A DNA stretch of 64,000 nucleotides, from the NCBI GenBank assembly GCA_018896875.1, contig JAHILT010000006.1, positions 12,605 to 76,604 on the forward strand. The letters are read 5' to 3'. The notes beneath the pieces were generated by a model. It was not told the DNA's origin and made no database searches. It saw only the letters and a list, made by a program, of their open reading frames with translations. This document shows positions 1-64,000 of the stretch, piece by piece; positions within the stretch are counted from its first letter, which is position 1; each line of letters opens with the position of its first letter. Origin of the DNA: Patescibacteria group bacterium. GTDB lineage: Bacteria > Patescibacteriota > Minisyncoccia > UBA6257 > 02-FULL-45-10c. The position numbers and the translations under genes are program-made.

Positions 1-80
1 AAGTCTAAAGATAAGTATGAAAAAAAAGAGTATTTTGGTTTTAGTTTTGTGCCTCTTGTTAAAAATGTAATAAATAGTAG

Positions 81-142
81 TTAGCGACTAGAGAATTAGT
101 AATTAGTGAAAACTTTCTCTTATCTAATGGCTAGTGGCTAAT
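81..142. repeat. Inverted pair of a dispersed 11-nt motif (TTAGCGACTAG at 81-91, CTAGTGGCTAA at 131-141) around an AT-rich spacer
   Basis: Read directly. The same motif recurs at 2755-2777, 29901-29925, 29962-29995 and 47762-47772, always intergenic. Confidence 0.8.
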
Positions 143-230
143 TATTATTCTGGTAGTTGTTTTTTTATTTCCAGTATGGTTATACTAGAAATAAGATCTT
201 TAAAAATTAAATATTAATGGAGGGATTGAT

Positions 231-1586
231 ATGGAACATACTATAAGATTAGATGCAAATGAGCCTAGTAAAAAAGCATTGGATCTTTTAAGATTTATGC
301 TTTCTACTATAAAAGGACAAGATAAGGCCATTGAAGACCTGATAGATGCTATTGAAATATATGAATCGGGGCTTTTTTCTGAAAATTCAGAAAACAAACC
401 GATTTATGTAGGTCTTTGTTGTGGTCCTTCTGGTGTAGGTAAAACGCTTACCGCTGAATTGCTTTCAGAATTTTGGTTCAACAAAAGAAATTGTTTTACT
501 AAAATTAGCTGTGAGTCTTATTCAGAGAGTCATTCTATCTCAAGGCTTATTGGTTCTCCTGCGGGATATGTTGGTTATTGGGATCCTGATAATGGTAAAT
601 CTAGTGCTTCGCCTATTCTTTGGCAGGGGAACATAGATAAATATGCCCTTGAAATTGATCCCAGTCTTTTAAGACTAGAGAAAGACCGGAATAAATTAGA
701 AAAAATGTCTTTTTCCATAGAAATGCGTTTATATACTATCTCAGCAGAGATTATGGAATTATTTGAGGAAGAGGGTGATATACAACAGGAAGATATACTT
801 CTGCTTTCAGAAAAGGCAAAGAAATTCAATCCTTTAAACAAAATGTATTTAGAAATTGAAAAGAAGCTCAAACAAATTGATGCTAAGATTGCTTTCTCTG
901 TTATCAAGAATCCAAAATCAATAATCTTGTTTGATGAGATTGAGAAAGCCAGTCCGGCTCTTCATAATATCTTATTAAATGTTATTGATAAGGGAGAGAT
1001 TACTCTTTCTAATGGCATGAAAACAGACTTTTCTAATAGTGTTATTCTCATGACGACCAATGTCGGTTCTCGTGCTATTGCTGGAATACTAAATCCTGGT
1101 AAAAAAATTGGCCTGCGACCGATAGAGAGCAGTGGAGTATTCGATGAGAAAATAAAAGATAATCAAATCTACAAAGAAACAATGAAGGAAGTTAGAGAAA
1201 AGTTTCCTCCTGAATTTCTTGCAAGGTTTGATAGGATAAGCGTCTATAGGCCTCTTGGGAAAGAGACTCTTCGTAGTATTCTTGAAGTAGAGATAGAAAA
1301 GTTTCAGAATCAAGTATTAAAAAAGTTGCCTATTAAGTTTTGTTTTGATGAAGAAGTCAAAGACTTTATACTTAATGAAGCAACTGATAAACCTCAGGAT
1401 GGAGCTAGACTTGTAAAGCTTAAGGTTTACAAATACTTACGGAAGCCTTTATGTCGTATGAAAAACAACAGAAAATTAAAAGCTGGAGATATTCTTTATA
1501 TTAGCCTTGAAGACAACAATGGTAAAAAGGATATTGTGTTTAAAAAAGAGACAAAAGACAAAAAAGGTTCTTCTAAAATTGTTTAA
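231..1586 (+). CDS. Stand-alone Clp/Hsp100-type AAA+ ATPase: a single D2-like module with a ~100-aa coiled-coil insertion
   Basis: Walker A GPSGVGKT, GSPAGYVGY, Walker B ILFDEIEKA, FPPEFLARFD, and a D2-small-like C-terminus. Strong SD GGAGGG at 219-224. Confidence 0.75.
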   Translation: MEHTIRLDANEPSKKALDLLRFMLSTIKGQDKAIEDLIDAIEIYESGLFSENSENKPIYVGLCCGPSGVGKTLTAELLSEFWFNKRNCFTKISCESYSESHSISRLIGSPAGYVGYWDPDNGKSSASPILWQGNIDKYALEIDPSLLRLEKDRNKLEKMSFSIEMRLYTISAEIMELFEEEGDIQQEDILLLSEKAKKFNPLNKMYLEIEKKLKQIDAKIAFSVIKNPKSIILFDEIEKASPALHNILLNVIDKGEITLSNGMKTDFSNSVILMTTNVGSRAIAGILNPGKKIGLRPIESSGVFDEKIKDNQIYKETMKEVREKFPPEFLARFDRISVYRPLGKETLRSILEVEIEKFQNQVLKKLPIKFCFDEEVKDFILNEATDKPQDGARLVKLKVYKYLRKPLCRMKNNRKLKAGDILYISLEDNNGKKDIVFKKETKDKKGSSKIV

Positions 1587-1607
1587 TGTGAACATTAAAA
1601 CAATCGA

Positions 1608-1634
1608 GCCGCCCCTTAAAAAAGGGCGGCTTTT
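1608..1634 (+). terminator. Intrinsic terminator after the Clp-like gene
   Basis: GCCGCCC (1608-1614) pairs with GGGCGGC (1624-1630), followed by TTTT. Confidence 0.8.
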
Positions 1635-1685
1635 CATGTTATTTTGAGTTGACTTTAAGCGAACTGTTTGTTATATTTCACTTAC

Positions 1686-1786
1686 GTCCATAGACAATAG
1701 GCATCTAAAAAAAGATTAAGACCTATCGAGGAAATTAGCAAAACCGTTTAATAGCGGATATCTATGGACCTAAAAGGTCTTTTTTA
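1686..1786 (+). promoter_or_regulatory. Candidate rplJ (L10) leader with mutually exclusive helices (attenuator-like)
   Basis: GTCCATAGA (1686-1694) pairs with TCTATGGAC (1761-1769). The latter overlaps hairpin GGACC-TAAAA-GGTC (1766-1779), which is followed by a T6 run just upstream of rplJ. Confidence 0.4.
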
Positions 1787-1806
1787 ATATAAAAAATAAT
1801 AAATTT

Positions 1807-2322
1807 ATGTCTTTAACTAAAAAACAAAAAATTTCTTTAATTGATGCTGGCGAAAAAATTTTAAAAGAAAATACTATAGCAGTTTTTGTTGGTTTCAATG
1901 GTGTCTCAGTAGAAGATTTGAAATCTTTTAGAATAGAACTTAAAAAAGATGAAGCAGATTTTAAGGTGGTTAAAAAAAGATTACTTAATATTTCCTTAAA
2001 AAAATCTGGTATTGAATTTGATACTATGGTTGCGAAATTACAAGTAGGTATTATTTACACTACAAAAGATTTAGCCTCAATAGCTTCTATAGTTAACAAC
2101 TTCTCTAAAAAGATTAAGAAAACCAAGACAGGAGAGTTCGGTGTAATTGGTGCTTGTGATATAAAAGAAAATAGATTGGTCGATGTTGAAGAGTTTAATA
2201 TCATTGCCACATTGCCTTCTAGGGAGGTCTTGCTATCACAAATAGCTACAATGTTAACAATGCCAATTAAAAAAATTATGTTTGGCTTAAATGAAAAAGC
2301 CAAGAAAATTTCTACTCTGTAG
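1807..2322 (+). CDS. rplJ: 50S ribosomal protein L10
   Basis: The N-terminal KKQK...AVFVGFNGVSVEDLKSFR pattern is typical of L10. It lies immediately upstream of L7/L12. Confidence 0.9.
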   Translation: MSLTKKQKISLIDAGEKILKENTIAVFVGFNGVSVEDLKSFRIELKKDEADFKVVKKRLLNISLKKSGIEFDTMVAKLQVGIIYTTKDLASIASIVNNFSKKIKKTKTGEFGVIGACDIKENRLVDVEEFNIIATLPSREVLLSQIATMLTMPIKKIMFGLNEKAKKISTL

Positions 2323-2371
2323 AAAAAATTCGTCAATTGTCGAATAATATTAATTAATAAAAAATAAAATC

Positions 2372-2743
2372 ATGGAAAAATATAAAGATATTTTAGATAA
2401 AATAGCAGAATTAAAAGCAATTGAATTATCAGAGTTGGTTAAAGCCATGGAAGAAAAATTTGAGATTTCTGCCGCTATGCCAACAATGGTTGCTGGTGCT
2501 GGCGTTGGTGATGGTGATGGCGCAGAAGAAAAGTCATCTTTCAACGTAATGTTAAAGGCGGCTGGCGAACAAAAGATTCAAGTTATTAAGGCCATAAGAG
2601 AAATTACTGGATTAGGACTTAAGGAGAGTAAGGAGATAGTTGATGCTGCTCCAAAAGTTATAAAAGAAGGAGTGAATAAAGAAGAGGCCGAAGATTTAAA
2701 GAAGAAATTAGAAGAAGCTGGAGCTACTGTTGAATTGCAATAG
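2372..2743 (+). CDS. rplL: 50S ribosomal protein L7/L12
   Basis: Ala/Gly-rich hinge, then C-terminal domain [24 protein letters not shown]...EEAGATVEL. Confidence 0.95.
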
Positions 2744-2754
2744 TTTGAATAGAA

Positions 2755-2777
2755 ATTAGCCACTAGCGACTAGTTAG
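2755..2777. repeat. Two adjacent copies of the TTAGC[C/G]ACTAG motif
   Basis: ATTAGCCACTAGCGACTAGTTAG read directly downstream of rplL. Confidence 0.8.
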
Positions 2778-2782
2778 ATAGA

Positions 2783-3008
2783 AAAAAAAACACACCAATT
2801 GAATTTGCCGAGCAGGTCAGAACAGGCACTGTGTTCTAGACAATCGTTTTAGAGGAACATCTCGGAGGCGCTTTGCGCTGAGAGCGAAGCAAATTTTTCT
2901 CTTAGATTTTTCTCTTAGAAAAATTATGCTGTTTCCGAAAAAATGATTGTCTGAACCATTCTTTATTTAACAAAAAAAACGCACCAATTGAATTTGGCGT
3001 GTTTTTTT
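2783..3008. other. Direct-repeat-bounded ~190-nt segment with a GC-rich structured core (candidate small RNA or insertion remnant). Its right end forms an A8/T7-flanked bidirectional terminator hairpin (2972-3008).
   Basis: A9-CACACCAATTGAATTTG (2783-2808) repeats as A8-CGCACCAATTGAATTTG (2972-2996). Internal inverted repeat AGACAATCGTTTT (2838-2850) / AAAATGATTGTCT (2939-2951). GC-rich hairpin GCTTTGCGC...GCGAAGC. Tandem TTTTTCTCTTAGA x2. Confidence 0.4.
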
Positions 3009-3028
3009 ATTATAGTAAATATACTTTT

Positions 3029-3100
3029 GCGCGCATAGTTTATTGGCAAAACGTCGCATTCACATTGCGAAGACACTAGGTTCGATTCCTGGTGCGCGCA
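3029..3100 (+). tRNA. tRNA-Val (anticodon CAC)
   Basis: Manual cloverleaf: acceptor GCGCGCA/TGCGCGC, D stem GTTT/AAAC, anticodon stem TCGCA/TGCGA with loop TTCACAT, T arm CTAGG-TTCGATT-CCTGG. 72 nt, no encoded CCA. Confidence 0.9.
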
Positions 3101-3245
3101 CTATCAATTGATTATACAAATATAGTAGTAAGTAGTGGGGAAGTAAAGAAATATTTTCCCTGTGGATAATTTAAAATAGTGCCTCAAAAAGCCTTTGTTT
3201 ATGGGCTTTTTTAGTTTTTTGTAAATTTTTGACAATATATCTTTA

Positions 3246-3316
3246 GTGGGGTAGACTGTATGTATAGTGGTGAAAGGTGGATAAGTATGGGGATAAGGCT
3301 TAATTCTGGGGATAAG
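3246..3316 (+). promoter_or_regulatory. Candidate MraZ operator: phased TGG(G)GATAAG / GTGGG-type direct repeats upstream of mraZ
   Basis: TGG cores start at 3247, 3268, 3278, 3288 and 3307 (spacings 21, 10, 10, 19). Units are GTGGATAAGT, TGGGGATAAGG and TGGGGATAAGT. Extra copies at 3135-3140 and 3162-3169. Confidence 0.5.
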
Positions 3317-3339
3317 TCCCTCTTATATAATAAAAAAAT

Positions 3340-3771
3340 ATGTTCATCGGAGAATACAAACATAATTTAGATTCAAAAGGTAGAATTGCTCTTCCTGTAA
3401 AATTTCGTCAAGAGATAGGAAGTAGCGTGATTATTACCAAAGGATTAGATCGCTGTCTTTTTGCTTTTACTTCTAAGGACTGGGAAATATTAGCTCAAAA
3501 ACTTGTTAAATTACCATTAGTTCAGTCTAACTCTCGTGCCTTTGTTCGTTTGATGGTGGCAGGAGCTATGTCCGTAGAACCCGATAAACAAGGGAGGATT
3601 TTAATTCCTGATTATTTAAGACAATATGCTGATTTTAAAAAAGAAGTAGTAGTAGCTGGAGTTTATAATCGTATTGAAATCTGGAATAACGATACATGGA
3701 ATGATTATAAGTCAAAAACCGAGGCCTCTTCTGATGAAATAGCTGAAAAGCTAGGAGAGCTCGGTATTTAA
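3340..3771 (+). CDS. mraZ: Transcriptional regulator MraZ
   Basis: MFIGEYKHNLDSKGRIALP N-terminus and a duplicated SpoVT/AbrB-like half (DKQGRILIP). First gene of the dcw-type cluster. Confidence 0.95.
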   Translation: MFIGEYKHNLDSKGRIALPVKFRQEIGSSVIITKGLDRCLFAFTSKDWEILAQKLVKLPLVQSNSRAFVRLMVAGAMSVEPDKQGRILIPDYLRQYADFKKEVVVAGVYNRIEIWNNDTWNDYKSKTEASSDEIAEKLGELGI

Positions 3772-3856
3772 AAGTAAACAAATGATAGTTTGTGATGGCA
3801 AAAGGTTTGTAGGGCACGCCTAATGTTGTAAACGAATCATTTGTAAAAAATAAATA

Positions 3857-4756
3857 ATGGCACATATTCCTGTTCTTTTAAATGAAGTAATAGAATTACT
3901 AAATCCAAAAAATGGCGAATTCTTTATAGACGGAACTTTTGGCGCTGGTGGTCATTCTAAAAAAATTTTAGAAATGATAGGAGAGAAGGGGCTTCTTCTT
4001 GCATTTGATTGGGACCCTTCGACAGAGCTCAGGGCGAACAAAAAAGTAGAAGAAAGAAATGAGAGTTTTTTGACAAAAAAGAATGTTATATTCGTTAATG
4101 ATAATTTTACGAGAATTAAAGACGTTCTTCAGGAAAAAAAACTACCTAAGGCAGATGGATTGTTATTAGATCTAGGATTTTCTTCTGATCAACTTAGTGA
4201 TTCCGGAAAAGGATTTAGTTTTAAAAAAGATGAACCATTAATAATGTCTTATAGTGAGAATGGATTAACAGCTTATGAAGTAATTAATTCTTATTCAGAA
4301 GAAGACATTGAAGGAATTATTAAGGACTTAGGAGAAGAAAGATTTTCTAAAAGGATTACGAAAGCTATTATAAATAATAGAAAGAAAGAACCTATTAAGA
4401 CTAGTTTTCAGTTAGCAAAAATTATAAGAAATGCTGTTCCCGGGAATTATGAAAGAAGGAGGATTGACCCAGCCACAAGGACATTTCAGGCATTAAGGAT
4501 TTTTATTAATAGCGAATTAGAGAATCTTAAAGCAATTCTTGATGACTTAGAATTAATTTTAAAAAAAGAAGGACGAGTAGTTATTATATCATTTCATTCT
4601 TTAGAAGACAGAATCGTTAAAAATTATTTAAGAAATTTAAAAAATGAAAAAAAGGTCGAACTTTTAACTAGAAAACCCATTATTGCTTCTTGGCAAGAAG
4701 TATCAAGTAATCCGAGAAGCAGATCAGCTAAATTAAGAGGTGCAATATTAATTTAA
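3857..4756 (+). CDS. rsmH: 16S rRNA m4C1402 methyltransferase RsmH
   Basis: HIPVLL, GTFGAGGHS, DLGFSS, FQALRIFIN and SFHSLEDR motifs. Confidence 0.95.
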   Translation: MAHIPVLLNEVIELLNPKNGEFFIDGTFGAGGHSKKILEMIGEKGLLLAFDWDPSTELRANKKVEERNESFLTKKNVIFVNDNFTRIKDVLQEKKLPKADGLLLDLGFSSDQLSDSGKGFSFKKDEPLIMSYSENGLTAYEVINSYSEEDIEGIIKDLGEERFSKRITKAIINNRKKEPIKTSFQLAKIIRNAVPGNYERRRIDPATRTFQALRIFINSELENLKAILDDLELILKKEGRVVIISFHSLEDRIVKNYLRNLKNEKKVELLTRKPIIASWQEVSSNPRSRSAKLRGAILI

Positions 4757-4760
4757 TAAA

Positions 4761-5072
4761 ATGACAATCATAGAACCAAATAAATCAAAATATTCTTACA
4801 ATCCGATTATTTTAACATTATCGGTGTTTTTAGTAGCGTTAGTTTGTTTAAATATTTGTTTTTATAATAATAATGTTGTTTTAAAACAATCAATTTCTAT
4901 TGAATCTAAAAATCTTCAGAAATTACAAGTAGCTAATGCGGAGATTAAAGATCAGCTTTATAAAATTACAGATATAAATAATATGAATTCTGTTATTGAA
5001 GCTAAAAATTTGGTCAAAGATAGAAATCCAGAATATTTTAAGAATGAATCTGAAATTTTAGCTATAAATTAA
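4761..5072 (+). CDS. ftsL: Small bitopic membrane protein, probable FtsL-type division protein
   Basis: Single N-terminal TM helix followed by a coiled-coil. Occupies the conserved slot between rsmH and ftsI. Confidence 0.5.
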   Translation: MTIIEPNKSKYSYNPIILTLSVFLVALVCLNICFYNNNVVLKQSISIESKNLQKLQVANAEIKDQLYKITDINNMNSVIEAKNLVKDRNPEYFKNESEILAIN

Positions 5073-5100
5073 TTAGAAATCTGGCAATCTCTAAATAAAT

Positions 5101-6741
5101 ATGAAAATAAGAATTTTTTGTATATCTGCTCTTTTTATTTTTTCCTATTTGTTTTTGGTTTCTAATATTTATAAATTACAAGTATCTAAGGGTATTTATT
5201 ATTCGGCTCGTGCTGAATCACAAACTCGATTGTCTGGGTTTTTACAAGCCTTGCGGGGAAATATTTATTTTACCGACAGAAATGAAAATTCTTTTCCAGC
5301 GGCTATTAATAAAGAATATTATGTTATTTTTGCTGTGCCCACAGAAATTATTAACCCCGATATTGTCGCTGAACAAATTGCCAATTTGTTTGACTTAAAT
5401 AAAGAAGGACTAATAACTTCGTTTTCTAAACCCAACGATCTTTATGAGGTTATTCTAAAAAAAGCTTCAAAAGAACAAGCCAATATAATTAAAGAGTTAG
5501 ATATTGATGGTATTTATATAGACAAAGAAAATTTTCGTTTTTACCCTCTTGAGAATATAGCATCTCACCTTTTGGGATATATTTCTCCTAATTCAGAAAA
5601 TAACAAGTTGTCTGGTAGATATGGTATAGAAACATATTTTAACACAGAATTAACTGGCGAAGATGGATATACAAAAGATGGTAAGGTTATTAATCCTGAG
5701 GATGGTGGCGATATAATTTTAACAATTGATCCTATTATACAAAATAGAGCAGAGACTATGTTAATAGATTTAATTAATAAGCATGATGCTAAAAGTGGAT
5801 CTGTTATAGTTCAAGACCCTAAGTCTGGTAAAATTATTGCACTTGGTAATTATCCGAATTTTGATCCTAATAATTATTCAAAATTTGAAATTAAAAATTT
5901 TTTGAATCCAGTTGTAGAAAATATTTATGAGCCTGGATCAGTATTTAAGATTATTACTATGTCGGCTGGTCTGGATAGTAATAAATTCACGCCAGACACC
6001 ACCTATATAGATAAGGGCTTTATTAAACTTAATGGAAGGACCATAAAGAATTGGGATATTGATAGGTATGGACCACATGGAGAAGTTACTATGACTGAAA
6101 TTATAGAAAATTCTCTTAATACAGGAGCTTCTTATGCTGGGCAATTAATCGGGAAAGATTTATTTTATAATTATTTAGTTAAATTTGGTTTTGACCAGAA
6201 AACAGGAATTGAATTACCAGGAGAAGTAGCTGGAGATATCAGAAAATTAAAAACAAGCGTTAAGGACGTTGACTTTGCCACAGCTTCTTTTGGACAAGGA
6301 ATAGCGGTTTCTCCAATTGCTATGATTAACTCTTTCTCAGCTATTGCTAATGGAGGCAATCTCATGAGACCATATATTGTTTCTGGCAACGGCCCCGAAA
6401 TAATTCGCCAAGTCATTTCAAAAAAAGCTGCGACCGAAGTTATTGATATGATGGTGTCGGCTGTTGAAAAAGCTTATGTGGCTAGAATACAAAATTATAA
6501 AGTAGCTGGAAAAACAGGGACAGCTCAAGTGCCTGATTTTAAGAACGGCGGTTATTCAGACGAATACATTCATACTTTTATTGGTTTTGCTCCAGCTTAT
6601 AATCCTGAATTTACTATTTTGATTAAATTAGATAAACCAGCGGGATCTCCGCTTGCAGGGACAACGGTAGTTCCTGCATTTAGAGACCTAGCTGAATTTC
6701 TTTTAAATTATTATAATGTTTTACCAGATAATATAGAATAA
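5101..6741 (+). CDS. ftsI: Class B penicillin-binding protein (FtsI/PBP2-type transpeptidase)
   Basis: N-terminal TM. SxxK (SVFK), SxN (SLN) and KTGT motifs in the correct order. Confidence 0.9.
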   Translation: MKIRIFCISALFIFSYLFLVSNIYKLQVSKGIYYSARAESQTRLSGFLQALRGNIYFTDRNENSFPAAINKEYYVIFAVPTEIINPDIVAEQIANLFDLNKEGLITSFSKPNDLYEVILKKASKEQANIIKELDIDGIYIDKENFRFYPLENIASHLLGYISPNSENNKLSGRYGIETYFNTELTGEDGYTKDGKVINPEDGGDIILTIDPIIQNRAETMLIDLINKHDAKSGSVIVQDPKSGKIIALGNYPNFDPNNYSKFEIKNFLNPVVENIYEPGSVFKIITMSAGLDSNKFTPDTTYIDKGFIKLNGRTIKNWDIDRYGPHGEVTMTEIIENSLNTGASYAGQLIGKDLFYNYLVKFGFDQKTGIELPGEVAGDIRKLKTSVKDVDFATASFGQGIAVSPIAMINSFSAIANGGNLMRPYIVSGNGPEIIRQVISKKAATEVIDMMVSAVEKAYVARIQNYKVAGKTGTAQVPDFKNGGYSDEYIHTFIGFAPAYNPEFTILIKLDKPAGSPLAGTTVVPAFRDLAEFLLNYYNVLPDNIE

Positions 6742-6766
6742 GATGGCAATATAAAAATATTATAAA

Positions 6767-6900
6767 TCCCACACATAATAAAAACTAATAAAATAAATAA
6801 ATTCTTAGATATTACAAAAATCAATGAATAAGTCGCAAAAAAATAATTTAACAACATTGACCATGAGAACTTTGCTTTTAAGTCTTTGTTATGTGTGGGA
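6767..6900 (+). mobile_element. MITE-like inverted-repeat element, copy A
   Basis: The 19-nt terminal inverted repeats TCCCACACATAATAAAAAC (6767-6785) and GTCTTTGTTATGTGTGGGA (6882-6900) pair at 17/19 positions. Full-length homology to copies at 35637-35766 and 49278-49408. Confidence 0.85.
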
Positions 6901-8135
6901 TGAATAAAGATCGATTAAAAACAAAATTAGAAAAAATAATAAGAGGACTAGCTATTTTAACCATTAAGCGATATCAGCCTGGAATTATTGCAGTTACTGG
7001 TAGTGTGGGAAAAACATCAACAAAGGAAGCCATTTATAGCGTATTAAAAGATTCTCGTTTTGTTAGAGCTACTCATGGAAACTTTAATAATGAGTTTGGA
7101 CTACCTTTAACAATTTTGGGTGATTATACAAAAATTGTAGGAAAAATGTTTTGGGTTAAAGTTATTTTCAAATCTATTTTTAGATTAATTTTTAAACTTA
7201 AGTATCCTGAAATATTAATTTTAGAATATGCTGCAGATAAGCCGGGAGATATAAAAAATCTTTTAAGTATAGCTATGCCAAGAATTGGGGTTATTACTTC
7301 AATAGGAGAGATTCCTTCTCATATTGAATTTTATAGCGGACCGGAAGCTGTATCCAGAGAAAAGGCAAAAATTCTAGAAGTTCTACCTAGTATGGGGGTT
7401 GCTGTTTTAAATGCTGATGATAAGTATGTATTAGAAATGAAAACAAGAACAAAGGCTCATGTTATGACTTATGGTTTTGGTAGTGAATCTGAAATTCAGA
7501 TTACTAATTTTGAAAATAGAATTGAAAAAGGGAAGCCAGCAGGTATTTCTTTTAAGTTAAATTATGGAGGCTCTTTTGCTCCAATTCGTATTGTTGGATG
7601 TTTTGGTAAGTCGCAAGCTTATGCAGTTGCTGCTGCTAGCGCTATTGGATTTGTCTTTGGGATGAATCTTGTAAAAATTTCTGAAGCATTACGTTATTAT
7701 AAAATGCCTTCTCAAAGAGGAGAGATAATCCCAGGCATAAAAAAATCTTTTATAATTGATGATAGTTACAATGCTTCTCCCGCTTCTATGAAAGCTGCGA
7801 TAGAATTAGCAGACTCTATGAAGTTCAAGAGAAAAATTGCTGTATTGGGAGATATGTTAGAAATTGGAAAACATACAATTGAAGCGCATGAAAATATAGG
7901 AAAATTAATTGTAAATGTTTTTGATATTTTAATTACTGTTGGTCCAAGATCTAAATTTATAGCTGAGACGGCTTCTAAAAAGGGTTTTCCAGTTAAAAAT
8001 ATTTTAAATTTTGAATTTGCTGATGATGCCAAACTTAAAGTCCAAGAAATAATTAAAAAAGGAGACTTGATTTTAATTAAAGGGTCGCGCGCTCTAGAGT
8101 TAGAAAAAGTTGTAGAAGAAATAAAGATAGTATAA
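6900..8135 (+). CDS. murF: Mur ligase, MurF-like (UDP-MurNAc-tripeptide--D-Ala-D-Ala ligase), short N-terminus
   Basis: P-loop GSVGKTSTKE, DDSYNASP, VLGDMLELG-like (VLGDMLEIG). Position after ftsI. The start is moved from the track's 6891 to the ATG at 6900, because the first ATG lies inside the repeat element. Confidence 0.75.
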   Translation: MNKDRLKTKLEKIIRGLAILTIKRYQPGIIAVTGSVGKTSTKEAIYSVLKDSRFVRATHGNFNNEFGLPLTILGDYTKIVGKMFWVKVIFKSIFRLIFKLKYPEILILEYAADKPGDIKNLLSIAMPRIGVITSIGEIPSHIEFYSGPEAVSREKAKILEVLPSMGVAVLNADDKYVLEMKTRTKAHVMTYGFGSESEIQITNFENRIEKGKPAGISFKLNYGGSFAPIRIVGCFGKSQAYAVAAASAIGFVFGMNLVKISEALRYYKMPSQRGEIIPGIKKSFIIDDSYNASPASMKAAIELADSMKFKRKIAVLGDMLEIGKHTIEAHENIGKLIVNVFDILITVGPRSKFIAETASKKGFPVKNILNFEFADDAKLKVQEIIKKGDLILIKGSRALELEKVVEEIKIV

Positions 8136-8152
8136 GATTATTACTATCTTTT

Positions 8153-8224
8153 GGCCTTATCGTCTAGTGGTTAGGACATAGCCTTCTCAAGGCTAGAACA
8201 CGGGTTCGATTCCCGTTAAGGCTA
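8153..8224 (+). tRNA. tRNA-Glu (anticodon CTC)
   Basis: Manual cloverleaf: acceptor GGCCTTA/TAAGGCT (G1-U72 wobble), D arm GTCT-AGTGGTTA-GGAC, anticodon stem TAGCC/GGCTA with loop TTCTCAA, T arm ACGGG-TTCGATT-CCCGT. Confidence 0.85.
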
Positions 8225-8263
8225 CACTTCTAAGATGTCAATTGTTGTTTTTTCTATAATAAA

Positions 8264-9406
8264 ATGGATAAGTTTAATTTTAAAATATCTAAGAAAAGTA
8301 AAAAAAGTCAGGCTCGCGCTGGAATTATAAATACTCCTCATGGATTAATTCATACTCCTACTTTTTTCCCTGTTGGTACTAAAGCTACAGTAAAGGGGAT
8401 TACTCCTAGACAGTTAGATGAAATGAATATAGAAGCAGTTTTATGCAATACTTATCATTTATTTCTTAGGCCTGGAGACAAAATTATTAAAAAACTTGGT
8501 GGATTACATAAATTTATGAATTGGTCCAAACCTATTATTACTGATAGTGGTGGATTTCAGGTTTTTAGTCTTGGTTTTGGCATGAAACATGGAGTTTCAA
8601 AAATAGTTGGGTCTAATAAAAAAAATACAAGAAATAAAAATACAGAACAATTCGCAAAAATAACAGAAGAAGGAGTTCATTTCAGGTCATTTATAGATGG
8701 AGCAAAGCATTTTATCAGTCCAGAAGATTCTATGAAAATTCAAGAAAATTTAGGAGCAGATATCATATTTGCTTTTGATGAATGCACCTCTCCTCTTTCT
8801 AGTTATAAATACACGAAAGAAGCTATGGACCGCACTCATCGTTGGGCGATAAGATCTTTAAAAGCACACAAGAAGAAAAATCAAATGCTTTTTGGTATAG
8901 TACAGGGAGGAGAATTTAAAGATTTACGTTTAGCTAGTTCTAAATTTATAGGTGGAATGGATTTTGATGGTTTTGGCATAGGTGGTTCTTTTGGCAAGTT
9001 TGAGAAAAAGATTAAAAATGTTTTAGATTGGTCATTGGAGTATTTACCAGAAACTAAACCAAAACATCTTTTAGGTATAGGCTCGGTAAAAGATGTTATT
9101 GACGCTATCAAAAAAGGAATAGATACATTTGATTGTGTGTCTCCTACTAGGCTAGGGAGAAATGGTACGGCTATTACCGCAAAAGGTAATTTAAATCTCA
9201 AGGCTGGCCGTTTTTTATTAGACAAAAAACCAATTGAGACGGGATGCCAGTGCTATGCGTGCGTTAATTTTAATAGAGCATATATAAGACACTTGTTTCA
9301 AAGCGAGGAGATGTTAGCAGGAATATTAACTACATTACATAATGTTTATTTTATGGATAAATTGATGAAGGACATAAGAAAAGATATACTTAAGGGGAAG
9401 TTTTAG
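8264..9406 (+). CDS. tgt: Queuine tRNA-ribosyltransferase (tRNA-guanine transglycosylase)
   Basis: TPxFxPVGT, DSGGFQVFSL, and the zinc site CQCYAC...H. Confidence 0.9.
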   Translation: MDKFNFKISKKSKKSQARAGIINTPHGLIHTPTFFPVGTKATVKGITPRQLDEMNIEAVLCNTYHLFLRPGDKIIKKLGGLHKFMNWSKPIITDSGGFQVFSLGFGMKHGVSKIVGSNKKNTRNKNTEQFAKITEEGVHFRSFIDGAKHFISPEDSMKIQENLGADIIFAFDECTSPLSSYKYTKEAMDRTHRWAIRSLKAHKKKNQMLFGIVQGGEFKDLRLASSKFIGGMDFDGFGIGGSFGKFEKKIKNVLDWSLEYLPETKPKHLLGIGSVKDVIDAIKKGIDTFDCVSPTRLGRNGTAITAKGNLNLKAGRFLLDKKPIETGCQCYACVNFNRAYIRHLFQSEEMLAGILTTLHNVYFMDKLMKDIRKDILKGKF

Positions 9407-9410
9407 AATT

Positions 9411-9755
9411 ATGAATATATTTAAATTTAAGAAAGATAAATTCTTATTTTATCCATTATTGGCGAGTTTTATTCTTTTTTTAGCGTCTTTGCTTTTGGCT
9501 TTTTTAGGATTACTAGATACGAACAATCTTTTAATTTTACATTTTGATGGTTATAAAGGTATTGATTTTTTAGGGGAGAAAAAAGACATTTTTAATGTAG
9601 TGTTTCTATCTTTGGGTATGATTTTTTTAAATTTTTTTCTAGCTAAAAAAATATATTTTAAAGAAAGATTTTTGTCTTATTTGCTCGCCTTTATGACTCC
9701 ATTATTCTCTTTGTTGATTTTTATATGTGTTTTTGTTATTATATCTATTAATTAA
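9411..9755 (+). CDS. Hypothetical small membrane protein (about 3 TM helices)
   Basis: Hydrophobic segments only. No recognisable motif. Confidence 0.5.
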   Translation: MNIFKFKKDKFLFYPLLASFILFLASLLLAFLGLLDTNNLLILHFDGYKGIDFLGEKKDIFNVVFLSLGMIFLNFFLAKKIYFKERFLSYLLAFMTPLFSLLIFICVFVIISIN

Positions 9756-9769
9756 AGTGTATTAATATC

Positions 9770-10081
9770 ATGAAAATTGCAGTTATAGAAACAGGAGGAA
9801 AACAATATAAGATTATTGTTGGACAAAAACTTAAAGTAGAGAAACTAGACCAAGAGATTGGCACAGAGTTTGTTTTTGATAAGGTTCTATTATTGTCTGA
9901 AGATGATAAGGTTGAAGTTGGGTGTCCTTATTTAAAGAATACCAAGGTTAAGGTAATGATAATAAAAAACAAAAAAGATACTAAAAAAATTGTTTTTAAA
10001 TATCATGCCAAGAGTAGATATAGAAAGAAAAAAGGACATAGACAACAAATTACAGAAGTAGAAATATTAGATATTAAATAA
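9770..10081 (+). CDS. rplU: 50S ribosomal protein L21
   Basis: MKIAVIETGGKQYKI...HRQ signature. Confidence 0.9.
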   Translation: MKIAVIETGGKQYKIIVGQKLKVEKLDQEIGTEFVFDKVLLLSEDDKVEVGCPYLKNTKVKVMIIKNKKDTKKIVFKYHAKSRYRKKKGHRQQITEVEILDIK

Positions 10082-10105
10082 CCTCGCTACAAAGCGAGGT
10101 TATTT
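10081..10105 (+). terminator. Intrinsic terminator after rplU
   Basis: ACCTCGCT-ACAA-AGCGAGGT followed by a T-rich tail. Confidence 0.75.
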
Positions 10106-10134
10106 AATAAAAAGGCGACTCAAATGAGTCGCCT
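10106..10134 (-). terminator. Intrinsic terminator of the minus-strand wHTH gene
   Basis: AGGCGACTC-AAAT-GAGTCGCCT with an A-run on the plus strand (a T-run on the minus strand). Confidence 0.75.
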
Positions 10135-10139
10135 TAGTT

Positions 10140-10430
10140 TTATTCAGTTGGGCCCTTTTCAAGAAGAGAATCAAAAGTTTTTAAAAAACGCTTACCACGC
10201 CAGCTTAGCACATATCTAACCAGAATGAGGTTGTTTTTAATGGGCGTAGTCTTTATAAAGATATAGAATTCGCTACGCAGGAATTTCAAAGCATACTCTA
10301 TTTGTTTTGAATTTACTTGCAATTTTTTCTGAATTTCACTGATGAGGAGACCTTCTTGCCCCCGCAGAGCAAAGAGCATGCCCAAGATACAAAGGCGATC
10401 CTTGTTTGTTAGTTCTATCTTTCTAGCCAT
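10140..10430 (-). CDS. Small winged-helix DNA-binding protein (orphan, SD-led)
   Basis: 96 aa with a wHTH-like core (LLISEIQKKLQVNSKQIEYALKFL). Strong SD GGAGGA (complement of 10435-10440). Has its own terminator. Confidence 0.5.
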   Translation of the reverse strand: MARKIELTNKDRLCILGMLFALRGQEGLLISEIQKKLQVNSKQIEYALKFLRSEFYIFIKTTPIKNNLILVRYVLSWRGKRFLKTFDSLLEKGPTE

Positions 10431-10481
10431 TTTATCCTCCTATAAAATTTTTAACGATCTATTTAAAATAGGTATATCGTA

Positions 10482-11822
10482 TTAATGATATTTATCAATA
10501 CTCACAAAGCCAACTCTTTCTTGATCAAATTTTAATTTAATTGTTCCTGTTGGTCCATTTCTATGTTTAGCGATAATAATTTCTGCCGAATTTATTTCGC
10601 TAGCAAGAGGATTAGATTTATTGTAGTCTTTTCTGTGAATAAACATAACTACGTCTGCGTCTTGCTCTATTGATCCACTCTCTCTTAAATCAGAAAGTCG
10701 CGGTTTTTTATTTTCTCGTTGTTCAACACCTCTGGAAAGTTGAGATAATGCTAAAACGGGGATATTTAATTCCCTAGCTAATCCTTTTAATCCTCTAGAA
10801 ATTTCTGTAACTTGTTGCACTACATTATCTGCGCTCCTACGAGGCTGAATGAGTTGTAAGTAGTCTACAATCAAAAGATCTAATCCAGATTCTGCTTGAA
10901 GTCGTCTAGCCATAGATCTCATCTGTAAAATATTTGGAGAAGGGGTGTCGTCTATAAAAATTGAGACTCCATCAAGTTCATCTAAAGCTTTTTGAATATC
11001 GGAAAAAGCATCTTCTTTTTTTAGTTTTCCGGTTCTCAAGTTCCATAATGGAACCTGAGCTTGAGATGAAATAAATCTATCTACTACTTGTTCTTTGGAC
11101 ATTTCTAATGAAAAAATACCAACAGATTTTTTTTCATTGACTGCTACGTGTCTAGCTATATCTAAAGAAAGGGCCGTTTTTCCTAATGATGGCCTTGCTC
11201 CGATAATTATAAGATCAGAATTTTGTAGTCCAGAAAGTATATTATCTATATCTGTAAAACCAGTAGGAACTCCTCTTAGTCTACCTTCTCCATTGTGCAA
11301 GTTTTCTATTCTTTCATAAGCACTTACTAATCCTTCTTTAATAGTTGAAAATTTTTGAGAGATAGATCGTTGAGAAATAGAAAAGATTTTTTTTTCTATC
11401 TCGTCCAACATATCTTCCATGTTTTCATTGGGATTAAAAGCTTTTTCAGAAATTTTTCCAGAAGCGGTTATTAAATCTCGGCAAACTTTTTTTTCTTTAA
11501 CAATTTTAGCATAGTGATTAATATGCGCGGCAGAAGGAACCGATTCAATCATCTTGGTGAGATAAGCATTTCCTCCTATATCTTTAAATAAGCCAGATTC
11601 TTTTAATTTATTAGATACAGTAAAAAGATCTATTGGCTCTCTTTTGTCGTGAAGATCTAAAATAGCTTCATAAATTTTTTCATGAGCTGGTTTATAGAAA
11701 TCTTCTGATGACAAAATATCAGCGATATTAATAATTGCGTTTTTGTCTATCATTAAGGCGCCTAATACAGATTGTTCGGCTTCGATATTTTGTGGTGGTA
11801 GTTTTAATTTTTTAGAAATCAT
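10482..11822 (-). CDS. dnaB: Replicative DNA helicase DnaB
   Basis: PPQNIEAEQSVLG N-terminus, Walker A GARPSLGKT, IVDYLQL, SQLSR. Confidence 0.95.
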   Translation of the reverse strand: MISKKLKLPPQNIEAEQSVLGALMIDKNAIINIADILSSEDFYKPAHEKIYEAILDLHDKREPIDLFTVSNKLKESGLFKDIGGNAYLTKMIESVPSAAHINHYAKIVKEKKVCRDLITASGKISEKAFNPNENMEDMLDEIEKKIFSISQRSISQKFSTIKEGLVSAYERIENLHNGEGRLRGVPTGFTDIDNILSGLQNSDLIIIGARPSLGKTALSLDIARHVAVNEKKSVGIFSLEMSKEQVVDRFISSQAQVPLWNLRTGKLKKEDAFSDIQKALDELDGVSIFIDDTPSPNILQMRSMARRLQAESGLDLLIVDYLQLIQPRRSADNVVQQVTEISRGLKGLARELNIPVLALSQLSRGVEQRENKKPRLSDLRESGSIEQDADVVMFIHRKDYNKSNPLASEINSAEIIIAKHRNGPTGTIKLKFDQERVGFVSIDKYH

Positions 11823-11824
11823 TT

Positions 11825-13327
11825 TTAATCCTTACTTATTAAAGGACCTATTATTGTGTCCTCTATAATATATCCTAAGCTTTTTATTTTGTTTCTCAAT
11901 AGATCGGATTTAGTAAATTGTTTATTTCCTCTGCATAACTCTCTTTCTTGGGCTAATATGGTTATATTTTTAGGTATTTTGTGTGTTTTTAAGGTGGTTC
12001 CTAAAAATATAGATAATTTTTTAATTATAAATTTTTTAATTATAGTAGCTTCGTTTTTGGATAGCGTCCATATTTTAGGTTCTATCGTATTTATTAATTC
12101 AAAAATTGAAGCTATTGCTTTCGGAGTATTAAAGTCATCACTCATAGCAATATCAAAATTGTTTTCTGCTTTTTTAAGAAGATATTCAATTTCAGAGCTG
12201 ACAATTCCTTTTTCCTTTATAAAAGATAGAGAGGTTATTATTTTTTGTAATTTTTTAAGTGTATTAATACCTTGTTCTGCGGATTTTTCGGTATAATTAA
12301 AAGACGAACGATAATGATTGAGATTTATGAGTAGTCTTAGAATTTCTGGAGAATATTTTTTCGTAAAATCTTTTATTGTTGTAAAGTTTTTTAAAGATTT
12401 AGACATTTTTTTTCCATCAATCAAAAGAAATCCTGTATGCATCCATATTTTTACCATTGGTTTTTTACCAGAAGCTGATTCTTGTTGGGTAATTTCTGCT
12501 TCGTGGTGTGGAAATTTTAAATCTACGCCACCACCATGAATATCATATTGTGAACCAAAATAATGTTCGCTAATAGCTGTGTCTTCAATGTGCCATCCTG
12601 GACGACCCCAGCCGAGAGAAGTATACCAAACTGGTTCGTAGTTAATGATTTTCATTGAATTTTTCTTTCTGTGTAAGTCTGCGTTTATATCCCCGCCGAA
12701 GGCGCCGCCAGTAGCGAGCCTCGCCAAGGGCGGGAGGCTCGCCCTTTCGGGCGGCGCGCTAATCTGCGTTTTGGAGAATTTCCATAAAGCAAAATCTCCT
12801 TTGTTTTTTTTGTTTATATCATTATCAATTCTTGATGTTGCATCTTCGGCTTGAGAAGCGGTTCGTTTTGAGAGTTTTCCGTATTCTGGGAAAGTAGAAA
12901 TATCAAAATAATATCCGTCATTTATTTTATAGGCGCATCCTTTTTTAATTAATGTTTGGATTTGTTTTATGATTTGAGGAATGTGTTTACTAGCTTTAGC
13001 GTGTTTAACTGATTTTATATTCAATATTTTTTCAATTTTGTAATACTCTTTTTCAAATTTATTTGCTAATTCAAGAGGACTAATATGTTTTTCTTTAGCT
13101 CTTTCAATTATTTTATCATCAACATCTGTAATATTTTGAAGATAAAAAACATTTATTTTTTTAGATCTCAAATAACGCACAATAGTATCAAAGGCAATAT
13201 AAGTTCTGCCATGTCCAAGATGGGGATTGTCATATACTGTTGGACCGCAAACAAACAAACGTAACGGGCGAGTATTTGGTAGGTTTTCTTTTTTTCCGCT
13301 TAGGCTACTATATATTTTTATAGCCAT
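11825..13327 (-). CDS. cysS: Cysteine--tRNA ligase, carrying a GC-rich in-frame insertion
   Basis: HLGH (HIGH), GRPGWHIE and KMSKS motifs. Confidence 0.9.
   Translation of the reverse strand: MAIKIYSSLSGKKENLPNTRPLRLFVCGPTVYDNPHLGHGRTYIAFDTIVRYLRSKKINVFYLQNITDVDDKIIERAKEKHISPLELANKFEKEYYKIEKILNIKSVKHAKASKHIPQIIKQIQTLIKKGCAYKINDGYYFDISTFPEYGKLSKRTASQAEDATSRIDNDINKKNKGDFALWKFSKTQISAPPERASLPPLARLATGGAFGGDINADLHRKKNSMKIINYEPVWYTSLGWGRPGWHIEDTAISEHYFGSQYDIHGGGVDLKFPHHEAEITQQESASGKKPMVKIWMHTGFLLIDGKKMSKSLKNFTTIKDFTKKYSPEILRLLINLNHYRSSFNYTEKSAEQGINTLKKLQKIITSLSFIKEKGIVSSEIEYLLKKAENNFDIAMSDDFNTPKAIASIFELINTIEPKIWTLSKNEATIIKKFIIKKLSIFLGTTLKTHKIPKNITILAQERELCRGNKQFTKSDLLRNKIKSLGYIIEDTIIGPLISKD
12674..12773. 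repeat. GC-rich palindromic module inside cysS, bounded by TCTGCGTTT direct repeats
   Basis: GC-rich block at 12691-12760 with hairpins CGCC-GAA-GGCG, GCGAGCCTC...GAGGCTCGC and GCCC-TTTC-GGGC. TCTGCGTTT occurs at 12678-12686 and 12763-12771. Confidence 0.8.
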
Positions 13328-14229
13328 CTTTTCTTTTTAAATATCAACAGAGATATTACGGTAATGGTTATTATTATTGCCATACTAGCAAAAAAGAAAT
13401 TCGTATCACTTCCGCCGAATATTTCATTAAAAGCATCTATTGAAAAAAGTTGTAAAACAATAAGAAGGGGAACGGTCAAAAAAGCAAGAATTGTGAATTT
13501 TTGCATTATCAAGTTGATTTTGGCATCTAAAAGCTGGGCGTTAGTCTCCTCTAATGATTCCGCAATTTGTTTATAGTTTTCTAGTCGTTGCATTACTTTT
13601 AAATGATCTCCTATTAAATCAGAAAGATAAACGACTATACTATTATCCCAAAATTTTACTCCTGTTTCTTTCAGAGACTTAAGGATTATTTCTTGAGGGC
13701 GGTTAATAACCATGTAGTCTAAAAGATCTCTTTTAATGTAAGATATTTTTCTAAGCATTAAGTCTTCTTTACCGTCGAAGAGACTTTTAGTGAGATTGGT
13801 TATATTTTCTTCTATATGGCTTAATTGACGTTCACAAAAATTAATAATTTCTTCAATTAAGGAATATATTAATTTCCCGGTATTATCCATTGCTGATTCT
13901 TTAAAATGAGGGCTGTTAGCTATGTTTCTCATAAAATTATTTATTGGTTCTAATTCTTCATAGCGAACAGTAATTACCTTCTTTTTTGTTATAAGAAAAT
14001 CAATTTCAGCCTTACGAGATGTTTTTGTTTTTTGATCGTAAATAGGCATGTGATAGGTAAGAAAAAGATATTGACCATAAGATTCTACTCTAGTGCGAGC
14101 AGAGGTGTGAATAAGTTCGTCTAAAATGATAGGATGAAATTTGTGTTGCTTAGCTATAAATTCAATATCTTTTTTACTTGGTTTCACGACATCTATCCAT
14201 GTAATGTCCTTGTGTTTAATTATTTTCAT
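13318..14229 (-). CDS. corA: CorA-family divalent cation transporter-like protein with a degenerate GMN motif
   Basis: CorA-like N-terminal domain (WIDV...HPIILDEL) and two C-terminal TM helices. FSIDAF sits at the expected YGMNF position. Confidence 0.6.
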   Translation of the reverse strand: MKIIKHKDITWIDVVKPSKKDIEFIAKQHKFHPIILDELIHTSARTRVESYGQYLFLTYHMPIYDQKTKTSRKAEIDFLITKKKVITVRYEELEPINNFMRNIANSPHFKESAMDNTGKLIYSLIEEIINFCERQLSHIEENITNLTKSLFDGKEDLMLRKISYIKRDLLDYMVINRPQEIILKSLKETGVKFWDNSIVVYLSDLIGDHLKVMQRLENYKQIAESLEETNAQLLDAKINLIMQKFTILAFLTVPLLIVLQLFSIDAFNEIFGGSDTNFFFASMAIIITITVISLLIFKKKRWL

Positions 14230-14324
14230 TTTATAAATATTTTTTATTTTATAATTTATAATTTACATTATATCATAAAATATTGATTTATTTTATTTTT
14301 TAAATTAAGATGATTATTAGCTTT

Positions 14325-14395
14325 GCCCCCATAGCTTAATGGTAAAGCAGTTGCCTTTTAAGCAATTGACCATGGTTCGATTCCATGTGGGGGCA
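14325..14395 (+). tRNA. tRNA-Lys (anticodon TTT)
   Basis: Manual cloverleaf: acceptor GCCCCCA/TGGGGGC, D arm GCTT-AATGGTA-AAGC, anticodon stem GTTGC/GCAAT with loop CTTTTAA, T arm CATGG-TTCGATT-CCATG. Confidence 0.9.
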
Positions 14396-14397
14396 CA

Positions 14398-15249
14398 ATG
14401 CATCGTATGAAAACTTATATTATTAATTCAAGGAATGATAAAGAGATTTTTTCTTTCCATAAGGTTTTAAGATCGGCCAAAAGATCAGGGGCTTCACTTA
14501 CTGTATCCCAGCATATTGCCAAGCAAATTGAAAAAGAAGTTTATCCAGGAATTAAAACTTCAGAAATTTTCAAGAGAATAAAGGAGTTGCTTTCAAAAAA
14601 AACACCACAAGTAGCTTTAAAGTTTTCTTTAAGAGAAGCGATGAATAAGCTTGGTCCTACAGGCTTTCCATTTGAAGAGTTTATAAAAGGAATTTTAATA
14701 AATAATGGGTTTGAGGTAAAGATTAATCAATATATATCTGGGGTTTCTTCTATTTCTTATGAAATAGATTTTTTGGCGACAAAAGGAAAGTTAATATATA
14801 TAGGGGAGTGTAAATATCGCAATATGGCAGGAGAAAGAGTAGACATAAAGGTTGCTTTATATAATTATGCTCGTTTTTTAGATATTAAAAATAATTCTTA
14901 TTTTAAAAAACTTCAAGCAAATAAATTTAGAATAAAATCAATGTTAGTAACAAATACTAAATTTACCACATATGCAATTAAATACTCCGAATATCAAAAA
15001 ACAGAACTTCTAGGTTGGAAATATCCATTAAACAAAGGATTAGAGTATTTTATTGAAAAAGATGGGCTTTATCCAATCACTATTCTACCTTCTCTCAAAG
15101 GAGGCTTAAAAAATATTTTTATTCAAGAGGGAATAATGTTGGCTAAAGATTTATTGGACTTAGATATTGATTTATTTTCAAAAAATTTGAATATTCCTAA
15201 AAAATATATTTTACCGTTAATTGACGAAGCGAAAATCTTATTAAAATAA
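14398..15249 (+). CDS. ATP-cone domain fused to a PD-(D/E)xK (Mrr-like) nuclease domain
   Basis: ATP-cone-like N-terminus (EIFSFHKVLRSAKRSGAS...TSEIFKRIKELL). Nuclease core EIDFLA...(13 aa)...GECKYR. Confidence 0.55.
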   Translation: MHRMKTYIINSRNDKEIFSFHKVLRSAKRSGASLTVSQHIAKQIEKEVYPGIKTSEIFKRIKELLSKKTPQVALKFSLREAMNKLGPTGFPFEEFIKGILINNGFEVKINQYISGVSSISYEIDFLATKGKLIYIGECKYRNMAGERVDIKVALYNYARFLDIKNNSYFKKLQANKFRIKSMLVTNTKFTTYAIKYSEYQKTELLGWKYPLNKGLEYFIEKDGLYPITILPSLKGGLKNIFIQEGIMLAKDLLDLDIDLFSKNLNIPKKYILPLIDEAKILLK

Positions 15250-15265
15250 AAACATCTGAATGTTT

Positions 15266-15751
15266 TTATTTTTTAAAGCGGATAGCTTTTGGCAAGTTGT
15301 ATTTTTTTGAAAGTAGAGCATATTCAAAAATACCCTCTGTTTTTAATTGATTATTTTTTTTGTCTTTTCCGCCGAAGGCGGATCCGCCTTCGGCGGAAAT
15401 TTCTACTTTGATAATTATGCGATTGGTTTTAATTTTTACAAACTTTGCATTTGCTAATAATATTTTATCTTTATTTAAAATAATTGGATGATAAAATTTT
15501 ATTTTTTTTATTTCTGCTAATGGAGTAAAATATTTTGAATGCATCATGGCTACGGCTACTCCAGCGGCGTTTCCGAGTACAACTTGAACTCCGCCAGTTA
15601 TTATTTTGCCTTGAGCGCATTCTTTCATAGTTGAAGGCATTGAGATGACGGCTGAATTGGTATCTAGACTAATTAAAGATATTTGAAACCAATGAACAAA
15701 AGGATGTTTTTTAAACCATTTTTTAACCTCTTTGCTTTTTTTATTGTCCAT
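15266..15751 (-). CDS. PaaI/hotdog-fold thioesterase carrying a 30-bp palindrome in frame
   Basis: NSAVISMP...GKIITGGVQVVLGNAAGVAVAM pattern, typical of PaaI-type thioesterases. Confidence 0.6.
   Translation of the reverse strand: MDNKKSKEVKKWFKKHPFVHWFQISLISLDTNSAVISMPSTMKECAQGKIITGGVQVVLGNAAGVAVAMMHSKYFTPLAEIKKIKFYHPIILNKDKILLANAKFVKIKTNRIIIKVEISAEGGSAFGGKDKKNNQLKTEGIFEYALLSKKYNLPKAIRFKK
15368..15397. repeat. Perfect 30-bp palindrome (two tandem TCCGCC-N4-GGCGGA hairpins) inside a CDS
   Basis: TCCGCCGAAGGCGGATCCGCCTTCGGCGGA equals its own reverse complement. It encodes SAEGGSAFGG on the minus strand. Confidence 0.95.
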
Positions 15752-15769
15752 TTGCGTTACTGTTAATTG

Positions 15770-16879
15770 CTATATTTCTTTTTCTAGCTCTTCTAAAAGT
15801 TTTTTAGCTTTAGAGTTTATTTTTTTAGGTGTTTTAGTTTTAAATTTTATAAATAAATTTCCTCTACCCCTACTTTCAAGCCTAGACATTCCTTCGTTTG
15901 GAACTAAAAGTTTTTCTTGAATGCAAAAATTATCAGGAATTTCTATGTTTATTTTATTACCAGAAATAGTTGGTATTTCTATTTTCTTTTTGAGAAGTAG
16001 GTTTGTTAAACTAACGCTCTTTTCAATATAAAGATCGTTTTTAATTCTTTGAAAAATAGAGTGAGGCTTAATTTTTATTATTATGTAAAGATCTCCAGAT
16101 GGCCCGCCTTTTTCTCCTACTTCCCCCTCTTCTGCAATTTTTATGATTTGTTCATTATCAATTCCAGCAATAATATTAAAATTAAGAGTTTTGCGTTCTT
16201 GTATTTTTCCAGAGCTAGAGCAAGAAGGACATAATTTTTTAGGTATTTGTCCTAATCCATTACACTTTGAACAAATTCTAGTTTGGGCAAACTGTCCAAA
16301 AAAAGTTTTTTTAATTTCCCTGATTTCTCCGCTACCTTCGCAATTAGAGCATTTATCAAGTCCGTCTTTTTCTATATATCCTAATCCTGAACAATTTTTA
16401 CATTTAGAGAAACGATTATAAATTAATTGCTTGTTAGCTCCTTGAAAAGATTCTTCTAGTGTTATTTCTTGAATAATCTCTAAGTCAGCTCCCCGTCTTT
16501 TTGATGTTTTTTTTCTACCTCCTCCAAAAAAAGTTTCAAAAATGTCTCCTAAATTTCCAAATTGATTAATATCAAAATCTTCTTTTTGACGAGATCCTCC
16601 AAAGTCAAAACCAAAACCTCCGAAAGGATTTCCTCCGGCATAATTAAATCCGCCACCTTGTCCCATGTTATCAAAAGTTTTTCCGAATTGATCATATTGC
16701 CCCCTTTTTTCTTTATTAGAAAGAACTTGATAAGCTTCGTTAATTTCTTTGAATTTTTTTTCGTTTCCTCCAGCTTTGTCTGGATGATATTTATGAGCTA
16801 ATTTTCTATATGATGTTTTAATCTCATTTTGAGAAGCACTCTTATTAACCCCTAATATTTGGTAGTAATCTTTTTCCAT
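15770..16879 (-). CDS. dnaJ: Chaperone DnaJ
   Basis: J domain with HPD, G/F-rich region, four CxxCxGxG zinc repeats. Confidence 0.95.
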   Translation of the reverse strand: MEKDYYQILGVNKSASQNEIKTSYRKLAHKYHPDKAGGNEKKFKEINEAYQVLSNKEKRGQYDQFGKTFDNMGQGGGFNYAGGNPFGGFGFDFGGSRQKEDFDINQFGNLGDIFETFFGGGRKKTSKRRGADLEIIQEITLEESFQGANKQLIYNRFSKCKNCSGLGYIEKDGLDKCSNCEGSGEIREIKKTFFGQFAQTRICSKCNGLGQIPKKLCPSCSSSGKIQERKTLNFNIIAGIDNEQIIKIAEEGEVGEKGGPSGDLYIIIKIKPHSIFQRIKNDLYIEKSVSLTNLLLKKKIEIPTISGNKINIEIPDNFCIQEKLLVPNEGMSRLESRGRGNLFIKFKTKTPKKINSKAKKLLEELEKEI

Positions 16880-16894
16880 GTATATATTTGCATA

Positions 16895-17833
16895 CTATAA
16901 AATTATTATTTCTTTGCTGATTTTTTCGTAAGTAAGCCTGGAAAATCCCAAAGCCATTGATATTTCATAAAAAATATAAATAAAAACGTATACTATTAGC
17001 CAGCGAATTGGCAAAAAGAGTCCCTTAAGCGTTAGGAATGCCAACAAGAGTATAGATCCGAATATTATCCATTTTATTTTTTTGTCTAAATTGTTTACTT
17101 TTTCATTAATTAAATTGTAAACATTATCAAGAATAGTTTCTCCTGCCCCTAATTGTAATCCCATTTTTTTAAGCAATTCATTTACTAAAAGGGGATGTAG
17201 ATTATTTTCTTTGGCTAATTCACTAGCGGTCATTTCAATAGAAAAATTATTAATTTCTATAGGCAAGTAGTTGCTAGCTAATTTTATTATTAGTTCAGAC
17301 GGCGCTATTATTCTTTTGATTAAACTTTTAGAAATAACTAAATTGTCTGGATAAAATGGCTGGGAGTAAACAACAGAAATTAAGATAATTATTGCAGTTA
17401 TTGTTTTTGGCACAGAAAGTCTTGCTGCCTTAGACACTTTAATCTTTAATTGGTTATTAATTACTTCTTTGCTCTTCTTGAGAGATCTATAAAGACAGAA
17501 ATAGGTAATAGGAATAGCTATAAAAACGACAAGAGATTGGTTGTTAAAAACAAGAAATGAAGCTAGCCCGAGTGTTTCAAGTAAGATAACAAGCAAATTA
17601 ATTTTTGTTGTTTTAATGAATAATGATTGTAGAAAAAATATTACGATAAAAAGAATTATGAATGAAGCTGCTAAAATAAAACTTGATGGACTAGTTTCTC
17701 CAAAAAGAATATTAATAAAATAACTTGCGCCACAGGCGGTGATTATTCCTAAAATAGCTAAGCTTACAATTTTAGGCATAGAACTATCTACTTCAACGGC
17801 TTCATTTTTCGTCAATAAATTATTATTCATCAT
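16895..17833 (-). CDS. Hypothetical polytopic membrane protein embedded in the dnaK operon
   Basis: Multiple hydrophobic helices. Same strand as, and tightly spaced between, dnaK and dnaJ. Confidence 0.5.
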   Translation of the reverse strand: MMNNNLLTKNEAVEVDSSMPKIVSLAILGIITACGASYFINILFGETSPSSFILAASFIILFIVIFFLQSLFIKTTKINLLVILLETLGLASFLVFNNQSLVVFIAIPITYFCLYRSLKKSKEVINNQLKIKVSKAARLSVPKTITAIIILISVVYSQPFYPDNLVISKSLIKRIIAPSELIIKLASNYLPIEINNFSIEMTASELAKENNLHPLLVNELLKKMGLQLGAGETILDNVYNLINEKVNNLDKKIKWIIFGSILLLAFLTLKGLFLPIRWLIVYVFIYIFYEISMALGFSRLTYEKISKEIIIL

Positions 17834-17862
17834 TTATAGTGTTTAATTATAACAGAAAATTA

Positions 17863-19773
17863 TTATTTTTGATTGTCTTCTTCTTGCTGATCGTTATCCT
17901 TTTGATGTTCGTCGTCTTGAGACTGATTATCTTCTTGTTTTTGTTCATTACCTTGTTGCTGAGCGTTTTCTTTGTTTTTATACATAGCTTGCCCTATTTT
18001 CTGTATTTCTGAAGATAAATCTGTTGTTGCTGATTTTATTGCTTCTATATCTTCACTTGTTTTGAGATTTTTCAATACCTCAATTTTTTTATTAACCTCA
18101 TCTTTTATTTCTTGTCCCACCTTATCTTCTGCTTCACGCAAAGATTTTTCAGAAGCATAAATAAGACTTTCTGCTTGGTTGTGAGTTTCAGCTAATTCTT
18201 TTTTCTTTCTATCTTCTTCTGCATATTGCGTAGCTTCATTTTTTAATTTTTCTATTTCTTCCTTAGAAAGGTTAGTACTAGACTCTATTTTTACAGATTG
18301 AACTTTAGAGGTGGCCTTGTCTTTAGCAGAAACACTTAATATTCCATTGGCATCTATATCAAAAGTTACTTCAACCTGAGGGACGCCTCTTGGTGATGGC
18401 GGAATCCCGTCTAAAATAAATTTAGCTAAGGTTTTATTACCAGTAGCCATTTCACGTTCTCCTTGGAGCACATGGATTTCTACTGATGTTTGATTTTCGG
18501 CTGCGGTAGAAAATATTTGTGATTTATCGGTTGGGATAGTAGTATTTTTTTCAATTATTTTAGTGAAAACTCCACCCATAGTTTCTATTCCTAAGGAAAG
18601 AGGAGTGACGTCTAATAATAATATGTCCTTTACGTCTCCTTGTAATATTCCTCCTTGGATAGCTGCTCCGGTAGCAACTACTTCGTCTGGATTAATACCG
18701 AGATGAGGTTCTTTATTAAAGGTTTTTTTAACAGCCTCAATTATAGCTGGCATTCTAGTTTGTCCACCAACTAAAACAACTTCGTCTATGTCTTCTAGTT
18801 TAAAACCAGCATCCTTTACAGTTTCTTTTGTTAATTCAATTGATTTATCTATGTATTCTTTAACTAACTCTTCTAATTTTGCTCTAGTAAGTTTGGTTAA
18901 GAAATGTTTTGGACCAGCGGAATCAGATGTTATATAAGGAATGTTGATCTCTGTGTCAAAAGAAGAAGAAAGTTCATGTTTAGCTTTTTCAGCCGCTTCT
19001 TTCATTCTTTGTACAGCCAAAGGATCCTTAGATAAATCTATGCCTTCTTGTTTTCTATATTCAGTAATTAGGTGTTCTTGAATTTTTTTATCAAAATCAT
19101 CACCACCAAGATATGTGTCTCCTCCAGTAGATTTTACTTCAACGGTATCTTTAGTAACTTCCAAAACAGAAATATCAAAAGTGCCTCCACCAAAATCGTA
19201 AACCACGATTTGTTCGTCATTTTTTTTATTTAACCCATAAGCTAAAGCGGCAGCGGTAGGTTCGTTGATAATTCTTTTCACTTTCAAACCTGCGATTTCT
19301 CCTGCGTTTTTTGTAGATTGTCTTTGACTATCGTCAAAATAAGCAGGGACAGTAATAATAGCTTCTGTAATTGGTTCTCCAAGTTTAGCTTCAGCGTCAT
19401 TTTTAAGCTTTGCTAAAAACATAGCGGAGATTTCTTCTGGTTTATACCATTTGTCTCCCATTTTTATTTCTATGCCATCATTAGAAGCTTTGCGTATATC
19501 ATAAGGTAGCCATTTTTTATCTTTTTCAATTTCTGGATCTGAAAATTTGCGACCAATTAATCTTTTTACAGAAAAGATAGTATTTTTAGGATTAGTTATC
19601 GCTTGTCTCTTTGCCAAAAGTCCAGTTAGTTTTTCATTTGTTTTGCTAATAGCAACAATTGATGGGGTGGTTCGTGATCCTTCTGCATTTTCTAGGATTT
19701 TTGGTTGTCCTCCTTCAACGACAGAAACGGCAGAATTTGTTGTTCCTAAATCTATTCCAATAATTTTTGACAT
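17863..19773 (-). CDS. dnaK: Chaperone DnaK (Hsp70)
   Basis: [18 protein letters not shown] and [10 protein letters not shown] signatures. Confidence 0.97.
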
Positions 19774-19834
19774 ATATTTGTTTAATTTAATTTTAATTGT
19801 TTATTACGACTTATTTTTTGTATTTATTAGTATT

Positions 19835-19859
19835 ATTCGTATCATTCGAATGCATTCGT
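19835..19859. repeat. Phased ATTCG[T/A]A direct repeats in the grpE-dnaK spacer
   Basis: ATTCGT at 19835, ATTCGA at 19844 and ATTCGT at 19854 (spacings 9 and 10). The same unit, as ACGAAT, is arrayed at 47691-47730. Confidence 0.7.
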
Positions 19860-19877
19860 ATATTGGTATCACATTAG

Positions 19878-20357
19878 CTATTTTGCTATTTTTACTTTTG
19901 TGGGTCGTATCGCTTTATCATTTAATTTCCAACCTTTTACTAATTCTTCTAAAATTGTTCCGCTTTCTTTTTCCGATTCTTCTTGTGATATCGCTTCGTG
20001 GAGCGATGGATTAAATTTCTCTCCTAAAGCTTTTATTTTTTCTAATCCATGGTCTTTTAATATTTTTTCTAATTGGGAGTAGATCGTTTCAATTCCTTTT
20101 TGAGCCTCCTTGTCTTTAGTTGCTATTATGGATAGTTCAAGACTATCTAGGACCGAAAGTAATTCTTCAATAAGTTTTTGATTCCCGAATTTTACTATTT
20201 GTTCAATTTGCTTTAATCCAGATGTTTGTAAGTTTATATAATCAGCCTTTGTTCTTTTCCATCCGTTTAGATATTCGTCCCTTTCTTTTTCTAAATTTAT
20301 TATTTGTTCTGCAAGTAAATCTGTTTTCGATTTATTTTTATTTTCTTCTTGTTTCAT
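19878..20357 (-). CDS. grpE: Nucleotide exchange factor GrpE
   Basis: Coiled-coil N-terminus plus YLNGWKRTKADYINL... and a C-terminal beta domain. Operon context. Confidence 0.9.
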   Translation of the reverse strand: MKQEENKNKSKTDLLAEQIINLEKERDEYLNGWKRTKADYINLQTSGLKQIEQIVKFGNQKLIEELLSVLDSLELSIIATKDKEAQKGIETIYSQLEKILKDHGLEKIKALGEKFNPSLHEAISQEESEKESGTILEELVKGWKLNDKAIRPTKVKIAK

Positions 20358-20372
20358 ATCTTATTAGTTTAA

Positions 20373-21116
20373 TTATTTTTTATTTTTAATCGACTCTTTT
20401 ATTTTTCTAAGGTATTTAATATTTTTTTCATAATCCATTCTTTTCGGTCCGATAGCTACTAAATAAAATTTATTATTATCAATATTGTAAGAATCTATTA
20501 TTACAGATAAAAACTTGCTTTCGGTAACAGGGCTTTTCTTGCCAATAAATATTTTAGGAAAATTTGAATTATTTATTATCTTTGGAAGTTTCTCTAGTTT
20601 TTCATCAAGCATCTCAAAATCTTTGGCTATTTGACAAAAATCATCTCGTTCGTTTATTTCTAAATTTTCAAAAAGTTCGTTTAGTCCCGTTTTGTAAACT
20701 CTATTTTCATCGGTTCTGTAACCAGCACTTAAGAGTTGCATATCTTGAGAAATTTTATCTAAGAAGTTTGACCATTTTTCATCATCTAAAATGTTTATCC
20801 CAACACATAATTTATGTGTGGGATTTATTAATTTATTAAAATTTTGATGAAAAATTTCTGCTGAATCAAAAAAATCTTGAACTATATTATTAACGATAAA
20901 TTGATAACCCTTATCGGTAGGGATGCGTCCTCCGGAAATGTGAGACTGACTTAAAAAACCTTGTTCAGTTAATTTATTGAATTCAGAACGAATAGTAGCG
21001 TCTTTCACTCCGAATTTATATTTATTTACAATCTTTTTAGAACTTACTGGTTGTCCTTGTTTAATAAACTCTTGAATAGCAGCTTCTAATATTTTATATG
21101 TTCTTTCGTCAAACAT
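20373..21116 (-). CDS. hrcA: Heat-inducible transcription repressor HrcA (short form)
   Basis: N-terminal wHTH (ERTYKILEAAIQEFIKQGQPVSSKKI...DATIRSEFNKLTEQGFL). Operon context, with a CIRCE element upstream. Confidence 0.8.
   Translation of the reverse strand: MFDERTYKILEAAIQEFIKQGQPVSSKKIVNKYKFGVKDATIRSEFNKLTEQGFLSQSHISGGRIPTDKGYQFIVNNIVQDFFDSAEIFHQNFNKLINPTHKLCVGINILDDEKWSNFLDKISQDMQLLSAGYRTDENRVYKTGLNELFENLEINERDDFCQIAKDFEMLDEKLEKLPKIINNSNFPKIFIGKKSPVTESKFLSVIIDSYNIDNNKFYLVAIGPKRMDYEKNIKYLRKIKESIKNKK
20798..20823. repeat. Collapsed hairpin made of the two MITE terminal repeats, inside hrcA
   Basis: TCCCAACACATAA-T-TTATGTGTGGGA. The right arm is identical (12/12) to the copy A right terminus. 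The left arm differs by one extra A. Confidence 0.7.
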
Positions 21117-21166
21117 GCGAAAAATTAATTTATTAATTTGAACACTTTATTAAATGTTCTTTGAGC

Positions 21167-21186
21167 AATCCGCCAGCTGGCGGATT
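21167..21186. repeat. Perfect 20-bp GC-rich palindrome in the hrcA leader/promoter region
   Basis: AATCCGCCAGCTGGCGGATT. Same TCCGCC...GGCGGA arms as the palindrome at 15368-15397. Confidence 0.9.
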
Positions 21187-21235
21187 ATTTAATAGGGTAA
21201 TTTAAAAGTTAATTACAATATAGTATAAATCAACA

Positions 21236-21262
21236 TTGGCACTCTCGTCAAGGGAGTGCCAA
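21236..21262 (-). promoter_or_regulatory. CIRCE operator (HrcA binding site)
   Basis: TTGGCACTC-N9-GAGTGCCAA versus the consensus TTAGCACTC-N9-GAGTGCTAA. It lies 120-146 nt upstream of the hrcA start. Confidence 0.85.
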
Positions 21263-21269
21263 TAACTAT

Positions 21270-21316
21270 GGAGCAATTTCCAACGGCTCATATATTGAGC
21301 CGTTGGAAATTGCTCC
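21270..21316. repeat. Perfect 21-bp-stem hairpin (REP-like), copy 1
   Basis: GGAGCAATTTCCAACGGCTCA-TATAT-TGAGCCGTTGGAAATTGCTCC. The core recurs at 35558-35592. Confidence 0.9.
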
Positions 21317-21427
21317 AAATGGCGGTTTTAGTTTTGTTTTTAAATTTTAATAATTTTACATTTTTTATGATTTGCCATTTCAAAAATAATTTCGTACAAT
21401 AATCAACATATTATTTAGACCTAAAAA

Positions 21428-22690
21428 ATGAAAGCGAAAAATTTAACTTTATTTATAATTGTATTAGCTTTAACTATTTTAGCGGTTTTCTTTGTTTATC
21501 CTAAGCCACCAATTGGCGGATACCTAAGTCAGCATCTTCCATGGCGAATGGGCTTGGATTTAGTTGGAGGAAGTTATTTGGTTTACGAAGTTGATATGAC
21601 AGATGTCACATCTGCCGATAGAGGCTATGTTATGGATGGACTAAGAGATGTTATTGAAGAAAGAGTTAATTTGTTTGGCGTTGCTGAGCCTAGGGTTACC
21701 GCTTCTCAGTCTGGCGATGATTATCGTTTGAATGTTGAGCTTGCTGGAGTGAAAGACATAAAAGAAGCTATTAAACAAATCGGAGAAACTCCATTTTTAC
21801 AGTTTGCCGAAATAGGAGAAATCCCTGATTCTGTTTCTACTTCTACGCCTGTTGAGTCAGAATTTATTTTTAGCGATCTTAATGGAAGATTTATAAAAAG
21901 CGCGCATCTTAATTTCACCGATGTAGGTTTGCCATTAGTTAGTATAGAATTTGATAGTGAGGGCTCAGAGCTTTTTGAACAATTAACTACTAAAAATGTT
22001 GGAAAGCCATTGGCTATATTTTTAGACAATAATCTTATAAGTGCTCCAAGAGTAAACGAACCAATTAGTGGAGGCAGGGCGCAAATTACAGGCATTGACG
22101 ATATTAAGGAAGCTAAAAAATTAGTAGAAAGATTTAACGCCGGTGCTTTGCCAGCTCCAGTTACTTTAATAAATCAACAAACTATTAGCGCTTCTTTAGG
22201 TCAGGACTCTCTAGAAAAAACTCTTTGGGCGGGTATTTGGGGAACTTTGGCTATAATGTTGTTTATGCTGTTTTATTATCAAGGACTAGGTCTTTTTGCT
22301 TGTATAGCTTTGTTTATATATATAGCTTTGACATTAGCTGTGTTTAAACTTTTTTCGGTAACTATGACACTGGCTGGCATAGCTGGTTTCGTTTTATCTA
22401 TTGGTATGGCTATTGATGCAAATATTTTAATATTTGAAAGAACTAAAGAAGAGGTCAGAAAAGGATCGCGAACACTTATTGCTATAGAAGAAGGATTTAA
22501 AAGAGCGTGGACTTCTATTAGAGATTCTAATTTGACCACTATTTTAACAGCTTTGATTCTTTATAATTTAACTTCTGGTTTTGTAAAAGGCTTTGCGTTA
22601 ACTTTGCTTATAGGTGTAATTATAAGTATGTTTACAGCTATCACAGTTACTAAGAATTTATTAAAAATATTTTACGCAAAGGATAATTAA
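21428..22690 (+). CDS. secD: Protein translocase subunit SecD
   Basis: N-terminal TM, periplasmic domain, C-terminal 5-TM block with GLGLFACIAL...DANILIFER. Confidence 0.9.
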   Translation: MKAKNLTLFIIVLALTILAVFFVYPKPPIGGYLSQHLPWRMGLDLVGGSYLVYEVDMTDVTSADRGYVMDGLRDVIEERVNLFGVAEPRVTASQSGDDYRLNVELAGVKDIKEAIKQIGETPFLQFAEIGEIPDSVSTSTPVESEFIFSDLNGRFIKSAHLNFTDVGLPLVSIEFDSEGSELFEQLTTKNVGKPLAIFLDNNLISAPRVNEPISGGRAQITGIDDIKEAKKLVERFNAGALPAPVTLINQQTISASLGQDSLEKTLWAGIWGTLAIMLFMLFYYQGLGLFACIALFIYIALTLAVFKLFSVTMTLAGIAGFVLSIGMAIDANILIFERTKEEVRKGSRTLIAIEEGFKRAWTSIRDSNLTTILTALILYNLTSGFVKGFALTLLIGVIISMFTAITVTKNLLKIFYAKDN

Positions 22691-22698
22691 GTAACTAT

Positions 22699-23586
22699 AT
22701 GTTTGATTTAATTAAATACAAAAAATTATCTATAGGAATCTCTATTGTTTTGGTTTTGGTATCTTTGTTTAGTATCTCTACTTATGGTTTTAAACAAGGT
22801 GTTGATTTTGCTGGAGGTACTTTGTGGCAACTTAGTCTCTCTGAAAAAGAAATTGATGTTCCCGAAATAAAAAATTATTTAGAAACTACATTAGGTCTTG
22901 ATAATTTTGTAGTCACTACTGGGCTAGAAGAAGGAGTTTTGATGATTAGAGCTAAAGAATTTTCAGAAGAACAACATCAAATTTATTTTGAACAAATAAA
23001 ACAAGATTTTGGACAAGTTGAAGAACTACGTTTTGAAAGTATCGGACCTATTATTGGAGCTGAACTTAGAGAAAAAGCTATCTGGGCTTTTATCTTAACT
23101 CTTTTTGGCATTTCTTTATATATAGCTTTTGCCTTTAGAAAAGTTTCTTATCCAGTTAGTTCATGGAGATATGGTTGGGCTACTTTAATTTGTCTTTTTC
23201 ATGACGCTATAATTTCGGCCGGACTTTATGCGTGGTGGGGGAACATTAAGGGATTGGAACTTGATTCTAATTTTGTTGTGGCAATATTAGCAATAATGGG
23301 TTTTTCGGTTCACGATACGATTGTTGTTTTTGACAGAATAAGAGAAAACTTAATAACTCAAAAAGGTAAGAAGTTGGGCGAAATAATAAATATCAGTATT
23401 AACCAAACACTTACTAGATCAATAAATACATCTTTTACATTGGTATTGGTATTAACGTCTATGTTCTTATTTGGCGCATTTAGTCTAAGTCATTTCGTGC
23501 TTTTGATATTAGTTGGAACAGTTATAGGAACCTATTCTTCCATCTTTTTGGCCAGTCCGCTTTTGACCTATTTACAAAAGAAATAG
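22699..23586 (+). CDS. secF: Protein translocase subunit SecF
   Basis: GVDFAGGT...HDTIVVFDRIREN. Adjacent to secD. Confidence 0.9.
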   Translation: MFDLIKYKKLSIGISIVLVLVSLFSISTYGFKQGVDFAGGTLWQLSLSEKEIDVPEIKNYLETTLGLDNFVVTTGLEEGVLMIRAKEFSEEQHQIYFEQIKQDFGQVEELRFESIGPIIGAELREKAIWAFILTLFGISLYIAFAFRKVSYPVSSWRYGWATLICLFHDAIISAGLYAWWGNIKGLELDSNFVVAILAIMGFSVHDTIVVFDRIRENLITQKGKKLGEIINISINQTLTRSINTSFTLVLVLTSMFLFGAFSLSHFVLLILVGTVIGTYSSIFLASPLLTYLQKK

Positions 23587-23642
23587 TTTATGGCATTATA
23601 TTCATAGGTAATAAGTAGGGTTGATTTAAAAATAATAAATGT

Positions 23643-24689
23643 ATGATTAAAAGCAATACAGAAAAATTACTAGATCAAATATTAAGTATTTTAAATTCTA
23701 GACAAAAAGATGTTATTGAACGTCGTTTTGGATTAAGAGATGGAAAGCCTATCACTTTGGCCGAGCTTGGTAATAATTATTCTATCACTAGAGAAAGAGT
23801 AAGACAGATTGAAGCCGAGTCATTAAAAGAACTTAGAAAGTTTATTAAAGGAGGAATTTTAGACAAACTTTTAACAACTACAAGCAAGCATGTTAAAAAT
23901 ATGGGCGGAGCTAGAAGAGAAACCTTGCTTTTGGCTGATTTTCAATTATTACTTGGAGAAAAAACTTCTCCAATGTTTAATAACCAAATTAAGTTTTTAT
24001 TAGAACTTGACGGTTCTTTTAAATATTACACAGAAGATGGGGAATTTTATTCTTATTGGTATCAAGAAGATGCTAAACAGAAAAAAATTATTGGTTTTAT
24101 TACCAAGCTTGTTAAATATATGAAAACTAAGAAAGAAAAAGTTCTTTCTCATAACAGCGTAGATAAAGTTTTCAAAGAAGCTATTAAGCCTAATAATTTA
24201 AAAGATTTAATAGCTTTAAATTATATTTCTATTTCTAAAAATTTCCATATTAATAATTTTGGAGATTTTGGCTTATCTAGTTGGAAAGAAATTAATCCTC
24301 GTACTATTTGCGATTGGGCTTATATGGTTTTAAAGAAAGAAAAGAAATCTTTGCATTTTACGGAAATAGCCAATGCTATCAAAGTATATAAAAATGTTGA
24401 TAAAAAAATTAATTCTCAAACAGTACATAATGAACTTATTAAAGATAGCAAGTTTATATTAGTTGGACGTGGTATGTACAATTTGAAAGAATTTGGACAT
24501 ATTTCTGGCACAGCCAAAGAAGTAATGGCAAGAATTTTGAAAAGTCAGGGACCACTTAAACCAAAGGAGTTAATAGAATTTGTTTTAAAAGAAAGAATTT
24601 TTAAGAAAAATACTATTTTTATTAATCTTCAAAACAGAAAACATTTTACTCGTTTAGACGATGGTAAGTATAAAGCTAATCTAGCTTAA
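23643..24689 (+). CDS. Sigma-70 region-4-like HTH protein with a C-terminal HARE-HTH-like domain
   Basis: LNSRQKDVIERRFGL...TLAELGNNYSITRERVRQIE (region 4 signature). The C-terminal SLHFTEIANAI...VHNELIKDSKFILVGRGMYNLKEF resembles the HARE-HTH/RpoE N-domain. No region 2. Confidence 0.6.
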   Translation: MIKSNTEKLLDQILSILNSRQKDVIERRFGLRDGKPITLAELGNNYSITRERVRQIEAESLKELRKFIKGGILDKLLTTTSKHVKNMGGARRETLLLADFQLLLGEKTSPMFNNQIKFLLELDGSFKYYTEDGEFYSYWYQEDAKQKKIIGFITKLVKYMKTKKEKVLSHNSVDKVFKEAIKPNNLKDLIALNYISISKNFHINNFGDFGLSSWKEINPRTICDWAYMVLKKEKKSLHFTEIANAIKVYKNVDKKINSQTVHNELIKDSKFILVGRGMYNLKEFGHISGTAKEVMARILKSQGPLKPKELIEFVLKERIFKKNTIFINLQNRKHFTRLDDGKYKANLA

Positions 24690-24737
24690 TTCTATTAGCT
24701 TTTGTTTTTTGGTTCTTTTCTTGTAGAATAATACTAT

Positions 24738-26036
24738 ATGGATATGAATATCTGGGAAATAGCGCCTAGCATAGGAAGATTTATTTCGGAGTTTTTAATA
24801 AGTAGCTGGTGGGTGATTATGCCTATCGGTTTGTTTTTTATTTTTATAAATTTTTGGTGTTGGGGATTAAGAGTTCTTTTTTTGCAAAAAATGGAATGGG
24901 TTTTTTTAGAAATTAGACTTCCAAGAAATATTTTAAAGACTCCGAAAGCGATGGAGAATATTTTTACTGGACTCCATAGTCTCTATTCTGGAGAGTTATC
25001 ATGGGAAGATATTTATTTAAAAGGAAAGGTTATGCCTTGGTATTCTTTTGAAATTGTTGGTTATGCCGGTGGTGTAAGTTTTTATGTTAGGGCGCCAGAA
25101 TTTACTAGAAATTTAGTTGAATCTGCGGTTTATTCTGAATATCCTGATGCAGAAATATCTTTGGCTGATGATTATATAAATTTTATGCCGAATGTTTTAC
25201 CTAATAATACTTATGATATTTGGGGCAATGACTATGTTTTATCTAAAGATAATCCGTATCCTATAAAAACTTATCCTTATTTTGAGTCTCCATCTGAAGA
25301 ACAAAGACTTGATCCTGTCTCTGCTATAACAGAAGTTATGTCCAAATTACACGAAGGAGAGGCTATTTGGCTTCAGTATCTTATGATGCCCGTCGGAGAA
25401 AAATGGAAAGAAGAAGGAGACGAGATAAGAGATAAAATGTATGCGAGAAAAAAACCGTCATCTCCTCCCAGCTTTTTAGGCGGACTTATTGATGGTCTCT
25501 TAGAGTTTTTTAAAAATTTATTAAAAGGAGTTATTGAAGAACCTATATGGGCAGATGAAAAAAAACAAAATGAAGATAAACTTCAAACACCGCATTTGTC
25601 CCCAGGAGAAAGGAATGTTTTGGAGGCTGTTGAAAATAAGGTTTCTAAATTTGGTTTTGAAACAGCCGTGAGGTTTGTTTATATTGATAAGGCAGATGAA
25701 TTTACACAACTTAATGTTTCTGCTATATCTGGCGCCTTTAAACAATTTGGCACTCAGGATATGAATAGTTTTAAAATTGTAAGCGATACCAAGACATTTG
25801 TTACTAGTTCTAAATTTACAACTAAGAGTTGGTTTAGAAAAAGCAAAGTACATGCAAGAAAAAGAGCTATCTATGACGCTTATAGATTAAGATCTATTCC
25901 TTCAAAAACTTCTATTTTATGTACAGAAGAATTAGCAACAATTTATCACTTCCCATTATCTAGCGTGGAAGCTCCGCTTTTGCGCAGATTAGAAACTAGA
26001 AAAGGAGAGCCTCCTGTTAGTTTACCAATTGCTTAA
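24738..26036 (+). CDS. Hypothetical membrane protein (2 N-terminal TM helices plus a large soluble domain), partner of the downstream ATPase
   Basis: Two hydrophobic helices at residues ~15-50. 17-nt gap to the next gene on the same strand. Confidence 0.5.
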   Translation: MDMNIWEIAPSIGRFISEFLISSWWVIMPIGLFFIFINFWCWGLRVLFLQKMEWVFLEIRLPRNILKTPKAMENIFTGLHSLYSGELSWEDIYLKGKVMPWYSFEIVGYAGGVSFYVRAPEFTRNLVESAVYSEYPDAEISLADDYINFMPNVLPNNTYDIWGNDYVLSKDNPYPIKTYPYFESPSEEQRLDPVSAITEVMSKLHEGEAIWLQYLMMPVGEKWKEEGDEIRDKMYARKKPSSPPSFLGGLIDGLLEFFKNLLKGVIEEPIWADEKKQNEDKLQTPHLSPGERNVLEAVENKVSKFGFETAVRFVYIDKADEFTQLNVSAISGAFKQFGTQDMNSFKIVSDTKTFVTSSKFTTKSWFRKSKVHARKRAIYDAYRLRSIPSKTSILCTEELATIYHFPLSSVEAPLLRRLETRKGEPPVSLPIA

Positions 26037-26053
26037 ATAACAATTTACTTACT

Positions 26054-27604
26054 ATGGATGATATAACAATATTTGGAAAAACAAATTTTAGAAACGAAGA
26101 AAAAAGATTTGGTATAAAAACTGACGATAGAAGACGCCATATGTACATCATAGGTAAAACGGGCGTAGGAAAATCAACGTTGTTAGAAAATATGATTGTG
26201 GCTGATATTAAGGCTGGGAAGGGCGTTGCTTTGGTTGATCCTCATGGAGAAACAGCTGAAAAAATACTTGATTTTATTCCAGAGGAAAGACTAAATGATG
26301 TCGTTTATTTTAATCCTCAGGATATTAATTTCCCTATTGCTTTTAATCCGTTGGAACAGGTAGGGATAGAATACAGATACTTAGTGGCTTCTGGCATTAT
26401 GGGTGTTTTCAAAAAAATATGGCCCGATGTTTGGTCTGCTAGAATGGAGTACATATTAAATAATTCTTTATTAGCGCTTTTAGAATATCCAGGTTCTACT
26501 TTATTAGGCATAATGAGACTTCTTTCGGACAAGGAGTATAGAAAAGTTATTGTTGATAATTTGCAAGATCCAGTGGTAAAAAGTTTTTGGACAAATGAAT
26601 TTGCTAAATATACCCAAAGATTAGAAAGTGAAGCTACTGCTGCTATTCAAAATAAAGTTGGGCAGTTTGTTACTAATCCGCTTATTAGAAATGTTTTAGG
26701 GCAATCTAAATCGTCTATAGATATGAAAAAAATGATGGATGAAGAGAAGATTTTAATTGCTAATCTTTCTAAGGGAAAAATAGGAGAAGATAATTCTAAT
26801 TTATTAGGAGCTATGCTTATTACTAAAATTCAGCTAGCCGCAATGTCTAGGGTTGATACACCAGAAAATCAAAGAAAAGATTTTTATCTTTATGTAGATG
26901 AATTTCAAAATTTTGCCACTGATTCTTTTGCCGCTATTTTATCTGAAGCTAGGAAGTATCATTTGTGTCTTATTATGGCTCATCAATATATTCGTCAACT
27001 AACAAACGGCGAAAATACAAAAGTTAGAGATGCTGTTTTTGGTAATGTTGGCACAATGATAGCTTTTAGGGTTGGGGCTGAAGATGGAGAGTTTTTAGAA
27101 AAAGAATATCAACCAGATTTTTTGGTAAATGATTTTGTTAATCTTCCTAAATATAATTTTTATACTAAGTTAATGATTGATGGTGTTGCTTCTAAACCAT
27201 TTTCTGCTAAATCTGTAGGGCCGTTAGAACAATCAGGAGAAAGTTTTAAGGATGTCGTTATAGAAAATAGCCGTAGAGTCTATAGTACTCCAAGAGAAGT
27301 TATAGAAAAGAAGATAGCATTAGAATGGTCAGTTGGAGGAAGAGAATTGGCACAAAATAAGTTAGGTAAAACAACAGAACGTCCTTTATCTGAAGTTTTA
27401 GAACAAACAGACAAATATAAAGGCAATTCCTTTGGACATAGAGAGCAAGAAAGAAGAACAGCTCCAAAACATTTTGATAGACCGGCTAAAAAAAAGGTAG
27501 ACATGGTTGATTTAAGAAAAGCGTTAAAACAAAGTTTGACTAAAGATTTTGGAGATCAAGAAAGTATTCCCGAAAGCCCTAAAAAAGATGAGAATATAAT
27601 ATAG
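26054..27604 (+). CDS. VirD4/TraD-like (FtsK-HerA superfamily) P-loop ATPase, soluble, orphan
   Basis: Walker A GKTGVGKST, Walker B FYLYVDEFQNF, ARKYHLCLIMAHQYIRQL (coupling-protein-like), basic/acidic C-terminal tail. Confidence 0.65.
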   Translation: MDDITIFGKTNFRNEEKRFGIKTDDRRRHMYIIGKTGVGKSTLLENMIVADIKAGKGVALVDPHGETAEKILDFIPEERLNDVVYFNPQDINFPIAFNPLEQVGIEYRYLVASGIMGVFKKIWPDVWSARMEYILNNSLLALLEYPGSTLLGIMRLLSDKEYRKVIVDNLQDPVVKSFWTNEFAKYTQRLESEATAAIQNKVGQFVTNPLIRNVLGQSKSSIDMKKMMDEEKILIANLSKGKIGEDNSNLLGAMLITKIQLAAMSRVDTPENQRKDFYLYVDEFQNFATDSFAAILSEARKYHLCLIMAHQYIRQLTNGENTKVRDAVFGNVGTMIAFRVGAEDGEFLEKEYQPDFLVNDFVNLPKYNFYTKLMIDGVASKPFSAKSVGPLEQSGESFKDVVIENSRRVYSTPREVIEKKIALEWSVGGRELAQNKLGKTTERPLSEVLEQTDKYKGNSFGHREQERRTAPKHFDRPAKKKVDMVDLRKALKQSLTKDFGDQESIPESPKKDENII

Positions 27605-27612
27605 TCTATTTC

Positions 27613-28185
27613 TTATTTCGCTTTCTCTACTCTTTCTACGTACTGTCCAGTGTCTGTATTTATCCTAATAATATCGTCGGTGTTTATAAATAAGGGGACA
27701 GCTACTTGTACTCCGGTTTCTAGTGTCGCCATTTTTGTTCCTCCTTGTGCGGTATTGCCACGTGTACCTGGGGGCGCGTCTTTGATTTTTACTTCAATTT
27801 TAATTGGAAGTTTTATAGACAAAATTTGTTCGTCTAATTTCATAGCTAGGACTTCACTATTAGATTTTATAAAATCAATACCGTTGCCAACTTTTTCCTT
27901 AGAAATTTCGAATCTATTTTTTGGATTTCCCTTTTCGCAGAACCAATATTGTCCTTTGTTGTTATATAAATATATAATTGGAACTTTGTCTACTTCGATT
28001 TCTTTAAGGTTCTCGTTTTGGTGAAAATTTCTTTCAATAACTTGTCCTGTTATTAAATTTTTTATCTTAGTTTTTGCTACAGGTTTTCTTTGTTGCATTC
28101 TTAAAAATTCGTATGCTAATACTTCATACGGAGTGCCGTCAACTTCAAAAAGAGTTCCTATTTTTAATTCATTATAACTAAGCAT
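27613..28185 (-). CDS. efp: Elongation factor P
   Basis: Three-domain EF-P pattern: GTLFEVDG..., TKIKNLITGQ, PPGTRGNTAQGGTKMATLETG. Confidence 0.9.
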   Translation of the reverse strand: MLSYNELKIGTLFEVDGTPYEVLAYEFLRMQQRKPVAKTKIKNLITGQVIERNFHQNENLKEIEVDKVPIIYLYNNKGQYWFCEKGNPKNRFEISKEKVGNGIDFIKSNSEVLAMKLDEQILSIKLPIKIEVKIKDAPPGTRGNTAQGGTKMATLETGVQVAVPLFINTDDIIRINTDTGQYVERVEKAK

Positions 28186-28313
28186 ATATTTGATTTTACG
28201 TTAGAAAAAGCATTTAGGCAAGAATAATTTGATTTATAATGGTAAGTATTTTATTATGATGTTAGTTATTTAAAAGACCTATAATATAAGAATATTCGGT
28301 CAAGGAGGATAAT

Positions 28314-28631
28314 ATGAATAATTTGAAAGAATTAAGATTTGGGGATCTTGAGGATATTATTTTGATTAAAAAAGTAGAAGTTCAATCGCTACAGAAAGAG
28401 CTTAATTCTTTGTTTAATCAAGAATGTGATTATGTTAAAAACTGCAGTTTTCGCAATGAAAAAACTGGTTGTAATCTTTGTATATTAAAAGATGAATGTA
28501 GAGAAGAATCTAGAAAGATATTTGCGAGAATAGATATTCTTGAGGAAAAAATAGCTGGGATGTTACGAAAATTAGAATCTTTGTTTTTTGAATTGTTTGT
28601 AAAACAACAAAAAGAATCCAAAGAATCTTAA
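28314..28631 (+). CDS. Hypothetical small Cys-rich/coiled-coil protein (SD-led orphan)
   Basis: SD AGGAGG at 28303-28308. Cys cluster CDYVKNC...CNLC...C. Has its own terminator. Confidence 0.5.
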   Translation: MNNLKELRFGDLEDIILIKKVEVQSLQKELNSLFNQECDYVKNCSFRNEKTGCNLCILKDECREESRKIFARIDILEEKIAGMLRKLESLFFELFVKQQKESKES

Positions 28632-28636
28632 AAACT

Positions 28637-28672
28637 GCCCCCTTACTCGCAATAGAGTAAGGGGGCTTTATT
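28637..28672 (+). terminator. Intrinsic terminator
   Basis: GCCCCCTTACTC-GCAATA-GAGTAAGGGGGC followed by TTTATT. Confidence 0.85.
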
Positions 28673-28703
28673 AAATGATAGATTATTAGTAATCTTTAAA
28701 CTT

Positions 28704-29897
28704 ATGGTAATTAAACAAAAAAAATCTAAGCTTAAGGTGTTTGTAGGAATGTCTGGAGGTGTCGATAGCTCAGTGGCAGCCGCTGTTCTAAAAAAGGACG
28801 GATACAGTGTAATTGGGGTACATTTGAAGTGTTTTAATTTAGATGGTTGCGCCGATAGAGACTTAGAAGACGCTCGTAGGGCAGCGGAGGTTTTGGGTAT
28901 TCCTTTTTATGTTTTTGATTTTGAAAAAGAATATAAAAAGAATGTTATGAAATATATGATTGATGGTTATAGAGATGGGATTACTCCTAATCCTGATGTG
29001 ATGTGTAATAAGGAAATAAAATTTGGATTGTTTTTAGACAAGGCATTAGAAATGGGAGCTGATTATGTAGCGACTGGGCACTATGTAGACTTGAAGCCAA
29101 ATTTCCAATTTCCAATTTCCAATTTCCAAAAAAAATCTAAATTCAAAGCTTTAAAAAACAGAAAACTCACTACCAGCTATTCATTGTTTATCGCTAAAGA
29201 TAAAAACAAAGATCAAAGTTATTTTCTTTGGACTTTGACTCAAAAACAATTGAAACATTGCTTGTTTCCTTTAGGAGATTTAAAAAAACCGGAAGTTAGA
29301 AAAATTGCTCAAAAGTTTAAATTGCTTAATGCTAATAAAAAAGATTCGCAGGGGATTTGTTTTTTGGGAAAAATTGGACTTGAAGATTTTCTTAAAAAAT
29401 ATATAAAATCAAAAAAAGGAAAAATTGTTGATACAGAAGGGAATGAGTTGGGCGAACATGATGGAGTTTATTATTATACGTTAGGACAAAGACATGGACT
29501 GCATTTATGTAAAACTGCTAAAACGCCAGACAATAAACCATACTATGTTGCCGATAAAATTTTGAAAACCAATAGAATAATAGTAGCTCAAGGGAAAAAT
29601 AATCCAGCTTTATTTAAAAAAGAAATTAATTTAATTAATGTCAGTTTAATTAATCCTGCATCCACCATATCCCTTATTCGCGCGAATGGGCGAATGAAGG
29701 TATTAGCTAGAGTTCGTTATAGACAACCGCTCTTTGGGGCTGAATTATTTATAACTAATGTTAAAAAGAATAATTATAAAATGGTTTTCGATAGTCCTCA
29801 AAAATTTATAGCCAAAGGACAGTCGGTTGTATTTTACGAAAGGAGCCCTTCGACAAGCTTAGGATTAAAAATGCTCGGCGGAGGAATTATTAATTAG
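28704..29897 (+). CDS. mnmA: tRNA-specific 2-thiouridylase MnmA, with several repeat-derived insertions
   Basis: PP-loop GMSGGVDSS, NPDVMCN, ATGHY, KDQSYFLW, DSQGICF. Confidence 0.9.
   Translation: MVIKQKKSKLKVFVGMSGGVDSSVAAAVLKKDGYSVIGVHLKCFNLDGCADRDLEDARRAAEVLGIPFYVFDFEKEYKKNVMKYMIDGYRDGITPNPDVMCNKEIKFGLFLDKALEMGADYVATGHYVDLKPNFQFPISNFQKKSKFKALKNRKLTTSYSLFIAKDKNKDQSYFLWTLTQKQLKHCLFPLGDLKKPEVRKIAQKFKLLNANKKDSQGICFLGKIGLEDFLKKYIKSKKGKIVDTEGNELGEHDGVYYYTLGQRHGLHLCKTAKTPDNKPYYVADKILKTNRIIVAQGKNNPALFKKEINLINVSLINPASTISLIRANGRMKVLARVRYRQPLFGAELFITNVKKNNYKMVFDSPQKFIAKGQSVVFYERSPSTSLGLKMLGGGIIN
29101..29128 (+). repeat. Heptanucleotide tandem repeat (ATTTCCA)x4 inside mnmA
   Basis: Counted directly. 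Translated as NFQFPISNFQ within an insertion after the ATGHY motif. Confidence 0.95.
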
Positions 29898-29900
29898 CTA

Positions 29901-29995
29901 TTAGCCACTAGGAGTTAGCCACTAGTGATTAATATTAAAAAATAAAAGGTTATTTTGGATTCGACTAGTCGCTAGTGGCTAGTCGCTAATCACTA
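29901..29995. repeat. Cluster of five CTAGT[C/G]GCTAA / TTAGCCACTAG motifs (two in one orientation, three in the other) around an AT-rich spacer
   Basis: TTAGCCACTAG at 29901 and 29915. CGACTAGTCGCTAGTGGCTAGTCGCTAATCACTA at 29962-29995. Confidence 0.9.
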
Positions 29996-29999
29996 AATT

Positions 30000-30983
30000 A
30001 TGAAAGGATTCTGGAAAAAAATATCGGAGAAGGCAAAAAAGGAAAAGCGTCCTATTACGGCTTCTGCTTCTATGTCTAATGTTACCGATGCAGCTTTTAG
30101 GCGAATGATTGCGAAACATGGAAAACCAGATGTTATTTGGACAGAATTTGTTTCTTGTGATGGGTTGTGTTCTAGAGGTAGGGATAAATTAATGCAAGAT
30201 CTTATTTTTGATAAGGCAGAACATCCAATCGTTGTACAATTTTTTGGTTCTAAACCGGAAAATTTTTATAAATGCGCTTTGTTGGCGCAAGAGTTAGGTT
30301 TTGATGGAATTGATATAAATATGGGGTGTCCAGATAGAGCGATTTTAAAACAAGGAGCTGGAGCGAGTTTGATAAAAAATCCTAGGTTAGCAAGGAGGAT
30401 AATAAAAGAAACCATACGTGGGGCTGGCAAACTCCCGGTATCAGTTAAAACACGTATTGGTTTTAATGAAATAGAAATTAAAAAATGGTTACCACAACTT
30501 TTAAATGTTGGTTTATCGGCCATTACGATTCATGGGCGAACAAAAAAAGAAATGTCTAAAGTATTAACTCATTGGGATGTTATTGCCGAAGCAGTGAAGA
30601 TAAGAGATAAAAAACAAGCTAAAAACCGTGTATTAATTTTAGGCAATGGAGATATAGAGAGCTTAAGTGAAGCGCAAGAAAAATATGAAAAATACGGAGT
30701 GGATGGAATAATGGTGGGAAGGGGACTTTTTGGCAATCCATGGTTTTTTAATTCAAAAACAAAGGGAATAACATTAAAAAGAAAATTAAAAGCAGTCTTG
30801 GAACATACAAAACTTTTTGAAAAGATTTTTGGAGATAATAAACATTTTGATGTTATAAAAAAACACTACAAATCTTATGTCTCAGGATTTGATGACGCCA
30901 AAAAAATACGTATTAAATTAATGACAGTTAAAAATATAATAGAGGCTAAAAAGTTATTGGAAAAATATATAAAAAAACTATAA
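30000..30983 (+). CDS. dus: tRNA-dihydrouridine synthase
   Basis: Dus pattern: ASMSNVTDAAFR, DINMGCP, VSVKTRIG, ITIHGRT. Confidence 0.85.
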   Translation: MKGFWKKISEKAKKEKRPITASASMSNVTDAAFRRMIAKHGKPDVIWTEFVSCDGLCSRGRDKLMQDLIFDKAEHPIVVQFFGSKPENFYKCALLAQELGFDGIDINMGCPDRAILKQGAGASLIKNPRLARRIIKETIRGAGKLPVSVKTRIGFNEIEIKKWLPQLLNVGLSAITIHGRTKKEMSKVLTHWDVIAEAVKIRDKKQAKNRVLILGNGDIESLSEAQEKYEKYGVDGIMVGRGLFGNPWFFNSKTKGITLKRKLKAVLEHTKLFEKIFGDNKHFDVIKKHYKSYVSGFDDAKKIRIKLMTVKNIIEAKKLLEKYIKKL

Positions 30984-31958
30984 ACTTTTTTTATCGGAAA
31001 TCTTATTAAGAAGTTTCTTTATATTTTCTACGCTATCAAAATCATAAATTGAAACGGGATAGATTCTTGTTTTTGGAATTTTTAATTTTTTGGAAAAATC
31101 AGAAATTTTTCTTTTAATGTCTTTTGGCTGCAAGGTATCGGTTTTACTAATAATCAAGTATTCCTTCTTTTTTAAAAGTTTTTTATTATATTTTTCTAAT
31201 TCTTTGCGGATATTTTTGTAATCAGTAATAGGAGTTTTGGATTCCGAGGAAATAAAATGGAATAAGATTTCCGTTCTTTCTATATGTCTTAAAAATTTTA
31301 TACCCAAACCTTTGCCTTTAGCAGCGCCCTTAATAAGTCCAGGAATATCGGCAAGAATAATATCATAATAGACCCCAAGGTTTGGTTCTAGTGTAGTAAA
31401 TGGATAGTTTGCTACCTTGGTTCTAGCATTAGTAATTTCATTAAGAAGACTAGACTTTCCTATATTAGGCAATCCTATAAATCCAATATCCGCTATTAAT
31501 TTTAATTCTAATCTTAAATCAAATGATTGCCCTGACCTTCCTACTTCAAATTCTTCAGGGCTAGTATTGGTAGCTGATTTAAAATGAAAATTTCCTCTTC
31601 CTCCTCTTCCTCCTCTGGCTACTAAAATCTTTTCGTTAATTTTAGTTATTTCTGTCTCTTGTCCTGTGCTTAAATTATGTATGATTGTGCCGACAGGAAT
31701 TTTAAGTGTTAAGCTTTCTCCGTCTTGTCCGTCATTGTATTGTGGTCGGCCATCCTTACCGCTAATAGCTTTTATTATTTTTTTATACCTAAATTGACTT
31801 AGGGCTCCTAGGTTTGATATGCCTATGAAATAAATATCTCCGCCACGACCACCGCTTGCGCCAGCTGGTCCTAAGGCTAATTTATTTTTATCAAAAGCTA
31901 CGGCTCCTGTACCTCCGTTTCCTGCGATAGCTTTAATTTTTACTTCATCTATAAGCAT
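30978..31958 (-). CDS. obg: GTPase Obg
   Basis: Obg fold GNGGTGAVAF...GGRGGD. G1 GLPNIGKSS, G3 DIPG, G4 SKTD-like. Confidence 0.9.
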   Translation of the reverse strand: MLIDEVKIKAIAGNGGTGAVAFDKNKLALGPAGASGGRGGDIYFIGISNLGALSQFRYKKIIKAISGKDGRPQYNDGQDGESLTLKIPVGTIIHNLSTGQETEITKINEKILVARGGRGGRGNFHFKSATNTSPEEFEVGRSGQSFDLRLELKLIADIGFIGLPNIGKSSLLNEITNARTKVANYPFTTLEPNLGVYYDIILADIPGLIKGAAKGKGLGIKFLRHIERTEILFHFISSESKTPITDYKNIRKELEKYNKKLLKKKEYLIISKTDTLQPKDIKRKISDFSKKLKIPKTRIYPVSIYDFDSVENIKKLLNKISDKKSL

Positions 31959-32093
31959 GCCAAATTTGCTTTATTTATTGTTATATAGTATCATTTTTTT
32001 TGTAGGTTCTCAATTGATCTCGTTCTGTCATTTATTTGATGTAAGAAGAGTACAAGATGAGTGGTCGTCCTATAGTATAAATAAATCAAATTA

Positions 32094-32429
32094 ATGGCTA
32101 AAAAATTATATATTGGCGGTTTGCCTTACAGCACCACGAATGAAGAATTAAAAGAATTCTTTGGTGAAGCTGGTACAGTTTCTTCAGCAAACGTCATAAT
32201 TGATAAAATGTCAGGTAGGTCCAGAGGATTTGGTTTCGTAGAAATGGAGAATGACGCCGACGCTGAAAAAGCGGTTGAAATGTTCAACGAAAAAGAACTA
32301 GGTGGCAGAAGAATCATTGTAAACGAAGCTCGTCCAATGGAAGATCGCCCAAAAAGAACAGGCGGTGGTGGTGGTGGCTACAATAGAGGAGGTGGAGATA
32401 GAGGTGGCTACAACAATAGAAACTTCTAG
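32094..32429 (+). CDS. RRM-type RNA-binding protein with a Gly/Arg-rich tail
   Basis: RNP-2 KLYIGGL and RNP-1 RGFGFVEM. C-terminal GGGGGYNRGGGDRGGY. Confidence 0.85.
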   Translation: MAKKLYIGGLPYSTTNEELKEFFGEAGTVSSANVIIDKMSGRSRGFGFVEMENDADAEKAVEMFNEKELGGRRIIVNEARPMEDRPKRTGGGGGGYNRGGGDRGGYNNRNF

Positions 32430-32435
32430 TTCTAT

Positions 32436-32467
32436 AAAAAAACCGTCTTTTTATAAGGCGGTTTTTT
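32436..32467 (+). terminator. Intrinsic terminator
   Basis: AAAAAACCGTCTT...AAGGCGGTTTTTT, imperfect 13-bp stem plus a T-run. Confidence 0.75.
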
Positions 32468-32513
32468 GTTTGTTAACTATCAATTTATCAATCGCTAATT
32501 TATACTATTGTTT

Positions 32514-34031
32514 ATGACAACTATTTCAAAATCTAATTATCTTCTTTATAGAGAATGTAAGAAAAATGTTTGGCTTAAAATATATAGGCCAGATATATAT
32601 AAAGAACAATCAAAATTATCTGAATTTGAGGAGGCTATAATAGAAACCGGAAACGAAGTTGAGTTATTAGCGAGAAAACTTTTTCCGACTGGAATTTTGA
32701 TTGAGGGCATAGGAGAGAAAGCACAAGAATTAACCCAACAATATATTGATAAAAAAGAGTCTATCTTATTTCAACCAATTTTCGTTAAGAGTGATTTTTT
32801 AGCAGCGGTTGATGTCTTAGAATACGACAAGCAAATTGGTGGTTATATAATATCCGAAATAAAGGCCACTAATCAGATTAAAGAAAAAAAACATTTTTAC
32901 GACTTGGCTTTTCAAGTTAATTTGCTTAGAAAATTAGATTTGGACGTTAAGAAAATAAAAATAATGCATTTGAATTCTGAATATACGCGTTCAGGAGAAT
33001 TAGACTTAAAAAATCTTTTTTTAATTGAAGATGTAACCGAGTCTGTTGAGAAAATTGTTGATGAGGTAAACGAGGAGATGGATATGGCTTTAGAATATCT
33101 TTCAAGCGACATTGAGCCAGAAGGTCCTTGTAGTTGTCTTTATAAAAGTAGGAATAACCATTGTCCTACTTTTTGCTATTCAAATCCTTGCGTTCCGAAA
33201 TATAGCATTCATGACATAGCTCGTATAGGCAATAGTAAAAAGAAAATTCAACAATTAGTTGATGCTAATATTTTTTGTATTGATGAAATTCCAGAGGATA
33301 TTAAACTTACCGATATTCAAAGAAATCAAGTTGAATCCTTTGTTTTTGATAAGATTATGGTAGAAAAAGAATCAATAGCAAGAGAACTTGAAAATTTAAT
33401 TTTTCCATTATATTTTCTAGATTACGAAACTTGCCCAACAGCAGTTCCTCGTTTTGATAGTTATTCTCCGTATCAGCAAATTCCATTTCAATATTCACTT
33501 CATAAATTAGTGGCACCCATTCGACAGGATCAGGGTGTTCTAGCTAAGCTGGAACATTTTGAATTTTTACATACCAAACCTTCCGATCCGAGCAGGGCAT
33601 TAGCAGAGACACTTCAAGAACACATCGGCAATGTGGGCACGATTATCGTGTGGAATAAAAAATTTGAATGTAAGATGAATAAAGAATTAGCGGAAAGATT
33701 GCCAGAATTTAAATTATTTATGGAATCTATAAATAGTCGAATTTATGATTTAATGGATATTTTTTCCAAACAACATTATGTTCATAAAGATTTTAAAGGG
33801 AGCACTTCAATAAAGCGTGTTTTACCAGTGCTCGCTCCAGAATTATCTTATAAAGATCTTTGTATACAAGAAGGAGGCACTGCGTCTCAGAGTTGGGACA
33901 AAATTGCTCTAAACTCTATTCCTAAAGAAGAAAAAGATAAAATAACTAAAGATTTATTGGCTTATTGTAAATTGGATACTTATGCAATGTATGCAATTTG
34001 GCGAAAAATTAATAATTTGCTAATTAAATAA
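32514..34031 (+). CDS. DUF2779-like protein: Cas4/RecB-type nuclease N-domain plus RNase H-like exonuclease C-domain
   Basis: N-terminal SKSNYLLYRECKKNVWL, Cys cluster CSCLYKSRNNHCPTFC, YFLDYET motif. The start is placed at the ATG at 32514 rather than the TTG at 32508. Confidence 0.55.
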   Translation: MTTISKSNYLLYRECKKNVWLKIYRPDIYKEQSKLSEFEEAIIETGNEVELLARKLFPTGILIEGIGEKAQELTQQYIDKKESILFQPIFVKSDFLAAVDVLEYDKQIGGYIISEIKATNQIKEKKHFYDLAFQVNLLRKLDLDVKKIKIMHLNSEYTRSGELDLKNLFLIEDVTESVEKIVDEVNEEMDMALEYLSSDIEPEGPCSCLYKSRNNHCPTFCYSNPCVPKYSIHDIARIGNSKKKIQQLVDANIFCIDEIPEDIKLTDIQRNQVESFVFDKIMVEKESIARELENLIFPLYFLDYETCPTAVPRFDSYSPYQQIPFQYSLHKLVAPIRQDQGVLAKLEHFEFLHTKPSDPSRALAETLQEHIGNVGTIIVWNKKFECKMNKELAERLPEFKLFMESINSRIYDLMDIFSKQHYVHKDFKGSTSIKRVLPVLAPELSYKDLCIQEGGTASQSWDKIALNSIPKEEKDKITKDLLAYCKLDTYAMYAIWRKINNLLIK

Positions 34032-34158
34032 ATACTGTATAAAATAAAGTAATCTTACCAAAAAAATAAAGTATTTCTCGGAACGACTAAGAGATGTTCC
34101 TTAAAACACTTTAGTTTTTTGGTAAAAATAATACTAACCAATATAATAATTATTCAAT

Positions 34159-34806
34159 ATGATAAAAAAAATATTATCAATTTTAGCACCGATTCTTTTC
34201 TTTGTTTTTATTTATTTTTACGGCGGAGATATTATGAATAAGCAAACAATTAACAATGGCGTTAACGAAAACGCTCAAACAATTAATCAACCAAAAAATA
34301 TGAATTTACCAAAACCGGATATGCAAATAGACGAGAGTAAAGTTTATAACGCTATATTAAAAACATCAGAAGGTGATATTGAAATATCCTTAAATATTAA
34401 AGATATGCCTATTACAGTAAATAATTTTGTTTATTTAGCTAAAAATAGTTTATACGAAAATACTATTTTTCATAGAATTATAAAAGGTTTTATGATTCAA
34501 GGTGGTGATCCAGAGGGAACTGGAATGGGTGGACCAGGTTATCAATTTGATGACGAGCCGTTTTCTGGGGAATATACTCGCGGAACTGTAGCGATGGCTA
34601 ACTCCGGGCCAAATACTAATGGTAGTCAATTCTTTATAATGCACGCCGACACTCCACTTCCAAAAAATTATGTAATCTTTGGACAAGTTGTTGAAGGATT
34701 GGATGTAGTAGATAAAATTGCTTCAGCTCCAGTTATTCCTTCTGGCGAAATGTCTCAGCCAGTTAAACCAGTAATTGTAAGTTCTGTTGATATAATAGAG
34801 AAGTAA
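34159..34806 (+). CDS. Cyclophilin-type peptidyl-prolyl isomerase with an N-terminal membrane anchor
   Basis: FHRIIKGFMIQGGDP and MANSGPNTNGSQFFI motifs. Confidence 0.9.
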   Translation: MIKKILSILAPILFFVFIYFYGGDIMNKQTINNGVNENAQTINQPKNMNLPKPDMQIDESKVYNAILKTSEGDIEISLNIKDMPITVNNFVYLAKNSLYENTIFHRIIKGFMIQGGDPEGTGMGGPGYQFDDEPFSGEYTRGTVAMANSGPNTNGSQFFIMHADTPLPKNYVIFGQVVEGLDVVDKIASAPVIPSGEMSQPVKPVIVSSVDIIEK

Positions 34807-34825
34807 ATCAAAAATATTTGCTAAA

Positions 34826-34852
34826 ACAGCCTAAATACCCTAGGCTGTTTTT
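34826..34852 (+). terminator. Intrinsic terminator
   Basis: ACAGCCT-AAATACCCT-AGGCTGT followed by TTTT. Confidence 0.7.
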
Positions 34853-34880
34853 AGTTGTTTAAAAACTTCGGAGGTGTTTT

Positions 34881-35495
34881 ATGAAAATAATAAAAGCTTA
34901 TTTTGTAATTGAAGATGAATTGAATGGAGAAAGATTTTTAAAATCTTTAGAAAAATATGGACGAGTTTGTTACAAAAGCGAGACCAATATAACTTTAGAT
35001 TCGGCTAAAAAATTTATAGCCAACATTCTTAAAAATCATCACGAATCAGTAATAGAACATGAAAAGGTAACTGTGCGGATTGTTTGTGATCGTGGTGTAA
35101 CTCATGAAATAGTGCGTCACAGACTTGGTTCTTATAGTCAGGAATCTACTCGTTATTGTGATTACCAAAAATCTGGCGAGGTAGTTTTCATAAAACCGTG
35201 TTTTTGGGGAAAAGACGATTCTGGATATTTAATCTGGGAGAAGTCTATGAAAGAAGCTGAACAGAAATACAACGAATTAAGAAAACTTGGTGCTACTCCT
35301 CAGGAAGCACGTTCTGTTCTTCCTAATTCTCTTAAGACCGAAATTATCGTTACTTATAATCTAAGAGAATGGCGTCATTTTTTCAAACTTCGTTGCTCAA
35401 CAAAAGCACATCCTCAAATGAGAGAGGTAGCAATATCTCTTTTGGCAGAATTCAGAAAAATAATTCCGATTATATTTGATGATATATCAGTATAA
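34881..35495 (+). CDS. thyX: FAD-dependent thymidylate synthase ThyX (SD-led)
   Basis: ThyX motif RHRLGSYSQESTRY. SD GGAGGTG at 34870-34876. Confidence 0.9.
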   Translation: MKIIKAYFVIEDELNGERFLKSLEKYGRVCYKSETNITLDSAKKFIANILKNHHESVIEHEKVTVRIVCDRGVTHEIVRHRLGSYSQESTRYCDYQKSGEVVFIKPCFWGKDDSGYLIWEKSMKEAEQKYNELRKLGATPQEARSVLPNSLKTEIIVTYNLREWRHFFKLRCSTKAHPQMREVAISLLAEFRKIIPIIFDDISV

Positions 35496-35507
35496 TAGTA
35501 AAACCAT

Positions 35508-35535
35508 AAAGCCCCCGTTCGCGGGGGCTTTTTTA
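35508..35535 (+). terminator. Intrinsic terminator
   Basis: GCCCCCG-TTCG-CGGGGGC plus T6. Confidence 0.9.
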
Positions 35536-35557
35536 TAAATTAAGGCTATTTCAAACC

Positions 35558-35592
35558 ATTTCCAACGGCTCATATATTGAGCCGTTAGGAAT
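35558..35592. repeat. REP-like hairpin, copy 2
   Basis: ATTTCCAACGGCTCA-TATAT-TGAGCCGTTAGGAAT. One bulged A relative to the copy at 21270-21316. Confidence 0.85.
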
Positions 35593-35636
35593 TTTAATAA
35601 AATCTTGATTATTTGGTATAATAAGCATGGAATGAA

Positions 35637-35766
35637 TCCCCCACATAATTAAGACTGATAAAGTATAAATACTAGATGATGTAAAATTAATGAGTAAGTC
35701 GTAAAAAAATAATTTAATGATATTGATTATGAAAGTTTCACTTTCTGGTCTTTGTTATGTGGGGGA
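35637..35766 (+). mobile_element. MITE-like inverted-repeat element, copy B
   Basis: TCCCCCACATAATTAAGAC ... GTCTTTGTTATGTGGGGGA. Flanked by ATGAA on both sides (35632-35636 and 35766-35770). Confidence 0.85.
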
Positions 35767-37049
35767 TGAAAATAAAAAATTTTAAAAAATTAGCGACATC
35801 TAAAGATAGAAAAAAAGTGCTTGAAATTATTGAGAGCGGCTTAAATGCTATTGATACAAGAAAGGCAGTTTTGAATTCTATCAGAATTAAAAATGAAAAA
35901 TTATTAGTAAATAATCATTCTTTTTCTTTAAAAAATGCCAAGAAGATTTTAATTATTGGAATCGGAAAATGTTCTTTAGAAGCAGGTTCGGCTATGGAAA
36001 AGATTTTAGGAAAAAGATTGACTGGCGGAATTGTATTGGATGTGCATGAAGGAAAATTAAAAAAATTAAAAACTTTTACAGGCGATCATCCTTTGATGTC
36101 TCCTCGTAATGTGGATGCTACAAAGAAAATTATTAAATCTCTTTTTGGTCTTACCGAACAAGATTTAGTTATTTTTATAATTTCTGGCGGTGGCTCAGCG
36201 TTACTTTGCCAGCCAAAAGGTTTTACGTGTTTTGAAGAATCAGCAGTGGTTGAAGCTTTAATGCATTCTGGGGCAGATATTTACGAAGTGAATACAGTTA
36301 GAAAACATTTGTCTTTAGCCCGTGGCGGATTTTTGGCTAAGTACGCTTATCCAGCTCGTGTTGTTTCTTTGATTTTTTCTGACGTAGTAGGGGATAATCT
36401 TGAATTTATAGCTTCTGGTCCGACTATTAAAGACACCACTACTATAGAACAAGCTATGGACGTTCTTAAAAAATACAATATTTATGAAAAATGTAATTTT
36501 CCACCATTGAATCTTGTTGAAACTCCAAAAGATGATAAATATTTTGAACAAAACAGAAATGTTTTATTCGTTTCTAGCCAGACTGCTCTTGAAGCTATGG
36601 CAGAAAAATCTAGGGAATTAGGTTATTTACCTAAAATTCGTAAAAATGATTTAACAGGCGAAGCCAAAGAGGTTGCTAAAGAAATTATTGAGGAATTGTC
36701 CCAAGAAAACTCAGGAACTGTCTTATTATATGGAGGAGAAACAACTGTAAAAATCACAGGGAAGGGCAAAGGAGGAAGAAATCAAGAAATGTCTCTTTCT
36801 AGTTTGAGGTTTATAAAAGATAATCAAATCCTAGTTTCTTTTGCGTCAGATGGACGAGACAATTCTGATAATGCTGGCGGTATTTGTGATATAATTACTA
36901 AGAAAAAAGCTTTAAAGAAAAATCTAAATATAGAAAAGTATTTAAAAAATAACGATTCATATAATTTCTTTAAAGAAATTGGCGATTTTTTAAACACAGG
37001 AGATACTGGTTCTAATGTGGCAGACATTATAATCGCGATTAATAATTAA
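35766..37049 (+). CDS. Glycerate kinase (DUF4147/MOFRL-type glycerate 2-kinase)
   Basis: Typical MOFRL-family pattern: IIGIGKCS, ISGGGSALL and GGETTV...GKGGRNQE. The start is moved to the ATG at 35766, outside the repeat. Confidence 0.75.
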   Translation: MKIKNFKKLATSKDRKKVLEIIESGLNAIDTRKAVLNSIRIKNEKLLVNNHSFSLKNAKKILIIGIGKCSLEAGSAMEKILGKRLTGGIVLDVHEGKLKKLKTFTGDHPLMSPRNVDATKKIIKSLFGLTEQDLVIFIISGGGSALLCQPKGFTCFEESAVVEALMHSGADIYEVNTVRKHLSLARGGFLAKYAYPARVVSLIFSDVVGDNLEFIASGPTIKDTTTIEQAMDVLKKYNIYEKCNFPPLNLVETPKDDKYFEQNRNVLFVSSQTALEAMAEKSRELGYLPKIRKNDLTGEAKEVAKEIIEELSQENSGTVLLYGGETTVKITGKGKGGRNQEMSLSSLRFIKDNQILVSFASDGRDNSDNAGGICDIITKKKALKKNLNIEKYLKNNDSYNFFKEIGDFLNTGDTGSNVADIIIAINN

Positions 37050-37065
37050 AAAAAATAATAAAAAA

Positions 37066-39519
37066 ATGGGGATGAAAAGAGAAAAAAAATTTGTTTTATG
37101 GTTTGAAGAATTAGGAATTAATGATATTCCTTTGGTTGGCGGAAAAAATGCGGCGATCGGAGAGATGTATTCAAATTTAGTCCCGCTTGGAATTGGTATT
37201 CCAAATGGGTTTGCTTTGACAGCTTATGCTTATAGATTTTTTTTCGAAAAGACTGGACTAGACGATAAGATTAAAGAAGTTTTATCAGATCTTAATACGC
37301 ACGATATTAGAAATTTACGAGCAAGAGGAGCGAGTTGCAGAAAAGCTATTTTGTCTACTGAATTACCTATTGAGATTAAAAAAATATTAGCTCTTACTTA
37401 TAAACAACTAGAAAAAAAATATGGGAAGCGAGTAGATGTGGCTGTTCGTTCTTCTGCTACTGCAGAAGATTTGCCCGATGCTTCTTTCGCTGGACAACAA
37501 GAAACCTTTTTAAATATTTCAGGAGAGGAGGCACTAGAGGAAGCCGTTCATAAGTGTATAGCTTCTTTATTTACAGACAGAGCTATTTCGTATAGAACAG
37601 ATAAAGGTTTTTGTCATTTTGACACAGCGCTTTCTGTTGGTGTTCAAAAAATGGTGCGTTCTGATTTAGCTAGTAGCGGAGTTATTTTTACTCTAGATAC
37701 AGAATCAGGATTTGATAAAGTTGTGGTTATTAATAGTGTCTATGGTTTAGGGGAAATGATTGTTCAAGGACGAGTTATACCAGATGAATTTATAGTTTTT
37801 AAACCTACGCTTGAGAAAGGATTTAAATCTATTATTGCTCAAGATCTAGGAGTTAAGGACAAGAAAATGGTTTACGCTTCTAAAGAAACAAAAGTTGTTG
37901 ATGTCAGCAAAAAAGATCAAGAAGCTTTTTCTTTAACCAATCAAGAAGTTTTAAAATTAGCGGATTGGTCTGTGAAAGTTGAAAAACATTTTTCTGCAAA
38001 AAAAGGAAAATATCAAGCTATGGATATTGAATGGGCGAAGGATGGAAAAACTCAAAAATTATTTATAGTGCAAGCTAGACCAGAAACAGTGCATTCTTCT
38101 AAAGACCCGAATGTTTATCAAGAATTTAAATTAAAAAAGACAGGCAAATTACTGTTTTCTGGAATAGCTGTTGGTAAAAAAATAGCATCAGGAAAAGTGC
38201 GGGTAATCAAAGATACTAAAAATATGTTGCAGTTTAAAAAAGGAGAAATTTTAGTTACTGAAATAACTGATCCTGATTGGGAGCCAATTATGAAAATTGC
38301 TTCAGCTATTATTACTGACAAAGGTGGACGTACTAGTCATGCTGCAATTGTTTCACGTGAATTGGGAATTCCTTGCATTGTTGGATCTGAAAAAGCGACA
38401 AGGCTTTTGAAGGATGGAGTGGAAATTACAGTTGATTGTGCTTCTAGCGAAGAGGGAAGAATTTATAAAGGAAAATTACCTTTTATCATTAATAAGCAAA
38501 GATTAAACAAAATTCCAAAAATAAAGACCAAGGTAATGCTTAATATTGGTTCTCCTGGCGAAGCTTTTAAAAATAGTCATTTGCCTGTAAGCGGAGTTGG
38601 TTTAGGCAGATTGGAGTTTATTATAGCTTCTCATATCGGCATACATCCTAATGCTTTGATTAATTATCAAAAAATTAAAAAACAAAAAAATACTGAAGCA
38701 AGAAAGATTATTAAAGAAATAGACAAAAGAACACCTAGCTATAAAATCAAATCAGATTTTTATATTGATGAATTAGCGGAAGGTATTGCTAAAATTGCTG
38801 CTGCTTTTTGGCCTAATGATGTAATCATTAGATTTTCTGATTTTAAAACTAATGAATATAGTAAACTCGTGGGCGGAAGCTTATATGAACCACAGGAAGA
38901 AAATCCTATGATTGGCTGGAGAGGTGCGTCTCGTTATTATGATCCAAAATTTAAAGAAGCTTTTGGTTTGGAATGTAAGGCCTTTAAAAAAGTCCGTGAA
39001 GTTATGGGGTTGGTTAATATAGTACCTATGGTTCCTTTCTGTAGAACGCCAGAAGAGGGGCAGAAAGTTCTTGGTGTTATGAAAGAGTACGGGCTTTCTC
39101 GTAGTCCGCGTCAGTCAGCGTCTAGTCTGCGTAAGTCTGCGCTTGAGGGACTCAAAGTATATGTGATGTGCGAGATACCATCTAATATTCTTTTAGCTGA
39201 TGAATTTTTGGAAATTTTTGATGGAATGTCTATAGGTTCAAATGATTTAACTCAATTAGTTTTAGGAATGGACAGAGACTCTGGTGTCATTACACATATT
39301 GCTAATGAGAATAACGAAGCGGTGAAAAAAATGGTTGCGGATATTATTACTAAATGTACAGCGAAGAAAAAGTATATTGGTATTTGTGGACAGGCTCCTT
39401 CCGACTATCCTGAATTTACTGCGTTTTTAGTAGAAAAAGGAATAGAAAGTATATCTTTAACTCCTGATACAATTATCAAAAACATTTTAATGATTGCGGA
39501 AAAAGAAAAAGGAAAATAA
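37066..39519 (+). CDS. ppsA: Phosphoenolpyruvate synthase (pyruvate, water dikinase)
   Basis: VAVRSSATAEDLP, phospho-His loop GGRTSHAAIVSRELGIPC, and a C-terminal PEP-utilising TIM domain (GSNDLTQ). Confidence 0.9.
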   Translation: MGMKREKKFVLWFEELGINDIPLVGGKNAAIGEMYSNLVPLGIGIPNGFALTAYAYRFFFEKTGLDDKIKEVLSDLNTHDIRNLRARGASCRKAILSTELPIEIKKILALTYKQLEKKYGKRVDVAVRSSATAEDLPDASFAGQQETFLNISGEEALEEAVHKCIASLFTDRAISYRTDKGFCHFDTALSVGVQKMVRSDLASSGVIFTLDTESGFDKVVVINSVYGLGEMIVQGRVIPDEFIVFKPTLEKGFKSIIAQDLGVKDKKMVYASKETKVVDVSKKDQEAFSLTNQEVLKLADWSVKVEKHFSAKKGKYQAMDIEWAKDGKTQKLFIVQARPETVHSSKDPNVYQEFKLKKTGKLLFSGIAVGKKIASGKVRVIKDTKNMLQFKKGEILVTEITDPDWEPIMKIASAIITDKGGRTSHAAIVSRELGIPCIVGSEKATRLLKDGVEITVDCASSEEGRIYKGKLPFIINKQRLNKIPKIKTKVMLNIGSPGEAFKNSHLPVSGVGLGRLEFIIASHIGIHPNALINYQKIKKQKNTEARKIIKEIDKRTPSYKIKSDFYIDELAEGIAKIAAAFWPNDVIIRFSDFKTNEYSKLVGGSLYEPQEENPMIGWRGASRYYDPKFKEAFGLECKAFKKVREVMGLVNIVPMVPFCRTPEEGQKVLGVMKEYGLSRSPRQSASSLRKSALEGLKVYVMCEIPSNILLADEFLEIFDGMSIGSNDLTQLVLGMDRDSGVITHIANENNEAVKKMVADIITKCTAKKKYIGICGQAPSDYPEFTAFLVEKGIESISLTPDTIIKNILMIAEKEKGK
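39101..39142. repeat. Four tandem 10-nt units AGTC[C/A/T]GCG.. inside ppsA
   Basis: AGTCCGCG at 39103, AGTCAGCG at 39113, AGTCTGCG at 39123 and AGTCTGCG at 39133. Exact 10-nt period. Translated as SPRQSASSLRKSA. Confidence 0.9.
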
Positions 39520-39647
39520 AAAATTAACCTTGTTTTTCCCTGGTGCTTTGCTAGGCTTATCAATATAAGTTGTTCTTTGATTTTAAAAATATAAAAGGTC
39601 GCCTACTCCGTCAACTGGCGGATATGGCGAACTAAAGGAGGCGCTAT

Positions 39648-40034
39648 ATGGATGAGCAGACACGACAGTCAATTTGTAAAATAATACAAATTACAGAAAT
39701 GACTCGGAAGGGTCAAGTGATTTGGCATAAAAAACCAAAAAGCATGTTACTAACCGATTCTTTTCGAATCGTGCATTGGGTGAATCCAAACAAACACTAC
39801 AAAGATGTTTATCTTGGATTAGAAACAAAAAAGAACATTCTTTGTATGGTAATAGAAGACTATAAATTGCATAATGACAAAAACTATATAAACGCCGAAG
39901 GTCAGGCAAAGAAATTAATGAAAAAACTTTTTTGTCTTGTGGAAAAGAGAGTAATAGAAAGAAAAATTTGCCAAAAATGTAAAGAAATAAGAATGCTTTT
40001 AAAACTAAGAAGAGACAAAGGATTTAGTAGGTAG
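39648..40034 (+). CDS. Hypothetical protein (SD-led orphan)
   Basis: SD AAGGAGG at 39635-39641. Has its own GC-rich terminator. No recognisable domain. Confidence 0.45.
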   Translation: MDEQTRQSICKIIQITEMTRKGQVIWHKKPKSMLLTDSFRIVHWVNPNKHYKDVYLGLETKKNILCMVIEDYKLHNDKNYINAEGQAKKLMKKLFCLVEKRVIERKICQKCKEIRMLLKLRRDKGFSR

Positions 40035-40096
40035 TTCTTTAGTATTTTTAGCTAATCATATTACAAGTGAACCACAACATTTCAAATTGCTTTTCG

Positions 40097-40133
40097 CCCC
40101 CACACTTATATTAAGTGTGGGGGTTTATTTTTT
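40097..40133 (+). terminator. Intrinsic terminator with MITE-like arms
   Basis: CCCCCACACTTA-TAT-TAAGTGTGGGGG followed by TTTATTTTTT. Confidence 0.9.
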
Positions 40134-40207
40134 ATCCTCCCGAACATTCGCCCTAGGCGAATGTTTTAGGGTATAATTAAAAATAATTATCATTAATTTA
40201 CATAAAT

Positions 40208-41215
40208 ATGAAAATAGCATTTTTTGAATTAAAAGATTGGGAAGAAGAAATTGTTAAGCAAAAATTTTCTGAAGACGATTTATTTTTTAGTAAGGAAAAA
40301 TTAGAATCATTTAATATTCCTTCTCAAAAAGATTTTGATATAATTTCTGTTTTTGTAGGTTCGGTTTTAGATAAAGAAATGTTAAGTAATTTTCCTAACT
40401 TGAAATTTGTAGCGACTCGCTCAACCGGCTTTGATCATATTGATTTAGCTTATTGTAAGAAAAAAGGAATTAAGGTTGGTTATGTTCCAGGTTATGGCGT
40501 GAACACTGTGGCTGAATATGCCTTTGGTTTGATTTTAAATTTAACTAGAAAGATTTATCAGAGCATAGATCAAATAAAAGAACACGGAGATTTTTCCTTA
40601 GAAGGTCTTCAAGGAGTAGACATAAAAGGGAAAACTTTAGGAATTATAGGTACTGGACGAATAGGGAAAGAGTCTATAAAAATTGCTAATGGTTTTGGAA
40701 TGAATATTATCGCCTACGATCTTCATCCAAATGAAACACATGCCGTTGAGCAAAATTACAAATATGTATCCCTAGAAGATTTATTAAAAAATTCTGATAT
40801 TATTACCATTCACGCTCCCTATACCAAAGAAACACATTATTTAATTAATGAAGATAATTTTCAACTTATTAAAAAAGGTGCTTTTTTAGTTAATACTGCT
40901 CGTGGAGCAATCGTGCAAACAGAAGCTTTAATAGTTGCTTTAAAATCTGGAAATTTGGCTGGTTATGCCACTGATGTTCTAGAAGACGAAGGTGAAGTAA
41001 AAGATGAATTAAATTATCTTACCAAGACTAGACTTAAAGATGATGTAATTAAGAACATGCTTTATAATCATATTTTGATGGAAATGCCTAACGTTCTCAT
41101 AACTCCGCATAATGCTTTTAATTCCATAGAGGCCCTACAGAGAATTTTGAACACAACTATGGAAAATATTAAAGGATTTCAGTCTGACGGACAGTTTGCG
41201 GAAGTAAAATCTTAA
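40208..41215 (+). CDS. D-isomer-specific 2-hydroxyacid dehydrogenase (glycerate/lactate dehydrogenase-like)
   Basis: NAD fold GIIGTGRIG, catalytic-region NTARG...D...PH pattern. Confidence 0.8.
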   Translation: MKIAFFELKDWEEEIVKQKFSEDDLFFSKEKLESFNIPSQKDFDIISVFVGSVLDKEMLSNFPNLKFVATRSTGFDHIDLAYCKKKGIKVGYVPGYGVNTVAEYAFGLILNLTRKIYQSIDQIKEHGDFSLEGLQGVDIKGKTLGIIGTGRIGKESIKIANGFGMNIIAYDLHPNETHAVEQNYKYVSLEDLLKNSDIITIHAPYTKETHYLINEDNFQLIKKGAFLVNTARGAIVQTEALIVALKSGNLAGYATDVLEDEGEVKDELNYLTKTRLKDDVIKNMLYNHILMEMPNVLITPHNAFNSIEALQRILNTTMENIKGFQSDGQFAEVKS

Positions 41216-41233
41216 ATTATTAAATTATCCAAT

Positions 41234-42436
41234 ATGATATTAGAGAATATTATAGTTCATAAAATTCTTGATTCACGAGGAGAACCTACTATAGAAGTAG
41301 AAGTTGTAGATGAAAATCTTAATTCTTTTTTTGCGCAAATTCCGTCTGGAAAAAGTACGGGCAAAAAAGAAGCTGTTGTTTTGAGTTTTGAAGAAGCAGA
41401 GAATGTTTTAAATACATTGGTCAAAAAAGAGATAATACACAAAAACTTTTCTTCAATTAAAGATATTGATAGTTTTTTAATTAGCCTTGATGGAACGGAG
41501 GATAAAAAGAAAGTTGGTGGTAATTTAATGCTGGGCATATCAATAGCTTTTGCTCGCGCTTTAGCCGCAAAAGAAAACAAAGAATTATGGCAAGTTTTGA
41601 AACAAGAATTTTGGGGAGGACTTATTTCTAATAAAAAACCGTTGATTTTTTCTAATTTAATAAATGGCGGAGCTCATACTGATAATAATTTAGACATTCA
41701 AGAGTATATGGTGGTTGTTGATCCGAAAGACGGAACGTACATAGACTGTATTAAGGTTCTAACTGATTTTTATAAAAAGCTCGGTGATTTATTGCTTGAA
41801 AAATATAAATTACAAGAATTAAAAATAGGCGATGAAGGAGGTTATTCATTAGACTTCCAAAATAATTTTGAACCAATAAAAATAATGGAAGATATGATAA
41901 ATTCAGAAGACCTAGCCGATTCTTTTTCTTTGGCGTTAGATGTAGCAGCTTCTAATTTTTATAAAGAAGGTAAGTATAATTTTGAAAATAATCTAATATC
42001 CTCAGAAGCATTAAAACAAGAATTTCTTAATTATTTAATAGAATCAAAATTATTAATGTCTATAGAAGATCCTTTTGACGAAGTAGATTTTGATGGTTTT
42101 AAAATGTTTAATAGTGAATTTTCTCGTGCATGGGTTATTGGAGACGACATAACAGTTACTAATCCGCAATTAGTTGAAAAATTTGCTAGAGAAAAATTGA
42201 TTAATGGAGTAATAATAAAACCTAATCAAATTGGAACTGTGTTTGAAACTTGTCAGACCATAAGAGCGGCTCAAGAGAATGGTTTAAAAACCATAGTATC
42301 TCATCGCTCAGGAGAAACCAAAGATGTTTTCATCATTCATTTAGCTAAAGCCGCCAACGTTGATGCAGTAAAAATCGGAGCACCTGTAAAAGAAAGACTT
42401 ATAAAATTTGATGAATTAATCAGACTGTACGATTAA
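41234..42436 (+). CDS. eno: Enolase (divergent, short)
   Basis: ILDSRGEPTIEVEV N-terminus, SHRSGETKD, IKPNQIGT. Confidence 0.8.
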   Translation: MILENIIVHKILDSRGEPTIEVEVVDENLNSFFAQIPSGKSTGKKEAVVLSFEEAENVLNTLVKKEIIHKNFSSIKDIDSFLISLDGTEDKKKVGGNLMLGISIAFARALAAKENKELWQVLKQEFWGGLISNKKPLIFSNLINGGAHTDNNLDIQEYMVVVDPKDGTYIDCIKVLTDFYKKLGDLLLEKYKLQELKIGDEGGYSLDFQNNFEPIKIMEDMINSEDLADSFSLALDVAASNFYKEGKYNFENNLISSEALKQEFLNYLIESKLLMSIEDPFDEVDFDGFKMFNSEFSRAWVIGDDITVTNPQLVEKFAREKLINGVIIKPNQIGTVFETCQTIRAAQENGLKTIVSHRSGETKDVFIIHLAKAANVDAVKIGAPVKERLIKFDELIRLYD

Positions 42437-42525
42437 ATCGTTTAGCGCTTTGACAAGCTTAATTGAATATTGCATACTGTTATTAGTATCGTTTTTTTGA
42501 CAAATTTTAAACAAGGAGAATGATT

Positions 42526-42711
42526 ATGAAAGATAAAGAAGCTGAGGAGAATAAAAAACAGCAACAACATAATTCTAATAAGATTAATATAACAGAAATT
42601 GTTTTTTTTGTATTTATATTAATTATTTTCATTATTGCCTTAATTGAAGAAAGGCCTGGTATTGAAAAAAAATCGCCAGAAATAGAACAAAGTCAAAATA
42701 AAACACACTAG
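42526..42711 (+). CDS. Small single-TM protein (SD-led orphan)
   Basis: SD AAGGAG at 42513-42518 fits the ATG at 42526, not the track start at 42520. One hydrophobic helix. Confidence 0.4.
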   Translation: MKDKEAEENKKQQQHNSNKINITEIVFFVFILIIFIIALIEERPGIEKKSPEIEQSQNKTH

Positions 42712-42722
42712 CTCTTTATTTA

Positions 42723-42757
42723 CCCCCACACCTATATATAAGTGTGGGGGTTTATTT
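42723..42757 (+). terminator. Intrinsic terminator with MITE-like arms
   Basis: CCCCCACAC-CTATATATAA-GTGTGGGGG followed by TTTATTT. Confidence 0.85.
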
Positions 42758-42790
42758 GTTGTAGAAGTATTTTTTGTTATAATTAAAAGG

Positions 42791-43981
42791 ATGTCATTAT
42801 CTTTTATAGGAAAGATTTTAGTTACTACAGGGATTATTGGATCTGCTTTTTTCTTTTTAAATGCGGATAATTTCGCTTTATTTAAAAGCCAGTCATGGTT
42901 GAATGGTGATTTAGTAATTAACAAAGAAGTATTGCTTGGTTCTACTTTTAGCGTTCTTTCTAGTCAGGCTGGCGTGGCGACTAGCACCGTAGATGATATT
43001 TTAAAGAAAGCAAAAGGAACTTATGATTTGTCTAATATTAAGACTGGCAACGAATTAATTTTTGTTTTTAACAAAAATACTAATGAGCTTAAAAAACTTG
43101 TTTATACTGTAAGTACGAAAGAAAAATTAGTAGTTGAAAACAATTCTAGTACAACTGAAAATGTATGGGAGGCAAGTATGGTGCCTATTGAATATTATGT
43201 TGAGATAGATTTAATTGAAGGCGGAATTGATTCTTCTTTATACAAAGCTATAACAGACAAAGGAATAGATGCTCGATTGGCTATTAAATTAGCTGAAGTT
43301 TTTGCTTGGCAAATAGATTTTGCGAAAGAAATTAAAAAAGATGATTATTTTAAGGTTATATATGAAAAAAAGTTTTTAGATGGTATTTATGTTATGCCTG
43401 GTAAAATTTTAGCAGCTAAGTTTATTGCTAGCGGAAATGTATATGATGGATTTTATTTTAAAGATAGCGATGGTCAAGAAGGATATTATGATAAAGATGG
43501 AAAGTCTTTACAAAAAGTGTTTTTAAAATCTCCTATACAATATAAATATATAAGTTCAGGTTATAGTTATAATAGGCTTAATCCCGTTACTAGAATAAGG
43601 CATCCTCATCGCGCTATTGATTATGCTGCTAACTATGGTACTCCAGTAGTGAGCATCGGAGACGGAACAGTCGTACAGGCAGGTTGGAATGGGGATTATG
43701 GTATATCAGTTAAAATTAGACATAATGGCACTTATAGTACTGTTTATGGGCATTTTTCTAGCTTGCCAAGAGAGATAAAGAAGGGAGTCGTTGTTAAACA
43801 AGGACAAGTTATAGGTTACGTTGGCTCAACTGGTATGTCTACTGGTCCGCACCTTCATTTTGAAATGCATAAATTTGGTAGCTTTATTAATCCTTTAACA
43901 TTTAAGTCCCCAGACGGGAAGTCTATAAAAGAAGCAGACAGATTTTTATTTGAAGAAACAAAACAACAATATGATATTTAA
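42791..43981 (+). CDS. M23-family (LytM-type) peptidoglycan metallo-endopeptidase
   Basis: HRAIDYAA...GSTGMSTGPHLHFEM. N-terminal TM. Confidence 0.85.
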   Translation: MSLSFIGKILVTTGIIGSAFFFLNADNFALFKSQSWLNGDLVINKEVLLGSTFSVLSSQAGVATSTVDDILKKAKGTYDLSNIKTGNELIFVFNKNTNELKKLVYTVSTKEKLVVENNSSTTENVWEASMVPIEYYVEIDLIEGGIDSSLYKAITDKGIDARLAIKLAEVFAWQIDFAKEIKKDDYFKVIYEKKFLDGIYVMPGKILAAKFIASGNVYDGFYFKDSDGQEGYYDKDGKSLQKVFLKSPIQYKYISSGYSYNRLNPVTRIRHPHRAIDYAANYGTPVVSIGDGTVVQAGWNGDYGISVKIRHNGTYSTVYGHFSSLPREIKKGVVVKQGQVIGYVGSTGMSTGPHLHFEMHKFGSFINPLTFKSPDGKSIKEADRFLFEETKQQYDI

Positions 43982-44028
43982 TATAAAAATTAAAATTAAA
44001 GTCGTCATATAAAATTTATTAATTTAAT

Positions 44029-44817
44029 ATGAGAAAAATTAAAAATAAAAAACTCATTCGATCCATTCGACAGGCTCAGGACAGGCAGGCTCAGGGCAAG
44101 ACAAAAATAGCCGTTTTTGATATAGACGGTACGATTTTTAGATCGTCTCTTTTAGTTGAACTAGTTAATTTAATGGTTGAAGATAAGCTTTTTTCAAAAT
44201 CAATAGAAAATGAGATTGAAAAAGATTATCATTCTTGGTTAAATCGTGAAGGAAATTATGATACTTATATAAACAAAGTTGCAGAAGTTTATTTTAAGCG
44301 TGTTGTTGGTTACCGATATAAAGACATAACTAAAGTAAGTAGGAAAGTTATGATAAAACAAAAGCGCAGAGTTTATCGTTTTACAAGAGATTTAGTTAAA
44401 GAATTGAAGGGGAAAGGATATTATTTGATTGCTATATCTGGTTCTCCGGTTTTTATGGTTAAAGATTTTGCTAAGAAAATGGGTTTTGATATAGCTTTTG
44501 GTACTGCGTTAGAAGTTCAAAATGGACTTATGACTGATCGTTTTGTAGCAAGAGATTCTTATAATAAAAAAAGCAAATTGCTTAAAAAAATAGTTAAAGA
44601 TTGTGATATTATTCCTGACTGGAAAAATTCTGTTGCTGTTGGTGATAGCGCCACTGATATTTCTATGCTTGAAATGGTTGGAAAGCCGATTGCTTTTAAT
44701 CCTGACGGAGTATTGGTAAAAACTGCGAAAAAAAATGGCTGGAGGATAGTAACAGAGCGTAAAAACGTAGTTTATGACATTAAAAAATTCGACTTTGTTC
44801 ATTATAAAAACCAGTAA
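44029..44817 (+). CDS. HAD-IB family hydrolase (SerB-like) with a repeat-derived N-terminal extension
   Basis: DIDGT motif I, SGSP motif II, GDSATD motif IV. The N-terminal LIRSIRQAQDRQAQGK is encoded by GC-rich repeats at 44054-44100. Confidence 0.75.
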   Translation: MRKIKNKKLIRSIRQAQDRQAQGKTKIAVFDIDGTIFRSSLLVELVNLMVEDKLFSKSIENEIEKDYHSWLNREGNYDTYINKVAEVYFKRVVGYRYKDITKVSRKVMIKQKRRVYRFTRDLVKELKGKGYYLIAISGSPVFMVKDFAKKMGFDIAFGTALEVQNGLMTDRFVARDSYNKKSKLLKKIVKDCDIIPDWKNSVAVGDSATDISMLEMVGKPIAFNPDGVLVKTAKKNGWRIVTERKNVVYDIKKFDFVHYKNQ

Positions 44818-44899
44818 AATACACTGGTTTTTATAGCTATTTTTTGCTATAATCTTTATACTAAAGTGTTGTTTTTAGATGTAAAATAATTATCTTAAA

Positions 44900-46852
44900 A
44901 TGCCAAAAAATATTAAAAAGAAGGAAGTCCCGATGACAAATCAAAACCCCTCTTATACAGCTAAGGATATTTATATTTTAGAAGGGCTTGATCCTGTTAG
45001 AAAAAGACCTGGTATGTATATTGGATCCACAGGAGTTGATGGGTTGCATCATTTAATTTGGGAGGTTATTGATAATTCTATAGATGAAGCTATGGCTGGT
45101 TATGCCAAAAATATTCGTCTTGAATTTTTACCAGACAATAAGATAAGTATAACTGATGATGGTCGTGGTATTCCCGTTGAGATTCATAAGCAGACAAAAA
45201 AATCAGCGCTAGAAACAGTAATGACAACTTTGCATGCTGGAGGAAAGTTTGGAGGTGATTCCTATAAGGTTTCAGGTGGATTACATGGAGTTGGTGTGTC
45301 TGTAGTTTGCGCTTTATCTTCTTGGTCAAGAGCTGAGGTATGTAGAGATGGTGAAATTTATGCACAAGAATACAAACAAGGCAAACCTCAATTCAAAGTC
45401 AAAAAAGTTGGAAAATCAAATAAGACTGGAACAAAAATTATTTTTCAAGCTGACTCAGAAATATTCAAAGTCATTGAGTTTAACAGAAAAAGGGTAATAG
45501 ATCATTTGCGTCAACAAGCTTTTTTGACGAAGGGGGTGAAAATAGAAATTGTTGATTCTAGGGAGTTGCCTGTTTTTTATCATGCCTTTAAATTTGATGG
45601 TGGAATTTTGTCTTTTATTAAATATTTAAGCGAAACGTCTAAAAATCTTCAAGAACAACCATTTTATATTGATAAAGAATACGAAGGAATAGGAGTGGAA
45701 GTTTCTTTTATTTTTAATGATGAGATGGAAACATCCGAATTAAGTTTTGCCAATAACATTCACACAGCAGATGGAGGAACCCATTTAACAGGGTTTCGTT
45801 CGGCTTTAACTAGAGTGCTTAATGATTTTGCGAAAAAAGAAGGATACACAAAACGTCTTGAAGATAATTTAACAGGAGATGACGTAAGAGAAGGTTTGAC
45901 TACTGTTATTTCTGTAAAAGTAAGAGAGCCTCAATTTGAAGGGCAAACGAAAGCAAGGCTTGGTAATACTGAAGCTAGGACTGCCGTTGAGAGTGTTGTC
46001 GGGGAAGCATTGAAAATTTTTTTGGAAAGATTTTCTTCTGATGGACGTAAAATTATAGAAAAATGTATGTTAGCTGCTAAGGCTAGAAAAGCAGCTAGAG
46101 CTGCCAGAGAAACAGTTTTAAGAAAAGGTGTTTTGGAAGGATTAACTCTTCCTGGAAAACTTTCTGATTGTAGTTCGCGCAGTCCCGAAGAATCTGAATT
46201 GTTTATTGTTGAGGGAGATAGTGCTGGCGGTAGTGCAAAACAAGGAAGAGATAGAAGGACGCAGGCTATTTTGCCATTGAAAGGCAAGATTTTAAATGTT
46301 GAAAAATCTAGAATAGATAAAATTCTTCTTAATAAAGAAATAAGATCTTTGGTTATAGCATTAGGAACAGCAATTGCTGAGTCGTTTGATATTTCCAAAA
46401 TTCGTTATCACAAAATTGTTTTGATGACCGACGCCGATGTTGATGGATCACATATCAGAACATTACTTCTTACTCTTTTTTATCGTTATTTTCCTAAAAT
46501 TATTAAAGATGGTTATCTTTATATAGCTCAGCCGCCTCTTTATCGTTTACAGAAAGGAAAAACCTTTGAGTACGTTTATACCGAAGCTGAAAAGGAAAAA
46601 ATGTTTAAGGAAATGTCTAAGAATAGCGATATAAAAATAGGCATTCAAAGATATAAGGGTCTTGGAGAAATGAACCCAGAACAGTTATGGGATACGACTA
46701 TGGATCCTGAGAATAGGCTTTTGAAGAAAGTAATTATAGACGATGCTGTAAGTGCAGACAAAATGTTTGATATTTTAATGGGGGAAGAAGTTGGTCCTCG
46801 TAAAAATTTTATTCAAGCACATGCTTTATCGGTTAAAAACTTAGATATTTAA
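44900..46852 (+). CDS. gyrB: DNA gyrase subunit B
   Basis: GLHHLIWEVIDNSIDE, GGLHGVG, EGDSAGG, PLKGKILNVE, DADVDGSHI. Confidence 0.97.
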   Translation: MPKNIKKKEVPMTNQNPSYTAKDIYILEGLDPVRKRPGMYIGSTGVDGLHHLIWEVIDNSIDEAMAGYAKNIRLEFLPDNKISITDDGRGIPVEIHKQTKKSALETVMTTLHAGGKFGGDSYKVSGGLHGVGVSVVCALSSWSRAEVCRDGEIYAQEYKQGKPQFKVKKVGKSNKTGTKIIFQADSEIFKVIEFNRKRVIDHLRQQAFLTKGVKIEIVDSRELPVFYHAFKFDGGILSFIKYLSETSKNLQEQPFYIDKEYEGIGVEVSFIFNDEMETSELSFANNIHTADGGTHLTGFRSALTRVLNDFAKKEGYTKRLEDNLTGDDVREGLTTVISVKVREPQFEGQTKARLGNTEARTAVESVVGEALKIFLERFSSDGRKIIEKCMLAAKARKAARAARETVLRKGVLEGLTLPGKLSDCSSRSPEESELFIVEGDSAGGSAKQGRDRRTQAILPLKGKILNVEKSRIDKILLNKEIRSLVIALGTAIAESFDISKIRYHKIVLMTDADVDGSHIRTLLLTLFYRYFPKIIKDGYLYIAQPPLYRLQKGKTFEYVYTEAEKEKMFKEMSKNSDIKIGIQRYKGLGEMNPEQLWDTTMDPENRLLKKVIIDDAVSADKMFDILMGEEVGPRKNFIQAHALSVKNLDI

Positions 46853-46929
46853 CAATCATTTAATAATTACAAGGACTTGAAAAGATAAGATAAGGTTGTT
46901 ATTATCTAATATAAATTAAAAATAAAAAT

Positions 46930-47112
46930 ATGTTTTCTAAATTTATATCATTTGTACAAGAGTCTAAACAAGAGCTTAGAAGAGTAGAGTGGCCAACACA
47001 AGCAGAAACAACTAAATTCACGATTATAGTTATTTTAATTTCGATAGGAGTATCTATATATTTAGGAGCATTGGACTATGTTTTTACTAAAATATTGGGA
47101 TTATTTATATGA
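46930..47112 (+). CDS. secE: Preprotein translocase subunit SecE
   Basis: 60 aa, ELRRVEWP motif plus a single TM. Overlaps the nusG start (ATGA). Confidence 0.85.
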   Translation: MFSKFISFVQESKQELRRVEWPTQAETTKFTIIVILISIGVSIYLGALDYVFTKILGLFI

Positions 47113-47684
47113 CGTCTAAACCTAAAAAAGAAGTAGAGAAACTAAAAGAAAAAATTGCAGAAAGACATTGGTATGCTATTCATACTTATTCTGGTTACGA
47201 AGATGCCGTTGTTAGATATTTAAAACAGAGAGTAGATTCTTTGGCGATGGATGATAAAATTTTTAATATTTTAGTTCCGAAAGAAACAAAAGTAAAAATT
47301 AAAAATGGGAAAAGAAAAACGGTAGAAGAAAAAATTTATCCAGGGTATGTTTTAGTAGATATGATTTTAAATGAAGACTCTTGGTATGTAGTTAGAAACA
47401 CTCCAAGAGTTACTGGTTTTGTTGGACCAGATTCTACAGTGCCAGTTCCTCTTTCTAAAGAAGAGATAGATGTTCTTATGATTCGCATGGGGGACAAGGA
47501 GGCTAAATTCAAAATTGATGTTTGTGTGGGAGAGACAGTAAAAATTATCGATGGTCCATTTAAAGATTATGATGCTAAGGTTTCTGAGGTTGACGAAGAT
47601 AAGGGTAAGGTTAAGGTGTTGGTGCCAATTTTTGGACGAGATACAGCAGTAGAGTTGGATTCTTTACAAATTAAAAAACAATAA
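47109..47684 (+). CDS. nusG: Transcription termination/antitermination factor NusG
   Basis: WYAIHTYSGYE NGN domain and C-terminal KOW (GETVKIIDGPFKDYDAKV). Confidence 0.95.
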   Translation: MTSKPKKEVEKLKEKIAERHWYAIHTYSGYEDAVVRYLKQRVDSLAMDDKIFNILVPKETKVKIKNGKRKTVEEKIYPGYVLVDMILNEDSWYVVRNTPRVTGFVGPDSTVPVPLSKEEIDVLMIRMGDKEAKFKIDVCVGETVKIIDGPFKDYDAKVSEVDEDKGKVKVLVPIFGRDTAVELDSLQIKKQ

Positions 47685-47690
47685 TCTAAT

Positions 47691-47730
47691 ACGAAATAAC
47701 GAATAAATTAACGAATTACTACGAATTAAA
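47691..47730 (+). repeat. Four direct ACGAA[T/A] repeats in the rplK leader
   Basis: ACGAA at 47691, 47699, 47711 and 47721. Followed by the CTAGTCGCTAA motif at 47762-47772. Confidence 0.75.
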
Positions 47731-47797
47731 AAATATCTTCCAAATTTGTATTTTTTCTTAACTAGTCGCTAACTATTAACAACTAACAACTATTTTT

Positions 47798-48223
47798 ATG
47801 GCAAAACCTATTAAAATAATTTTAAAATTACAATTAGAAGCAGGCAAGGCAAATCCTGCTCCTCCTGTTGGCACCGCATTAGGACCGCATGGAGTTAATA
47901 TTCAAGATTTTTGTAAAAAATTTAATGATGCCACGAAAGATATGATAGGGGATGTTGTTCCAGCTGAAATTACTATTTACGAAGATAGAAGTTTTGATTT
48001 TAAGCTTAAGACTTCACCAGCTTCCTCCTTACTTAAAAAAGCTGCTGGGATTGAAAAAGGCTCAGCAAATGCTTTGACTCAAAAAGTTGGCAAAGTTACC
48101 AAAGCTGATATAAAAGAAATAGCTGAAAAGAAAATGGTTGACTTAAATGCTTATGACTTAGACGCTGCGATGAAGATTATTGAAGGCACTGCAAGAAATA
48201 TGGGAATAGAAGTTGAGAAATAA
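47798..48223 (+). CDS. rplK: 50S ribosomal protein L11
   Basis: [26 protein letters not shown] signature. Confidence 0.97.
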
Positions 48224-48232
48224 ACAAAATAT

Positions 48233-48263
48233 AAAAAACCGGTCATTTAAATGACCGGTTTTT
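48233..48263. terminator. Bidirectional intrinsic terminator
   Basis: AAAAAACCGGTCATTTAAATGACCGGTTTTT, a perfect palindrome flanked by A and T runs. Confidence 0.9.
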
Positions 48264-48287
48264 GATTGTCTTTAATTAAGACACATA

Positions 48288-48536
48288 TTAAAATATCTTC
48301 TTAATCTTAAAGGAATAATACCAATATTTCTTTGCTATCCAAAAGTAGAGTTTACTAATTTTAAACACTAATGGTTTTTCTTGGTTGTGATTATGAGTGG
48401 TGGCGGTTATTTTACAACGCAAACATCGCCAGTCTTTCAGTTGTTCAAATTTTAAGAGATTATCCCGCCATGATTCTATTTCTGCAAAATTTCTTAAATC
48501 CCAAGCATGTCCAAACAAAAGACAAATTTTATTCAT
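48288..48536 (-). CDS. Small Cys/His protein, DUF1660-like (SD-led orphan)
   Basis: CLLFGHAW...CLRC pattern. SD GGAGGG (complement of 48541-48546). Confidence 0.4.
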   Translation of the reverse strand: MNKICLLFGHAWDLRNFAEIESWRDNLLKFEQLKDWRCLRCKITATTHNHNQEKPLVFKISKLYFWIAKKYWYYSFKIKKIF

Positions 48537-48659
48537 AACTCCCTCCTTTTAAAGTTCTATTGTCATTTTACATCTATTTTTTAATTTAGTCAAATTTACT
48601 ATTAGCTGATTTTTTGTCATTTATATATAATAAAATTTATACTATACTAAGATAAACAT

Positions 48660-49289
48660 ATGAAAAAAGGAAAATTTATTGTATTAGATGGAATAGATGG
48701 CTGTGGCAAAGGAACGATTCTTAAAAAAATCGCGTCTTATTTAGTTAATAAAAATAAAATGAGCCATGTCTTATTAACTCGTGAGCCATATATCTCTGAA
48801 CATAATGCTGAAATTCGAAGAATGATGAAAGAGAATGCTAATCCTTATGATAATGCTGAAATTTTCGCTGATCTTTTTGTAAAAGATAGAAAAGTTCATG
48901 CCGATTGGATTCAAAAAGAATTAGTAGCTGGGCATCACGTAGTTTGTGATAGATATAAATATTCGACATTAGCATATCAGCAAACACAAGGTATTTCTTT
49001 GATAAAACTTATAGAAATGCATAAAGGAGTTTTAATTCCAGATCTTGCGATAATTGTGGATGTGCCTGTGGAAGAAGCAATTCGTCGCGCCAATAAGGAC
49101 AAGAATAGAAATTTTAAGGAGGTTTTTGAAAAACAAGAATTTCAGGAAAAATTAAGAACGAATTATCTTGCTTTTCCCAAGGCTTTTCCGAAAGAAAATA
49201 TAGTTGTTTTAACGGGAGTTAGTTCTGATATAATTTTTGAAAAATCTAAAATTGAAATTGATAAAATTTTAAACGAGTCCCACACATAA
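48660..49289 (+). CDS. tmk: Thymidylate kinase
   Basis: P-loop DGIDGCGKGT, DRYKYST, LID-like RR motif. The last 4 codons and the stop lie inside MITE copy C. Confidence 0.9.
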   Translation: MKKGKFIVLDGIDGCGKGTILKKIASYLVNKNKMSHVLLTREPYISEHNAEIRRMMKENANPYDNAEIFADLFVKDRKVHADWIQKELVAGHHVVCDRYKYSTLAYQQTQGISLIKLIEMHKGVLIPDLAIIVDVPVEEAIRRANKDKNRNFKEVFEKQEFQEKLRTNYLAFPKAFPKENIVVLTGVSSDIIFEKSKIEIDKILNESHT

Positions 49290-49408
49290 CAAAAACTGAT
49301 AAAATATAATATTTTAAATATCATAAAAACTGATGAATAATTCGCGAGAAAATAATTAACAACATTAATTACAAAAGCCTTACTTTTGGGTTTTTGTTAT
49401 GTGGGGGA
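49278..49408 (+). mobile_element. MITE-like inverted-repeat element, copy C
   Basis: TCCCACACATAACAAAAAC ... GTTTTTGTTATGTGGGGGA (18/19 paired). Flanks are ACGAG and ATGAG. Confidence 0.85.
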
Positions 49409-50880
49409 TGAGTAAATATTTACCAACAATAGGATTAGAGGTTCACGCTGAGCTTTGTACTAAAACAAAGATGTTTTGTGATTGCCCAAATAATCCTAAT
49501 GAAAAAAGAGCCAATATTAATGTTTGTCCAATTTGCCTAGGCCACCCCGGGGCTTTGCCAGTTATAAATAGAAAAGCTATTGAGATGGTGATTAAAATTG
49601 GATTTGCCGTAAAAGGGGAGATTAATGATAATTTTAAATTTGACAGAAAAAATTATTTTTATCCCGACCTTCCTAAGGGTTATCAGATTTCACAAAGCGA
49701 TTTACCAATAGTAAAAGGAGGCATTGTAGATATTTCTAGTTACCTAGGATATGACAGAATAATAAAGGTTAATAGGGTTCATTTAGAAGAAGATGCGGGG
49801 AAATTAGTTCATAGCGTTGATAAAGAAGGAAAAGATATCTCATTGGTTAATTTTAATAGAGGAGGGCTTCCTTTAGTGGAAATGGTTTCTGAACCAGATA
49901 TTCATAGCGCTGAAGAAGCTGTGGCTTATGCAAAAGAATTGCAATTAATTTTACGTTATTTAGGGGCTTCTACTGCTGATTTAGAAAACGGACAAATGAG
50001 AGCAGACGTAAATATATCTATTAGTGATAACGATAATCTTGGCACTAAGGTTGAGATTAAGAATTTAAATTCTTTCAATTCTATTGGAAACTCAATTAAT
50101 TATGAGATAAAGAGACAGGCAGAAATTTTGTCTAACGATAAAAATACAAAAATCATTCACGAAACTCGTGGCTGGGACGACATAAAACAAAAAACTTTTT
50201 CTCAACGATCCAAAGAAGAGGCTCAAGATTATCGTTATTTTCCAGAACCAGATTTGCCACCTTTAACTAAAGATGGATTTGATATTGAAGGACTTTCTAA
50301 AAGTATTCCAGAGCTTCCTATAGAAAAAAGAGCACGATTTAATAAGCAATACGATTTATCCCCGGATCAAATAAGTATATTAATTGAAGACAAGAAAATG
50401 TCTGACTATTTTGAGCAGTCTCTTTCAGAGTTAGAGGCGGACAATCAAAAAAAAGCTAATCTAGAAAAGATAAAATTAATTTTTAATTATTTATCTAGTG
50501 ATTTGAGAGGATTATTAATTATTAAAGGAGTCGGGTTTGATGAATGTAAAATTACTCCTGAGAATTTTGCCGATCTTATAGATATGATAATAAAAAAAGA
50601 AATTACTAGTCGGGTTGCAAAAGATTTATTGGTTAAGATATTAGAAACAGGCTCTGATCCTAGAGATATAGTTAGTCAAGAAGGGTTGGGGCAAATTTCT
50701 GATGAAGCAGGGTTGAAAGATTTGGTTATAAAAATAATCGAAGAAAATCCAAAGGCAGTAGATGATTATAGAAAAGGCAAAATACAGGTTGTTATGTTTT
50801 TAATAGGAAAGACCATGGCTATTTTAAAGGGTCGTGGAAATCCAGATATTTTGAAAAAATTATTTAAAGAAAATATTTAA
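49408..50880 (+). CDS. gatB: Asp/Glu-tRNA amidotransferase subunit B
   Basis: IGLEVHAEL, CPICLGHPGALP, NRGGLPLVE, and a C-terminal YqeY-like domain. The start is moved to the ATG at 49408, outside the repeat. Confidence 0.92.
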   Translation: MSKYLPTIGLEVHAELCTKTKMFCDCPNNPNEKRANINVCPICLGHPGALPVINRKAIEMVIKIGFAVKGEINDNFKFDRKNYFYPDLPKGYQISQSDLPIVKGGIVDISSYLGYDRIIKVNRVHLEEDAGKLVHSVDKEGKDISLVNFNRGGLPLVEMVSEPDIHSAEEAVAYAKELQLILRYLGASTADLENGQMRADVNISISDNDNLGTKVEIKNLNSFNSIGNSINYEIKRQAEILSNDKNTKIIHETRGWDDIKQKTFSQRSKEEAQDYRYFPEPDLPPLTKDGFDIEGLSKSIPELPIEKRARFNKQYDLSPDQISILIEDKKMSDYFEQSLSELEADNQKKANLEKIKLIFNYLSSDLRGLLIIKGVGFDECKITPENFADLIDMIIKKEITSRVAKDLLVKILETGSDPRDIVSQEGLGQISDEAGLKDLVIKIIEENPKAVDDYRKGKIQVVMFLIGKTMAILKGRGNPDILKKLFKENI

Positions 50881-50892
50881 TACATAGGCAAT

Positions 50893-50920
50893 AAAAAAGG
50901 TCTCGCTCGAGACCTTTTTT
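50893..50920. terminator. Bidirectional intrinsic terminator between gatB and thrS
   Basis: AAAAAAGGTCTC-GCTC-GAGACCTTTTTT. Confidence 0.9.
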
Positions 50921-50921
50921 A

Positions 50922-52814
50922 TTAATTATTAGGTTTGTTTTCTGAATCTAATTTTTCAATTAATTCTTTCGTAGACATTTCTCCTATCGTTCCTATCCCT
51001 CTTTGTCTAATATTTACTGTTTTATTCTTTTCTTCTTTTTCTCCTACAATTAAGATGTACGGATATTTTTTCATTTCAGCTTCACGAATTTTTTTACCGA
51101 TAGTATTATTAGACAAATCAATCTCTACTCTATACTCTTTTTCAAATAATTGTTTTTGGATTGATTGAGCGTAGTCATTAATATTCTCAGAGATTGGTAA
51201 AATCATTATTTGCGTAGGCGAAAGCCAAAGAGGAAATTTCCCTTCATAATGTTCTATTAATAAACCAATAAATCTTTCAAAGCTTCCAAAGAGAGCCCTA
51301 TGTAATACATAAGGTCTTTCGTTCTCTCCTTTATTATTAATAAAGGTCATATCAAAACGTTTAGGTAAATTGAAATCAAATTGTAGGGTAGAGCATTGCC
51401 ACTCTCGCCCTAATACATCTTTAATTTTAAAGTCTAATTTTGGTCCATAAAAAGCCGCTTCTCCAATTTCTTCTTTAAACTCAAGTTTTTTTTCTTTGGC
51501 TACTTTTCTCAAAATTTTCTCGGTAAATATCCACCCTTTATCATTCCCAGCATATTTAACCTTGTCCTTAGGGTCACGTAAGGAAAGATAAACATTAATA
51601 GAATTAATATCAAAGCCAAAGGACTTAAACATAAATAAAATAAAATCAATAACTTTTTTAAGTTCATCTTCTAATTGGTCTTGTCTACAAATAATATGGG
51701 CATCGTCTTGAGTAAAACCTCGTACTCTAGTTAATCCAGAAAGTTCTCCCTTTTTTTCAAATCTATAAACAGTTCCACATTCAGCCCATCTAAAAGGAAA
51801 TTCTCTGTATGACTTTGGTGTATTTTTATATATTTGAATATGAAACGGACAATTCATTGGTTTGAGCAAGTATTCTTCTGAAGTTTCAGCTTTCTTTTTG
51901 TTCTTTTTTTCTTCCAATGTTTGTCCCGCTTCTAGTGGAGGATACATACTACTACTATAAAATCCCCAGTGACCAGAAGTTTCCCAAAGATTACGATGTC
52001 CAATATGAGGACTCCTCACAAGGTCGTAGCCGTTTTTAAGATGTTCTTTGTACCAAAAAGCTTCAATTATTCTCCAAAGAATTGCGCCCTTAGGATGCCA
52101 AAGTGGCAAGCCAAGTCCTACTTTTTCATCAATATGGAATAAATCTAATTCTTTTCCTAGTTTTCTATGGTCTCTCTTTTTTGCTTCTTCTAAGAGGTGG
52201 AGATAATCTTTTAATTCCTTCTTGCTATCAAAAGCTATTCCATAAATTCTAGTGAGCATAGGATTTTTTTCACTTCCTTTCCAATAAGCTCCAGCTATGT
52301 GAGTAAGCTTAAAAGAATCAAATCCGATTTCTTTGGTATTTTTTACATGAGGGCCCTTACAGAGATCAGTAAAAATGTCTCCGGTATCATAAATATGAAT
52401 AGGAGCTTTTTCTTTTTGTAATTCTTTAATAAGTTCTAATTTAAATTTTTGATTACTAAATATTTTTTTAGCTTTTAACGGAGTGATTTTTTCGCTTTTA
52501 AAATCTATTCTTTTATTAATAAAAGAACGCATTTCTTTTTCCAGCATCGGCAAATCTAATTCGCCGATCGCTGACCCCGCTGACTTTGGCTGACCCCGCT
52601 GACTTATTTTTTGTCCGCGAAGTCCGCTTTTGTCCGCGGAGTCTGCACTAAAGAGGAAGTCATAATAAAAACCGTTTTCTATAGTTGGTCCTATACCTAA
52701 TTTTGTTTTAGGATATTTTTTGAGAACAGCCGCAGCCAAAAGATGGGCTAGCGAATGTCTAGCCTTATCTATACTAGCTTGTTTTAATTCTTCTGAATTG
52801 GTTTGTTTGCTCAT
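50922..52814 (-). CDS. thrS: Threonine--tRNA ligase, carrying a ~30-aa repeat-derived insertion
   Basis: RHSLAHLLA editing-domain motif, class II core (FRWAECGTVYRFE, GFTQDDAH, HRALFGSFERF), anticodon-binding C-terminus. Confidence 0.92.
   Translation of the reverse strand: MSKQTNSEELKQASIDKARHSLAHLLAAAVLKKYPKTKLGIGPTIENGFYYDFLFSADSADKSGLRGQKISQRGQPKSAGSAIGELDLPMLEKEMRSFINKRIDFKSEKITPLKAKKIFSNQKFKLELIKELQKEKAPIHIYDTGDIFTDLCKGPHVKNTKEIGFDSFKLTHIAGAYWKGSEKNPMLTRIYGIAFDSKKELKDYLHLLEEAKKRDHRKLGKELDLFHIDEKVGLGLPLWHPKGAILWRIIEAFWYKEHLKNGYDLVRSPHIGHRNLWETSGHWGFYSSSMYPPLEAGQTLEEKKNKKKAETSEEYLLKPMNCPFHIQIYKNTPKSYREFPFRWAECGTVYRFEKKGELSGLTRVRGFTQDDAHIICRQDQLEDELKKVIDFILFMFKSFGFDINSINVYLSLRDPKDKVKYAGNDKGWIFTEKILRKVAKEKKLEFKEEIGEAAFYGPKLDFKIKDVLGREWQCSTLQFDFNLPKRFDMTFINNKGENERPYVLHRALFGSFERFIGLLIEHYEGKFPLWLSPTQIMILPISENINDYAQSIQKQLFEKEYRVEIDLSNNTIGKKIREAEMKKYPYILIVGEKEEKNKTVNIRQRGIGTIGEMSTKELIEKLDSENKPNN
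52566..52648. repeat. GC-rich composite repeat inside thrS
   Basis: GCTGACCCCGCTGACTT x2 (52570-52586 and 52589-52605), then GTCCGCG, AGTCCGC, GTCCGCG and AGTCTGC units at 52613-52646. Confidence 0.9.
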
Positions 52815-52877
52815 AGGTTCTATTATAGATTAATTTTTAAAAAAATGCATTATGCCATGCATTTTTGACATATTCAT

Positions 52878-52906
52878 TTGACAGAAAAACAAGGCACCGA
52901 TACAAT
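52878..52906 (+). promoter_or_regulatory. Near-consensus sigma-70-type promoter for the small zinc-ribbon gene
   Basis: TTGACA (52878-52883), a 17-nt spacer, then TACAAT (52901-52906). SD AGGAGG at 52931-52936. Confidence 0.55.
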
Positions 52907-52944
52907 AAAAACATCTTTAAAAATTTAATAAGGAGGAATGGATT

Positions 52945-53175
52945 ATGTCAGAAAAAAAAAGTTGTGATAATGAAAAATGCAGAGTTTGTGGAAAAGATAA
53001 GATGCTTACCGCTGAAGGAGTGTGTGTGTATTGTTCTTATCCTCCAGGTTATCCTTTGCATAAAGACTGGAAAAAACTACAGAAAGAACTTCTTCCGAAA
53101 CAACGAGAAAAAGACCGGAAATTAAAAAAATGGGCTCGGAATTGGAAGAAATCCCTTAGCCGAAAACGTACGTAG
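52945..53175 (+). CDS. Small zinc-ribbon protein with a highly basic tail (SD-led orphan)
   Basis: CDNEKCRVCG...CVYC four-Cys pattern. The C-terminus is rich in K/R. Confidence 0.5.
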   Translation: MSEKKSCDNEKCRVCGKDKMLTAEGVCVYCSYPPGYPLHKDWKKLQKELLPKQREKDRKLKKWARNWKKSLSRKRT

Positions 53176-53198
53176 ATATTTAAATCAAGGTCTAACAA

Positions 53199-53229
53199 AA
53201 GGAGCATTAGAATATAATGCTCCTTTTTT
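53199..53229. terminator. Intrinsic terminator
   Basis: GGAGCATT-AGAATAT-AATGCTCC followed by TTTTTT. Confidence 0.85.
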
Positions 53230-53249
53230 CTTTGTATTTTATTTTTATT

Positions 53250-56200
53250 TTAAAGAAATATTTTAGCCGTTCTACAAATTATCTTAGGATCATTATCTCT
53301 TAAGGATATTTTTCCAGAGATTAAAATTATGTTTCCTTCTATCCATATATTGCGTGTTTTTTCTAAAACATCTGAGAAAACTAATATTTCTACATTAGAT
53401 TCAAGGTCTTCTACTTTAACAAAAAGCATAGGTTGTCCTAATTTTGTATTTATTTGTTTAACCTTAGTTATCAATCCAGCTATTTTAACGTTTTTAGGGC
53501 GAGACCATTCATCATTATCTCCTCTTGTTAACGCTTGCTTTATTCCTGTTGCCCCAGCTTTTTTAATTTTTTCTCCAAGACTATCCAAGGGATGTCCAGA
53601 TATAAAAATACCTAAAACTTCTTTCTCCCAATTTGTTTTTTCAATTGATGTGGCAACTGCGCAAGATTTTAATTTTAAGGCATCGGTTGAAATTCTAGGT
53701 CCCCCAAATAAACTATTTTGAGTATTAGTCTTTGATTTTCGTATACTAGCGGTAAATTTAATTATATCTTCTATATTTATTAGAATTTGATTTCTTTCTA
53801 TTCCTAAGCAATCTAAAGATCCAGATTTAGCAAGGCTTTCTAATGATTTTTTATTCAAATCTTTATGGTCTACTCTTTCTAATAAATCAACAAAATTTTT
53901 ATAAGGTCCATTCCTTTGTCTTTCTGCGACAATGGCGTCTACTATATTTTGTCCAATATTTTTAATAGCTATTAGTCCAAATCTAATATTTTTGTTTTCT
54001 GGAACAAATTTAGCGAAACTTTTATTAACGTCAGGAGGTAAGACCTCTATTCCTATTTTTTGAGATTCTTTGACAAGAAAGGCCTCTCTTTCTATGTCTC
54101 CAGAATCGGCATCTAAAAGGCTCGTATAGAATTCTATTGGATAATGTGCTCGTAAGTATGCTGTACGATATCCTATAATTGCATAACAAGCGGCATGACT
54201 TCTATTAAAACCATATTGAGCAAATGGCACAAACCATTGCCATATTTGTTCAGCAACTTTTTTTTCTATACCATTCTTAGTCATTCCGTTTATCATTTTT
54301 TGGGATTGTTCGTCTAATAATGTTTTAATTTTTTTACCAACAGCCTTTCTTAGAATGTCTGCTTCTGAAATAGAAAAGCCAGCCAAATTTTGAGCTATCT
54401 TTATCAATTGTTCTTGATAAATAGCTACTCCGTATGTTTTTTTAAGAACCGGTTCAAGCTTAGGATGAATATAGTTTATTGCTTCTTTTTTAAATTTTCT
54501 AGCAATGTATTTAGGAATAAATTCCATTGGACCAGGTCTATAAAGGGCTACCATTGCAATGATGTCTTCTATCTCGCTAGGTTCTAATTCTTTCAAATAA
54601 CGTCTCATTCCACTAGATTCAAGTTGAAAAACTCCAGTTGTATCTCCAGCTTGAAGGACCTTAAAAGTTTTTTTATCGTTTAAAGGTATTTTTTCAATAT
54701 TCAAATCAATATCATAATTTTCCTTTATCAAGCGCATGGTATTTTCTATAATTGTTAAGTTTTTAAGTCCGAGAAGATCGATTTTTAAAATACCTAAATC
54801 TTCTACGCTGTGCATTTCAAATTGAGTAATAATGGTACTTTTGTCTTTTGGGGCGTATTGAACAGGCATATAATCAGTTAGCGGATTTTTGGTTATAACA
54901 GTTCCGCAAGCATGAACAGAGGCATGCCTTACGACTCCTTCTAAATTTTTAGCGGCGTCAAGCAGTTTTTTACCTTCAGGATTATTCTCATAAATATTTT
55001 TTAGTTCTGGAATAGAATCGATGGCTTCTTTTAATTTTGTATTAAAGGGGATTAATTTGGCTGTCATATCGCAAAAAGAAAGAGGGATTCCTAATGCTCT
55101 TCCCGAATCTCTAATCGCTGCACGAGCAGCCATAGTTCCAAATGTTATTATATGCGCTACGTGATCCATTCCATATTTTTCTTGGAGATAACCAAAAACT
55201 TCGTCTCTGCGAGTATCGGCAAAATCTAAGTCTATATCAGGCATTTGAATACGTTCAGGATTTAAGAATCTTTCAAATATAAGATCATATGCTAAAGGAT
55301 CAAGGTCTGTTATGCCTAAAATATAAGAAACGATACTTCCTGCTGCCGAACCTCTTCCTGGTCCAACAGATATGCCTCTTTCTTTAGCCCAGTTTACAAA
55401 GTCTTGTACTATCAAAAAATAATCTATAAAACCAGTTTTTTTAATTATTTCTAGCTCATATTTAAGTCTTGTTTCTATTTCTTTTGTAAGCTTTGGATAA
55501 CGGAAAGATAGTTTTTCTTTAATTAATTTTTCTAAATAAATTTCAGATGTTTCATTCTCAGGAAGAGGGAATTTAGGTAAATGAATTTTTCCAAGTTGGA
55601 TTTTTACGTTGCATCTATCAGAAATTTTCATTGTATTCTCCAATACTTCAGGTATGTCTTTAAAAAATTCAGCCATTTGTTCTGGAGATCGCAATGAAAA
55701 ATCATCGTCTAAGACTAGGCGATTTGGATCATTAACGGTTGTGCCAGTTTGTACAGACAAGAGAATATCGTGATATTTAGCATCCTCGGATTTAATATAA
55801 TGAACATCTTGAGTGGCCACTATTTCAATTCCTGTTTTTTTAGATATTTTTATCATCCCTTCATTTACTTTTTTGACTTCAGGAATATTTGGATGATGTC
55901 CGATTTCAAGAAAAAAATTACCGATACCAAATATTTCTTGATATTCCAAGGCAATTTCTTTTGCTTTTTCAAATTTATTATTCATTAAGGCTCGTCCAAT
56001 TTCTCCTGCGGGGCAAGCAGAAAGACCAATGAGTCCTTCATGATATTTTTTTAATAATTTTTTATCTATTCTTGGCTTGTAATAAAAACCTTCTAAATTT
56101 GCCTTGCTTACTAATTTAATTAAATTTTTCCACCCTGTATTATTTTCTGCCAATAAAACTAAATGATAAGATTTATTATCTATTCCACTTCTTTTATCAA

Positions 56201-56429
56201 GATGGCTGTTTGGCGCTACATAGACTTCTACTCCCAATATTGGTTTAATGCCAGCTTTTTTCGCTTTTTTGTAAAATTCAATTGCTGCGTAAAGATTGCC
56301 GTGGTCAGTTATAGCTATTGAATCCATTCCTAGTTCTTTTGTTGTTTTGATTATATCGTCTATCTTTGCTAATCCATCAAGAAGAGAATAGCAAGAATGA
56401 GTATGTAGGTGAGTAAAATTATTCTTCAT
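53250..56429 (-). CDS. dnaE: DNA polymerase III alpha subunit
   Basis: PHP domain HLHTHSCYSLLDG, palm/fingers motifs (PDIDLDF, GLLKxDxLGL-like ILKIDLLGLKNL), C-terminal OB fold. Confidence 0.95.
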   Translation of the reverse strand: MKNNFTHLHTHSCYSLLDGLAKIDDIIKTTKELGMDSIAITDHGNLYAAIEFYKKAKKAGIKPILGVEVYVAPNSHLDKRSGIDNKSYHLVLLAENNTGWKNLIKLVSKANLEGFYYKPRIDKKLLKKYHEGLIGLSACPAGEIGRALMNNKFEKAKEIALEYQEIFGIGNFFLEIGHHPNIPEVKKVNEGMIKISKKTGIEIVATQDVHYIKSEDAKYHDILLSVQTGTTVNDPNRLVLDDDFSLRSPEQMAEFFKDIPEVLENTMKISDRCNVKIQLGKIHLPKFPLPENETSEIYLEKLIKEKLSFRYPKLTKEIETRLKYELEIIKKTGFIDYFLIVQDFVNWAKERGISVGPGRGSAAGSIVSYILGITDLDPLAYDLIFERFLNPERIQMPDIDLDFADTRRDEVFGYLQEKYGMDHVAHIITFGTMAARAAIRDSGRALGIPLSFCDMTAKLIPFNTKLKEAIDSIPELKNIYENNPEGKKLLDAAKNLEGVVRHASVHACGTVITKNPLTDYMPVQYAPKDKSTIITQFEMHSVEDLGILKIDLLGLKNLTIIENTMRLIKENYDIDLNIEKIPLNDKKTFKVLQAGDTTGVFQLESSGMRRYLKELEPSEIEDIIAMVALYRPGPMEFIPKYIARKFKKEAINYIHPKLEPVLKKTYGVAIYQEQLIKIAQNLAGFSISEADILRKAVGKKIKTLLDEQSQKMINGMTKNGIEKKVAEQIWQWFVPFAQYGFNRSHAACYAIIGYRTAYLRAHYPIEFYTSLLDADSGDIEREAFLVKESQKIGIEVLPPDVNKSFAKFVPENKNIRFGLIAIKNIGQNIVDAIVAERQRNGPYKNFVDLLERVDHKDLNKKSLESLAKSGSLDCLGIERNQILINIEDIIKFTASIRKSKTNTQNSLFGGPRISTDALKLKSCAVATSIEKTNWEKEVLGIFISGHPLDSLGEKIKKAGATGIKQALTRGDNDEWSRPKNVKIAGLITKVKQINTKLGQPMLFVKVEDLESNVEILVFSDVLEKTRNIWIEGNIILISGKISLRDNDPKIICRTAKIFL

Positions 56430-56547
56430 GTGTTTTCATATTATATCTAATTTATTATAACTCATAAATTTTAAAAACTTAAATATTTTGCCTTTTATGT
56501 GATTTTATGATATTTTTAATACATATAATTAAAAATAAATTAATAAT

Positions 56548-56706
56548 ATGGGTGGTGTACCAGTAAAACATCGTTCTAAATCAAAAGTTGGCAGAAGTAG
56601 GTCTCATCAAGCATTAAAAAGAGCTAATATTTCGGCTTGTAAGAGCTGTAAAGCTCCTGTTTTGTCTCATAGGCTTTGTCCAAATTGCAAGGAATACAAA
56701 AAATAG
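56548..56706 (+). CDS. rpmF: 50S ribosomal protein L32 (52 aa, below the ORF-track length cutoff)
   Basis: Hand translation: [53 protein letters not shown]32 signature VPKxRxSK...RSH plus CxxC...CxxC. Confidence 0.85.
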
Positions 56707-56710
56707 TAAT

Positions 56711-57193
56711 ATGGCCACAAGACACTTAGCTAGATCTATAGTGCTCCAATCTCTTTATGAGTGGGATTTTTATAATCAGAAAAAAGATTTAACAGAAATT
56801 CTAGAAAGAAATATGATAGAGTTTGGACCAGGTATAGACGAGCCAGAATTTGTTTGGAATTTAATGAATAAGATTATTATTCATAAAAAAGAAATTGATA
56901 ATGTTATTGAAAAAGCAGCTCCTGAGTGGCCAATAAAACAAATATCTATTGTAGATAGAAATGCGTTGCGTATTGGTCTTTACGAGCTTTTATATGCGGA
57001 TAAGGACGAAATACCGTCAAAAGTAGCTATAAATGAAGCAATAGAATTGGCAAAAAATTTTGGGGGAAATAATTCAGGAAAATTTATAAATGGTGTATTA
57101 GGCACTGTTTATAGAGAAATAGGTGAGTCTGACAAAGATAACAAAAAGCCAATAGTTGAAGACGAACAACCAACAATTAACGATAAAAAATAA
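56711..57193 (+). CDS. nusB: Transcription antitermination factor NusB
   Basis: [16 protein letters not shown]..., [20 protein letters not shown]. Confidence 0.9.
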
Positions 57194-57217
57194 TTTTGAC
57201 ATTTTGAATTTACTACC

Positions 57218-57898
57218 ATGGATTACGAAAAGTTAGAAAAAGCAATTTTTTACAAATTTAAAAAAGACAGATTTCTTAACGAAGCGATGACTCATCGCTC
57301 TTATTTAAATGAAAATCCAAATTGGAAATTTTATCATAACGAGAGATTAGAATTTTTAGGAGATGCCGTTTTAGAATTAGCAGTAACAGAAATTTTATTT
57401 AGTCAATATCCTGACTATGCTGAAGGCAAGCTTACTTCTTTAAGAGCCGCCCTTGTTAATTATCAGATGTTGTCGGAAATCTCTAGGGATATAGAGTTAG
57501 AAAATTTTCTTCTTCTTTCTAAAGGGGAGTCAAAAGACACAGGAAGAGCCAGGGATGTTATTTTGGCCAATGCCATAGAGGCATTAATTGGAGCTATTTA
57601 TTTAGATGGTGAATATGAGAAAGCTAAGAAATTTATAGAAAAATTTGTAATAATTAAATTAGAAAAAGTAATAGCAGAGCAACTTTACAGAGATGCCAAA
57701 AGTGTTTTACAAGAGAAAACTCAAGCTGAGTTAAAAGCTACTCCAATTTATAAAGTTTTAGGAACAGAAGGGCCTGATCATAAAAAAACTTTTAATGTTG
57801 GAGTTTATTTAAATGATAAAATAATAGCTAATGGACGAGGTCTTTCTAAGCAAGACGCAGAAGTGGAAGCTGCCAAGAAAGCATTGGAAGAACTTTAG
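57218..57898 (+). CDS. rnc: Ribonuclease III
   Basis: Signature NERLEFLGDAVLEL and a C-terminal dsRBD (GPDHKKTFNV...AEVEAAKKAL). Confidence 0.95.
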   Translation: MDYEKLEKAIFYKFKKDRFLNEAMTHRSYLNENPNWKFYHNERLEFLGDAVLELAVTEILFSQYPDYAEGKLTSLRAALVNYQMLSEISRDIELENFLLLSKGESKDTGRARDVILANAIEALIGAIYLDGEYEKAKKFIEKFVIIKLEKVIAEQLYRDAKSVLQEKTQAELKATPIYKVLGTEGPDHKKTFNVGVYLNDKIIANGRGLSKQDAEVEAAKKALEEL

Positions 57899-57917
57899 GA
57901 ATTAGGAATTTACTATT

Positions 57918-60098
57918 ATGTTACTTAAACGTTTAGAATTAATTGGCTTTAAATCTTTTGCTAACAAAACGGTGTTAGATTTTTCTGGTGGAATTGCTGG
58001 AGTTGTCGGTCCTAATGGTAGTGGAAAAAGCAATATTATTGATGCTGTTCGTTGGGTATTAGGAGAAAGAGAAGCCAAAAATTTGAGAGGAGATAAAGTT
58101 GAAGATTTAATTTTTGCGGGAACACAGAAAAGAGCTAGAGTAGGAATGGCTCAGGTATCTTTAATTTTTGATAATAGCACAGGATTTTTTCCTGTAGATT
58201 TTTCTGAGGTTTCTATCGTAAAAAGAATAGGGAGAGAAGGGCATTCTCAATATTTTTTAAATAAAGCAGAAGTAAGACTTAAGGATATTGTTAGTTTTTT
58301 CGCCAAGGCAAGACTAGGAACACATGGTTTAACTATTATTAATCAAGGCGAGGGAGATCTTTTTGTTAAGTCTTCTCCAGAAGAAAGGAGAGAAATGATT
58401 GAAGAGATATTAGGACTTAGACAATATCAAATTAAGAAAAAAGATGCGCAAAGAAAGCTTAAAAATACAAGTGTTAATATAGATAAAGTTAAAGCAGTTG
58501 TAGAAGAAATAATTCCTCATTTGAAATTTTTAAAACGCCAAACAGCTAAATGGGAGAAACTTTCTGAAACAGAAAAGGAATTAAACGATTTAGAAAGAAT
58601 TTATTTTAAAAACAAGTTAAAAGAAATATTTGTTGAACTTGATAAATTTACGCCACGTTTAAAAGAAATTGACGAAAAGGTTTTTCAGAAATCTAAGGAA
58701 TTAAAAATTTTACAAGAAGAATTGCGTAAGGTTGAAGACAGCAGGCCTAGTAATAGAACACAACTTAATGATATTCAATTAAAAAAAGATGAATTGTTTT
58801 CCAAAAAATCAGAGCAAGAAAAAGAACTAGGTCGTCTTGAAGCCAAAATTGAATTTTCTTCTTTGGTTAAAATAGATTCTCAAAAAGCTATTGAAACTCT
58901 CAAGGATTTAAGAATAGTTATTAAAAATTTATCAGAAGAAAGCGACTTAGAGAAATTAAAATCAAAGCTAAACGAAGTTTTCTTAAAAATAGATAATTTT
59001 TTGAATTTCGGAAGCGAACAAGGTGCTTCTAATGAATTATTAGAACTCAAAAAATCAAAAGATGAATTATCAAATAAGATTACGGGTATTGTTAATGAAT
59101 TAGAAGAATTTAGAAAAGCGGAAACCAATATTTCGTCTGGTTTGGAAAGTTTTAATTTTGAGTTTAAAAAAGCTTTTGAAAAAGTGGAGTCAAAAAAAGA
59201 TGAATTAGCAGAACTAGAATCTGACAAAAATAGAATAAATTTTAACGCCGAGAGATTTAATTTGAAGATGCAAGATTTGAAAACTCAAATTGAACAGGCA
59301 GGAAAAGATGTTAATGAATTAAAATCTAACTTAGAAGACGTAGCGCCTACTAGTGTTTTTGAGACAGAAAGAAAAATCTTTAAATTAAAAGCAGAAATAG
59401 CTAGCGCAGGGGAAATAGATCACGTCTTATTGGATGAATTTAAGGAAACTGAGAAAAGACATGATTTTCTATCTTCTCAATTAATTGATTTAGAAAAAGC
59501 TTCTAATGATTTAAATGTATTAATAAAGGATTTAGATTTTAAAATTAATGATGAATTTATTTCGTCATTGAATAAAATAAATGAAGAATTTAATAAATTT
59601 TTTCAGTTAATGTTTGGAGGTGGAAAAGCAAAATTATATTTAGAAAAATTCAAACCTAAAAAACAAATATTACCCGACGAGTCATTAGCGGATAGCGAAC
59701 AAAAAATAATTGAAGAATTAGAAGATGAAGAAAACGAAATGTCTGCTGGAATTGAAATAGATTTAAGTTTGCCTAGAAAAAAAATCAGAGGACTAGAAAT
59801 GCTCTCGGGAGGTGAAAAAAGTTTGCTTTCTATTGCTGTTCTTTTTGCGTTAATTTCTGTGAGCCCGCCGCCATTTTTGGTTTTAGATGAAATAGACGCG
59901 GCATTGGACGAAAGAAACACCCGTCGTTTTGCTGAATTAATTAAAGATTTTTCTAAAAAAAGCCAATTTATAATTGTTACTCATAATAGAGCCACAATGG
60001 AGGCCGCTGATGTTTTGTATGGTGTGACTATGGAAGAAAGCGGTGTTTCTAAAATTCTTTCTATAGACTTAAGCAATCAACCAATAACGAATAGATAG
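57918..60098 (+). CDS. smc: SMC-family ATPase, unusually short (726 aa) with no recognisable hinge
   Basis: The N-head FKSFANKT...GPNGSGKSNIIDAVRWVLGE and C-head LSGGEKSLLSIAVLFAL...LDEIDAALD are joined only by coiled-coil sequence. Confidence 0.8.
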   Translation: MLLKRLELIGFKSFANKTVLDFSGGIAGVVGPNGSGKSNIIDAVRWVLGEREAKNLRGDKVEDLIFAGTQKRARVGMAQVSLIFDNSTGFFPVDFSEVSIVKRIGREGHSQYFLNKAEVRLKDIVSFFAKARLGTHGLTIINQGEGDLFVKSSPEERREMIEEILGLRQYQIKKKDAQRKLKNTSVNIDKVKAVVEEIIPHLKFLKRQTAKWEKLSETEKELNDLERIYFKNKLKEIFVELDKFTPRLKEIDEKVFQKSKELKILQEELRKVEDSRPSNRTQLNDIQLKKDELFSKKSEQEKELGRLEAKIEFSSLVKIDSQKAIETLKDLRIVIKNLSEESDLEKLKSKLNEVFLKIDNFLNFGSEQGASNELLELKKSKDELSNKITGIVNELEEFRKAETNISSGLESFNFEFKKAFEKVESKKDELAELESDKNRINFNAERFNLKMQDLKTQIEQAGKDVNELKSNLEDVAPTSVFETERKIFKLKAEIASAGEIDHVLLDEFKETEKRHDFLSSQLIDLEKASNDLNVLIKDLDFKINDEFISSLNKINEEFNKFFQLMFGGGKAKLYLEKFKPKKQILPDESLADSEQKIIEELEDEENEMSAGIEIDLSLPRKKIRGLEMLSGGEKSLLSIAVLFALISVSPPPFLVLDEIDAALDERNTRRFAELIKDFSKKSQFIIVTHNRATMEAADVLYGVTMEESGVSKILSIDLSNQPITNR

Positions 60099-60149
60099 CA
60101 GATATGTAAATATAATTTTATATATAATTTATTATTAATAATATTTAAA

Positions 60150-60185
60150 TTTTACATTGTCATTTTACATTTTGAGATTTACATT
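60150..60185 (+). repeat. Three direct (T)TTTACATT repeats upstream of rmuC
   Basis: TTTTACATT at 60150 and 60163, TTTACATT at 60178. Confidence 0.7.
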
Positions 60186-60199
60186 TTAAACTTATTATA

Positions 60200-61258
60200 A
60201 TGACTTTAGAATTTTTATTATTTATAATATTAACTGCATTATTAATTGGCTTTGTTTTTATTTTTATTTCTTTAAAAAAATACTTATTACTTAGCGAAAA
60301 AAACAAGACAGACGATTCGTCTGTTTTGCTTTTACAAAATCAGCTTCATGAAATAACTAAAAGATTAGATATTAGCAAAGGAGAAATGAGTAATACTATG
60401 CAACGTCAATTTAGCGAGAGCGCTAATATAATACGTGATGTTACTGAAAGACTTACGAAGCTTGATGAAACTAACAAGCAGGTAGTTGGTTTTGCTGATC
60501 AACTTAAAAATTTACAAAATATTTTAAAAAATCCAAAACAAAGAGGAGTGTTAGGCGAATATTACTTAGAGACTTTGTTAAAAAATGTGATGCCACCAGG
60601 GGCTTTTGAAATGCAATATAAGTTTAAGAATGGAGAAATTGTAGACGCAGTTGTTTTTGTAAAAGACAAGATTATTCCGATTGATTCAAAATTTAGTTTA
60701 GAAAACTACAATAGAATTATAGAAGAAAATGATCCAGCTAGGCATACTGAGCTTGAAAAAATATTTAAGCAAGATTTAAAAAATAGAATTGACGAAACTT
60801 CAAAATATATAAAACCAGAAGAGGGAACAATGGAATTCGCTTTTATGTTTATTCCAGCAGAAGGTATTTATTACGATCTTTTAGTAAATAAAGTTGGTAC
60901 GATTAAATCTAATACACAAGATTTAATTCAATATGCTTTTAGAGAAAAGAAAGTTATTATCGTTTCACCAACATCTTTTTTGGCTTATTTACAAACTGTT
61001 TTACAGGGGCTTAAAGCTTTACGAATTGAAGAAACTGCCAAAGAAATTAAAAAAAGAGTTGAAGGACTAGGGAAACACCTAATGAGTTATGAAACTTATA
61101 TGAAAAAACTTGGAGGACACTTAGGAACTACAGTTAGTATGTATAACAATGCTAACAAAGAATTTAGTAAAATAGATAAAGATGTTTTAAAAATTACAGG
61201 AGAGTCTATTGGTATAAAATCAGAGTCCTTAGAGGCTCCAGAAAATTTAGAAGAATAG
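60200..61258 (+). CDS. rmuC: DNA recombination protein RmuC
   Basis: N-terminal TM plus coiled-coil. RGVLGEYYLETLL and FMFIPAEGIYY motifs. Confidence 0.85.
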   Translation: MTLEFLLFIILTALLIGFVFIFISLKKYLLLSEKNKTDDSSVLLLQNQLHEITKRLDISKGEMSNTMQRQFSESANIIRDVTERLTKLDETNKQVVGFADQLKNLQNILKNPKQRGVLGEYYLETLLKNVMPPGAFEMQYKFKNGEIVDAVVFVKDKIIPIDSKFSLENYNRIIEENDPARHTELEKIFKQDLKNRIDETSKYIKPEEGTMEFAFMFIPAEGIYYDLLVNKVGTIKSNTQDLIQYAFREKKVIIVSPTSFLAYLQTVLQGLKALRIEETAKEIKKRVEGLGKHLMSYETYMKKLGGHLGTTVSMYNNANKEFSKIDKDVLKITGESIGIKSESLEAPENLEE

Positions 61259-61285
61259 TGACTTATTAATTAGAAATTAATAATT

Positions 61286-61448
61286 ATGGATTCAATTGAA
61301 TTAAGAAAGAAACCAGAGCACATAAATTTTATTTATGTGCTCGGTCGAGCCCATAGTGTTTTACACTATGTGCTTATATAATTTAATAACTAATTTTATT
61401 AAACTATTTAATATAACAAATATGACATCTATTGAATTAAGAAAGAAA
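61286..61448 (+). repeat. Duplicated alaS 5' end flanking a 118-nt hairpin-bearing insert
   Basis: ATTGAATTAAGAAAGAAA at 61295-61312 and 61431-61448, each 9 nt after an ATG (61286 and 61422). Insert hairpins are GAGCACATAAA-TTTTA-TTTATGTGCTC and CATAGTGT-TTT-ACACTATG. Confidence 0.85.
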
Positions 61449-63326
61449 TTTTTAAATTTTTTCAAGGATAGAAATCATACAGTTGTTTCGTCTTCTTCTT
61501 TGGTGCCGAATGATTCTTCGGTGCTTTTGACAACTGCTGGAATGCAACAATTTAAACCGTATTATACAGGCAAGGTTGATCCAATAAGAGATTTTGGTAG
61601 TAAGAGCACGGTTTCAATTCAGAAATGTTTTAGAACTTCTGATATTGAAGAAGTAGGAGACGACACACATCTTTCATTCTTTGAAATGTTTGGCAATTTT
61701 TCTTTTGGTGATTATTTTAAAAAAGAAGCAATCCATTATGCTTATAAATTTGTGGTTGAAGAACTTGGAATTGAAAGAAATAGAATTTACGTAACAATTT
61801 TTGCTGGTGATAATTCTGTCTCTGGAGACGAAGAATCTTTTAAAATTTGGAACGAAGAAATTGGGTTGCCTAAAAAACAGATAAAACGAAGAGGTCGCTC
61901 GGACAATTGGTGGGGACCAACTGGCAGCGAAGGTCCTTGTGGTCCAACTACAGAAATTTATGTTGCCAAAAATTTAGATGACGCAAGATTAGGCAATGGG
62001 TTAGAAATATGGAATATTGTTTTTAATGAATATTATCAGAACAAAAAAGGAGATTTTGATAAATTAGAAATACCGGGAATTGATACGGGAATGGGTTTGG
62101 AGAGATTAGCTGTTATGACACAGGGAGCTAATAATATTTTTGAAACAGATTTATTCATTCCTATAATAAGGCAAATTAAAGAAGTGAGTAATGGATTAGA
62201 ACCCCGAATTATAAGAATTTTGGCCGACCACATTCGCTCATCTATTTTTTTAATTGCTGATGGTGTTAGACCGTCAAACAAAGAAACAGGCTATATTTTA
62301 AGAAGATTTTTAAGAAAAGTTATAGTTTATGGTTCTAAATACGATATTCATGCTGATTTATTTCCAGTTGTTTTAGAGAGGGTCGCTGAAATTTTTGGAG
62401 AAATTTATCCAGACCTAAAAAATAAGGAAGAAATTTTGAATGTTTATTATGAAGAAAAGGGGAAATTCAATAAAGCGCTAAGCAATGGATTAAAAATTTT
62501 TAATGATTTTGTTTTACGAATAAAACCAGAAAACTCAATACATAAATTACAAAAAATTTTAGGTATTGGTCGTTTTCAAAATATATTTCATGGCAAAGAA
62601 GCTTTCTCTCTTTATGAAACCTATGGGCTTCCTAAGGAATTAATACAAGAATTTTGCGAAGAAAAAGGGATTGTTTTTGACGAAAAAGGCTTTGATGAAG
62701 AATACAAGAAGCATCAAGAAGTTTCTCGGGCTGGATCTGAGAAGAAATTTGGCGGACATGGTTTAGTTTTGGATACAGGAGAATTAAAAGCTGGATCTCA
62801 GGAAGATTCAGAAAAAGTTATTAAATTACATACTGCTACTCATTTACTTCAGCAAGCGTTACGTAATGTCTTGGGTAATGATGTTAAACAAATGGGGTCA
62901 GATATTAATTCCGAAAGAGGAAGATTTGATTTTTCTTTTAATAGAAAACTCACGGAAGAAGAAATTGAGAAAGTAGAGGAAGAAATAAATGAAATAATAA
63001 ACAAAGACCTTCCAGTTTATTATAAAGAAATGTCTATAGAAGAAGCTAAAGAAACAGGAGCGCTTTATTTCTTTAAGGAAAAATACCCCAATAAAGTACG
63101 AGTGTACTTTATTGGCCCGAAAGATGGCTTTCCTTCGACAAGCTCCCGCCCAGCAGAGCTGGGCGAGGCTCGCCCCAAAGGGGTGGCAGGACGTGCTTAT
63201 AGCGTAGAATTTTGCGGAGGACCACACGTAGAGAACACTCTTAAAGTTGGAAAGTTCAAAATACAAAAACAAGAATCTGTTGGGGCAGGGGTAAGAAGAA
63301 TTAAGTTTGGAGTGATTACTGCTTGA
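61422..63326 (+). CDS. alaS: Alanine--tRNA ligase, short form (no C-Ala domain) with a GC-rich in-frame insertion
   Basis: N-terminus MTSIELRKKFLNFFKDRNH, FFEMFGNFSFGDYFK, editing-site HTATHLL and CGGPHV. The start is placed at 61422. The track start at 61335 reads through the insert. Confidence 0.9.
   Translation: MTSIELRKKFLNFFKDRNHTVVSSSSLVPNDSSVLLTTAGMQQFKPYYTGKVDPIRDFGSKSTVSIQKCFRTSDIEEVGDDTHLSFFEMFGNFSFGDYFKKEAIHYAYKFVVEELGIERNRIYVTIFAGDNSVSGDEESFKIWNEEIGLPKKQIKRRGRSDNWWGPTGSEGPCGPTTEIYVAKNLDDARLGNGLEIWNIVFNEYYQNKKGDFDKLEIPGIDTGMGLERLAVMTQGANNIFETDLFIPIIRQIKEVSNGLEPRIIRILADHIRSSIFLIADGVRPSNKETGYILRRFLRKVIVYGSKYDIHADLFPVVLERVAEIFGEIYPDLKNKEEILNVYYEEKGKFNKALSNGLKIFNDFVLRIKPENSIHKLQKILGIGRFQNIFHGKEAFSLYETYGLPKELIQEFCEEKGIVFDEKGFDEEYKKHQEVSRAGSEKKFGGHGLVLDTGELKAGSQEDSEKVIKLHTATHLLQQALRNVLGNDVKQMGSDINSERGRFDFSFNRKLTEEEIEKVEEEINEIINKDLPVYYKEMSIEEAKETGALYFFKEKYPNKVRVYFIGPKDGFPSTSSRPAELGEARPKGVAGRAYSVEFCGGPHVENTLKVGKFKIQKQESVGAGVRRIKFGVITA
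63126..63197. repeat. GC-rich palindromic module inside alaS
   Basis: Contains CCTTCGACAAGCT (also at 29847-29859), CCCAGC-AGA-GCTGGG, and GGGCGAGGCTCGCCC (compare GGGCGGGAGGCTCGCCC in cysS at 12728-12744). Confidence 0.85.
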
Positions 63327-63367
63327 TATTGATTTCCCAGTTTGTTTTAAAAATGGTATGATAATAA

Positions 63368-64000
63368 GTGTTTAACTATACATTTTTAAAACAAGTAGTT
63401 TCTAAATTTACGGGTAAAAAACCCGATTTTTTGGTTATTGAAATAATAAATCACTATATTCAAGTTACTTTGTTAAAGGCTGATTTTAGCAATAAGAATA
63501 TTCTGATTTGTAAGAATATAACGAAAGACATTAAAAAATTAGATGTGCCTTATTTGTTAAAAGAAGTAAAAAATATTTTAAGGAAGATACCAAAAAAATC
63601 TGATTTTAATGTTATTTTGAATCTTGATTCTAGCTTAGCTTCTACTGTTTATTCTTCTGTTTCATTAATTAGATCAAAACCAAAAGAGCTAATAGATGAA
63701 GCTGATCTTGATAATTTAATATCTCAAGTTATTTGGAAATTTTTTGACAAACATAGGTCTAAAGTTTCTAAAAAAATGGGAATAGAAGAGATAGATGTTC
63801 TTTTAGGAGATGTTCGTATACGAGGGATAAAAGTTGATGGGCACAAAGTTGTAAATCCATTAGGATTTAAGGCTAAATCTGTAGAGATTTATTTGAGTGA
63901 AACTTTTACGATAAGAGATTTCATAAAAGGAATAAGAGAAATAATGCCTTTAAACAAAATTGTTTTTGTGAGTGAGGCCGGGACTATTCTTTCTCATACT
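63368..64000 (+). CDS. Partial ORF running off the window end. Hypothetical, possibly an actin-like (FtsA/PilM-type) ATPase.
   Basis: Open frame from the GTG at 63368 (in-frame TAA just upstream) to the window end, 211 codons. Only weak resemblance (LVIEIINHYIQV start, SHS2-like middle). Confidence 0.35.
   Translation, partial: MFNYTFLKQVVSKFTGKKPDFLVIEIINHYIQVTLLKADFSNKNILICKNITKDIKKLDVPYLLKEVKNILRKIPKKSDFNVILNLDSSLASTVYSSVSLIRSKPKELIDEADLDNLISQVIWKFFDKHRSKVSKKMGIEEIDVLLGDVRIRGIKVDGHKVVNPLGFKAKSVEIYLSETFTIRDFIKGIREIMPLNKIVFVSEAGTILSHT

What the first reader, a model, noticed from the sequence alone, without database searches (positions are those of the whole stretch)
29847..29859. TTCGACA[A/G]G module shared by four unrelated CDSs in two different reading frames
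CCTTCGACAAGCT occurs in mnmA (29847-29859, read P-S-T-S) and in alaS (63132-63144, read P-S-T-S). CCATTCGACAGG[A/C]TCAGG occurs in the DUF2779 gene (33517-33535, read I-R-Q-D-Q) and in the HAD hydrolase (44063-44081, read I-R-Q-A-Q).

Each is GC-richer than its host gene and lies at a position that looks like an insertion or extension. Conservation is at the nucleotide level and spans different frames, which argues for a DNA or RNA-level element that is tolerated when translated. It does not look like a protein motif.
Basis: seen in the sequence. Interest (0 to 1): 0.6.

Follow-up and report, generated by a model that had tools for sequence, protein, structure and literature searches.

The report
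24-base repeat inserted inside genes
A GC-rich DNA unit of about 24 bases has been copied, in frame, into loops and ends of unrelated housekeeping genes of this tiny AT-rich (Patescibacteria/CPR) bacterium; the same core occurs in many bacterial phyla, and I found no published description of it.

Summary
TTCGACARG occurs 4 times in the window against 0.44 expected. All four sites belong to one repeat family with consensus CCTTCGACAAGCTCAGGRCAAGCY (~24 nt). The window holds a fifth copy in rsmH, and the 790-kb, 31.6% GC genome holds about 11-13.

Each copy in mnmA, alaS, the DUF2779 gene and the HAD hydrolase gene is extra sequence relative to orthologues. Same-genus genomes show clean filled/empty pairs of exactly 24 nt with no target-site duplication.

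Across 107 copies from 22 related genomes:
- 81% lie inside ORFs.
- They are read in four different frames on both strands (PSTSSGQ, LRQAQDK, PELVEG, LSLSKG).
- They never lie in the one frame that carries a stop.

So it is a DNA-level element that is translated and tolerated, not a protein motif.

The module is in 33 of 41 relatives and 96 of 301 genomes sampled from the phylum. Its core also occurs in genome records labelled as many other phyla, often as the arms of hairpins.

How it moves is unknown. No Rfam family matches, and there is no link to IS200/RAYT-type transposases. It most resembles Rickettsia palindromic elements and cyanobacterial small dispersed repeats, but is shorter and not palindromic.

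The parts
29847..29867 (+). Module copy in mnmA (CCTTCGACAAGCTTAGGATTA, 21 nt, read PSTSLGL), in the turn between ...VVFYE and MLGGG near the C-terminus.
   Evidence: Solved MnmA structures have a 7-residue gap exactly here. Most of 30 relatives lack it. G023 has CCTTCGACAAGCTCAGGACTAAAG at the same site.
33519..33542 (+). Module copy in the DUF2779 gene (ATTCGACAGGATCAGGGTGTTCTA, read IRQDQGVL). It belongs to the 'CCATTCG' subtype.
   Evidence: Same-genus G003 lacks 7 residues here. G018 has CCCATTCGACAAGCTCAGGGCAAGC in the same loop. G005 has a clean 24-nt insert relative to G001.
44056..44103 (+). 48-nt insert at the N-terminus of the HAD hydrolase gene (ATTCGATCCATTCGACAGGCTCAGGACAGGCAGGCTCAGGGCAAGACA, read IRSIRQAQDRQAQGKT). 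It is one module with partial internal duplications.
   Evidence: Same-genus G004 and G002 read MxKIKNKK(L/V)|KIAVFDIDG with nothing in between. The Pfam HAD domain starts after the insert.
63129..63194 (+). Composite insert in alaS. The module's left half is CCTTCGACAAGCTC (63132-63145). A nested 41-nt GC-rich insert made of mini-hairpins follows (63146-63186). The module's right half, CAGGACGT, comes last. The whole is read FPSTSSRPAELGEARPKGVAGR.
   Evidence: The Pfam tRNA_SAD domain spans 69 residues for 43 profile positions. Five same-genus genomes are 18 residues shorter here and more distant relatives 26 shorter. G022 has the module in reverse orientation in the same loop.
4016..4039 (+).
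   Evidence: Host gene identity from Pfam. G003 has CCTTCGACGGGCTCAGGGCAAGCT plus further modules at the same site. Coordinates.
28704..29897 (+). Host gene mnmA (tRNA 2-thiouridylase).
   Evidence: Pfam tRNA_Me_trans, E = 5.8e-72.
61335..63326 (+). Host gene alaS (alanyl-tRNA synthetase).
   Evidence: Pfam tRNA-synt_2c, E = 9.6e-119, plus tRNA_SAD.
32508..34031 (+). Host gene encoding a DUF2779 protein.
   Evidence: Pfam DUF2779, E = 9.6e-43.
44029..44817 (+). Host gene encoding a HAD-family hydrolase.
   Evidence: Pfam HAD, E = 4.2e-17.

Best explanation
The TTCGACARG 'module' is the core of a very short, GC-rich, non-autonomous dispersed DNA repeat. Its unit is about 24 nt, with consensus CCTTCGACAAGCTCAGGRCAAGCY.

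Shown:
- New copies appear at the DNA level as a discrete unit, usually 24 nt, with no target-site duplication.
- 24 is a multiple of three. The unit is stop-free in all three sense frames and in two of three antisense frames. It can therefore land in a coding sequence without breaking it, adding about 8 residues.
- The copies seen today sit in turns, inter-domain loops and N- or C-termini, or between a stop codon and its terminator.
- Copies are then inherited vertically, decay, sometimes expand in tandem with a 24-nt period, and receive further GC-rich modules at one fixed internal point (GCTC^CAGG).

Inferred:
- Selection removes copies that break the frame or carry a stop, and copies in disruptive places. 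This would explain the frame statistics and the locations above.
- The element encodes nothing, so whatever copies it must act in trans. My best guess (about 45%) is an unidentified sequence- or structure-specific enzyme, encoded by the host or by another mobile element. The alternative (about 35%) is templated repair or gene conversion from existing copies.
- The copies are selfish or neutral passengers, with no function at the individual sites.
For: Over-representation:
- for the window.
- 11 genome copies within 5 mismatches of the 22-mer, against 0-1 in shuffles.
- 33 of 41 relatives, about 240 hits against about 9 for the reversed control.
- 96 of 301 phylum genomes, against 2 control hits.

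Insertion status:
- mnmA has a 7-residue gap in solved structures and in most relatives.
- alaS carries 18 residues more than its congeners.
- HAD carries 16 more and DUF2779 7 more.

Clean recent events without duplication:
- G003 ThrRS has 24 nt more than G002, with identical flanks, and the insert is absent from 28 other relatives.
- G005 DUF2779 has 24 nt more than G001.
- At 9 of 14 sites filled in congeners, G000 is empty.

DNA level rather than peptide level:
- Four frames on two strands are used. The stop frame is used by 0 of 19 antisense copies. 87 of 107 copies lie in ORFs.

Independent hits on the same loop:
- In the alaS loop the module is sense in G000 and antisense in G022.
- In the TruB loop it is antisense in G000 and sense in G004.
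- Different GC-rich modules occupy the same mnmA and DUF2779 loops.

Defined unit and fixed nesting point:
- Tandem arrays have a 24-nt period.
- Other modules are nested at GCTC^CAGG in G000 alaS, G013:C8, G018:C6 and G493:C30.

Family beyond the phylum:
- In all 135 matches from 120 genome loci labelled as many phyla, the core is preceded by C(C) and followed by a few recurrent continuations such as GAACGG or AGGC/AAGC. In Proteobacteria it often forms inverted pairs.
- It is also present in more than 120 IMG/VR contigs.
Against: - No enzyme was identified.
- Copy number is low, 0-29 per genome.
- Older copies vary in length (18, 21, 30, 48 and 54 nt), which could equally reflect imprecise templated repair.
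- Several copies are shared at orthologous sites across genera. They are therefore old, so much of the present distribution is vertical and mobility may be rare or extinct in this genome.
- Filled/empty pairs cannot formally tell gain from precise loss. In at least one case (a methyltransferase) the G000 'empty' allele looks like a partial deletion of an older copy.
- The strong same-strand bias (68 to 19) and the near-absence of the PFDKLR frame (1 of 68) are not explained by open frames alone.
Confidence: 0.78

Rival explanations
1. Templated repair or gene conversion. The module is not mobilised as a unit. Instead, breaks or gaps are patched by copying short stretches from existing GC-rich copies elsewhere in the genome. 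Selection then keeps the in-frame outcomes.
For: - No target-site duplication and no encoded or associated enzyme.
- Insert lengths are variable in many copies: 18-54 nt.
- At orthologous loops the 5' part of the insert differs while the 3' GGGCAAGC is shared, which looks like partial conversion.
- Some 'empty' alleles keep CC...GG(G)AA(A)GC remnants.
Against: - The cleanest recent events are exactly one 24-nt unit with sharp ends.
- Tandem arrays have the same 24-nt period.
- Nested insertions hit the same internal nucleotide position in at least 4 independent copies.
- No flanking homology is visible at the clean sites.
Confidence: 0.3
2. Imported DNA. These bacteria scavenge environmental DNA. 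Stable GC-rich repeat fragments from other bacteria, where the module forms hairpin arms, are occasionally integrated. This would explain the cross-phylum identity and the GC-rich composition.
For: - The same core occurs in genome records labelled as many phyla and in viral or proviral contigs.
- The module is much GC-richer than its host genome.
Against: - Copies in this order have their own 3' continuation (CAGGRCAAG), not the proteobacterial CAGGGCGAACGG, and are mostly solo rather than hairpins. That points to amplification within the lineage.
- Many copies are inherited vertically.
- No foreign flanking sequence accompanies the unit.
Confidence: 0.1
3. Functional linker or motif. The inserted sequence is kept because the peptide (a flexible hydrophilic linker) or the nucleotide motif (a protein-binding or RNA signal) is useful to the host.
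For: - There is a strong strand bias (68 to 19) and frame bias (41/26/1).
- Copies shared at orthologous sites stay closer to the consensus than their flanks. That comparison is affected by how the copies were ascertained.
Against: - The unit is read in four frames giving unrelated peptides.
- It is absent from most orthologues, including close congeners, with no sign of a cost.
- It sits in unrelated proteins at non-homologous positions.
- At 0-29 copies per genome, it is too rare for a genome-wide signal such as an uptake or polarity sequence.
Confidence: 0.07
4. Chance, or an assembly or binning artefact.
For: - The genome is a fragmented MAG of 89 contigs with 5% estimated contamination. 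It contains at least one foreign-looking high-GC contig.
- The reads could not be inspected.
Against: - The shuffle and reversed-pattern controls are near zero.
- The inserts are in frame inside long ORFs.
- Orthologous copies occur in separate genomes of the collection.
- The module also occurs in plasmid records of cultured isolates.
Confidence: 0.02

Closest known systems
Rickettsia palindromic elements (RPEs), as summarised in PMC10969869
   Same: Both are non-autonomous repeats that insert in frame into unrelated housekeeping genes of a small, AT-rich genome. Both are translated as extra peptide segments compatible with protein function. Both also occur in non-coding DNA.
   Different: RPEs are about 150 bp, palindromic and confined to Rickettsia, and each family encodes a conserved peptide. 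This unit is about 24 nt and is not a palindrome when solo. It is read in four frames. Its core occurs across many phyla.
Small dispersed repeats (SDR) of heterocyst-forming cyanobacteria (Elhai et al. 2008, Genome Res 18:1484). The reference is listed in PMC3116915. The paper itself is not held, so its properties are given from my own knowledge.
   Same: Both are very small mobile-looking units of roughly 20-30 nt with no coding capacity. Both are scattered in coding and non-coding DNA and nested inside one another. The mechanism is unknown for both.
   Different: The sequences and host group differ. As I recall, SDRs are restricted to a narrow cyanobacterial group. I could not check SDR target sites or frame statistics against the paper.
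GC clusters of yeast mitochondrial DNA and double-hairpin elements of fungal mitochondria (own knowledge)
   Same: Both are short GC-rich mobile-looking modules in a very AT-rich genome. Both are occasionally found in frame within coding genes and nested or clustered.
   Different: The mitochondrial elements are palindromic, 30-50+ nt, and live in an organellar setting. No sequence relationship was tested.
REP/REPIN elements and their RAYT (IS200-like Y1) transposases (PMC3116915)
   Same: In Proteobacteria the same core forms the arms of intergenic hairpins that look like REPs or REPINs. Three relatives carry 71-73-nt inverted pairs.
   Different: - Here the unit is mostly solo and intragenic, and has no GTAG-type head.
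- The window's genome has no Y1 transposase.
- Copy number does not track Y1 presence: means of 5.4 with and 4.9 without, my tally.
- In the nine Y1-like gene neighbourhoods inspected, the module does not flank the gene.

Membership tests
Rickettsia palindromic elements (RPE) | In-frame insertion into unrelated protein-coding genes, translated with the host protein | tested here: met
   87 of 107 copies lie in ORFs, insert lengths are multiples of three, and no copy uses the stop frame.
Rickettsia palindromic elements (RPE) | Palindromic element of about 100-150 bp encoding a family-specific conserved peptide | tested here: not met
   The unit is about 24 nt, is not self-complementary, and is read in four frames giving unrelated peptides.
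MITE | Terminal inverted repeats and a target-site duplication, 50-500 bp | tested here: not met
   The clean filled/empty pairs show a 24-nt unit with no duplication and no terminal inverted repeats. Only 3 of 41 relatives have 71-73-nt inverted pairs. One of these is flanked by a 16-nt direct repeat.
REP / REPIN with RAYT | Extragenic palindromes associated with, and flanking, a Y1 (IS200-like) RAYT gene in the same genome | tested here: not met
   PF01797 is absent from G000 and present in 13 of 41 relatives, with no relation to copy number. In the nine neighbourhoods inspected, no module flanks the Y1-like gene. Most copies are intragenic.
Small dispersed repeats (SDR) | Unit of roughly 20-30 nt, dispersed in coding and non-coding DNA, nested within other repeats | tested here: met
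   Unit length. Dispersal. Nesting: the module sits inside ATTCCCGC...GCGGGAAT hairpins, and other modules sit inside it at GCTC^CAGG.
Small dispersed repeats (SDR) | Sequence families SDR1-8 of Nostocaceae | not testable with these tools
   The paper is not held, so no SDR consensus sequences were available for comparison.
Known structured RNA (Rfam) | Match to a curated covariance model | tested here: not met
   Only three tRNAs reached gathering score in the window plus seven module-bearing loci from other phyla.
Protein motif or domain repeat | Conserved at the peptide level, in one frame, and present in orthologues from distant lineages | tested here: not met

The most novel reading that the evidence does not exclude
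The unit may belong to a class of ultra-short (14-30 nt) DNA modules that spans many bacterial phyla and is moved by a trans-acting enzyme not yet recognised.

Observed:
- The module and the four inserts nested inside it all begin with CC and end with GG.
- The unit inserts as a precise length of whole codons, without target duplication.
- It accepts other modules at one fixed internal position (GCTC^CAGG).
- The same core serves as a hairpin arm in Proteobacteria and as a solo in-frame insert in Patescibacteria.

If this reading is right, these would be among the smallest units of DNA known to propagate, and a steady source of new surface loops in essential proteins of reduced genomes.
Probability: 0.3. 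Interest if true: 0.85.

Novelty: new variant of a known kind. Interest (0 to 1): 0.6.

Why it matters
**Annotation.** Peptides of the FDKLR, STSSGQ, RQAQ, PELVEG and LSLSK type seen in predicted proteins can be read as translations of one repeat, not as homology signals. Alignments, trees and structure predictions of CPR housekeeping proteins should mask these inserts.

**Evolution.** Very small, streamlined genomes still tolerate, and keep gaining and losing, selfish or neutral DNA inside essential genes such as AlaRS, ThrRS, MnmA, RsmH, TruB and IF-2. These events give a natural map of where each protein accepts an 8-residue loop.

**Mechanism.** A 24-nt non-palindromic unit that inserts without target duplication, has a reproducible internal nesting point and occurs across phyla does not fit transposases, RAYTs or introns as currently described. 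A defined consensus and clean filled/empty sites make the question testable.

Tried and rejected
- **Rfam.** A scan of the window plus seven module-bearing loci found only three tRNAs.
- **RAYT/IS200 link.** PF01797 is absent from the window's genome, is not correlated with copy number, and is not flanked by the module.
- **A longer 'parent' element for the alaS composite.** The inner 24-mer is unique among 41 genomes, so the composite is not itself a repeat family.
- **Hairpin form as the rule in this order.** Inverted pairs occur in only 3 of 41 relatives.
- **GenBank phage records (INPHARED) as carriers.** There was no match to the hairpin form. IMG/VR contigs do carry the core.
- **Literature.** No relevant paper contains FDKLR in this sense, and none contains any of the four DNA strings. 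None combines Patescibacteria or CPR with palindromic, in-frame, MITE, REP or RPE terms. The Elhai 2008 SDR paper is not held.
- **A CC|GG target site.** Three 'empty' alleles have CC|GG, but the clean recent pairs (HAD, G005 DUF2779, G003 ThrRS) do not. I do not claim a target motif.
- **A universal RNA as source.** No further match within 5 mismatches exists anywhere in the genome, including the rRNA contig.
- **Earlier-findings look-up by sequence.** It returned nothing.
Full report
**Observation**

The pattern TTCGACARG occurs four times in the 64-kb window, all on the + strand, at 29849, 33520, 44066 and 63134. Dinucleotide-preserving shuffles give 0.44 on average, and none of 100 shuffles reached four. 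The reading frames are as stated: PSTS in mnmA and alaS, IRQDQ in the DUF2779 gene and IRQAQ in the HAD gene.

**One family, not two modules**

The window's assembly is 789,834 bases in 89 contigs at 31.6% GC. In it, the nine-mer sits inside a longer shared sequence, CCTTCGACAAGCTCAGGACAAG. Eleven sites lie within five mismatches of this 22-mer, against 0-1 in shuffled genomes. Variants add a few more copies. One is a fifth copy in the window, in rsmH at 4016-4039.

The CCATTCG subtype recurs in relatives.

Tandem arrays in related genomes repeat with a 24-nt period, CCTTCGACAAGCTCAGGGCAAGCT. The cleanest single insertions are also exactly 24 nt. I therefore take the unit to be about 24 nt.

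**The copies are insertions**

- **mnmA.** Solved MnmA structures align with a 7-residue gap exactly at PSTSLGL, inside the turn ...VVFY-xx-LGGG. Most of 30 relatives read FYxKxG-EMLGGG there.
- **alaS.** The insert lies inside the tRNA_SAD domain just before the CGGPHV motif. Five same-genus genomes are 18 residues shorter and more distant relatives 26 shorter.
- **HAD.** Same-genus G004 and G002 read MxKIKNKK(L/V)KIAVFDIDG. The window's genome has 48 extra bases between KKL and KIAVF.
- **DUF2779.** Same-genus G003 lacks 7 residues.

Three pairs of related genomes give clean filled and empty sites:
- G003 ThrRS carries CCTTCGACAAGCTCAGGACGACGC (24 nt) where G002 has nothing. The upstream flanks are identical (CTCATTTCCCTTTATCATAC), and 28 other relatives lack any such insert.
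- G005 DUF2779 carries TCCTTCGGCAAAGCTCAGGACAAG (24 nt) between GACAAAGAG and CCGGA, which are adjacent in G001.
- The HAD case above.

None of these shows a target-site duplication.

I took 14 module sites from the four other same-genus genomes for which I had fetched loci. At the orthologous position the window's genome is empty at nine, has a decayed or variant copy at four, and has the module in the opposite orientation at one, in TruB.

**DNA level, but translated**

I collected 107 distinct copies from 22 genomes of the family. Of these, 87 lie in ORFs of at least 100 residues.

| Strand relative to the ORF | Peptide read | Copies |
|---|---|---|
| Same | PSTSSGQ | 41 |
| Same | xLRQAQDK | 26 |
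| Same | PFDKLR | 1 |
| Opposite | PELVEG | 13 |
| Opposite | LSLSKG | 6 |
| Opposite | frame containing TGA | 0 |

Four unrelated peptides from one nucleotide unit exclude a protein motif. The absence of the stop-containing frame (p about 5e-4), together with insert lengths that are multiples of three, shows that the copies are translated rather than removed from the RNA.

The 20 copies outside long ORFs often sit between a stop codon and a terminator hairpin, or at the very start of a gene.

Two biases are not explained by open frames alone. The same-strand to opposite-strand ratio is 68 to 19 (p = 4e-4 against the 3:2 expected from open frames). The PFDKLR frame is almost never used. Selection on the peptide is one possible cause, because small hydrophilic residues are tolerated in loops. 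A strand-specific insertion step is another.

**Turnover and repeated hits on the same loops**

- In the alaS loop the window's genome has the module in sense orientation, while G022 has it reversed (TCTGAGCTTGTCGAAGA, read SELVEE).
- In the TruB loop the window's genome has it reversed (PELVEGFE), while G004 has it in sense orientation (ILRQTQDE).
- The mnmA turn holds this module in G000, G023 and, in degenerate form, G015. It holds other GC-rich modules in G021 (CCGCCTGCCGGCAGGCAGG) and G006 (GCCGAAGCCTTGGCGAAGGCGGA).
- The DUF2779 loop holds this module in G000, G018 and G005, and other modules in G009 and G014.

Several copies are clearly old. They are shared at orthologous sites across genera, for example L252, L312 and L170, or L262, L296 and L167. 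So the family shows vertical inheritance with decay and also lineage-specific gains.

**A fixed nesting point**

The alaS copy is split. CCTTCGACAAGCTC is followed by 41 nt of GC-rich mini-hairpins and then CAGGAC. The same split point, GCTC^CAGG, is occupied by different inserts in three other genomes:
- G013:C8, with 29-30 nt.
- G018:C6, with CCTGACCGGGCAGG.
- G493:C30.

All four inserts begin with CC and end with GG. The reverse also occurs: two copies in the window's genome (contigs C2 and C78) lie in the loop of an ATTCCCGC...GCGGGAAT hairpin. The inner 24-mer of the alaS insert is unique among 41 genomes, so the composite is not a repeat family in itself.

**Distribution**

- **Relatives.** With up to two mismatches to CCTTCGACARGCTCAGG, 33 of 41 genomes of the order have the module, at 0-18 copies each. 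That is roughly 240 hits against about 9 for the reversed-pattern control.
- **Phylum.** In an even sample, 96 of 301 genomes have it with up to one mismatch, at up to 29 copies, against 2 control hits. The distribution across families is very patchy.
- **Other phyla.** These came from records labelled as sphingomonads, Burkholderiales, Methylococcales, Chloroflexota, Acidobacteriota, Actinomycetota, cyanobacteria, Planctomycetota, Bacteroidales, Saccharibacteria and others.

By my estimate a few hundred chance matches to a pattern of this length could occur in a collection of that size. These are not chance matches. In all 135 matches the core is preceded by C(C) and followed by one of a few recurrent continuations (GAACGG, AGGC, AAGC). 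Many are paired with an inverted copy, forming hairpins, or occur as tandem arrays.

Large sphingomonad plasmids carry up to 15 unannotated copies. More than 120 IMG/VR contigs, mostly of 50-70% GC, carry the 19-mer. GenBank phage records showed no match to the hairpin form.

Copies in the window's order have their own 3' continuation (CAGGRCAAG) and are mostly solo. This argues that they amplified within the lineage rather than being imported one by one.

**Mechanism**

The element encodes nothing. No Rfam family matches. A RAYT/IS200-type Y1 transposase is absent from the window's genome. It is present in 13 of 41 relatives, with no relation to copy number: my tally gives means of 5.4 copies with the gene and 4.9 without. 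The module does not flank those genes.

Shown:
- a defined 24-nt unit;
- no target duplication;
- tolerance in frame;
- gains and losses between congeners;
- nesting at a fixed internal point;
- tandem expansion.

Inferred: a trans-acting, sequence- or structure-specific activity inserts the unit. I put this at about 45%, because unit ends and the nesting point are reproducible to the nucleotide. Templated repair or conversion from existing copies is about 35%, because older copies vary in length and some orthologous inserts share only their 3' part. Other routes, such as integration of imported DNA, make up the rest.

**Comparison with known systems**

Functionally this behaves like Rickettsia palindromic elements, which insert in frame into unrelated genes (PMC10969869). 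It is six times shorter, is not palindromic, and is not tied to one peptide.

In size, nesting and lack of coding capacity it is closest to the small dispersed repeats of heterocyst-forming cyanobacteria (Elhai et al. 2008). That reference is listed in PMC3116915. I could not read the paper, so this comparison rests on my own knowledge.

Mitochondrial GC clusters are a further analogue, also from my own knowledge. The module is not a MITE or a REP/RAYT system by the tests above.

No paper in the searchable library contains the four nucleotide strings. The only papers containing FDKLR are unrelated to this element. None combines this phylum with such elements.

Earlier notes from this scan describe other in-frame GC-rich mini-repeats, mostly hairpins, in Patescibacteria, including one in CysRS in this same window. 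They agree with this reading but are not independent evidence. The present family differs in being non-palindromic and in having a whole-codon 24-nt unit.

**Limits**

- Gain and precise loss cannot always be told apart.
- The apparent higher conservation of the module relative to its flanks is affected by how copies were found.
- The strand and frame biases remain unexplained.

**Verdict**

This is a new variant of a known kind of element (RPE- or SDR-like selfish DNA inside genes). It has an unusually small, whole-codon unit and a wide phylogenetic spread.

Noticed in passing
Genome contig C9 (outside the window), about 2.3 kb: The whole contig is very GC-rich in a 31.6% GC genome. It is probably a contaminant contig in the bin.
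   Followed up: no
window 50922-52814 (-), ThrRS. Related locus L497 (G003) against L484 (G002).: ThrRS of same-genus G003 has a clean 24-nt module insert just before the DLCKGPHV motif. This is the loop equivalent to the one hit in AlaRS. The window's own ThrRS is empty there.
   Followed up: yes
Genome contig C19 19985-20001 (TruB), against G004 locus L262: The same TruB loop carries the module antisense in this genome (PELVEGFE) and sense in congener G004 (ILRQTQDE). This is either two independent hits or an inversion in place.
   Followed up: partly
Genome contigs C2 9821-9845 and C78 3073-3114: Here the module lies in the loop of an ATTCCCGC...GCGGGAAT hairpin, a second GC-rich repeat family. 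Many other GC-rich families are visible genome-wide, for example CTGGCCGGGCAGGCC and TTCCGCCGAAGGCGGATCCGCC. A copy of the latter lies at about window 15364-15400.
   Followed up: partly
G004:C1:21083-21155 (L331/L333). Also G010:C2:11525-11597 and G024:C2:172023-172093.: Three relatives have inverted pairs of the module's arms, 71-73 nt overall, with unrelated interiors. The G004 copy is flanked by a 16-nt direct repeat (TTAGCACTCTAATTGA) and sits inside what looks like a terminator hairpin.
   Followed up: partly
G013 loci L249 and L250 (contig C13): Three copies of a 100-155-nt composite repeat contain the module. The shared core is GGGGGATTTCCTCGCCCTTCGACAAGCTCAGGGCAAAATGTCGTAGATACTGAGGAACGAAGTACATTCGAATTAATTCAGGAATA.
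   Followed up: partly
G027:C1:3896-3989 (L176) and G503:C1:119424-119517: Four tandem 24-nt units (PSTSSGQA x4) lie inside long ORFs. In G027 they lie just upstream of a GTPase-like motif (ITFIDTPGHEAF), probably in IF-2.
   Followed up: no
Relatives' mnmA loci L025, L026, L014 and L010: A second mnmA loop, between the RYRQPL strand and the following strand, also carries lineage-specific inserts of 10-25 residues.
   Followed up: no
Relatives G003, G008, G011, G017, G018, G023, G032, G036 and G040: ORFs of about 230-270 residues match only the C-terminal two-thirds of the Y1 transposase profile (PF01797). They recur across genera and could be a domesticated or RAYT-like gene. They are not linked to the module.
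   Followed up: partly
G028 loci for alaS, mnmA and thrS: Matches in G028 contain several in-frame TGA codons: 4 in alaS, 2 in mnmA and 7 in thrS. This relative may read TGA as a sense codon.
   Followed up: no

Follow-up and report, generated by a model that had tools for sequence, protein, structure and literature searches.

The PEP synthase gene (ppsA) of this Patescibacteria bacterium carries an in-frame array of four short repeat units that is probably a single, nuclease-less terminal-repeat arm of a mobile cassette family living in the reading frames of Patescibacteria. The link between the ppsA array and the cassette rests on similarity of sequence and architecture and on co-occurrence. 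The complete element would consist of two inverted arms, each with four units of ~10.5 nt that share a TCNGCG core and are spaced at 10 / 11-12 / 10 nt. Between the arms would lie a PD-(D/E)XK nuclease gene (PDDEXK_3, NCBIfam GxxExxY) without a start or stop of its own, and the entire cassette would be translated as an extra domain within the host protein. Features are collected in Table 1; simple positions refer to the window, the whole stretch of 64,000 nucleotides that was analysed.

Table 1. Position of the ppsA insert and of related features in the window and elsewhere in the genome
Feature	Position	Strand	Basis or remark
PpsA (PEP synthase) CDS, host of the insert	37066..39519	+	ORF call; PDB 2OLS match; Pfam
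Lineage-specific segment S678-G695, SRSPRQSASSLRKSALEG	39097..39150	+	Codon-level ortholog alignment; left boundary uncertain within 39094-39102
Four-unit array TAGTCCGCGT CAGTCAGCGTC TAGTCTGCGT AAGTCTGCGC	39102..39142	+	Solo 'right arm', forward-unit orientation
Junction palindrome TTGAG-gga-CTCAA	39143..39155	+	Outer half CTCAA corresponds to the conserved Leu-Lys codons of the host
Inverted arm pair without cargo in thrS, in frame, reads ...SADSADKSGLRGQKISQRGQPKSAGSA...	52566..52648	-	Unit search
cysS: single units AAGTCTGCGT (12675-12684) and TAATCTGCGT (~12760-12769) around a 72-nt GC-rich hairpin	12675..12773	+	
Complete cassette in LepA of this genome	G000:C17:6944-7401		PF13366 and inverted four-unit arms

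The four-unit array in ppsA

The host gene encodes a PEP synthase of 817 amino acids (PDB 2OLS, E = 7.8e-254) with the Pfam domains PPDK_N, PEP-utilizers, and PEP-utilizers_C. The initial annotation placed four tandem copies of AGTCNGCG within this ORF, with MKEYGL on one side and LKVYVMCEIPS on the other, and inspection of the sequence agrees. However, the exact 10-nt period that it claimed does not hold. The spacing between the units is 10/11/10, and the units start at 39103, 39113, 39124, and 39134, so that the last two starts had been misplaced at 39123 and 39133. Tandem repeat calling by TRF gave a period of 10 (39103-39141) together with a period of 21 in 1.9 copies (39102-39141). The array can also be read as a 21-nt repeat present twice, and the TCNGCG core is found in all four units. 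Because 21 is a multiple of three, the translated peptide, (R)SPRQSASSLRKSA(L), is not truly non-repetitive as had been claimed; SPRQSAS and SLRKSAL form a quasi-repeat of seven residues. Seven copies of AGTCNGCG occur in the window, four of them inside 41 nt, against 1.16 expected, and none of 100 shuffles reached this count.

No reverse-oriented units were found at the ppsA locus, and there is no PF13366 match in or near the gene. Since the inverted partner and the nuclease are both absent, the ppsA copy is a solo-arm derivative and not a complete cassette. The flanking bases show no direct duplication. A classical MITE identity was rejected for this copy, which has one arm only and no target-site duplication. 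The junction palindrome lies at the expected position, and its inner half and loop encode the extra residues (L)EG. Its stem of only 5 bp is a length that ~10% of random positions reach, and it is the weakest example of its kind.

The ppsA insert and its orthologues

The segment S678-G695 stands in for the DRAKDKD linker of seven residues in relatives, a net gain of 11 amino acids. The initial annotation's statement that homologues have only a short linker at this point proved right: a GLDRAKDKDLKIY-type linker is present in all 19 matching relatives, and the segment is also missing from PDB 2OLS. Among the closest 120 homologues in the database, 100 have a short linker. Inserts at the same loop are found in 20 of the 120 best homologues, and at least 3-5 gains are needed to explain them on the tree. 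The PpsA studied here falls within a clade of 22 sequences with 99% support, and 20 of these are uninserted. In the AlphaFold2 model of PpsA, residues 681-693 have pLDDT values below 50 and form a coil between a helix (662-674) and a strand (699-702). The insert is predicted to lie on the surface of the TIM-barrel domain, in a disordered loop that is distant from conserved residues and where it is translated as ~16 hydrophilic residues.

An insert of this kind could also result from a faulty assembly, with sequences joined as a chimera or a read of foreign origin placed in the ppsA contig. The assembly is in 89 contigs with an estimated contamination of 5%, and in the database the exact PpsA protein is found as a singleton. 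However, the frame is kept through the whole ORF on a contig of 93 kb, and in-frame inserts of an equivalent kind occupy this loop in independent assemblies and are found in about a dozen other genes of this genome. We give an assembly or binning artefact practically no credence.

The array family in the genome

A scan of the genome (790 kb) found 18 arrays of at least two TCNGCG cores at a spacing of 9-12 nt, compared with 0.5 in shuffles. Genome-wide, the distances between cores on the same strand peak at 10, 21-22, and 31-32 nt, and the mean unit period of ~10.5 nt brings the four cores to the same face of the helix. The typical array contains exactly four units in 41-42 nt, is found in both orientations, and lies almost always in frame in a long ORF. 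There are ~60 units in ~18 clusters, and the peptides that the arrays encode are of two types unrelated to each other, xRxSA and TQTNAD. By plain frequency, the motif does not rank with the most over-represented GC-rich 6-8-mers of the genome; the signal consists of clustering and phasing.

The initial annotation had noted the AGTCNGCG unit in thrS and a unit bordering the cysS insert as well, and the unit search of the window recovered both. In the thrS pair, four units of the CGCTGAC type precede four of the GTCCGCG type. Paired arms without cargo are also present in GatA and at a second LepA site. The hairpin in cysS has a counterpart in a pilin gene (G000:C78:2791-2822), where it comes after three units and splits the fourth. 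An array-associated nuclease is absent at all loci of this genome except one. Arrays are entirely missing from the five congeners, and the family arrived in the lineage of this species after the split from them. The module occurs in unrelated genes, in both orientations and several frames, and is missing from orthologues, in agreement with the nucleotide-level origin proposed at the outset.

Replication slippage in situ could have multiplied a 10-nt unit in ppsA, with the similar arrays elsewhere arising independently, and the ppsA units are indeed tandem and alike. However, the PpsA orthologues contain no seed unit. The four-unit module with 10 / 11-12 / 10 spacing recurs with the same core and in both orientations at no fewer than 12 loci here and more than 70 elsewhere, and it flanks a nuclease as inverted arms in LepA. 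The units inside one array differ at N and at flanking positions and are therefore not homogenised. Slippage is highly improbable as the source, and a slippage microsatellite or a phase-variable contingency repeat was rejected because the module is fixed at four units and occurs in identical form at dispersed loci. The free tandem array with a variable number of units that the initial annotation implied is likewise unsupported, as four units are fixed at most of the 18 loci here and almost always in 73 copies elsewhere.

A function for the host was also weighed. The array could be a helically phased binding cluster for a regulator or a replication/segregation protein or as an uptake signal, or it could encode a functional RxSA/RKSAS peptide in PpsA. 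The helical phasing and the repeated hits at the PpsA site speak for such a function. Against it, the arrays lie at arbitrary positions in unrelated genes and in both orientations, the two peptides are unrelated, the five congeners have zero copies, and the PpsA loop is predicted to be disordered and far from conserved residues. A density of ~60 units per 790 kb is far under that of uptake signals. DNA uptake sequences (DUS/USS), with hundreds to thousands of dispersed single copies, were rejected, since the units here are clustered and none is present in the congeners. An RNA-level element was rejected too, as the fold of 39080-39170 is not more stable than that of shuffles (z = -0.83); the search of Rfam 15 yielded two sub-threshold snoRNA chance matches, neither overlapping the ppsA array. 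We consider a host function quite unlikely.

The nuclease cassette in LepA

In LepA of this genome, a PD-(D/E)XK nuclease domain (PF13366 (PDDEXK_3), E = 7.8e-29; TIGR04256 (GxxExxY), E = 4e-32) is located between inverted four-unit arms and is read through in the LepA frame. The right arm (G000:C17:6944-6984) is identical to the ppsA array at 34 of 41 positions (83%), with 10/11/10 spacing in both. The two also share their frame, RFQRESASSPRESA against RSPRQSASSLRKSA. Outer palindromes are present at both ends of the cassette. No palindrome is found in LepA of congeners that lack the cassette; therefore, the palindromes arise on insertion. A sequence search of the PDB returned no relative of the cassette nuclease at E <= 1.

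Downstream of LepA there is also a second, free-standing GxxExxY gene (G000:C17:4861-5184). It lacks TCNGCG arms, and its only repeats are AT-rich and of the ATACAAAT type; therefore, it is not an obvious partner of the ppsA array.

Distribution in the order and in Patescibacteria

PF13366 was found in 52 of 151 genomes of the order, and ~25 of the copies lie inside open frames of 460-1033 amino acids. The flanks of 30 PF13366 loci carry inverted arrays, with a mean of 10.1 shared six-mers in inverted orientation vs 3.8 in direct orientation. Free-standing and in-frame PF13366 genes are flanked alike. Array-rich genomes contain PF13366 in 14 of 15 cases, compared with 38 of the 136 others (Fisher p = 1e-6; 151 genomes of the order). 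Nucleases of different lineages have different unit sequences (CGCGGAA, CGCAGAT, ACGAATA, GCGATTA, and others), which suggests co-evolution of the protein and its site.

The exact four-unit module is present at more than 118 loci across Patescibacteria. Among 73 copies from other Patescibacteria, almost all have four units at the 10 / 11-12 / 10 spacing, and the commonest reading is xRxSASSxRxSA, matching ppsA. Six of the 73 adjoin a PDDEXK_3 domain at a distance of 30-47 nt, in frames of 778-1248 amino acids; for the other 67, no nuclease is found near the array. An inverted partner array accompanies 31 of the 73, and the others include solo arms as in ppsA. Palindromes of at least 5 bp at the outer end are found at 7 of 18 arrays in this genome vs 10% of controls, and at 30 of the 73 arrays elsewhere (41%) vs 7.5% of control positions. 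The occupied sites in LepA, RecG, and the PpsA loop recur in distant lineages, and the distribution is patchy, which suggests horizontal spread of the cassette.

These data bear on whether the arrays depend on the nuclease. The arrays could be the primary, self-sufficient repeat, MITE-like or moved by another host or foreign enzyme, with the GxxExxY nuclease as a secondary passenger that lodges between paired arms; the ppsA array would then owe the nuclease nothing. The rarity of nucleases near the arrays, both here and elsewhere, fits this reading, as does an array-rich genome (G100) without a PF13366 match. A full cassette at the insert site is likewise found in no PpsA, either among the 120 best homologues or in the 151 genomes of the order. 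Against it stand the inverted arrays at free-standing and in-frame PF13366 genes, the unit sequence that follows the nuclease lineage, the genome-level co-occurrence, and the fixed distance between array and nuclease. We regard self-sufficient arrays as unlikely, though not negligibly so.

Proposed mechanism

In the nuclease-cassette reading that we prefer, the four helically phased units may serve as binding sites for the nuclease, acting as two dimers or a tetramer, and the nuclease would mobilise the arms either in cis or from a distant site in trans. Solo arms could originate in two ways, by loss of one arm from an inverted pair, given that long inverted repeats are unstable, or by single insertion. 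The palindrome that extends into the outer host flank may be a scar left by the chemistry of insertion, such as fold-back priming at a break made by the nuclease. The ppsA copy probably has no function for the host and would persist because the loop tolerates the insert.

A bolder version is offered tentatively, as a possibility that we hold at somewhat less than even. Patescibacteria may host a class of mobile elements not described before, in which the four-unit arrays are the recognition ends and the GxxExxY nuclease is the sole gene, with fold-back insertion and the ppsA array as a footprint. The nuclease gene would lack a promoter, start, and stop, and its product would exist solely as a domain inside the essential protein that the gene has invaded. 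It would home to the same tolerant loops (LepA, RecG, PpsA, and ThrS) across distant lineages. Insertion by break and fold-back would not duplicate the target directly; each junction would be marked by a small hairpin in which the host flank is repeated in inverted orientation. Solo arms such as that in ppsA would be stabilised footprints that a resident nuclease still binds in trans. A literature search on GxxExxY/PDDEXK_3, in-frame insertions in Patescibacteria, and inverted target duplications gave no description of the element; it returned only 'function unknown' family listings and reviews of Rickettsia palindromic elements (RPEs) and MITEs.

Comparison with known elements

Multiple subterminal repeats that bind the transposase are known from the ends of Tn7, Mu, and plant CACTA/hAT-type transposons. 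The arms resemble these ends in being short repeated sites in inverted orientation, and pairs without cargo exist. As with bacterial MITEs and solo transposon ends, the non-autonomous array copies greatly outnumber the autonomous ones. Unlike MITEs, however, no direct target-site duplication is seen; at the junction, the host flank is instead copied in inverted orientation, which makes a small palindrome. The cargo also differs from that of transposons, as it is a PD-(D/E)XK nuclease without start and stop and not a DDE or serine/tyrosine transposase. Furthermore, array copies are held in frame inside genes, in contrast to transposons and MITEs.

PD-(D/E)XK nucleases are also found among homing endonucleases, as is the case with I-Ssp6803I. 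Like inteins and homing-endonuclease genes, the cassette places a nuclease gene in frame at conserved sites of essential genes, and the same sites (LepA, RecG, and the PpsA loop) are filled in distant lineages. Unlike inteins, it has no evident protein-splicing domain or intron, is flanked by repeat arrays, and appears to stay in the mature host protein.

The GC clusters of yeast mitochondrial DNA are palindromic, have in-frame copies in var1, and carry no nuclease cassette. They and the arrays are both short, mobile, and GC-rich, reside in genomes that are very rich in AT, and are occasionally tolerated in frame in a coding gene. The sequence class and the host are different, and only the arrays have a nuclease cassette and the helical phasing of four units.

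RPEs (Ogata et al. 2000) are described in later summaries as hairpin palindromes of 100-150 nt that are confined to Rickettsia and have no known autonomous partner (PMC10969869, PMC1779305). As portrayed there, both RPEs and ppsA-type arrays are selfish repeats of short length, scattered over a genome that is small and AT-rich, and both lie in frame in housekeeping genes, where they are translated as surface segments and leave the protein intact. The array differs from the RPEs of these accounts in its size (41-42 nt) and in its four direct units of ~10.5 nt, which are not self-complementary (RNA fold z = -0.83). The array family also differs in having a complete form with a PD-(D/E)XK nuclease.

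Significance

What looks like an odd microsatellite in one enzyme would thus mark a widespread family of selfish DNA in the reading frames of the essential genes of ultra-small bacteria. The modules enlarge and diversify the proteins of Patescibacteria, and alignments and phylogenies that include them show false 'lineage-specific insertions'. The modules are also natural maps of the loops that tolerate insertion in PpsA, LepA, RecG, and ThrS. If the nuclease-cassette reading is true, the junctions have an unusual signature, with an inverted instead of a direct target duplication, and read-through in a tolerant loop would be a third way to live in a gene, beside inteins, which use protein splicing, and introns, which use RNA splicing.

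Architecture of the array and its genome-wide family

The genome of the window (790 kb, 31.6% GC, 89 contigs) carries in its PEP synthase (PpsA) gene an array of four units with a TCNGCG core. Its nearest PpsA matches bear database names of the Patescibacteria (Paceibacterota / Parcubacteria group), which places the genome there. The initial annotation gave it an exact 10-nt period, but the AGTC starts at 39103, 39113, 39124 and 39134 are spaced 10/11/10, and TRF made two calls, with period 10 and with period 21 (1.9 copies). Since 21 nt equals seven codons, the encoded peptide SPRQSAS-SLRKSAL, at first thought to be non-repetitive, is a 7-aa quasi-repeat. The AGTCNGCG unit occurs seven times in the window (1.16 expected; seven was reached by no shuffle), and the remaining three copies lie where the initial annotation had placed them, in thrS and at the edge of the cysS GC hairpin.

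Genome-wide, there are 18 arrays of TCNGCG cores spaced 9-12 nt apart, compared with 0.5 in dinucleotide-preserving shuffles. The distances between same-strand cores in the whole genome peak at 10, 21-22 and 31-32, with a mean period of ~10.5. With a slightly relaxed core, 20 arrays are found genome-wide, 13 of which have exactly four units, a spacing of 10 / 11-12 / 10 and a span of 40-42 nt. The module is a discrete element with a fixed architecture, and the ppsA array belongs to a dispersed family of such four-unit modules. The arrays occur in both orientations, nearly all within long ORFs. Those of 41 nt (11-nt second unit) are read as xRxSASSxRxSA, or as TQTNADxTQTN on the other strand, and those of 42 nt (12-nt second unit) use neighbouring reading frames. 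Slippage in situ is a very improbable origin for an array with such counterparts, and an assembly artefact is also very improbable.

A free tandem array was rejected as a description, the four-unit 10 / 11-12 / 10 architecture being fixed across the genome.

Features of the array family and associated repeats (G000, the window's own genome; other G numbers, genomes of relatives; C, contig; L, fetched loci of other genomes)
Feature	Location	Strand	Sequence or remark
ppsA array	window 39102-39142	+	TAGTCCGCGT CAGTCAGCGTC TAGTCTGCGT AAGTCTGCGC
ppsA junction palindrome	window 39143-39155		TTGAG-gga-CTCAA
LepA gene with cassette	G000:C17:5268-7610	minus
Complete cassette in LepA	G000:C17:6944-7401	minus	outside the window
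Second GxxExxY gene	G000:C17:4861-5184		free-standing, 134 aa
thrS arm pair	window 52566-52648	minus
Pilin leader arrays	G000:C17:11102-11143; G000:C78:2791-2822
Array with GC hairpin in pilin gene	G000:C78:2791-2860
GC hairpin and bracketing units in cysS	window 12675-12773		hairpin of 72 nt
grpE-dnaK array	window 19812-19871		intergenic
Dispersed repeat	G000:C2:2730-2830; G000:C83:2390-2450		TTTGTCATTGCGAGGAGTCTGCGACG...GCAATGACA
Other insert at LepA site (L067)	G003:C4:1600-2400		34 residues
PpsA insert, L051	 		paired inverted arms
PpsA insert, L052	 		paired inverted arms
PpsA insert, L053	 		Jorgensenbacteria protein; solo forward four-unit arm
PpsA insert, L054	 		solo forward four-unit arm
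Array hosts in the window's genome (among others)	 		LepA (three sites), RecG (two sites), IF-2, GatA, LigA, GAPDH, ThrS, PpsA, two type IV pilin leader peptides, 1688-aa surface protein

Several related structures were seen in the same genome. The thrS gene has two inverted four-unit arms with no cargo between them; they add ~27 residues in frame and are followed by an ATCGGC...GCCGAT inverted repeat at the outer junction. In two type IV pilin genes, the array lies within the leader peptide (MKISNKFRVSPRFIPRKSASNG followed by FTLVE...) and lengthens it to ~21 residues before the prepilin cleavage site; the array-derived residues would therefore be lost at maturation. A single TCTGCGT unit stands on each side of the GC-rich hairpin of cysS, both units in direct orientation, and the same hairpin lies inside the fourth unit of a pilin gene array. 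This suggests that the hairpin element inserts into array units, producing nested elements. In a 462-aa ORF, the dispersed repeat, which includes an AGTCYGCG word, is translated in frame as ...VIASKAKQSRFDEIATSQTPRNDK...; it seems to form a separate family of hairpin repeats.

A nuclease cassette in LepA

LepA of the same genome contains an insert between the G1 and DTPGH motifs, composed of RRPTQTETQTNAD, a 115-residue domain and RFQRESASSPRESA. The domain matches GxxExxY (TIGR04256, E = 4e-32) and is a full-length PDDEXK_3 (PF13366, E = 7.8e-29; positions 1-116 of the 117-position profile), and its GxxExxY, PD and ExK motifs are all intact. Four CGCAGAC units to the left of the domain DNA and four GTCNGCG units to the right form inverted arms. 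The right arm reads TTTTCAGCGTGAGTCAGCGTCTAGTCCGCGTGAGTCAGCGC and agrees with the ppsA array at 34 of 41 positions, and the two have the 10/11/10 spacing, the GCGC end and the reading frame in common. By sequence and architecture, the ppsA module is the same as the arms, or terminal repeats, of this in-frame PD-(D/E)XK cassette. The LepA site is empty in congeners (PVRMKYKYNGVEYTLNLIDTPGH).

Cassettes with other unit sequences occupy the same LepA position in several other genomes of the order (G113, G162, G147, G145 and G102). A congener carries a different insert there (L067), in which short units of the CAACAAC / AACGATAAA type stand on both sides of the widespread '...VILAEAGIQKDAGFRVKSGMT...' hairpin repeat, so the site accepts several element families. 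The second GxxExxY gene, directly downstream of LepA, is flanked by inverted AT-rich ATACAAAT / ATTTGTAT repeats rather than TCNGCG units. The grpE-dnaK array, with about five units of 9-10 nt and of the ATTCGTAT type, resembles the AT-rich arms of free-standing GxxExxY genes elsewhere in the order (e.g. L035, L036, L043) and may represent a second subfamily, as a solo arm.

Arrays and nuclease in other genomes

PF13366 is present in 52 of 151 genomes of the order, and ~25 copies lie within 460-1033-aa open frames, among them those of LepA and RecG. At 30 fetched loci, inverted arrays of 3-4 short units bracket the domain, whether in-frame or free-standing. The units vary with lineage (CGCGGAA, CGCAGAT, ACGAATA, GCGATTA and others), and the flanks have a mean of 10.1 six-mers in common in inverted orientation vs 3.8 in direct orientation. 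The three-unit pattern is very patchy across the 151 genomes, with reversed-pattern controls near zero. PF13366 occurs in 14 of 15 array-rich genomes vs 38 of 136 others (Fisher p = 1e-6). The three-unit search found no arrays in five of five congeners or in most family members; the module family therefore entered or expanded recently in the window's lineage, in agreement with a lineage-specific ppsA insert.

When one genome per species was scanned, the exact module was found at at least 118 loci. The matches listed include Jorgensen-, Harrison-, Lipton-, Wolfe-, Yanofsky-, Vogel-, Staskawicz-, Campbell- and Nomurabacteria and Saccharibacteria; a few 33-nt matches in high-GC actinobacteria look like chance. 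From the low-GC loci among the matches listed, 73 copies were taken for closer study. Of these, 49 are in frames of at least 200 aa (27 sense, 22 antisense). In the sense orientation nearly all read xRxSASSxRxSA; the reading of L075 is LRQSASSLRKSA vs PRQSASSLRKSA in ppsA. An inverted partner array lies within 260 nt of 31 copies, the others being solo, and a PDDEXK_3 domain lies 30-47 nt from six, in frames of 778-1248 aa. Given the association of PF13366 with array-rich genomes, it is unlikely that the arrays are autonomous and the nuclease a passenger.

The PpsA loop as an insertion site

The array is translated in frame within the 817-aa PpsA. As the initial annotation stated, homologues have a short linker here: it is of the GLDRAKDKDLKIYVMCEIPS type in all 19 relatives with a match (same genus, family or order), and PDB 2OLS, which aligns over the full length, shows a 12-residue gap. 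The linker in the window's genome is GLSRSPRQSASSLRKSALEGLKVYVMCEIPS, a net gain of 11 aa. In an AlphaFold2 model (65 sequences, mean pLDDT 83), residues 681-693 have pLDDT < 50 and form a coil that joins two elements of the PEP-utilizers_C barrel, helix 662-674 and strand 699-702; this places the insert in a predicted disordered loop. Retention of the array in this loop for a host function is improbable.

Between GLxR and LK(V/I)Y exactly, 20 of the 120 closest homologues have 8-37 extra residues, and these inserts are unrelated. On a tree built from 109 full-length sequences after masking of the linker, the inserted/uninserted state needs five changes, at least three of them forced by well-supported branches. 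The window's PpsA falls in a clade of 22 (99% support), 20 of which are uninserted. The insert DNA was inspected for four homologues (L051-L054). The two solo arms have the orientation and frame of the window's ppsA (R-xxxxSAx-xxxxSA-L/F-K-V-Y); built of AATCAGC-type units, they have only 56-61% identity to the ppsA array, compared with 72-83% for other arrays of the window's genome. The loop is a recurrent landing site. It is either targeted, in a homing-like manner, or merely one of few tolerant places, and the data fit both. One-site recurrence across families is also seen in LepA and RecG.

The near-invariant Asp of GLDR is never kept in insertion-bearing alleles (homologues P0004-P0098). 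The left boundary of the ppsA insert is uncertain; since the D678S change accompanies such alleles in general, it may precede codon 678.

Palindromes at the junctions

The LepA cassette has host-flank palindromes of 10-11 bp at both ends (left, GTTCGCATGA-ttta-TCATGCGAAC; right, CAAGTTGAGGA-gtatg-TCCTCAACTTG), which were not found in congeners with the empty site. Each palindrome has host coding sequence as its outer half and an inverted copy of that sequence as its inner half; the palindrome was therefore made at insertion. In the window's genome, a palindrome of at least 5 bp starts at the outer end of 7 of 18 arrays vs 10% of random positions, and stems of at least 7 bp are seen in 5 of 18 vs 2.4%. 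The corresponding values for the 73 foreign copies, among the matches listed, are 41% vs 7.5% and 30% vs 2.1%. The ppsA array is followed by a short stem in the expected place; its CTCAA falls within the conserved Leu-Lys codons, and the extra (L)EG is encoded by TTGAG and GGA. No transposon class is known to us in which the target duplication left behind is inverted instead of direct, and none came up in a literature search.

Mechanism and relation to known systems

The phased units would be putative binding sites of the nuclease, which may mobilise the arms in cis or in trans, and the palindromes may arise by fold-back priming at a break. Solo arms may be remnants after one arm of an unstable inverted pair was lost, or single insertions. 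The ppsA copy would be neutral baggage.

The function of PF13366/GxxExxY is listed as unknown (PMC3424549), and our literature search found only this listing or passing mention. Rickettsia palindromic elements are in-frame selfish DNA (PMC10969869, PMC1779305). The ppsA copy resembles them in this function and falls outside their definition in size, palindromy and taxon. It is also a non-autonomous derivative, as MITEs and solo terminal repeats are, but shows no direct duplication of the target. In its choice of sites, the complete cassette is similar to inteins and homing-endonuclease genes; unlike in inteins, no splicing domain is evident. The ppsA array is an ordinary, decayed member of the nuclease-cassette family, and what is new here is that in-frame selfish DNA, itself of a known kind, has a nuclease-bearing master copy.

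What the first reader, a model, noticed from the sequence alone, without database searches (positions are those of the whole stretch)
49278..49408. Copy C split a formerly overlapping tmk/gatB junction and now supplies the tmk stop codon
tmk currently ends ...AAC GAG TCC CAC ACA TAA. Its last four codons and the stop therefore come from the left terminal repeat.

Deleting the element plus one flanking pentamer restores ...TTA AA[T] GAG TAA ATA.... In that sequence tmk ends L-N-E-stop, and gatB starts at ATGAGTAAA. This is an 8-nt overlap typical of compact genomes.

The left pentamer is now ACGAG. Its T>C change destroys the duplicate ATG while remaining synonymous (AAT>AAC, Asn) in tmk. This is internally consistent evidence for a real insertion event followed by selection.
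Basis: partly seen in the sequence, partly recalled or inferred. Interest (0 to 1): 0.65.

Follow-up and report, generated by a model that had tools for sequence, protein, structure and literature searches.

The report
Start-codon-targeting mini mobile element
The 130-base hairpin between the tmk and gatB genes is a real insertion of a gene-less copy of a tiny, apparently undescribed mobile element of Patescibacteria that lands exactly on start codons, and whose full-length relatives encode only a ~90-residue GIY-YIG nuclease.

Summary
Copy C (49278-49407) has 18-nt terminal inverted repeats flanked by ACGAG/ATGAG. The last three tmk codons and its TAA stop lie in the left repeat, and gatB starts right after the right repeat. 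Copy B also has an empty site in that relative, with a single ATGAA.

The element belongs to a large Patescibacteria family, with 95 distinct copies recovered:
- 57 copies have a perfect 5-bp duplication reading ATGNN.
- 51 of those 57 open a host ORF, against about 43% expected from where ATGAA occurs in the window.
- The arms of the terminal repeats covary.

Versions of about 290 bp, with the same ends and the same duplication, encode only an 85-93 aa Slx1/UPF0213-type GIY-YIG nuclease. This ORF often starts at the captured host ATG (MNPTHN...).

The window copies have no ORF. That the nuclease mobilises them is inferred, not shown. I found no published description of this family.

The parts
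48660..49289 (+). tmk (dTMP kinase) CDS; its last three codons and stop now lie in the element
   Evidence: ORF list; Pfam PF02223 homologues; C-terminal alignment
49273..49277 (+). Left copy of the 5-bp target-site duplication, now ACGAG (ancestrally ATGAG)
   Evidence: Sequence; relative has AAT at this codon; family-wide ATGNN duplication
49278..49407 (+). Copy C: 130-nt ORF-less element
   Evidence: Absent at the orthologous site in L001/L002; fold -33.1 kcal/mol, z -6.4; no Rfam match
49278..49289 (+). TCC CAC ACA TAA: the S-H-T tail and stop codon of Tmk, supplied by the left end of the element
   Evidence: Sequence. The invariant CACATAA in all 62 distinct arm pairs puts a TAA in this frame
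49279..49296 (+). Left terminal inverted repeat CCCACACATAACAAAAAC
   Evidence: arm covariation across the family
49372..49388 (+). Small hairpin just inside the right repeat (CAAAAG-CCTTA-CTTTTG); its position fixes the element's polarity
   Evidence: Fold. Family-wide: right side -3.8 versus -2.3 kcal/mol shuffled, p = 3.5e-7; none on the left side
49390..49407 (+). Right terminal inverted repeat GTTTTTGTTATGTGGGGG
49399..49401 (+). ATG inside the right repeat, in frame with gatB; causes the spurious MWGM N-terminal extension
   Evidence: ORF list; orthologues lack the extension
49408..49412 (+). Right copy of the target-site duplication, ATGAG; this is the gatB start codon
49408..50880 (+). 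gatB CDS (true start)
   Evidence: Orthologous N-termini MSKYLPTIGLE; Pfam GatB_N/GatB_Yqey in relatives
35632..35770 (+). Copy B (element 35637-35765) with a perfect ATGAA/ATGAA duplication, in front of the glycerate kinase gene; TGGTATAAT lies 9 nt upstream of the left ATGAA
   Evidence: Empty site with a single ATGAA in relative L166
6762..6904 (+). Copy A (element 6767-6899) flanked by ATAAA/ATGAA, between the gene for a penicillin-binding/FtsI-like protein and the murF-like start
   Evidence: Empty site not checked

Best explanation
**What it is.** Copy C is an ORF-less (MITE-like) member of a family of very small mobile elements of Patescibacteria. These elements integrate at start codons and duplicate 5 bp that read ATGNN.

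**What happened here.** In this genome's ancestor, tmk and gatB overlapped by 8 nt (ATGAGTAA). The element went in at ATGAG.
- The right copy of the duplication rebuilt the gatB start.
- The left copy stayed inside tmk.
- tmk now reads three extra codons (S-H-T) into the left repeat and stops at the TAA that every family member carries in that frame.

**Full-length relatives.** Members of about 290 bp have the same ends and the same duplication. They encode one protein, an 85-93 aa stand-alone GIY-YIG nuclease of the Slx1/UPF0213 type.
- Its ORF often begins at the left, captured host ATG (ATG AAT CCC ACA CAT AAC = MNPTHN).
- It ends in the right repeat, 12-14 nt before the host ATG.
- The element therefore borrows the host's promoter and start codon and hands translation on to the host gene.

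**Shown:** the insertion, the duplication, the start-codon association, the fixed polarity, the arm covariation and the GIY-YIG-encoding relatives.

**Inferred:**
1. The GIY-YIG nuclease mobilises both full-length and ORF-less copies, probably acting on the hairpin or cruciform formed by the repeats and making a 5-nt staggered cut at the target.
2. In the mRNA, the 18-bp stem hides the region just upstream of the gatB AUG. A ribosome finishing tmk inside the left arm melts the stem. gatB translation would then stay coupled to tmk despite 118 nt of new spacer.
For: **Insertion and duplication**
- Empty site for C in two samples; gapless 139/146 alignment after removing the element plus 5 nt.
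- Empty site for B with a single ATGAA.

**Family**
- 25 genome loci and 120 metagenome loci were recovered, giving 95 distinct copies. 83 have ATG right after the element.
- 57 have a perfect ATGNN duplication: ATGAA 48, ATGAG 5, ATGGA 3, ATGCT 1.
- 51 of those 57 open an ORF of at least 60 aa or run off the contig. About 43% is expected from the ATGAA census of the window; binomial p = 2e-13.

**Structure**
- Arm covariation: 98.6% of cells paired, 8 of 18 pairs with changes on both sides, 146 compensatory cells against 42.9 +/- 4.7 in shuffles, 0/500.
- Polarity: a hairpin just inside the repeat occurs only on the gene-proximal side.

**Full-length elements**
- Eight independent insertions at different host genes, all with an ATGNN duplication: L022, L126, L127, L155, L164, L168, L169, L174.
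- Pfam GIY-YIG, E = 1.5e-16. Nearest solved structures are UPF0213 1zg2 and SLX1 6seh.
- N-termini MNPTHN... are encoded by the duplication plus the left repeat.
- 4,140 cluster representatives at E <= 1e-10.
Against: - There is no GIY-YIG ORF in the 64-kb window.
- The interior of copies A-C shows no significant similarity to the ORF (z <= 2). The link to the full-length elements therefore rests on the shared outer ~13 nt of each end, the duplication rule and the polarity.
- No full-length element with the window's inner-arm variant (AAAAAC/AAAGAC) was recovered.
- As far as I know, no GIY-YIG enzyme has been shown to act as a transposase or to make 5-nt staggered cuts.
- Eight ORF-less copies have the upstream gene's TAA directly against the element and no duplication. 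The simple model does not explain these.
- The arm covariation could partly reflect subfamilies copied from different master elements.
- The coupling-by-unmasking step rests on geometry only. There are no expression data.
Confidence: 0.8

Rival explanations
1. An ordinary MITE moved by a conventional (DDE-type) transposase encoded elsewhere. On this reading the GIY-YIG ORF in the 290-bp versions is cargo, or a separate invader of the same element.
For: Terminal inverted repeats plus a fixed 5-bp duplication are the classic signature of DDE transposition. The window has no nuclease gene. The interiors of A-C are not recognisably derived from the ORF.
Against: - No transposase flanked by these repeats appeared in about 170 loci.
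- The ORF's start and stop sit in the duplication and the repeats, so it is built into the ends.
- Symmetric repeats give a DDE enzyme no obvious way to fix the element's orientation relative to an asymmetric ATGNN target, yet polarity is fixed.
- The arms covary rather than being conserved in sequence.
Confidence: 0.1
2. The hairpin is now mainly a host-serving regulatory RNA. It could be a translational coupling or masking device, or an RNase III site, kept at gene starts by selection. Mobility would be only how it arrived.
For: - The stem is maintained by compensatory change.
- The element abuts the start codon in 83 of 95 copies.
- Either a short ORF starting at the left ATG or the end of an upstream gene usually runs into the left arm. 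An upstream stop lies at the left end in 11 of 21 copies that lack a left ATG, against 11 of 52 that keep it, p = 0.012.
- An RNase III gene lies in the syntenic region of the relative.
Against: - Close relatives do without it at sites B and C.
- Host genes of unrelated function carry it.
- The internal sequence is poorly conserved.
- No Rfam family matches.
- A stem is also what a nuclease acting on DNA hairpins would select for.
Confidence: 0.08
3. The 130 nt are an old intergenic spacer that the relative lost by deletion, and the flanking pentamers match by chance.
For: Only one close relative lineage was available for site C. More distant relatives do have spacers between tmk and gatB.
Against: - Those spacers are unrelated in sequence (terminator plus promoter).
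- The same element, with the same kind of duplication, sits at dozens of unrelated genes.
- Site B shows the same presence/absence pattern with a perfect ATGAA duplication.
Confidence: 0.02

Closest known systems
Bacterial MITEs co-transcribed with neighbouring genes, e.g. Neisseria Correia elements (own knowledge; review PMC10969869 was listed but not read)
   Same: Size of 100-150 bp, terminal inverted repeats, target duplication, many copies, no ORF, position next to genes, and a long hairpin in the transcript.
   Different: - Correia elements duplicate TA and are not tied to start codons or to one orientation.
- Here the duplication is ATGNN at real start codons.
- Polarity is fixed.
- The arms covary.
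- The ORF-bearing relatives encode a GIY-YIG nuclease, not a DDE transposase.
Free-standing GIY-YIG homing endonuclease genes, e.g. phage T4 seg genes and I-TevI relatives (own knowledge; background in PMC1564403)
   Same: A selfish gene whose only product is a GIY-YIG nuclease, placed between host genes so as to do little damage.
   Different: - Homing endonucleases carry a DNA-binding domain, have no terminal repeats or duplication, and spread to the same locus by break repair.
- These proteins are the bare catalytic domain (85-93 aa).
- The element has repeats and a duplication, and occupies many unrelated loci.
Prokaryotic stand-alone Slx1/UPF0213 (YhbQ-type) GIY-YIG proteins (PMC1564403; PDB 1zg2, 1ywl, 6seh)
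   Same: Best sequence matches among solved structures. [quoted passage not shown] Eukaryotic Slx1 cuts branched and hairpin DNA (own knowledge).
   Different: Not described as mobile, nor as flanked by inverted repeats or duplications. Identity to them is low (E about 1e-4).
GIY-YIG-encoding insertions in CPR rRNA genes (Tsurumaki et al. 2024, PMC11270868)
   Same: Same bacterial group. [quoted passage not shown]
   Different: Those sit in rRNA genes. No repeats, duplication or start-codon rule is reported there, and whether they are the same family was not tested here.
IS200/IS605-derived palindrome-associated elements and REP/REPIN elements (own knowledge)
   Same: Small, hairpin-forming, orientation-specific insertion next to a short motif.
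   Different: Those make no target duplication and are moved by HUH (Y1) transposases. Here the flanking 5 bp vary together on both sides (ATGAA, ATGAG, ATGGA, ATGCT), so this is a true duplication.

Membership tests
MITE (miniature inverted-repeat transposable element) | Short element (well under 500 bp) with no coding capacity | tested here: met
   129-133 nt. No significant tblastn match of 93 GIY-YIG proteins to the window. Only short junk ORFs.
MITE (miniature inverted-repeat transposable element) | Terminal inverted repeats | tested here: met
   18-nt arms, 5 matches against 0.03 expected; 98.6% paired across 62 distinct arm pairs.
MITE (miniature inverted-repeat transposable element) | Target-site duplication, with empty sites in relatives | tested here: met
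   Empty sites for C and B; 57 of 95 copies with a perfect 5-bp duplication.
MITE (miniature inverted-repeat transposable element) | Multiple copies, within and between genomes | tested here: met
   3 copies in the window; at least 10 in MAG JAUSKP01 and 6 in JAUYKI01; 95 distinct overall.
MITE (miniature inverted-repeat transposable element) | Mobilised in trans by the enzyme of an autonomous element that shares its ends | tested here: inconclusive
   The ~290-bp GIY-YIG elements share the outer ~13 nt of each end, the duplication and the polarity. None has the window's inner-arm variant, none is in the window, and no activity data exist.
Homing endonuclease gene (free-standing, GIY-YIG class) | Encodes a GIY-YIG nuclease | tested here: not met
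   Not met for copy C. Met only by full-length relatives elsewhere.
Homing endonuclease gene (free-standing, GIY-YIG class) | Spreads to the cognate allele by break repair, leaving no repeats or duplication | tested here: not met
   Copies sit at dozens of unrelated genes with repeats and a 5-bp duplication.
IS200/IS605-type palindrome-associated element | Inserts next to a fixed short motif without duplicating the target | tested here: not met
   The flanking pentamers vary together on both sides (ATGAA, ATGAG, ATGGA, ATGCT).
Curated structured RNA family (Rfam) | Match to a covariance model at its gathering score | tested here: not met
   Only three tRNAs in the window.
Correia-type element | TA target duplication | tested here: not met
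   The duplication is a 5-bp ATGNN.
Correia-type element | RNase III processing of the transcribed hairpin | not testable with these tools
   Needs RNA data. An RNase III gene is present in the syntenic region of the relative.

The most novel reading that the evidence does not exclude
These elements may be a previously unrecognised class of prokaryotic transposon with the following properties.
- Its only protein is a ~90-residue Slx1/UPF0213-type GIY-YIG nuclease.
- It recognises its own ends as a hairpin or cruciform rather than as a sequence.
- It integrates specifically at start codons with a 5-bp ATGNN duplication.
- It expresses itself from the captured host promoter and start codon.
- It leaves ORF-less derivatives whose terminal stem keeps the downstream gene translated.

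At about 290 bp it would be among the smallest autonomous mobile elements known.
Probability: 0.45. Interest if true: 0.9.

Novelty: new variant of a known kind. Interest (0 to 1): 0.78.

Why it matters
**For this window.** The result explains three odd hairpins. It corrects three gene starts: gatB, glycerate kinase and the murF-like gene each carry a spurious MWGM or MCGM extension. It also shows how an 8-nt overlapping gene pair survived being split.

**More broadly.** It points to a widespread family in Patescibacteria, with 4,140 nuclease cluster representatives at E <= 1e-10, that combines features usually kept apart:
- a homing-type GIY-YIG nuclease;
- transposon-type repeats and a target duplication;
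- a target that is the start codon itself.

If the nuclease is the mobility enzyme, this would add an enzyme class to prokaryotic transposition. It would also offer a very small, start-codon-directed insertion system.

Most genes in this genome lack Shine-Dalgarno motifs, so the family also bears on how such genomes tolerate structured leaders.

Finally, it is a practical annotation issue. Gene callers start host genes at the ATG inside the repeat, and they annotate the nuclease as an ordinary 'GIY-YIG nuclease family protein'.

Tried and rejected
**Analyses that led nowhere**
- Similarity between the interiors of A-C and the GIY-YIG ORF looked real by eye. It is not significant (z <= 2), so I do not claim the window copies are deletion derivatives on that basis.
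- Outward promoter or terminator in the element: only weak 9/12 promoter-like hits, 10 against 6.6 +/- 2.3 expected, and no terminator.
- Rfam: no family matches.
- Preference for genes with a -10 box close to the ATG: 33/73 targets against 17/54 window genes, p = 0.14. Not shown.
- Excision footprints (tandem ATGAAATGAA in the relative's empty site B and at L032): 4/57 against 1/57 control, p = 0.36. Not shown.
- Phage carriage: no exact-pattern hit in viral contigs.

**Ideas considered and set aside**
- An IS200/IS605-style model, in which the element carries its own copy of the target motif, is rejected because the flanks co-vary.
- Resemblance of CACATAAC/GTTATGTG to the integron attC core sites is only my own by-eye comparison with the consensus as I recall it (about 6 of 7 positions). 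It was not tested with a tool. The flanking genes are syntenic core genes, so I treat it as coincidence.
- The C-terminus GRAHV of the closest Tmk hit (P0002) is Illumina adapter sequence.

**Tool and literature notes**
- MAFFT placed the large gap badly. A gap-penalised global alignment of the excised sequence was used instead.
- Nine literature searches found no description of such elements.

Full report
**1. The observation**

The sequence is as described.
- tmk (48660-49289) ends TTA AAC GAG TCC CAC ACA TAA.
- From 49278 to 49407 lies a 130-nt element. Its arms are CCCACACATAACAAAAAC and GTTTTTGTTATGTGGGGG.
- It is flanked by ACGAG (49273-49277) and ATGAG (49408-49412).
- gatB begins ATGAGTAAA at 49408.

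The arm sequence occurs five times in the window against 0.03 expected. This defines three copies, all on the + strand and each ending right against the ATG of a gene:
- A: 6767-6899, before a murF-like gene;
- B: 35637-35765, before the glycerate kinase gene;
- C: this one.

The copies fold as long hairpins at -28 to -37 kcal/mol, z -4.8 to -6.4. No Rfam family matches.

Three codons plus the stop, not four, come from the element. The ORF finder's gatB start at 49399 is an in-frame ATG inside the right arm.

**2.

Tmk homologues place the window in the Patescibacteria.

The closest informative relative has Tmk 82% identical, on a 445-kb JGI contig and a second sample. It lacks the element. 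Its tmk ends AAT GTC TAA and overlaps gatB ATGTCTAAA by 8 nt. With the element and one pentamer removed, the window aligns to it without gaps, 139/146. No orthologue ends in ESHT. The insertion and the former overlap are therefore confirmed; only GAG versus GTC differs from the reconstruction.

Relatives at 75-80% identity have a different junction. Theirs is a 48-101-nt spacer with a terminator hairpin and TGATATAAT 8-15 nt before the ATG. The overlap is therefore specific to the window's immediate lineage.

One apparent close hit (P0002) ends in Illumina adapter.

Copy B gives a second, cleaner case. The same relative reads tggtataataagcatgaaATGAAaataaaa, where the window has ATGAA[element]ATGAA.

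**3. The family**

A pattern built on the arms was scanned across 185,579 species genomes. True matches were found only in Patescibacteria-type MAGs. These included at least 10 copies in JAUSKP01 and 6 in JAUYKI01, plus Saccharibacteria, Harrisonbacteria and Wolfebacteria.

After removing duplicates there are 95 distinct copies:
- 83 are followed directly by ATG.
- 57 have a perfect 5-bp duplication: ATGAA 48, ATGAG 5, ATGGA 3, ATGCT 1.
- Of those 57, 51 open an ORF of at least 60 aa or run off the contig. Three more look like short genes; one begins MKVRASVKK and looks like rpmJ.

The flanks change together on both sides, so this is a true target duplication whose first three bases are a start codon.

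In the window, ATGAA occurs 235 times: 12 at gene starts and 16 in intergenic DNA away from starts. Tolerated random insertion at ATGAA would therefore put about 43% of copies at starts. The observed 51/57 gives p = 2e-13. No wider target consensus is visible beyond A/T richness.

**4. Anatomy**

*Arms.* The outer arms are invariant (CCCNCACATAA / TTATGTGNGGG). The fourth position and the inner six positions vary but stay complementary. Across 62 distinct arm pairs:
- 98.6% of cells pair;
- 8 of 18 pairs show changes on both sides;
- there are 146 compensatory cells against 42.9 +/- 4.7 in shuffles (0/500);
- sliding the partner by one to three columns drops pairing to 34-61%;
- position 4 uses AU 23, GC 14, CG 12 and UA 7.

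Related copies inflate such counts. Even so, the number of distinct, perfectly matched arm variants argues that pairing, or identity of the two ends, is maintained.

*Polarity.* A small hairpin with varying stem sequence sits just inside the gene-proximal arm. It averages -3.8 kcal/mol against -2.3 shuffled, p = 3.5e-7. There is none on the other side. Orientation relative to the host gene is therefore fixed.

*Reading frames at the left end.* The frame of the ATG stays open. TGA closes the +1 frame when the duplication is ATGAN. The invariant CACATAA gives TAA in the +2 frame. The +2 frame TAA is what ends tmk here.

**5. Full-length relatives**

Three hits were about 290 bp long and contain an ORF. 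It is a GIY-YIG domain (Pfam E = 1.5e-16). Its nearest solved structures are UPF0213 BH0048 (E = 8.5e-5) and SLX1 (E = 2e-4).

A protein search returned 93 clusters of 50-106 aa (mostly 84-97 aa). Every cluster that carries an organism name is from a Patescibacteria lineage. A profile search found 4,140 cluster representatives at E <= 1e-10.

Many proteins begin MNPTHN or MSPTHN. That is ATG AAT CCC ACA CAT AAC: the left copy of the duplicated host start, one T, and the left arm. The stop codon lies in the right arm, 12-14 nt before the host ATG.

Eight independent full-length insertions all show ATGNN duplications: L022, L126, L127, L155, L164, L168, L169 and L174. Those with annotated neighbours lie upstream of tig (after nusA), pilM, a nucleotidyltransferase gene and an LPG-synthase-type gene.

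The element thus borrows the host's promoter and start codon, and returns a rebuilt start to the host.

**6. What links copy C to these, and what does not**

Shared features are the outer ~13 nt of each end, the duplication rule, the position at start codons and the polarity.

Not shared, or not shown:
- The window has no GIY-YIG ORF.
- The interiors of A-C are not significantly similar to the ORF.
- I recovered no full-length element with the window's inner-arm variant.

Mobilisation of the window copies by such a nuclease is therefore an inference.

**7. How it most likely works**

*DNA level (inferred).* A minimal Slx1-like nuclease acts on the hairpin or cruciform formed by the arms, which would explain the covariation. 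It makes cuts 5 nt apart at the target. I know of no GIY-YIG enzyme shown to do this.

Why true start codons are so strongly preferred is unexplained. Selection against insertions inside genes accounts for only part of it.

*RNA level at tmk/gatB (inferred from geometry).* The tmk stop lies 9-11 nt into the left arm. A terminating ribosome would cover and melt that arm, freeing the right arm and the adjacent gatB AUG. When closed, the stem brings the tmk stop close to the gatB start. This would preserve translational coupling across 118 nt.

Some observations are consistent with ribosomes normally entering the left arm:
- 52 of 73 ORF-less copies keep the left ATG, which opens a short ORF (MNPTHNKD...).
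- Among the 21 that lost it, 11 have an upstream gene ending at the left border. Among those that keep it, 11 of 52 do (p = 0.012).

Shine-Dalgarno-like motifs are rare both at targets (3/73) and in the window's genes (6/54).

**8. The selection claim**

The T>C change is derived, since the relative has AAT. However, it sits at one of only two positions in the pentamer that are synonymous in tmk, and most copies keep their upstream ATG. One synonymous transition is not evidence of selection.

**9. Comparison and novelty**

Copy C meets the structural definition of a MITE. It fails the tests for a homing endonuclease gene, an IS200/IS605-type element, a Correia element and any Rfam family (see the membership table).

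The family combines a homing-type nuclease with transposon-type ends and a start-codon target. Nine full-text searches found no description of it.

[quoted passage not shown] PMC1564403 describes stand-alone prokaryotic Slx1-like domains as the minimal GIY-YIG form.

I rate the family a new variant of a known kind. There is a substantial chance that it is a new class of transposon.

**10. Limits**

- All evidence is comparative sequence analysis.
- The patterns required exact outer arms, so divergent subfamilies are under-sampled. One example encodes MNPAP... N-termini.
- The empty site for copy A was not obtained.
- A minority of copies lack a duplication.

Noticed in passing
window 49399-49401, 35757-35759, 6891-6893: Each right arm contains an ATG in frame with the host start (ttATGtgggggATG). 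ORF callers therefore add MWGM or MCGM to GatB, glycerate kinase and the MurF-like protein. The database entry for the window's own glycerate kinase is 430 aa, against 427 aa for most close orthologues, including the closest.
   Followed up: yes
Proteins P0342, P0350, P0356, P0366, P0368, P0372: A related GIY-YIG subfamily occurs as in-frame N-terminal fusions of 236-288 aa. They continue into ...GAGFTLIE..., which I recognise as the type IV prepilin cleavage motif. The nuclease appears to sit where the pilin leader peptide would be, so prepilin peptidase might separate the two.
   Followed up: no
L027, L030, L049, L066, L081, L083, L132, L147: In eight ORF-less copies the left flank ends in the upstream gene's TAA stop, directly against the element, with no 5-bp duplication. 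The simple staggered-cut model does not explain them.
   Followed up: partly
L004 10620-10693; L006 10676-10762; L007 860-929; L008 2140-2248: In relatives the tmk-gatB spacer carries a terminator hairpin overlapping or following the tmk end, and a conserved TTTTTGATATAAT only 8-15 nt before the gatB ATG with no Shine-Dalgarno motif. This suggests leaderless or very short-leader gatB mRNAs in this clade.
   Followed up: partly
window, all 54 long ORFs: Only 6 of 54 genes have a GGAG/GAGG/AGGA motif 4-16 nt upstream. 17 of 54 have TAnnnT ending 4-10 nt before the ATG. Translation initiation here seems largely independent of Shine-Dalgarno pairing.
   Followed up: partly
window 21276-21311 and 35558-35593; L166 about 9862-9896: A 36-nt palindrome (ATTTCCAACGGCTCATATATTGAGCCGTTGGAAATT) occurs twice in the window at 94% identity. 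One copy lies just upstream of copy B, and a similar sequence is at the same place in the relative. Its nature is unknown.
   Followed up: no
window 75-113, 2746-2788, 29909-29992: A repeated TAGTTAGCCACTAGCGACTAG-like motif is present in direct and inverted orientation (families D3 and I2).
   Followed up: no
L166 9996-10005; L032 upstream of the copy at 3552: Tandem ATGAAATGAA occurs at the relative's empty site B and next to one other copy. This could be an excision footprint, but enrichment is not significant (4/57 against 1/57, p = 0.36).
   Followed up: yes
L003 1466-1552: The contig carrying the closest Tmk hit (P0002) ends in Illumina adapter (GATCGGAAGAGCACACGTCTGAACTCCAGTCAC). The protein's C-terminus GRAHV is an assembly artefact.
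   Followed up: yes
Proteins P0338, P0348, P0360: Other GIY-YIG subfamilies start MNPAP... This implies elements with a different left arm (TCCCGCACC...) that the arm-based DNA patterns used here could not find.
   Followed up: no
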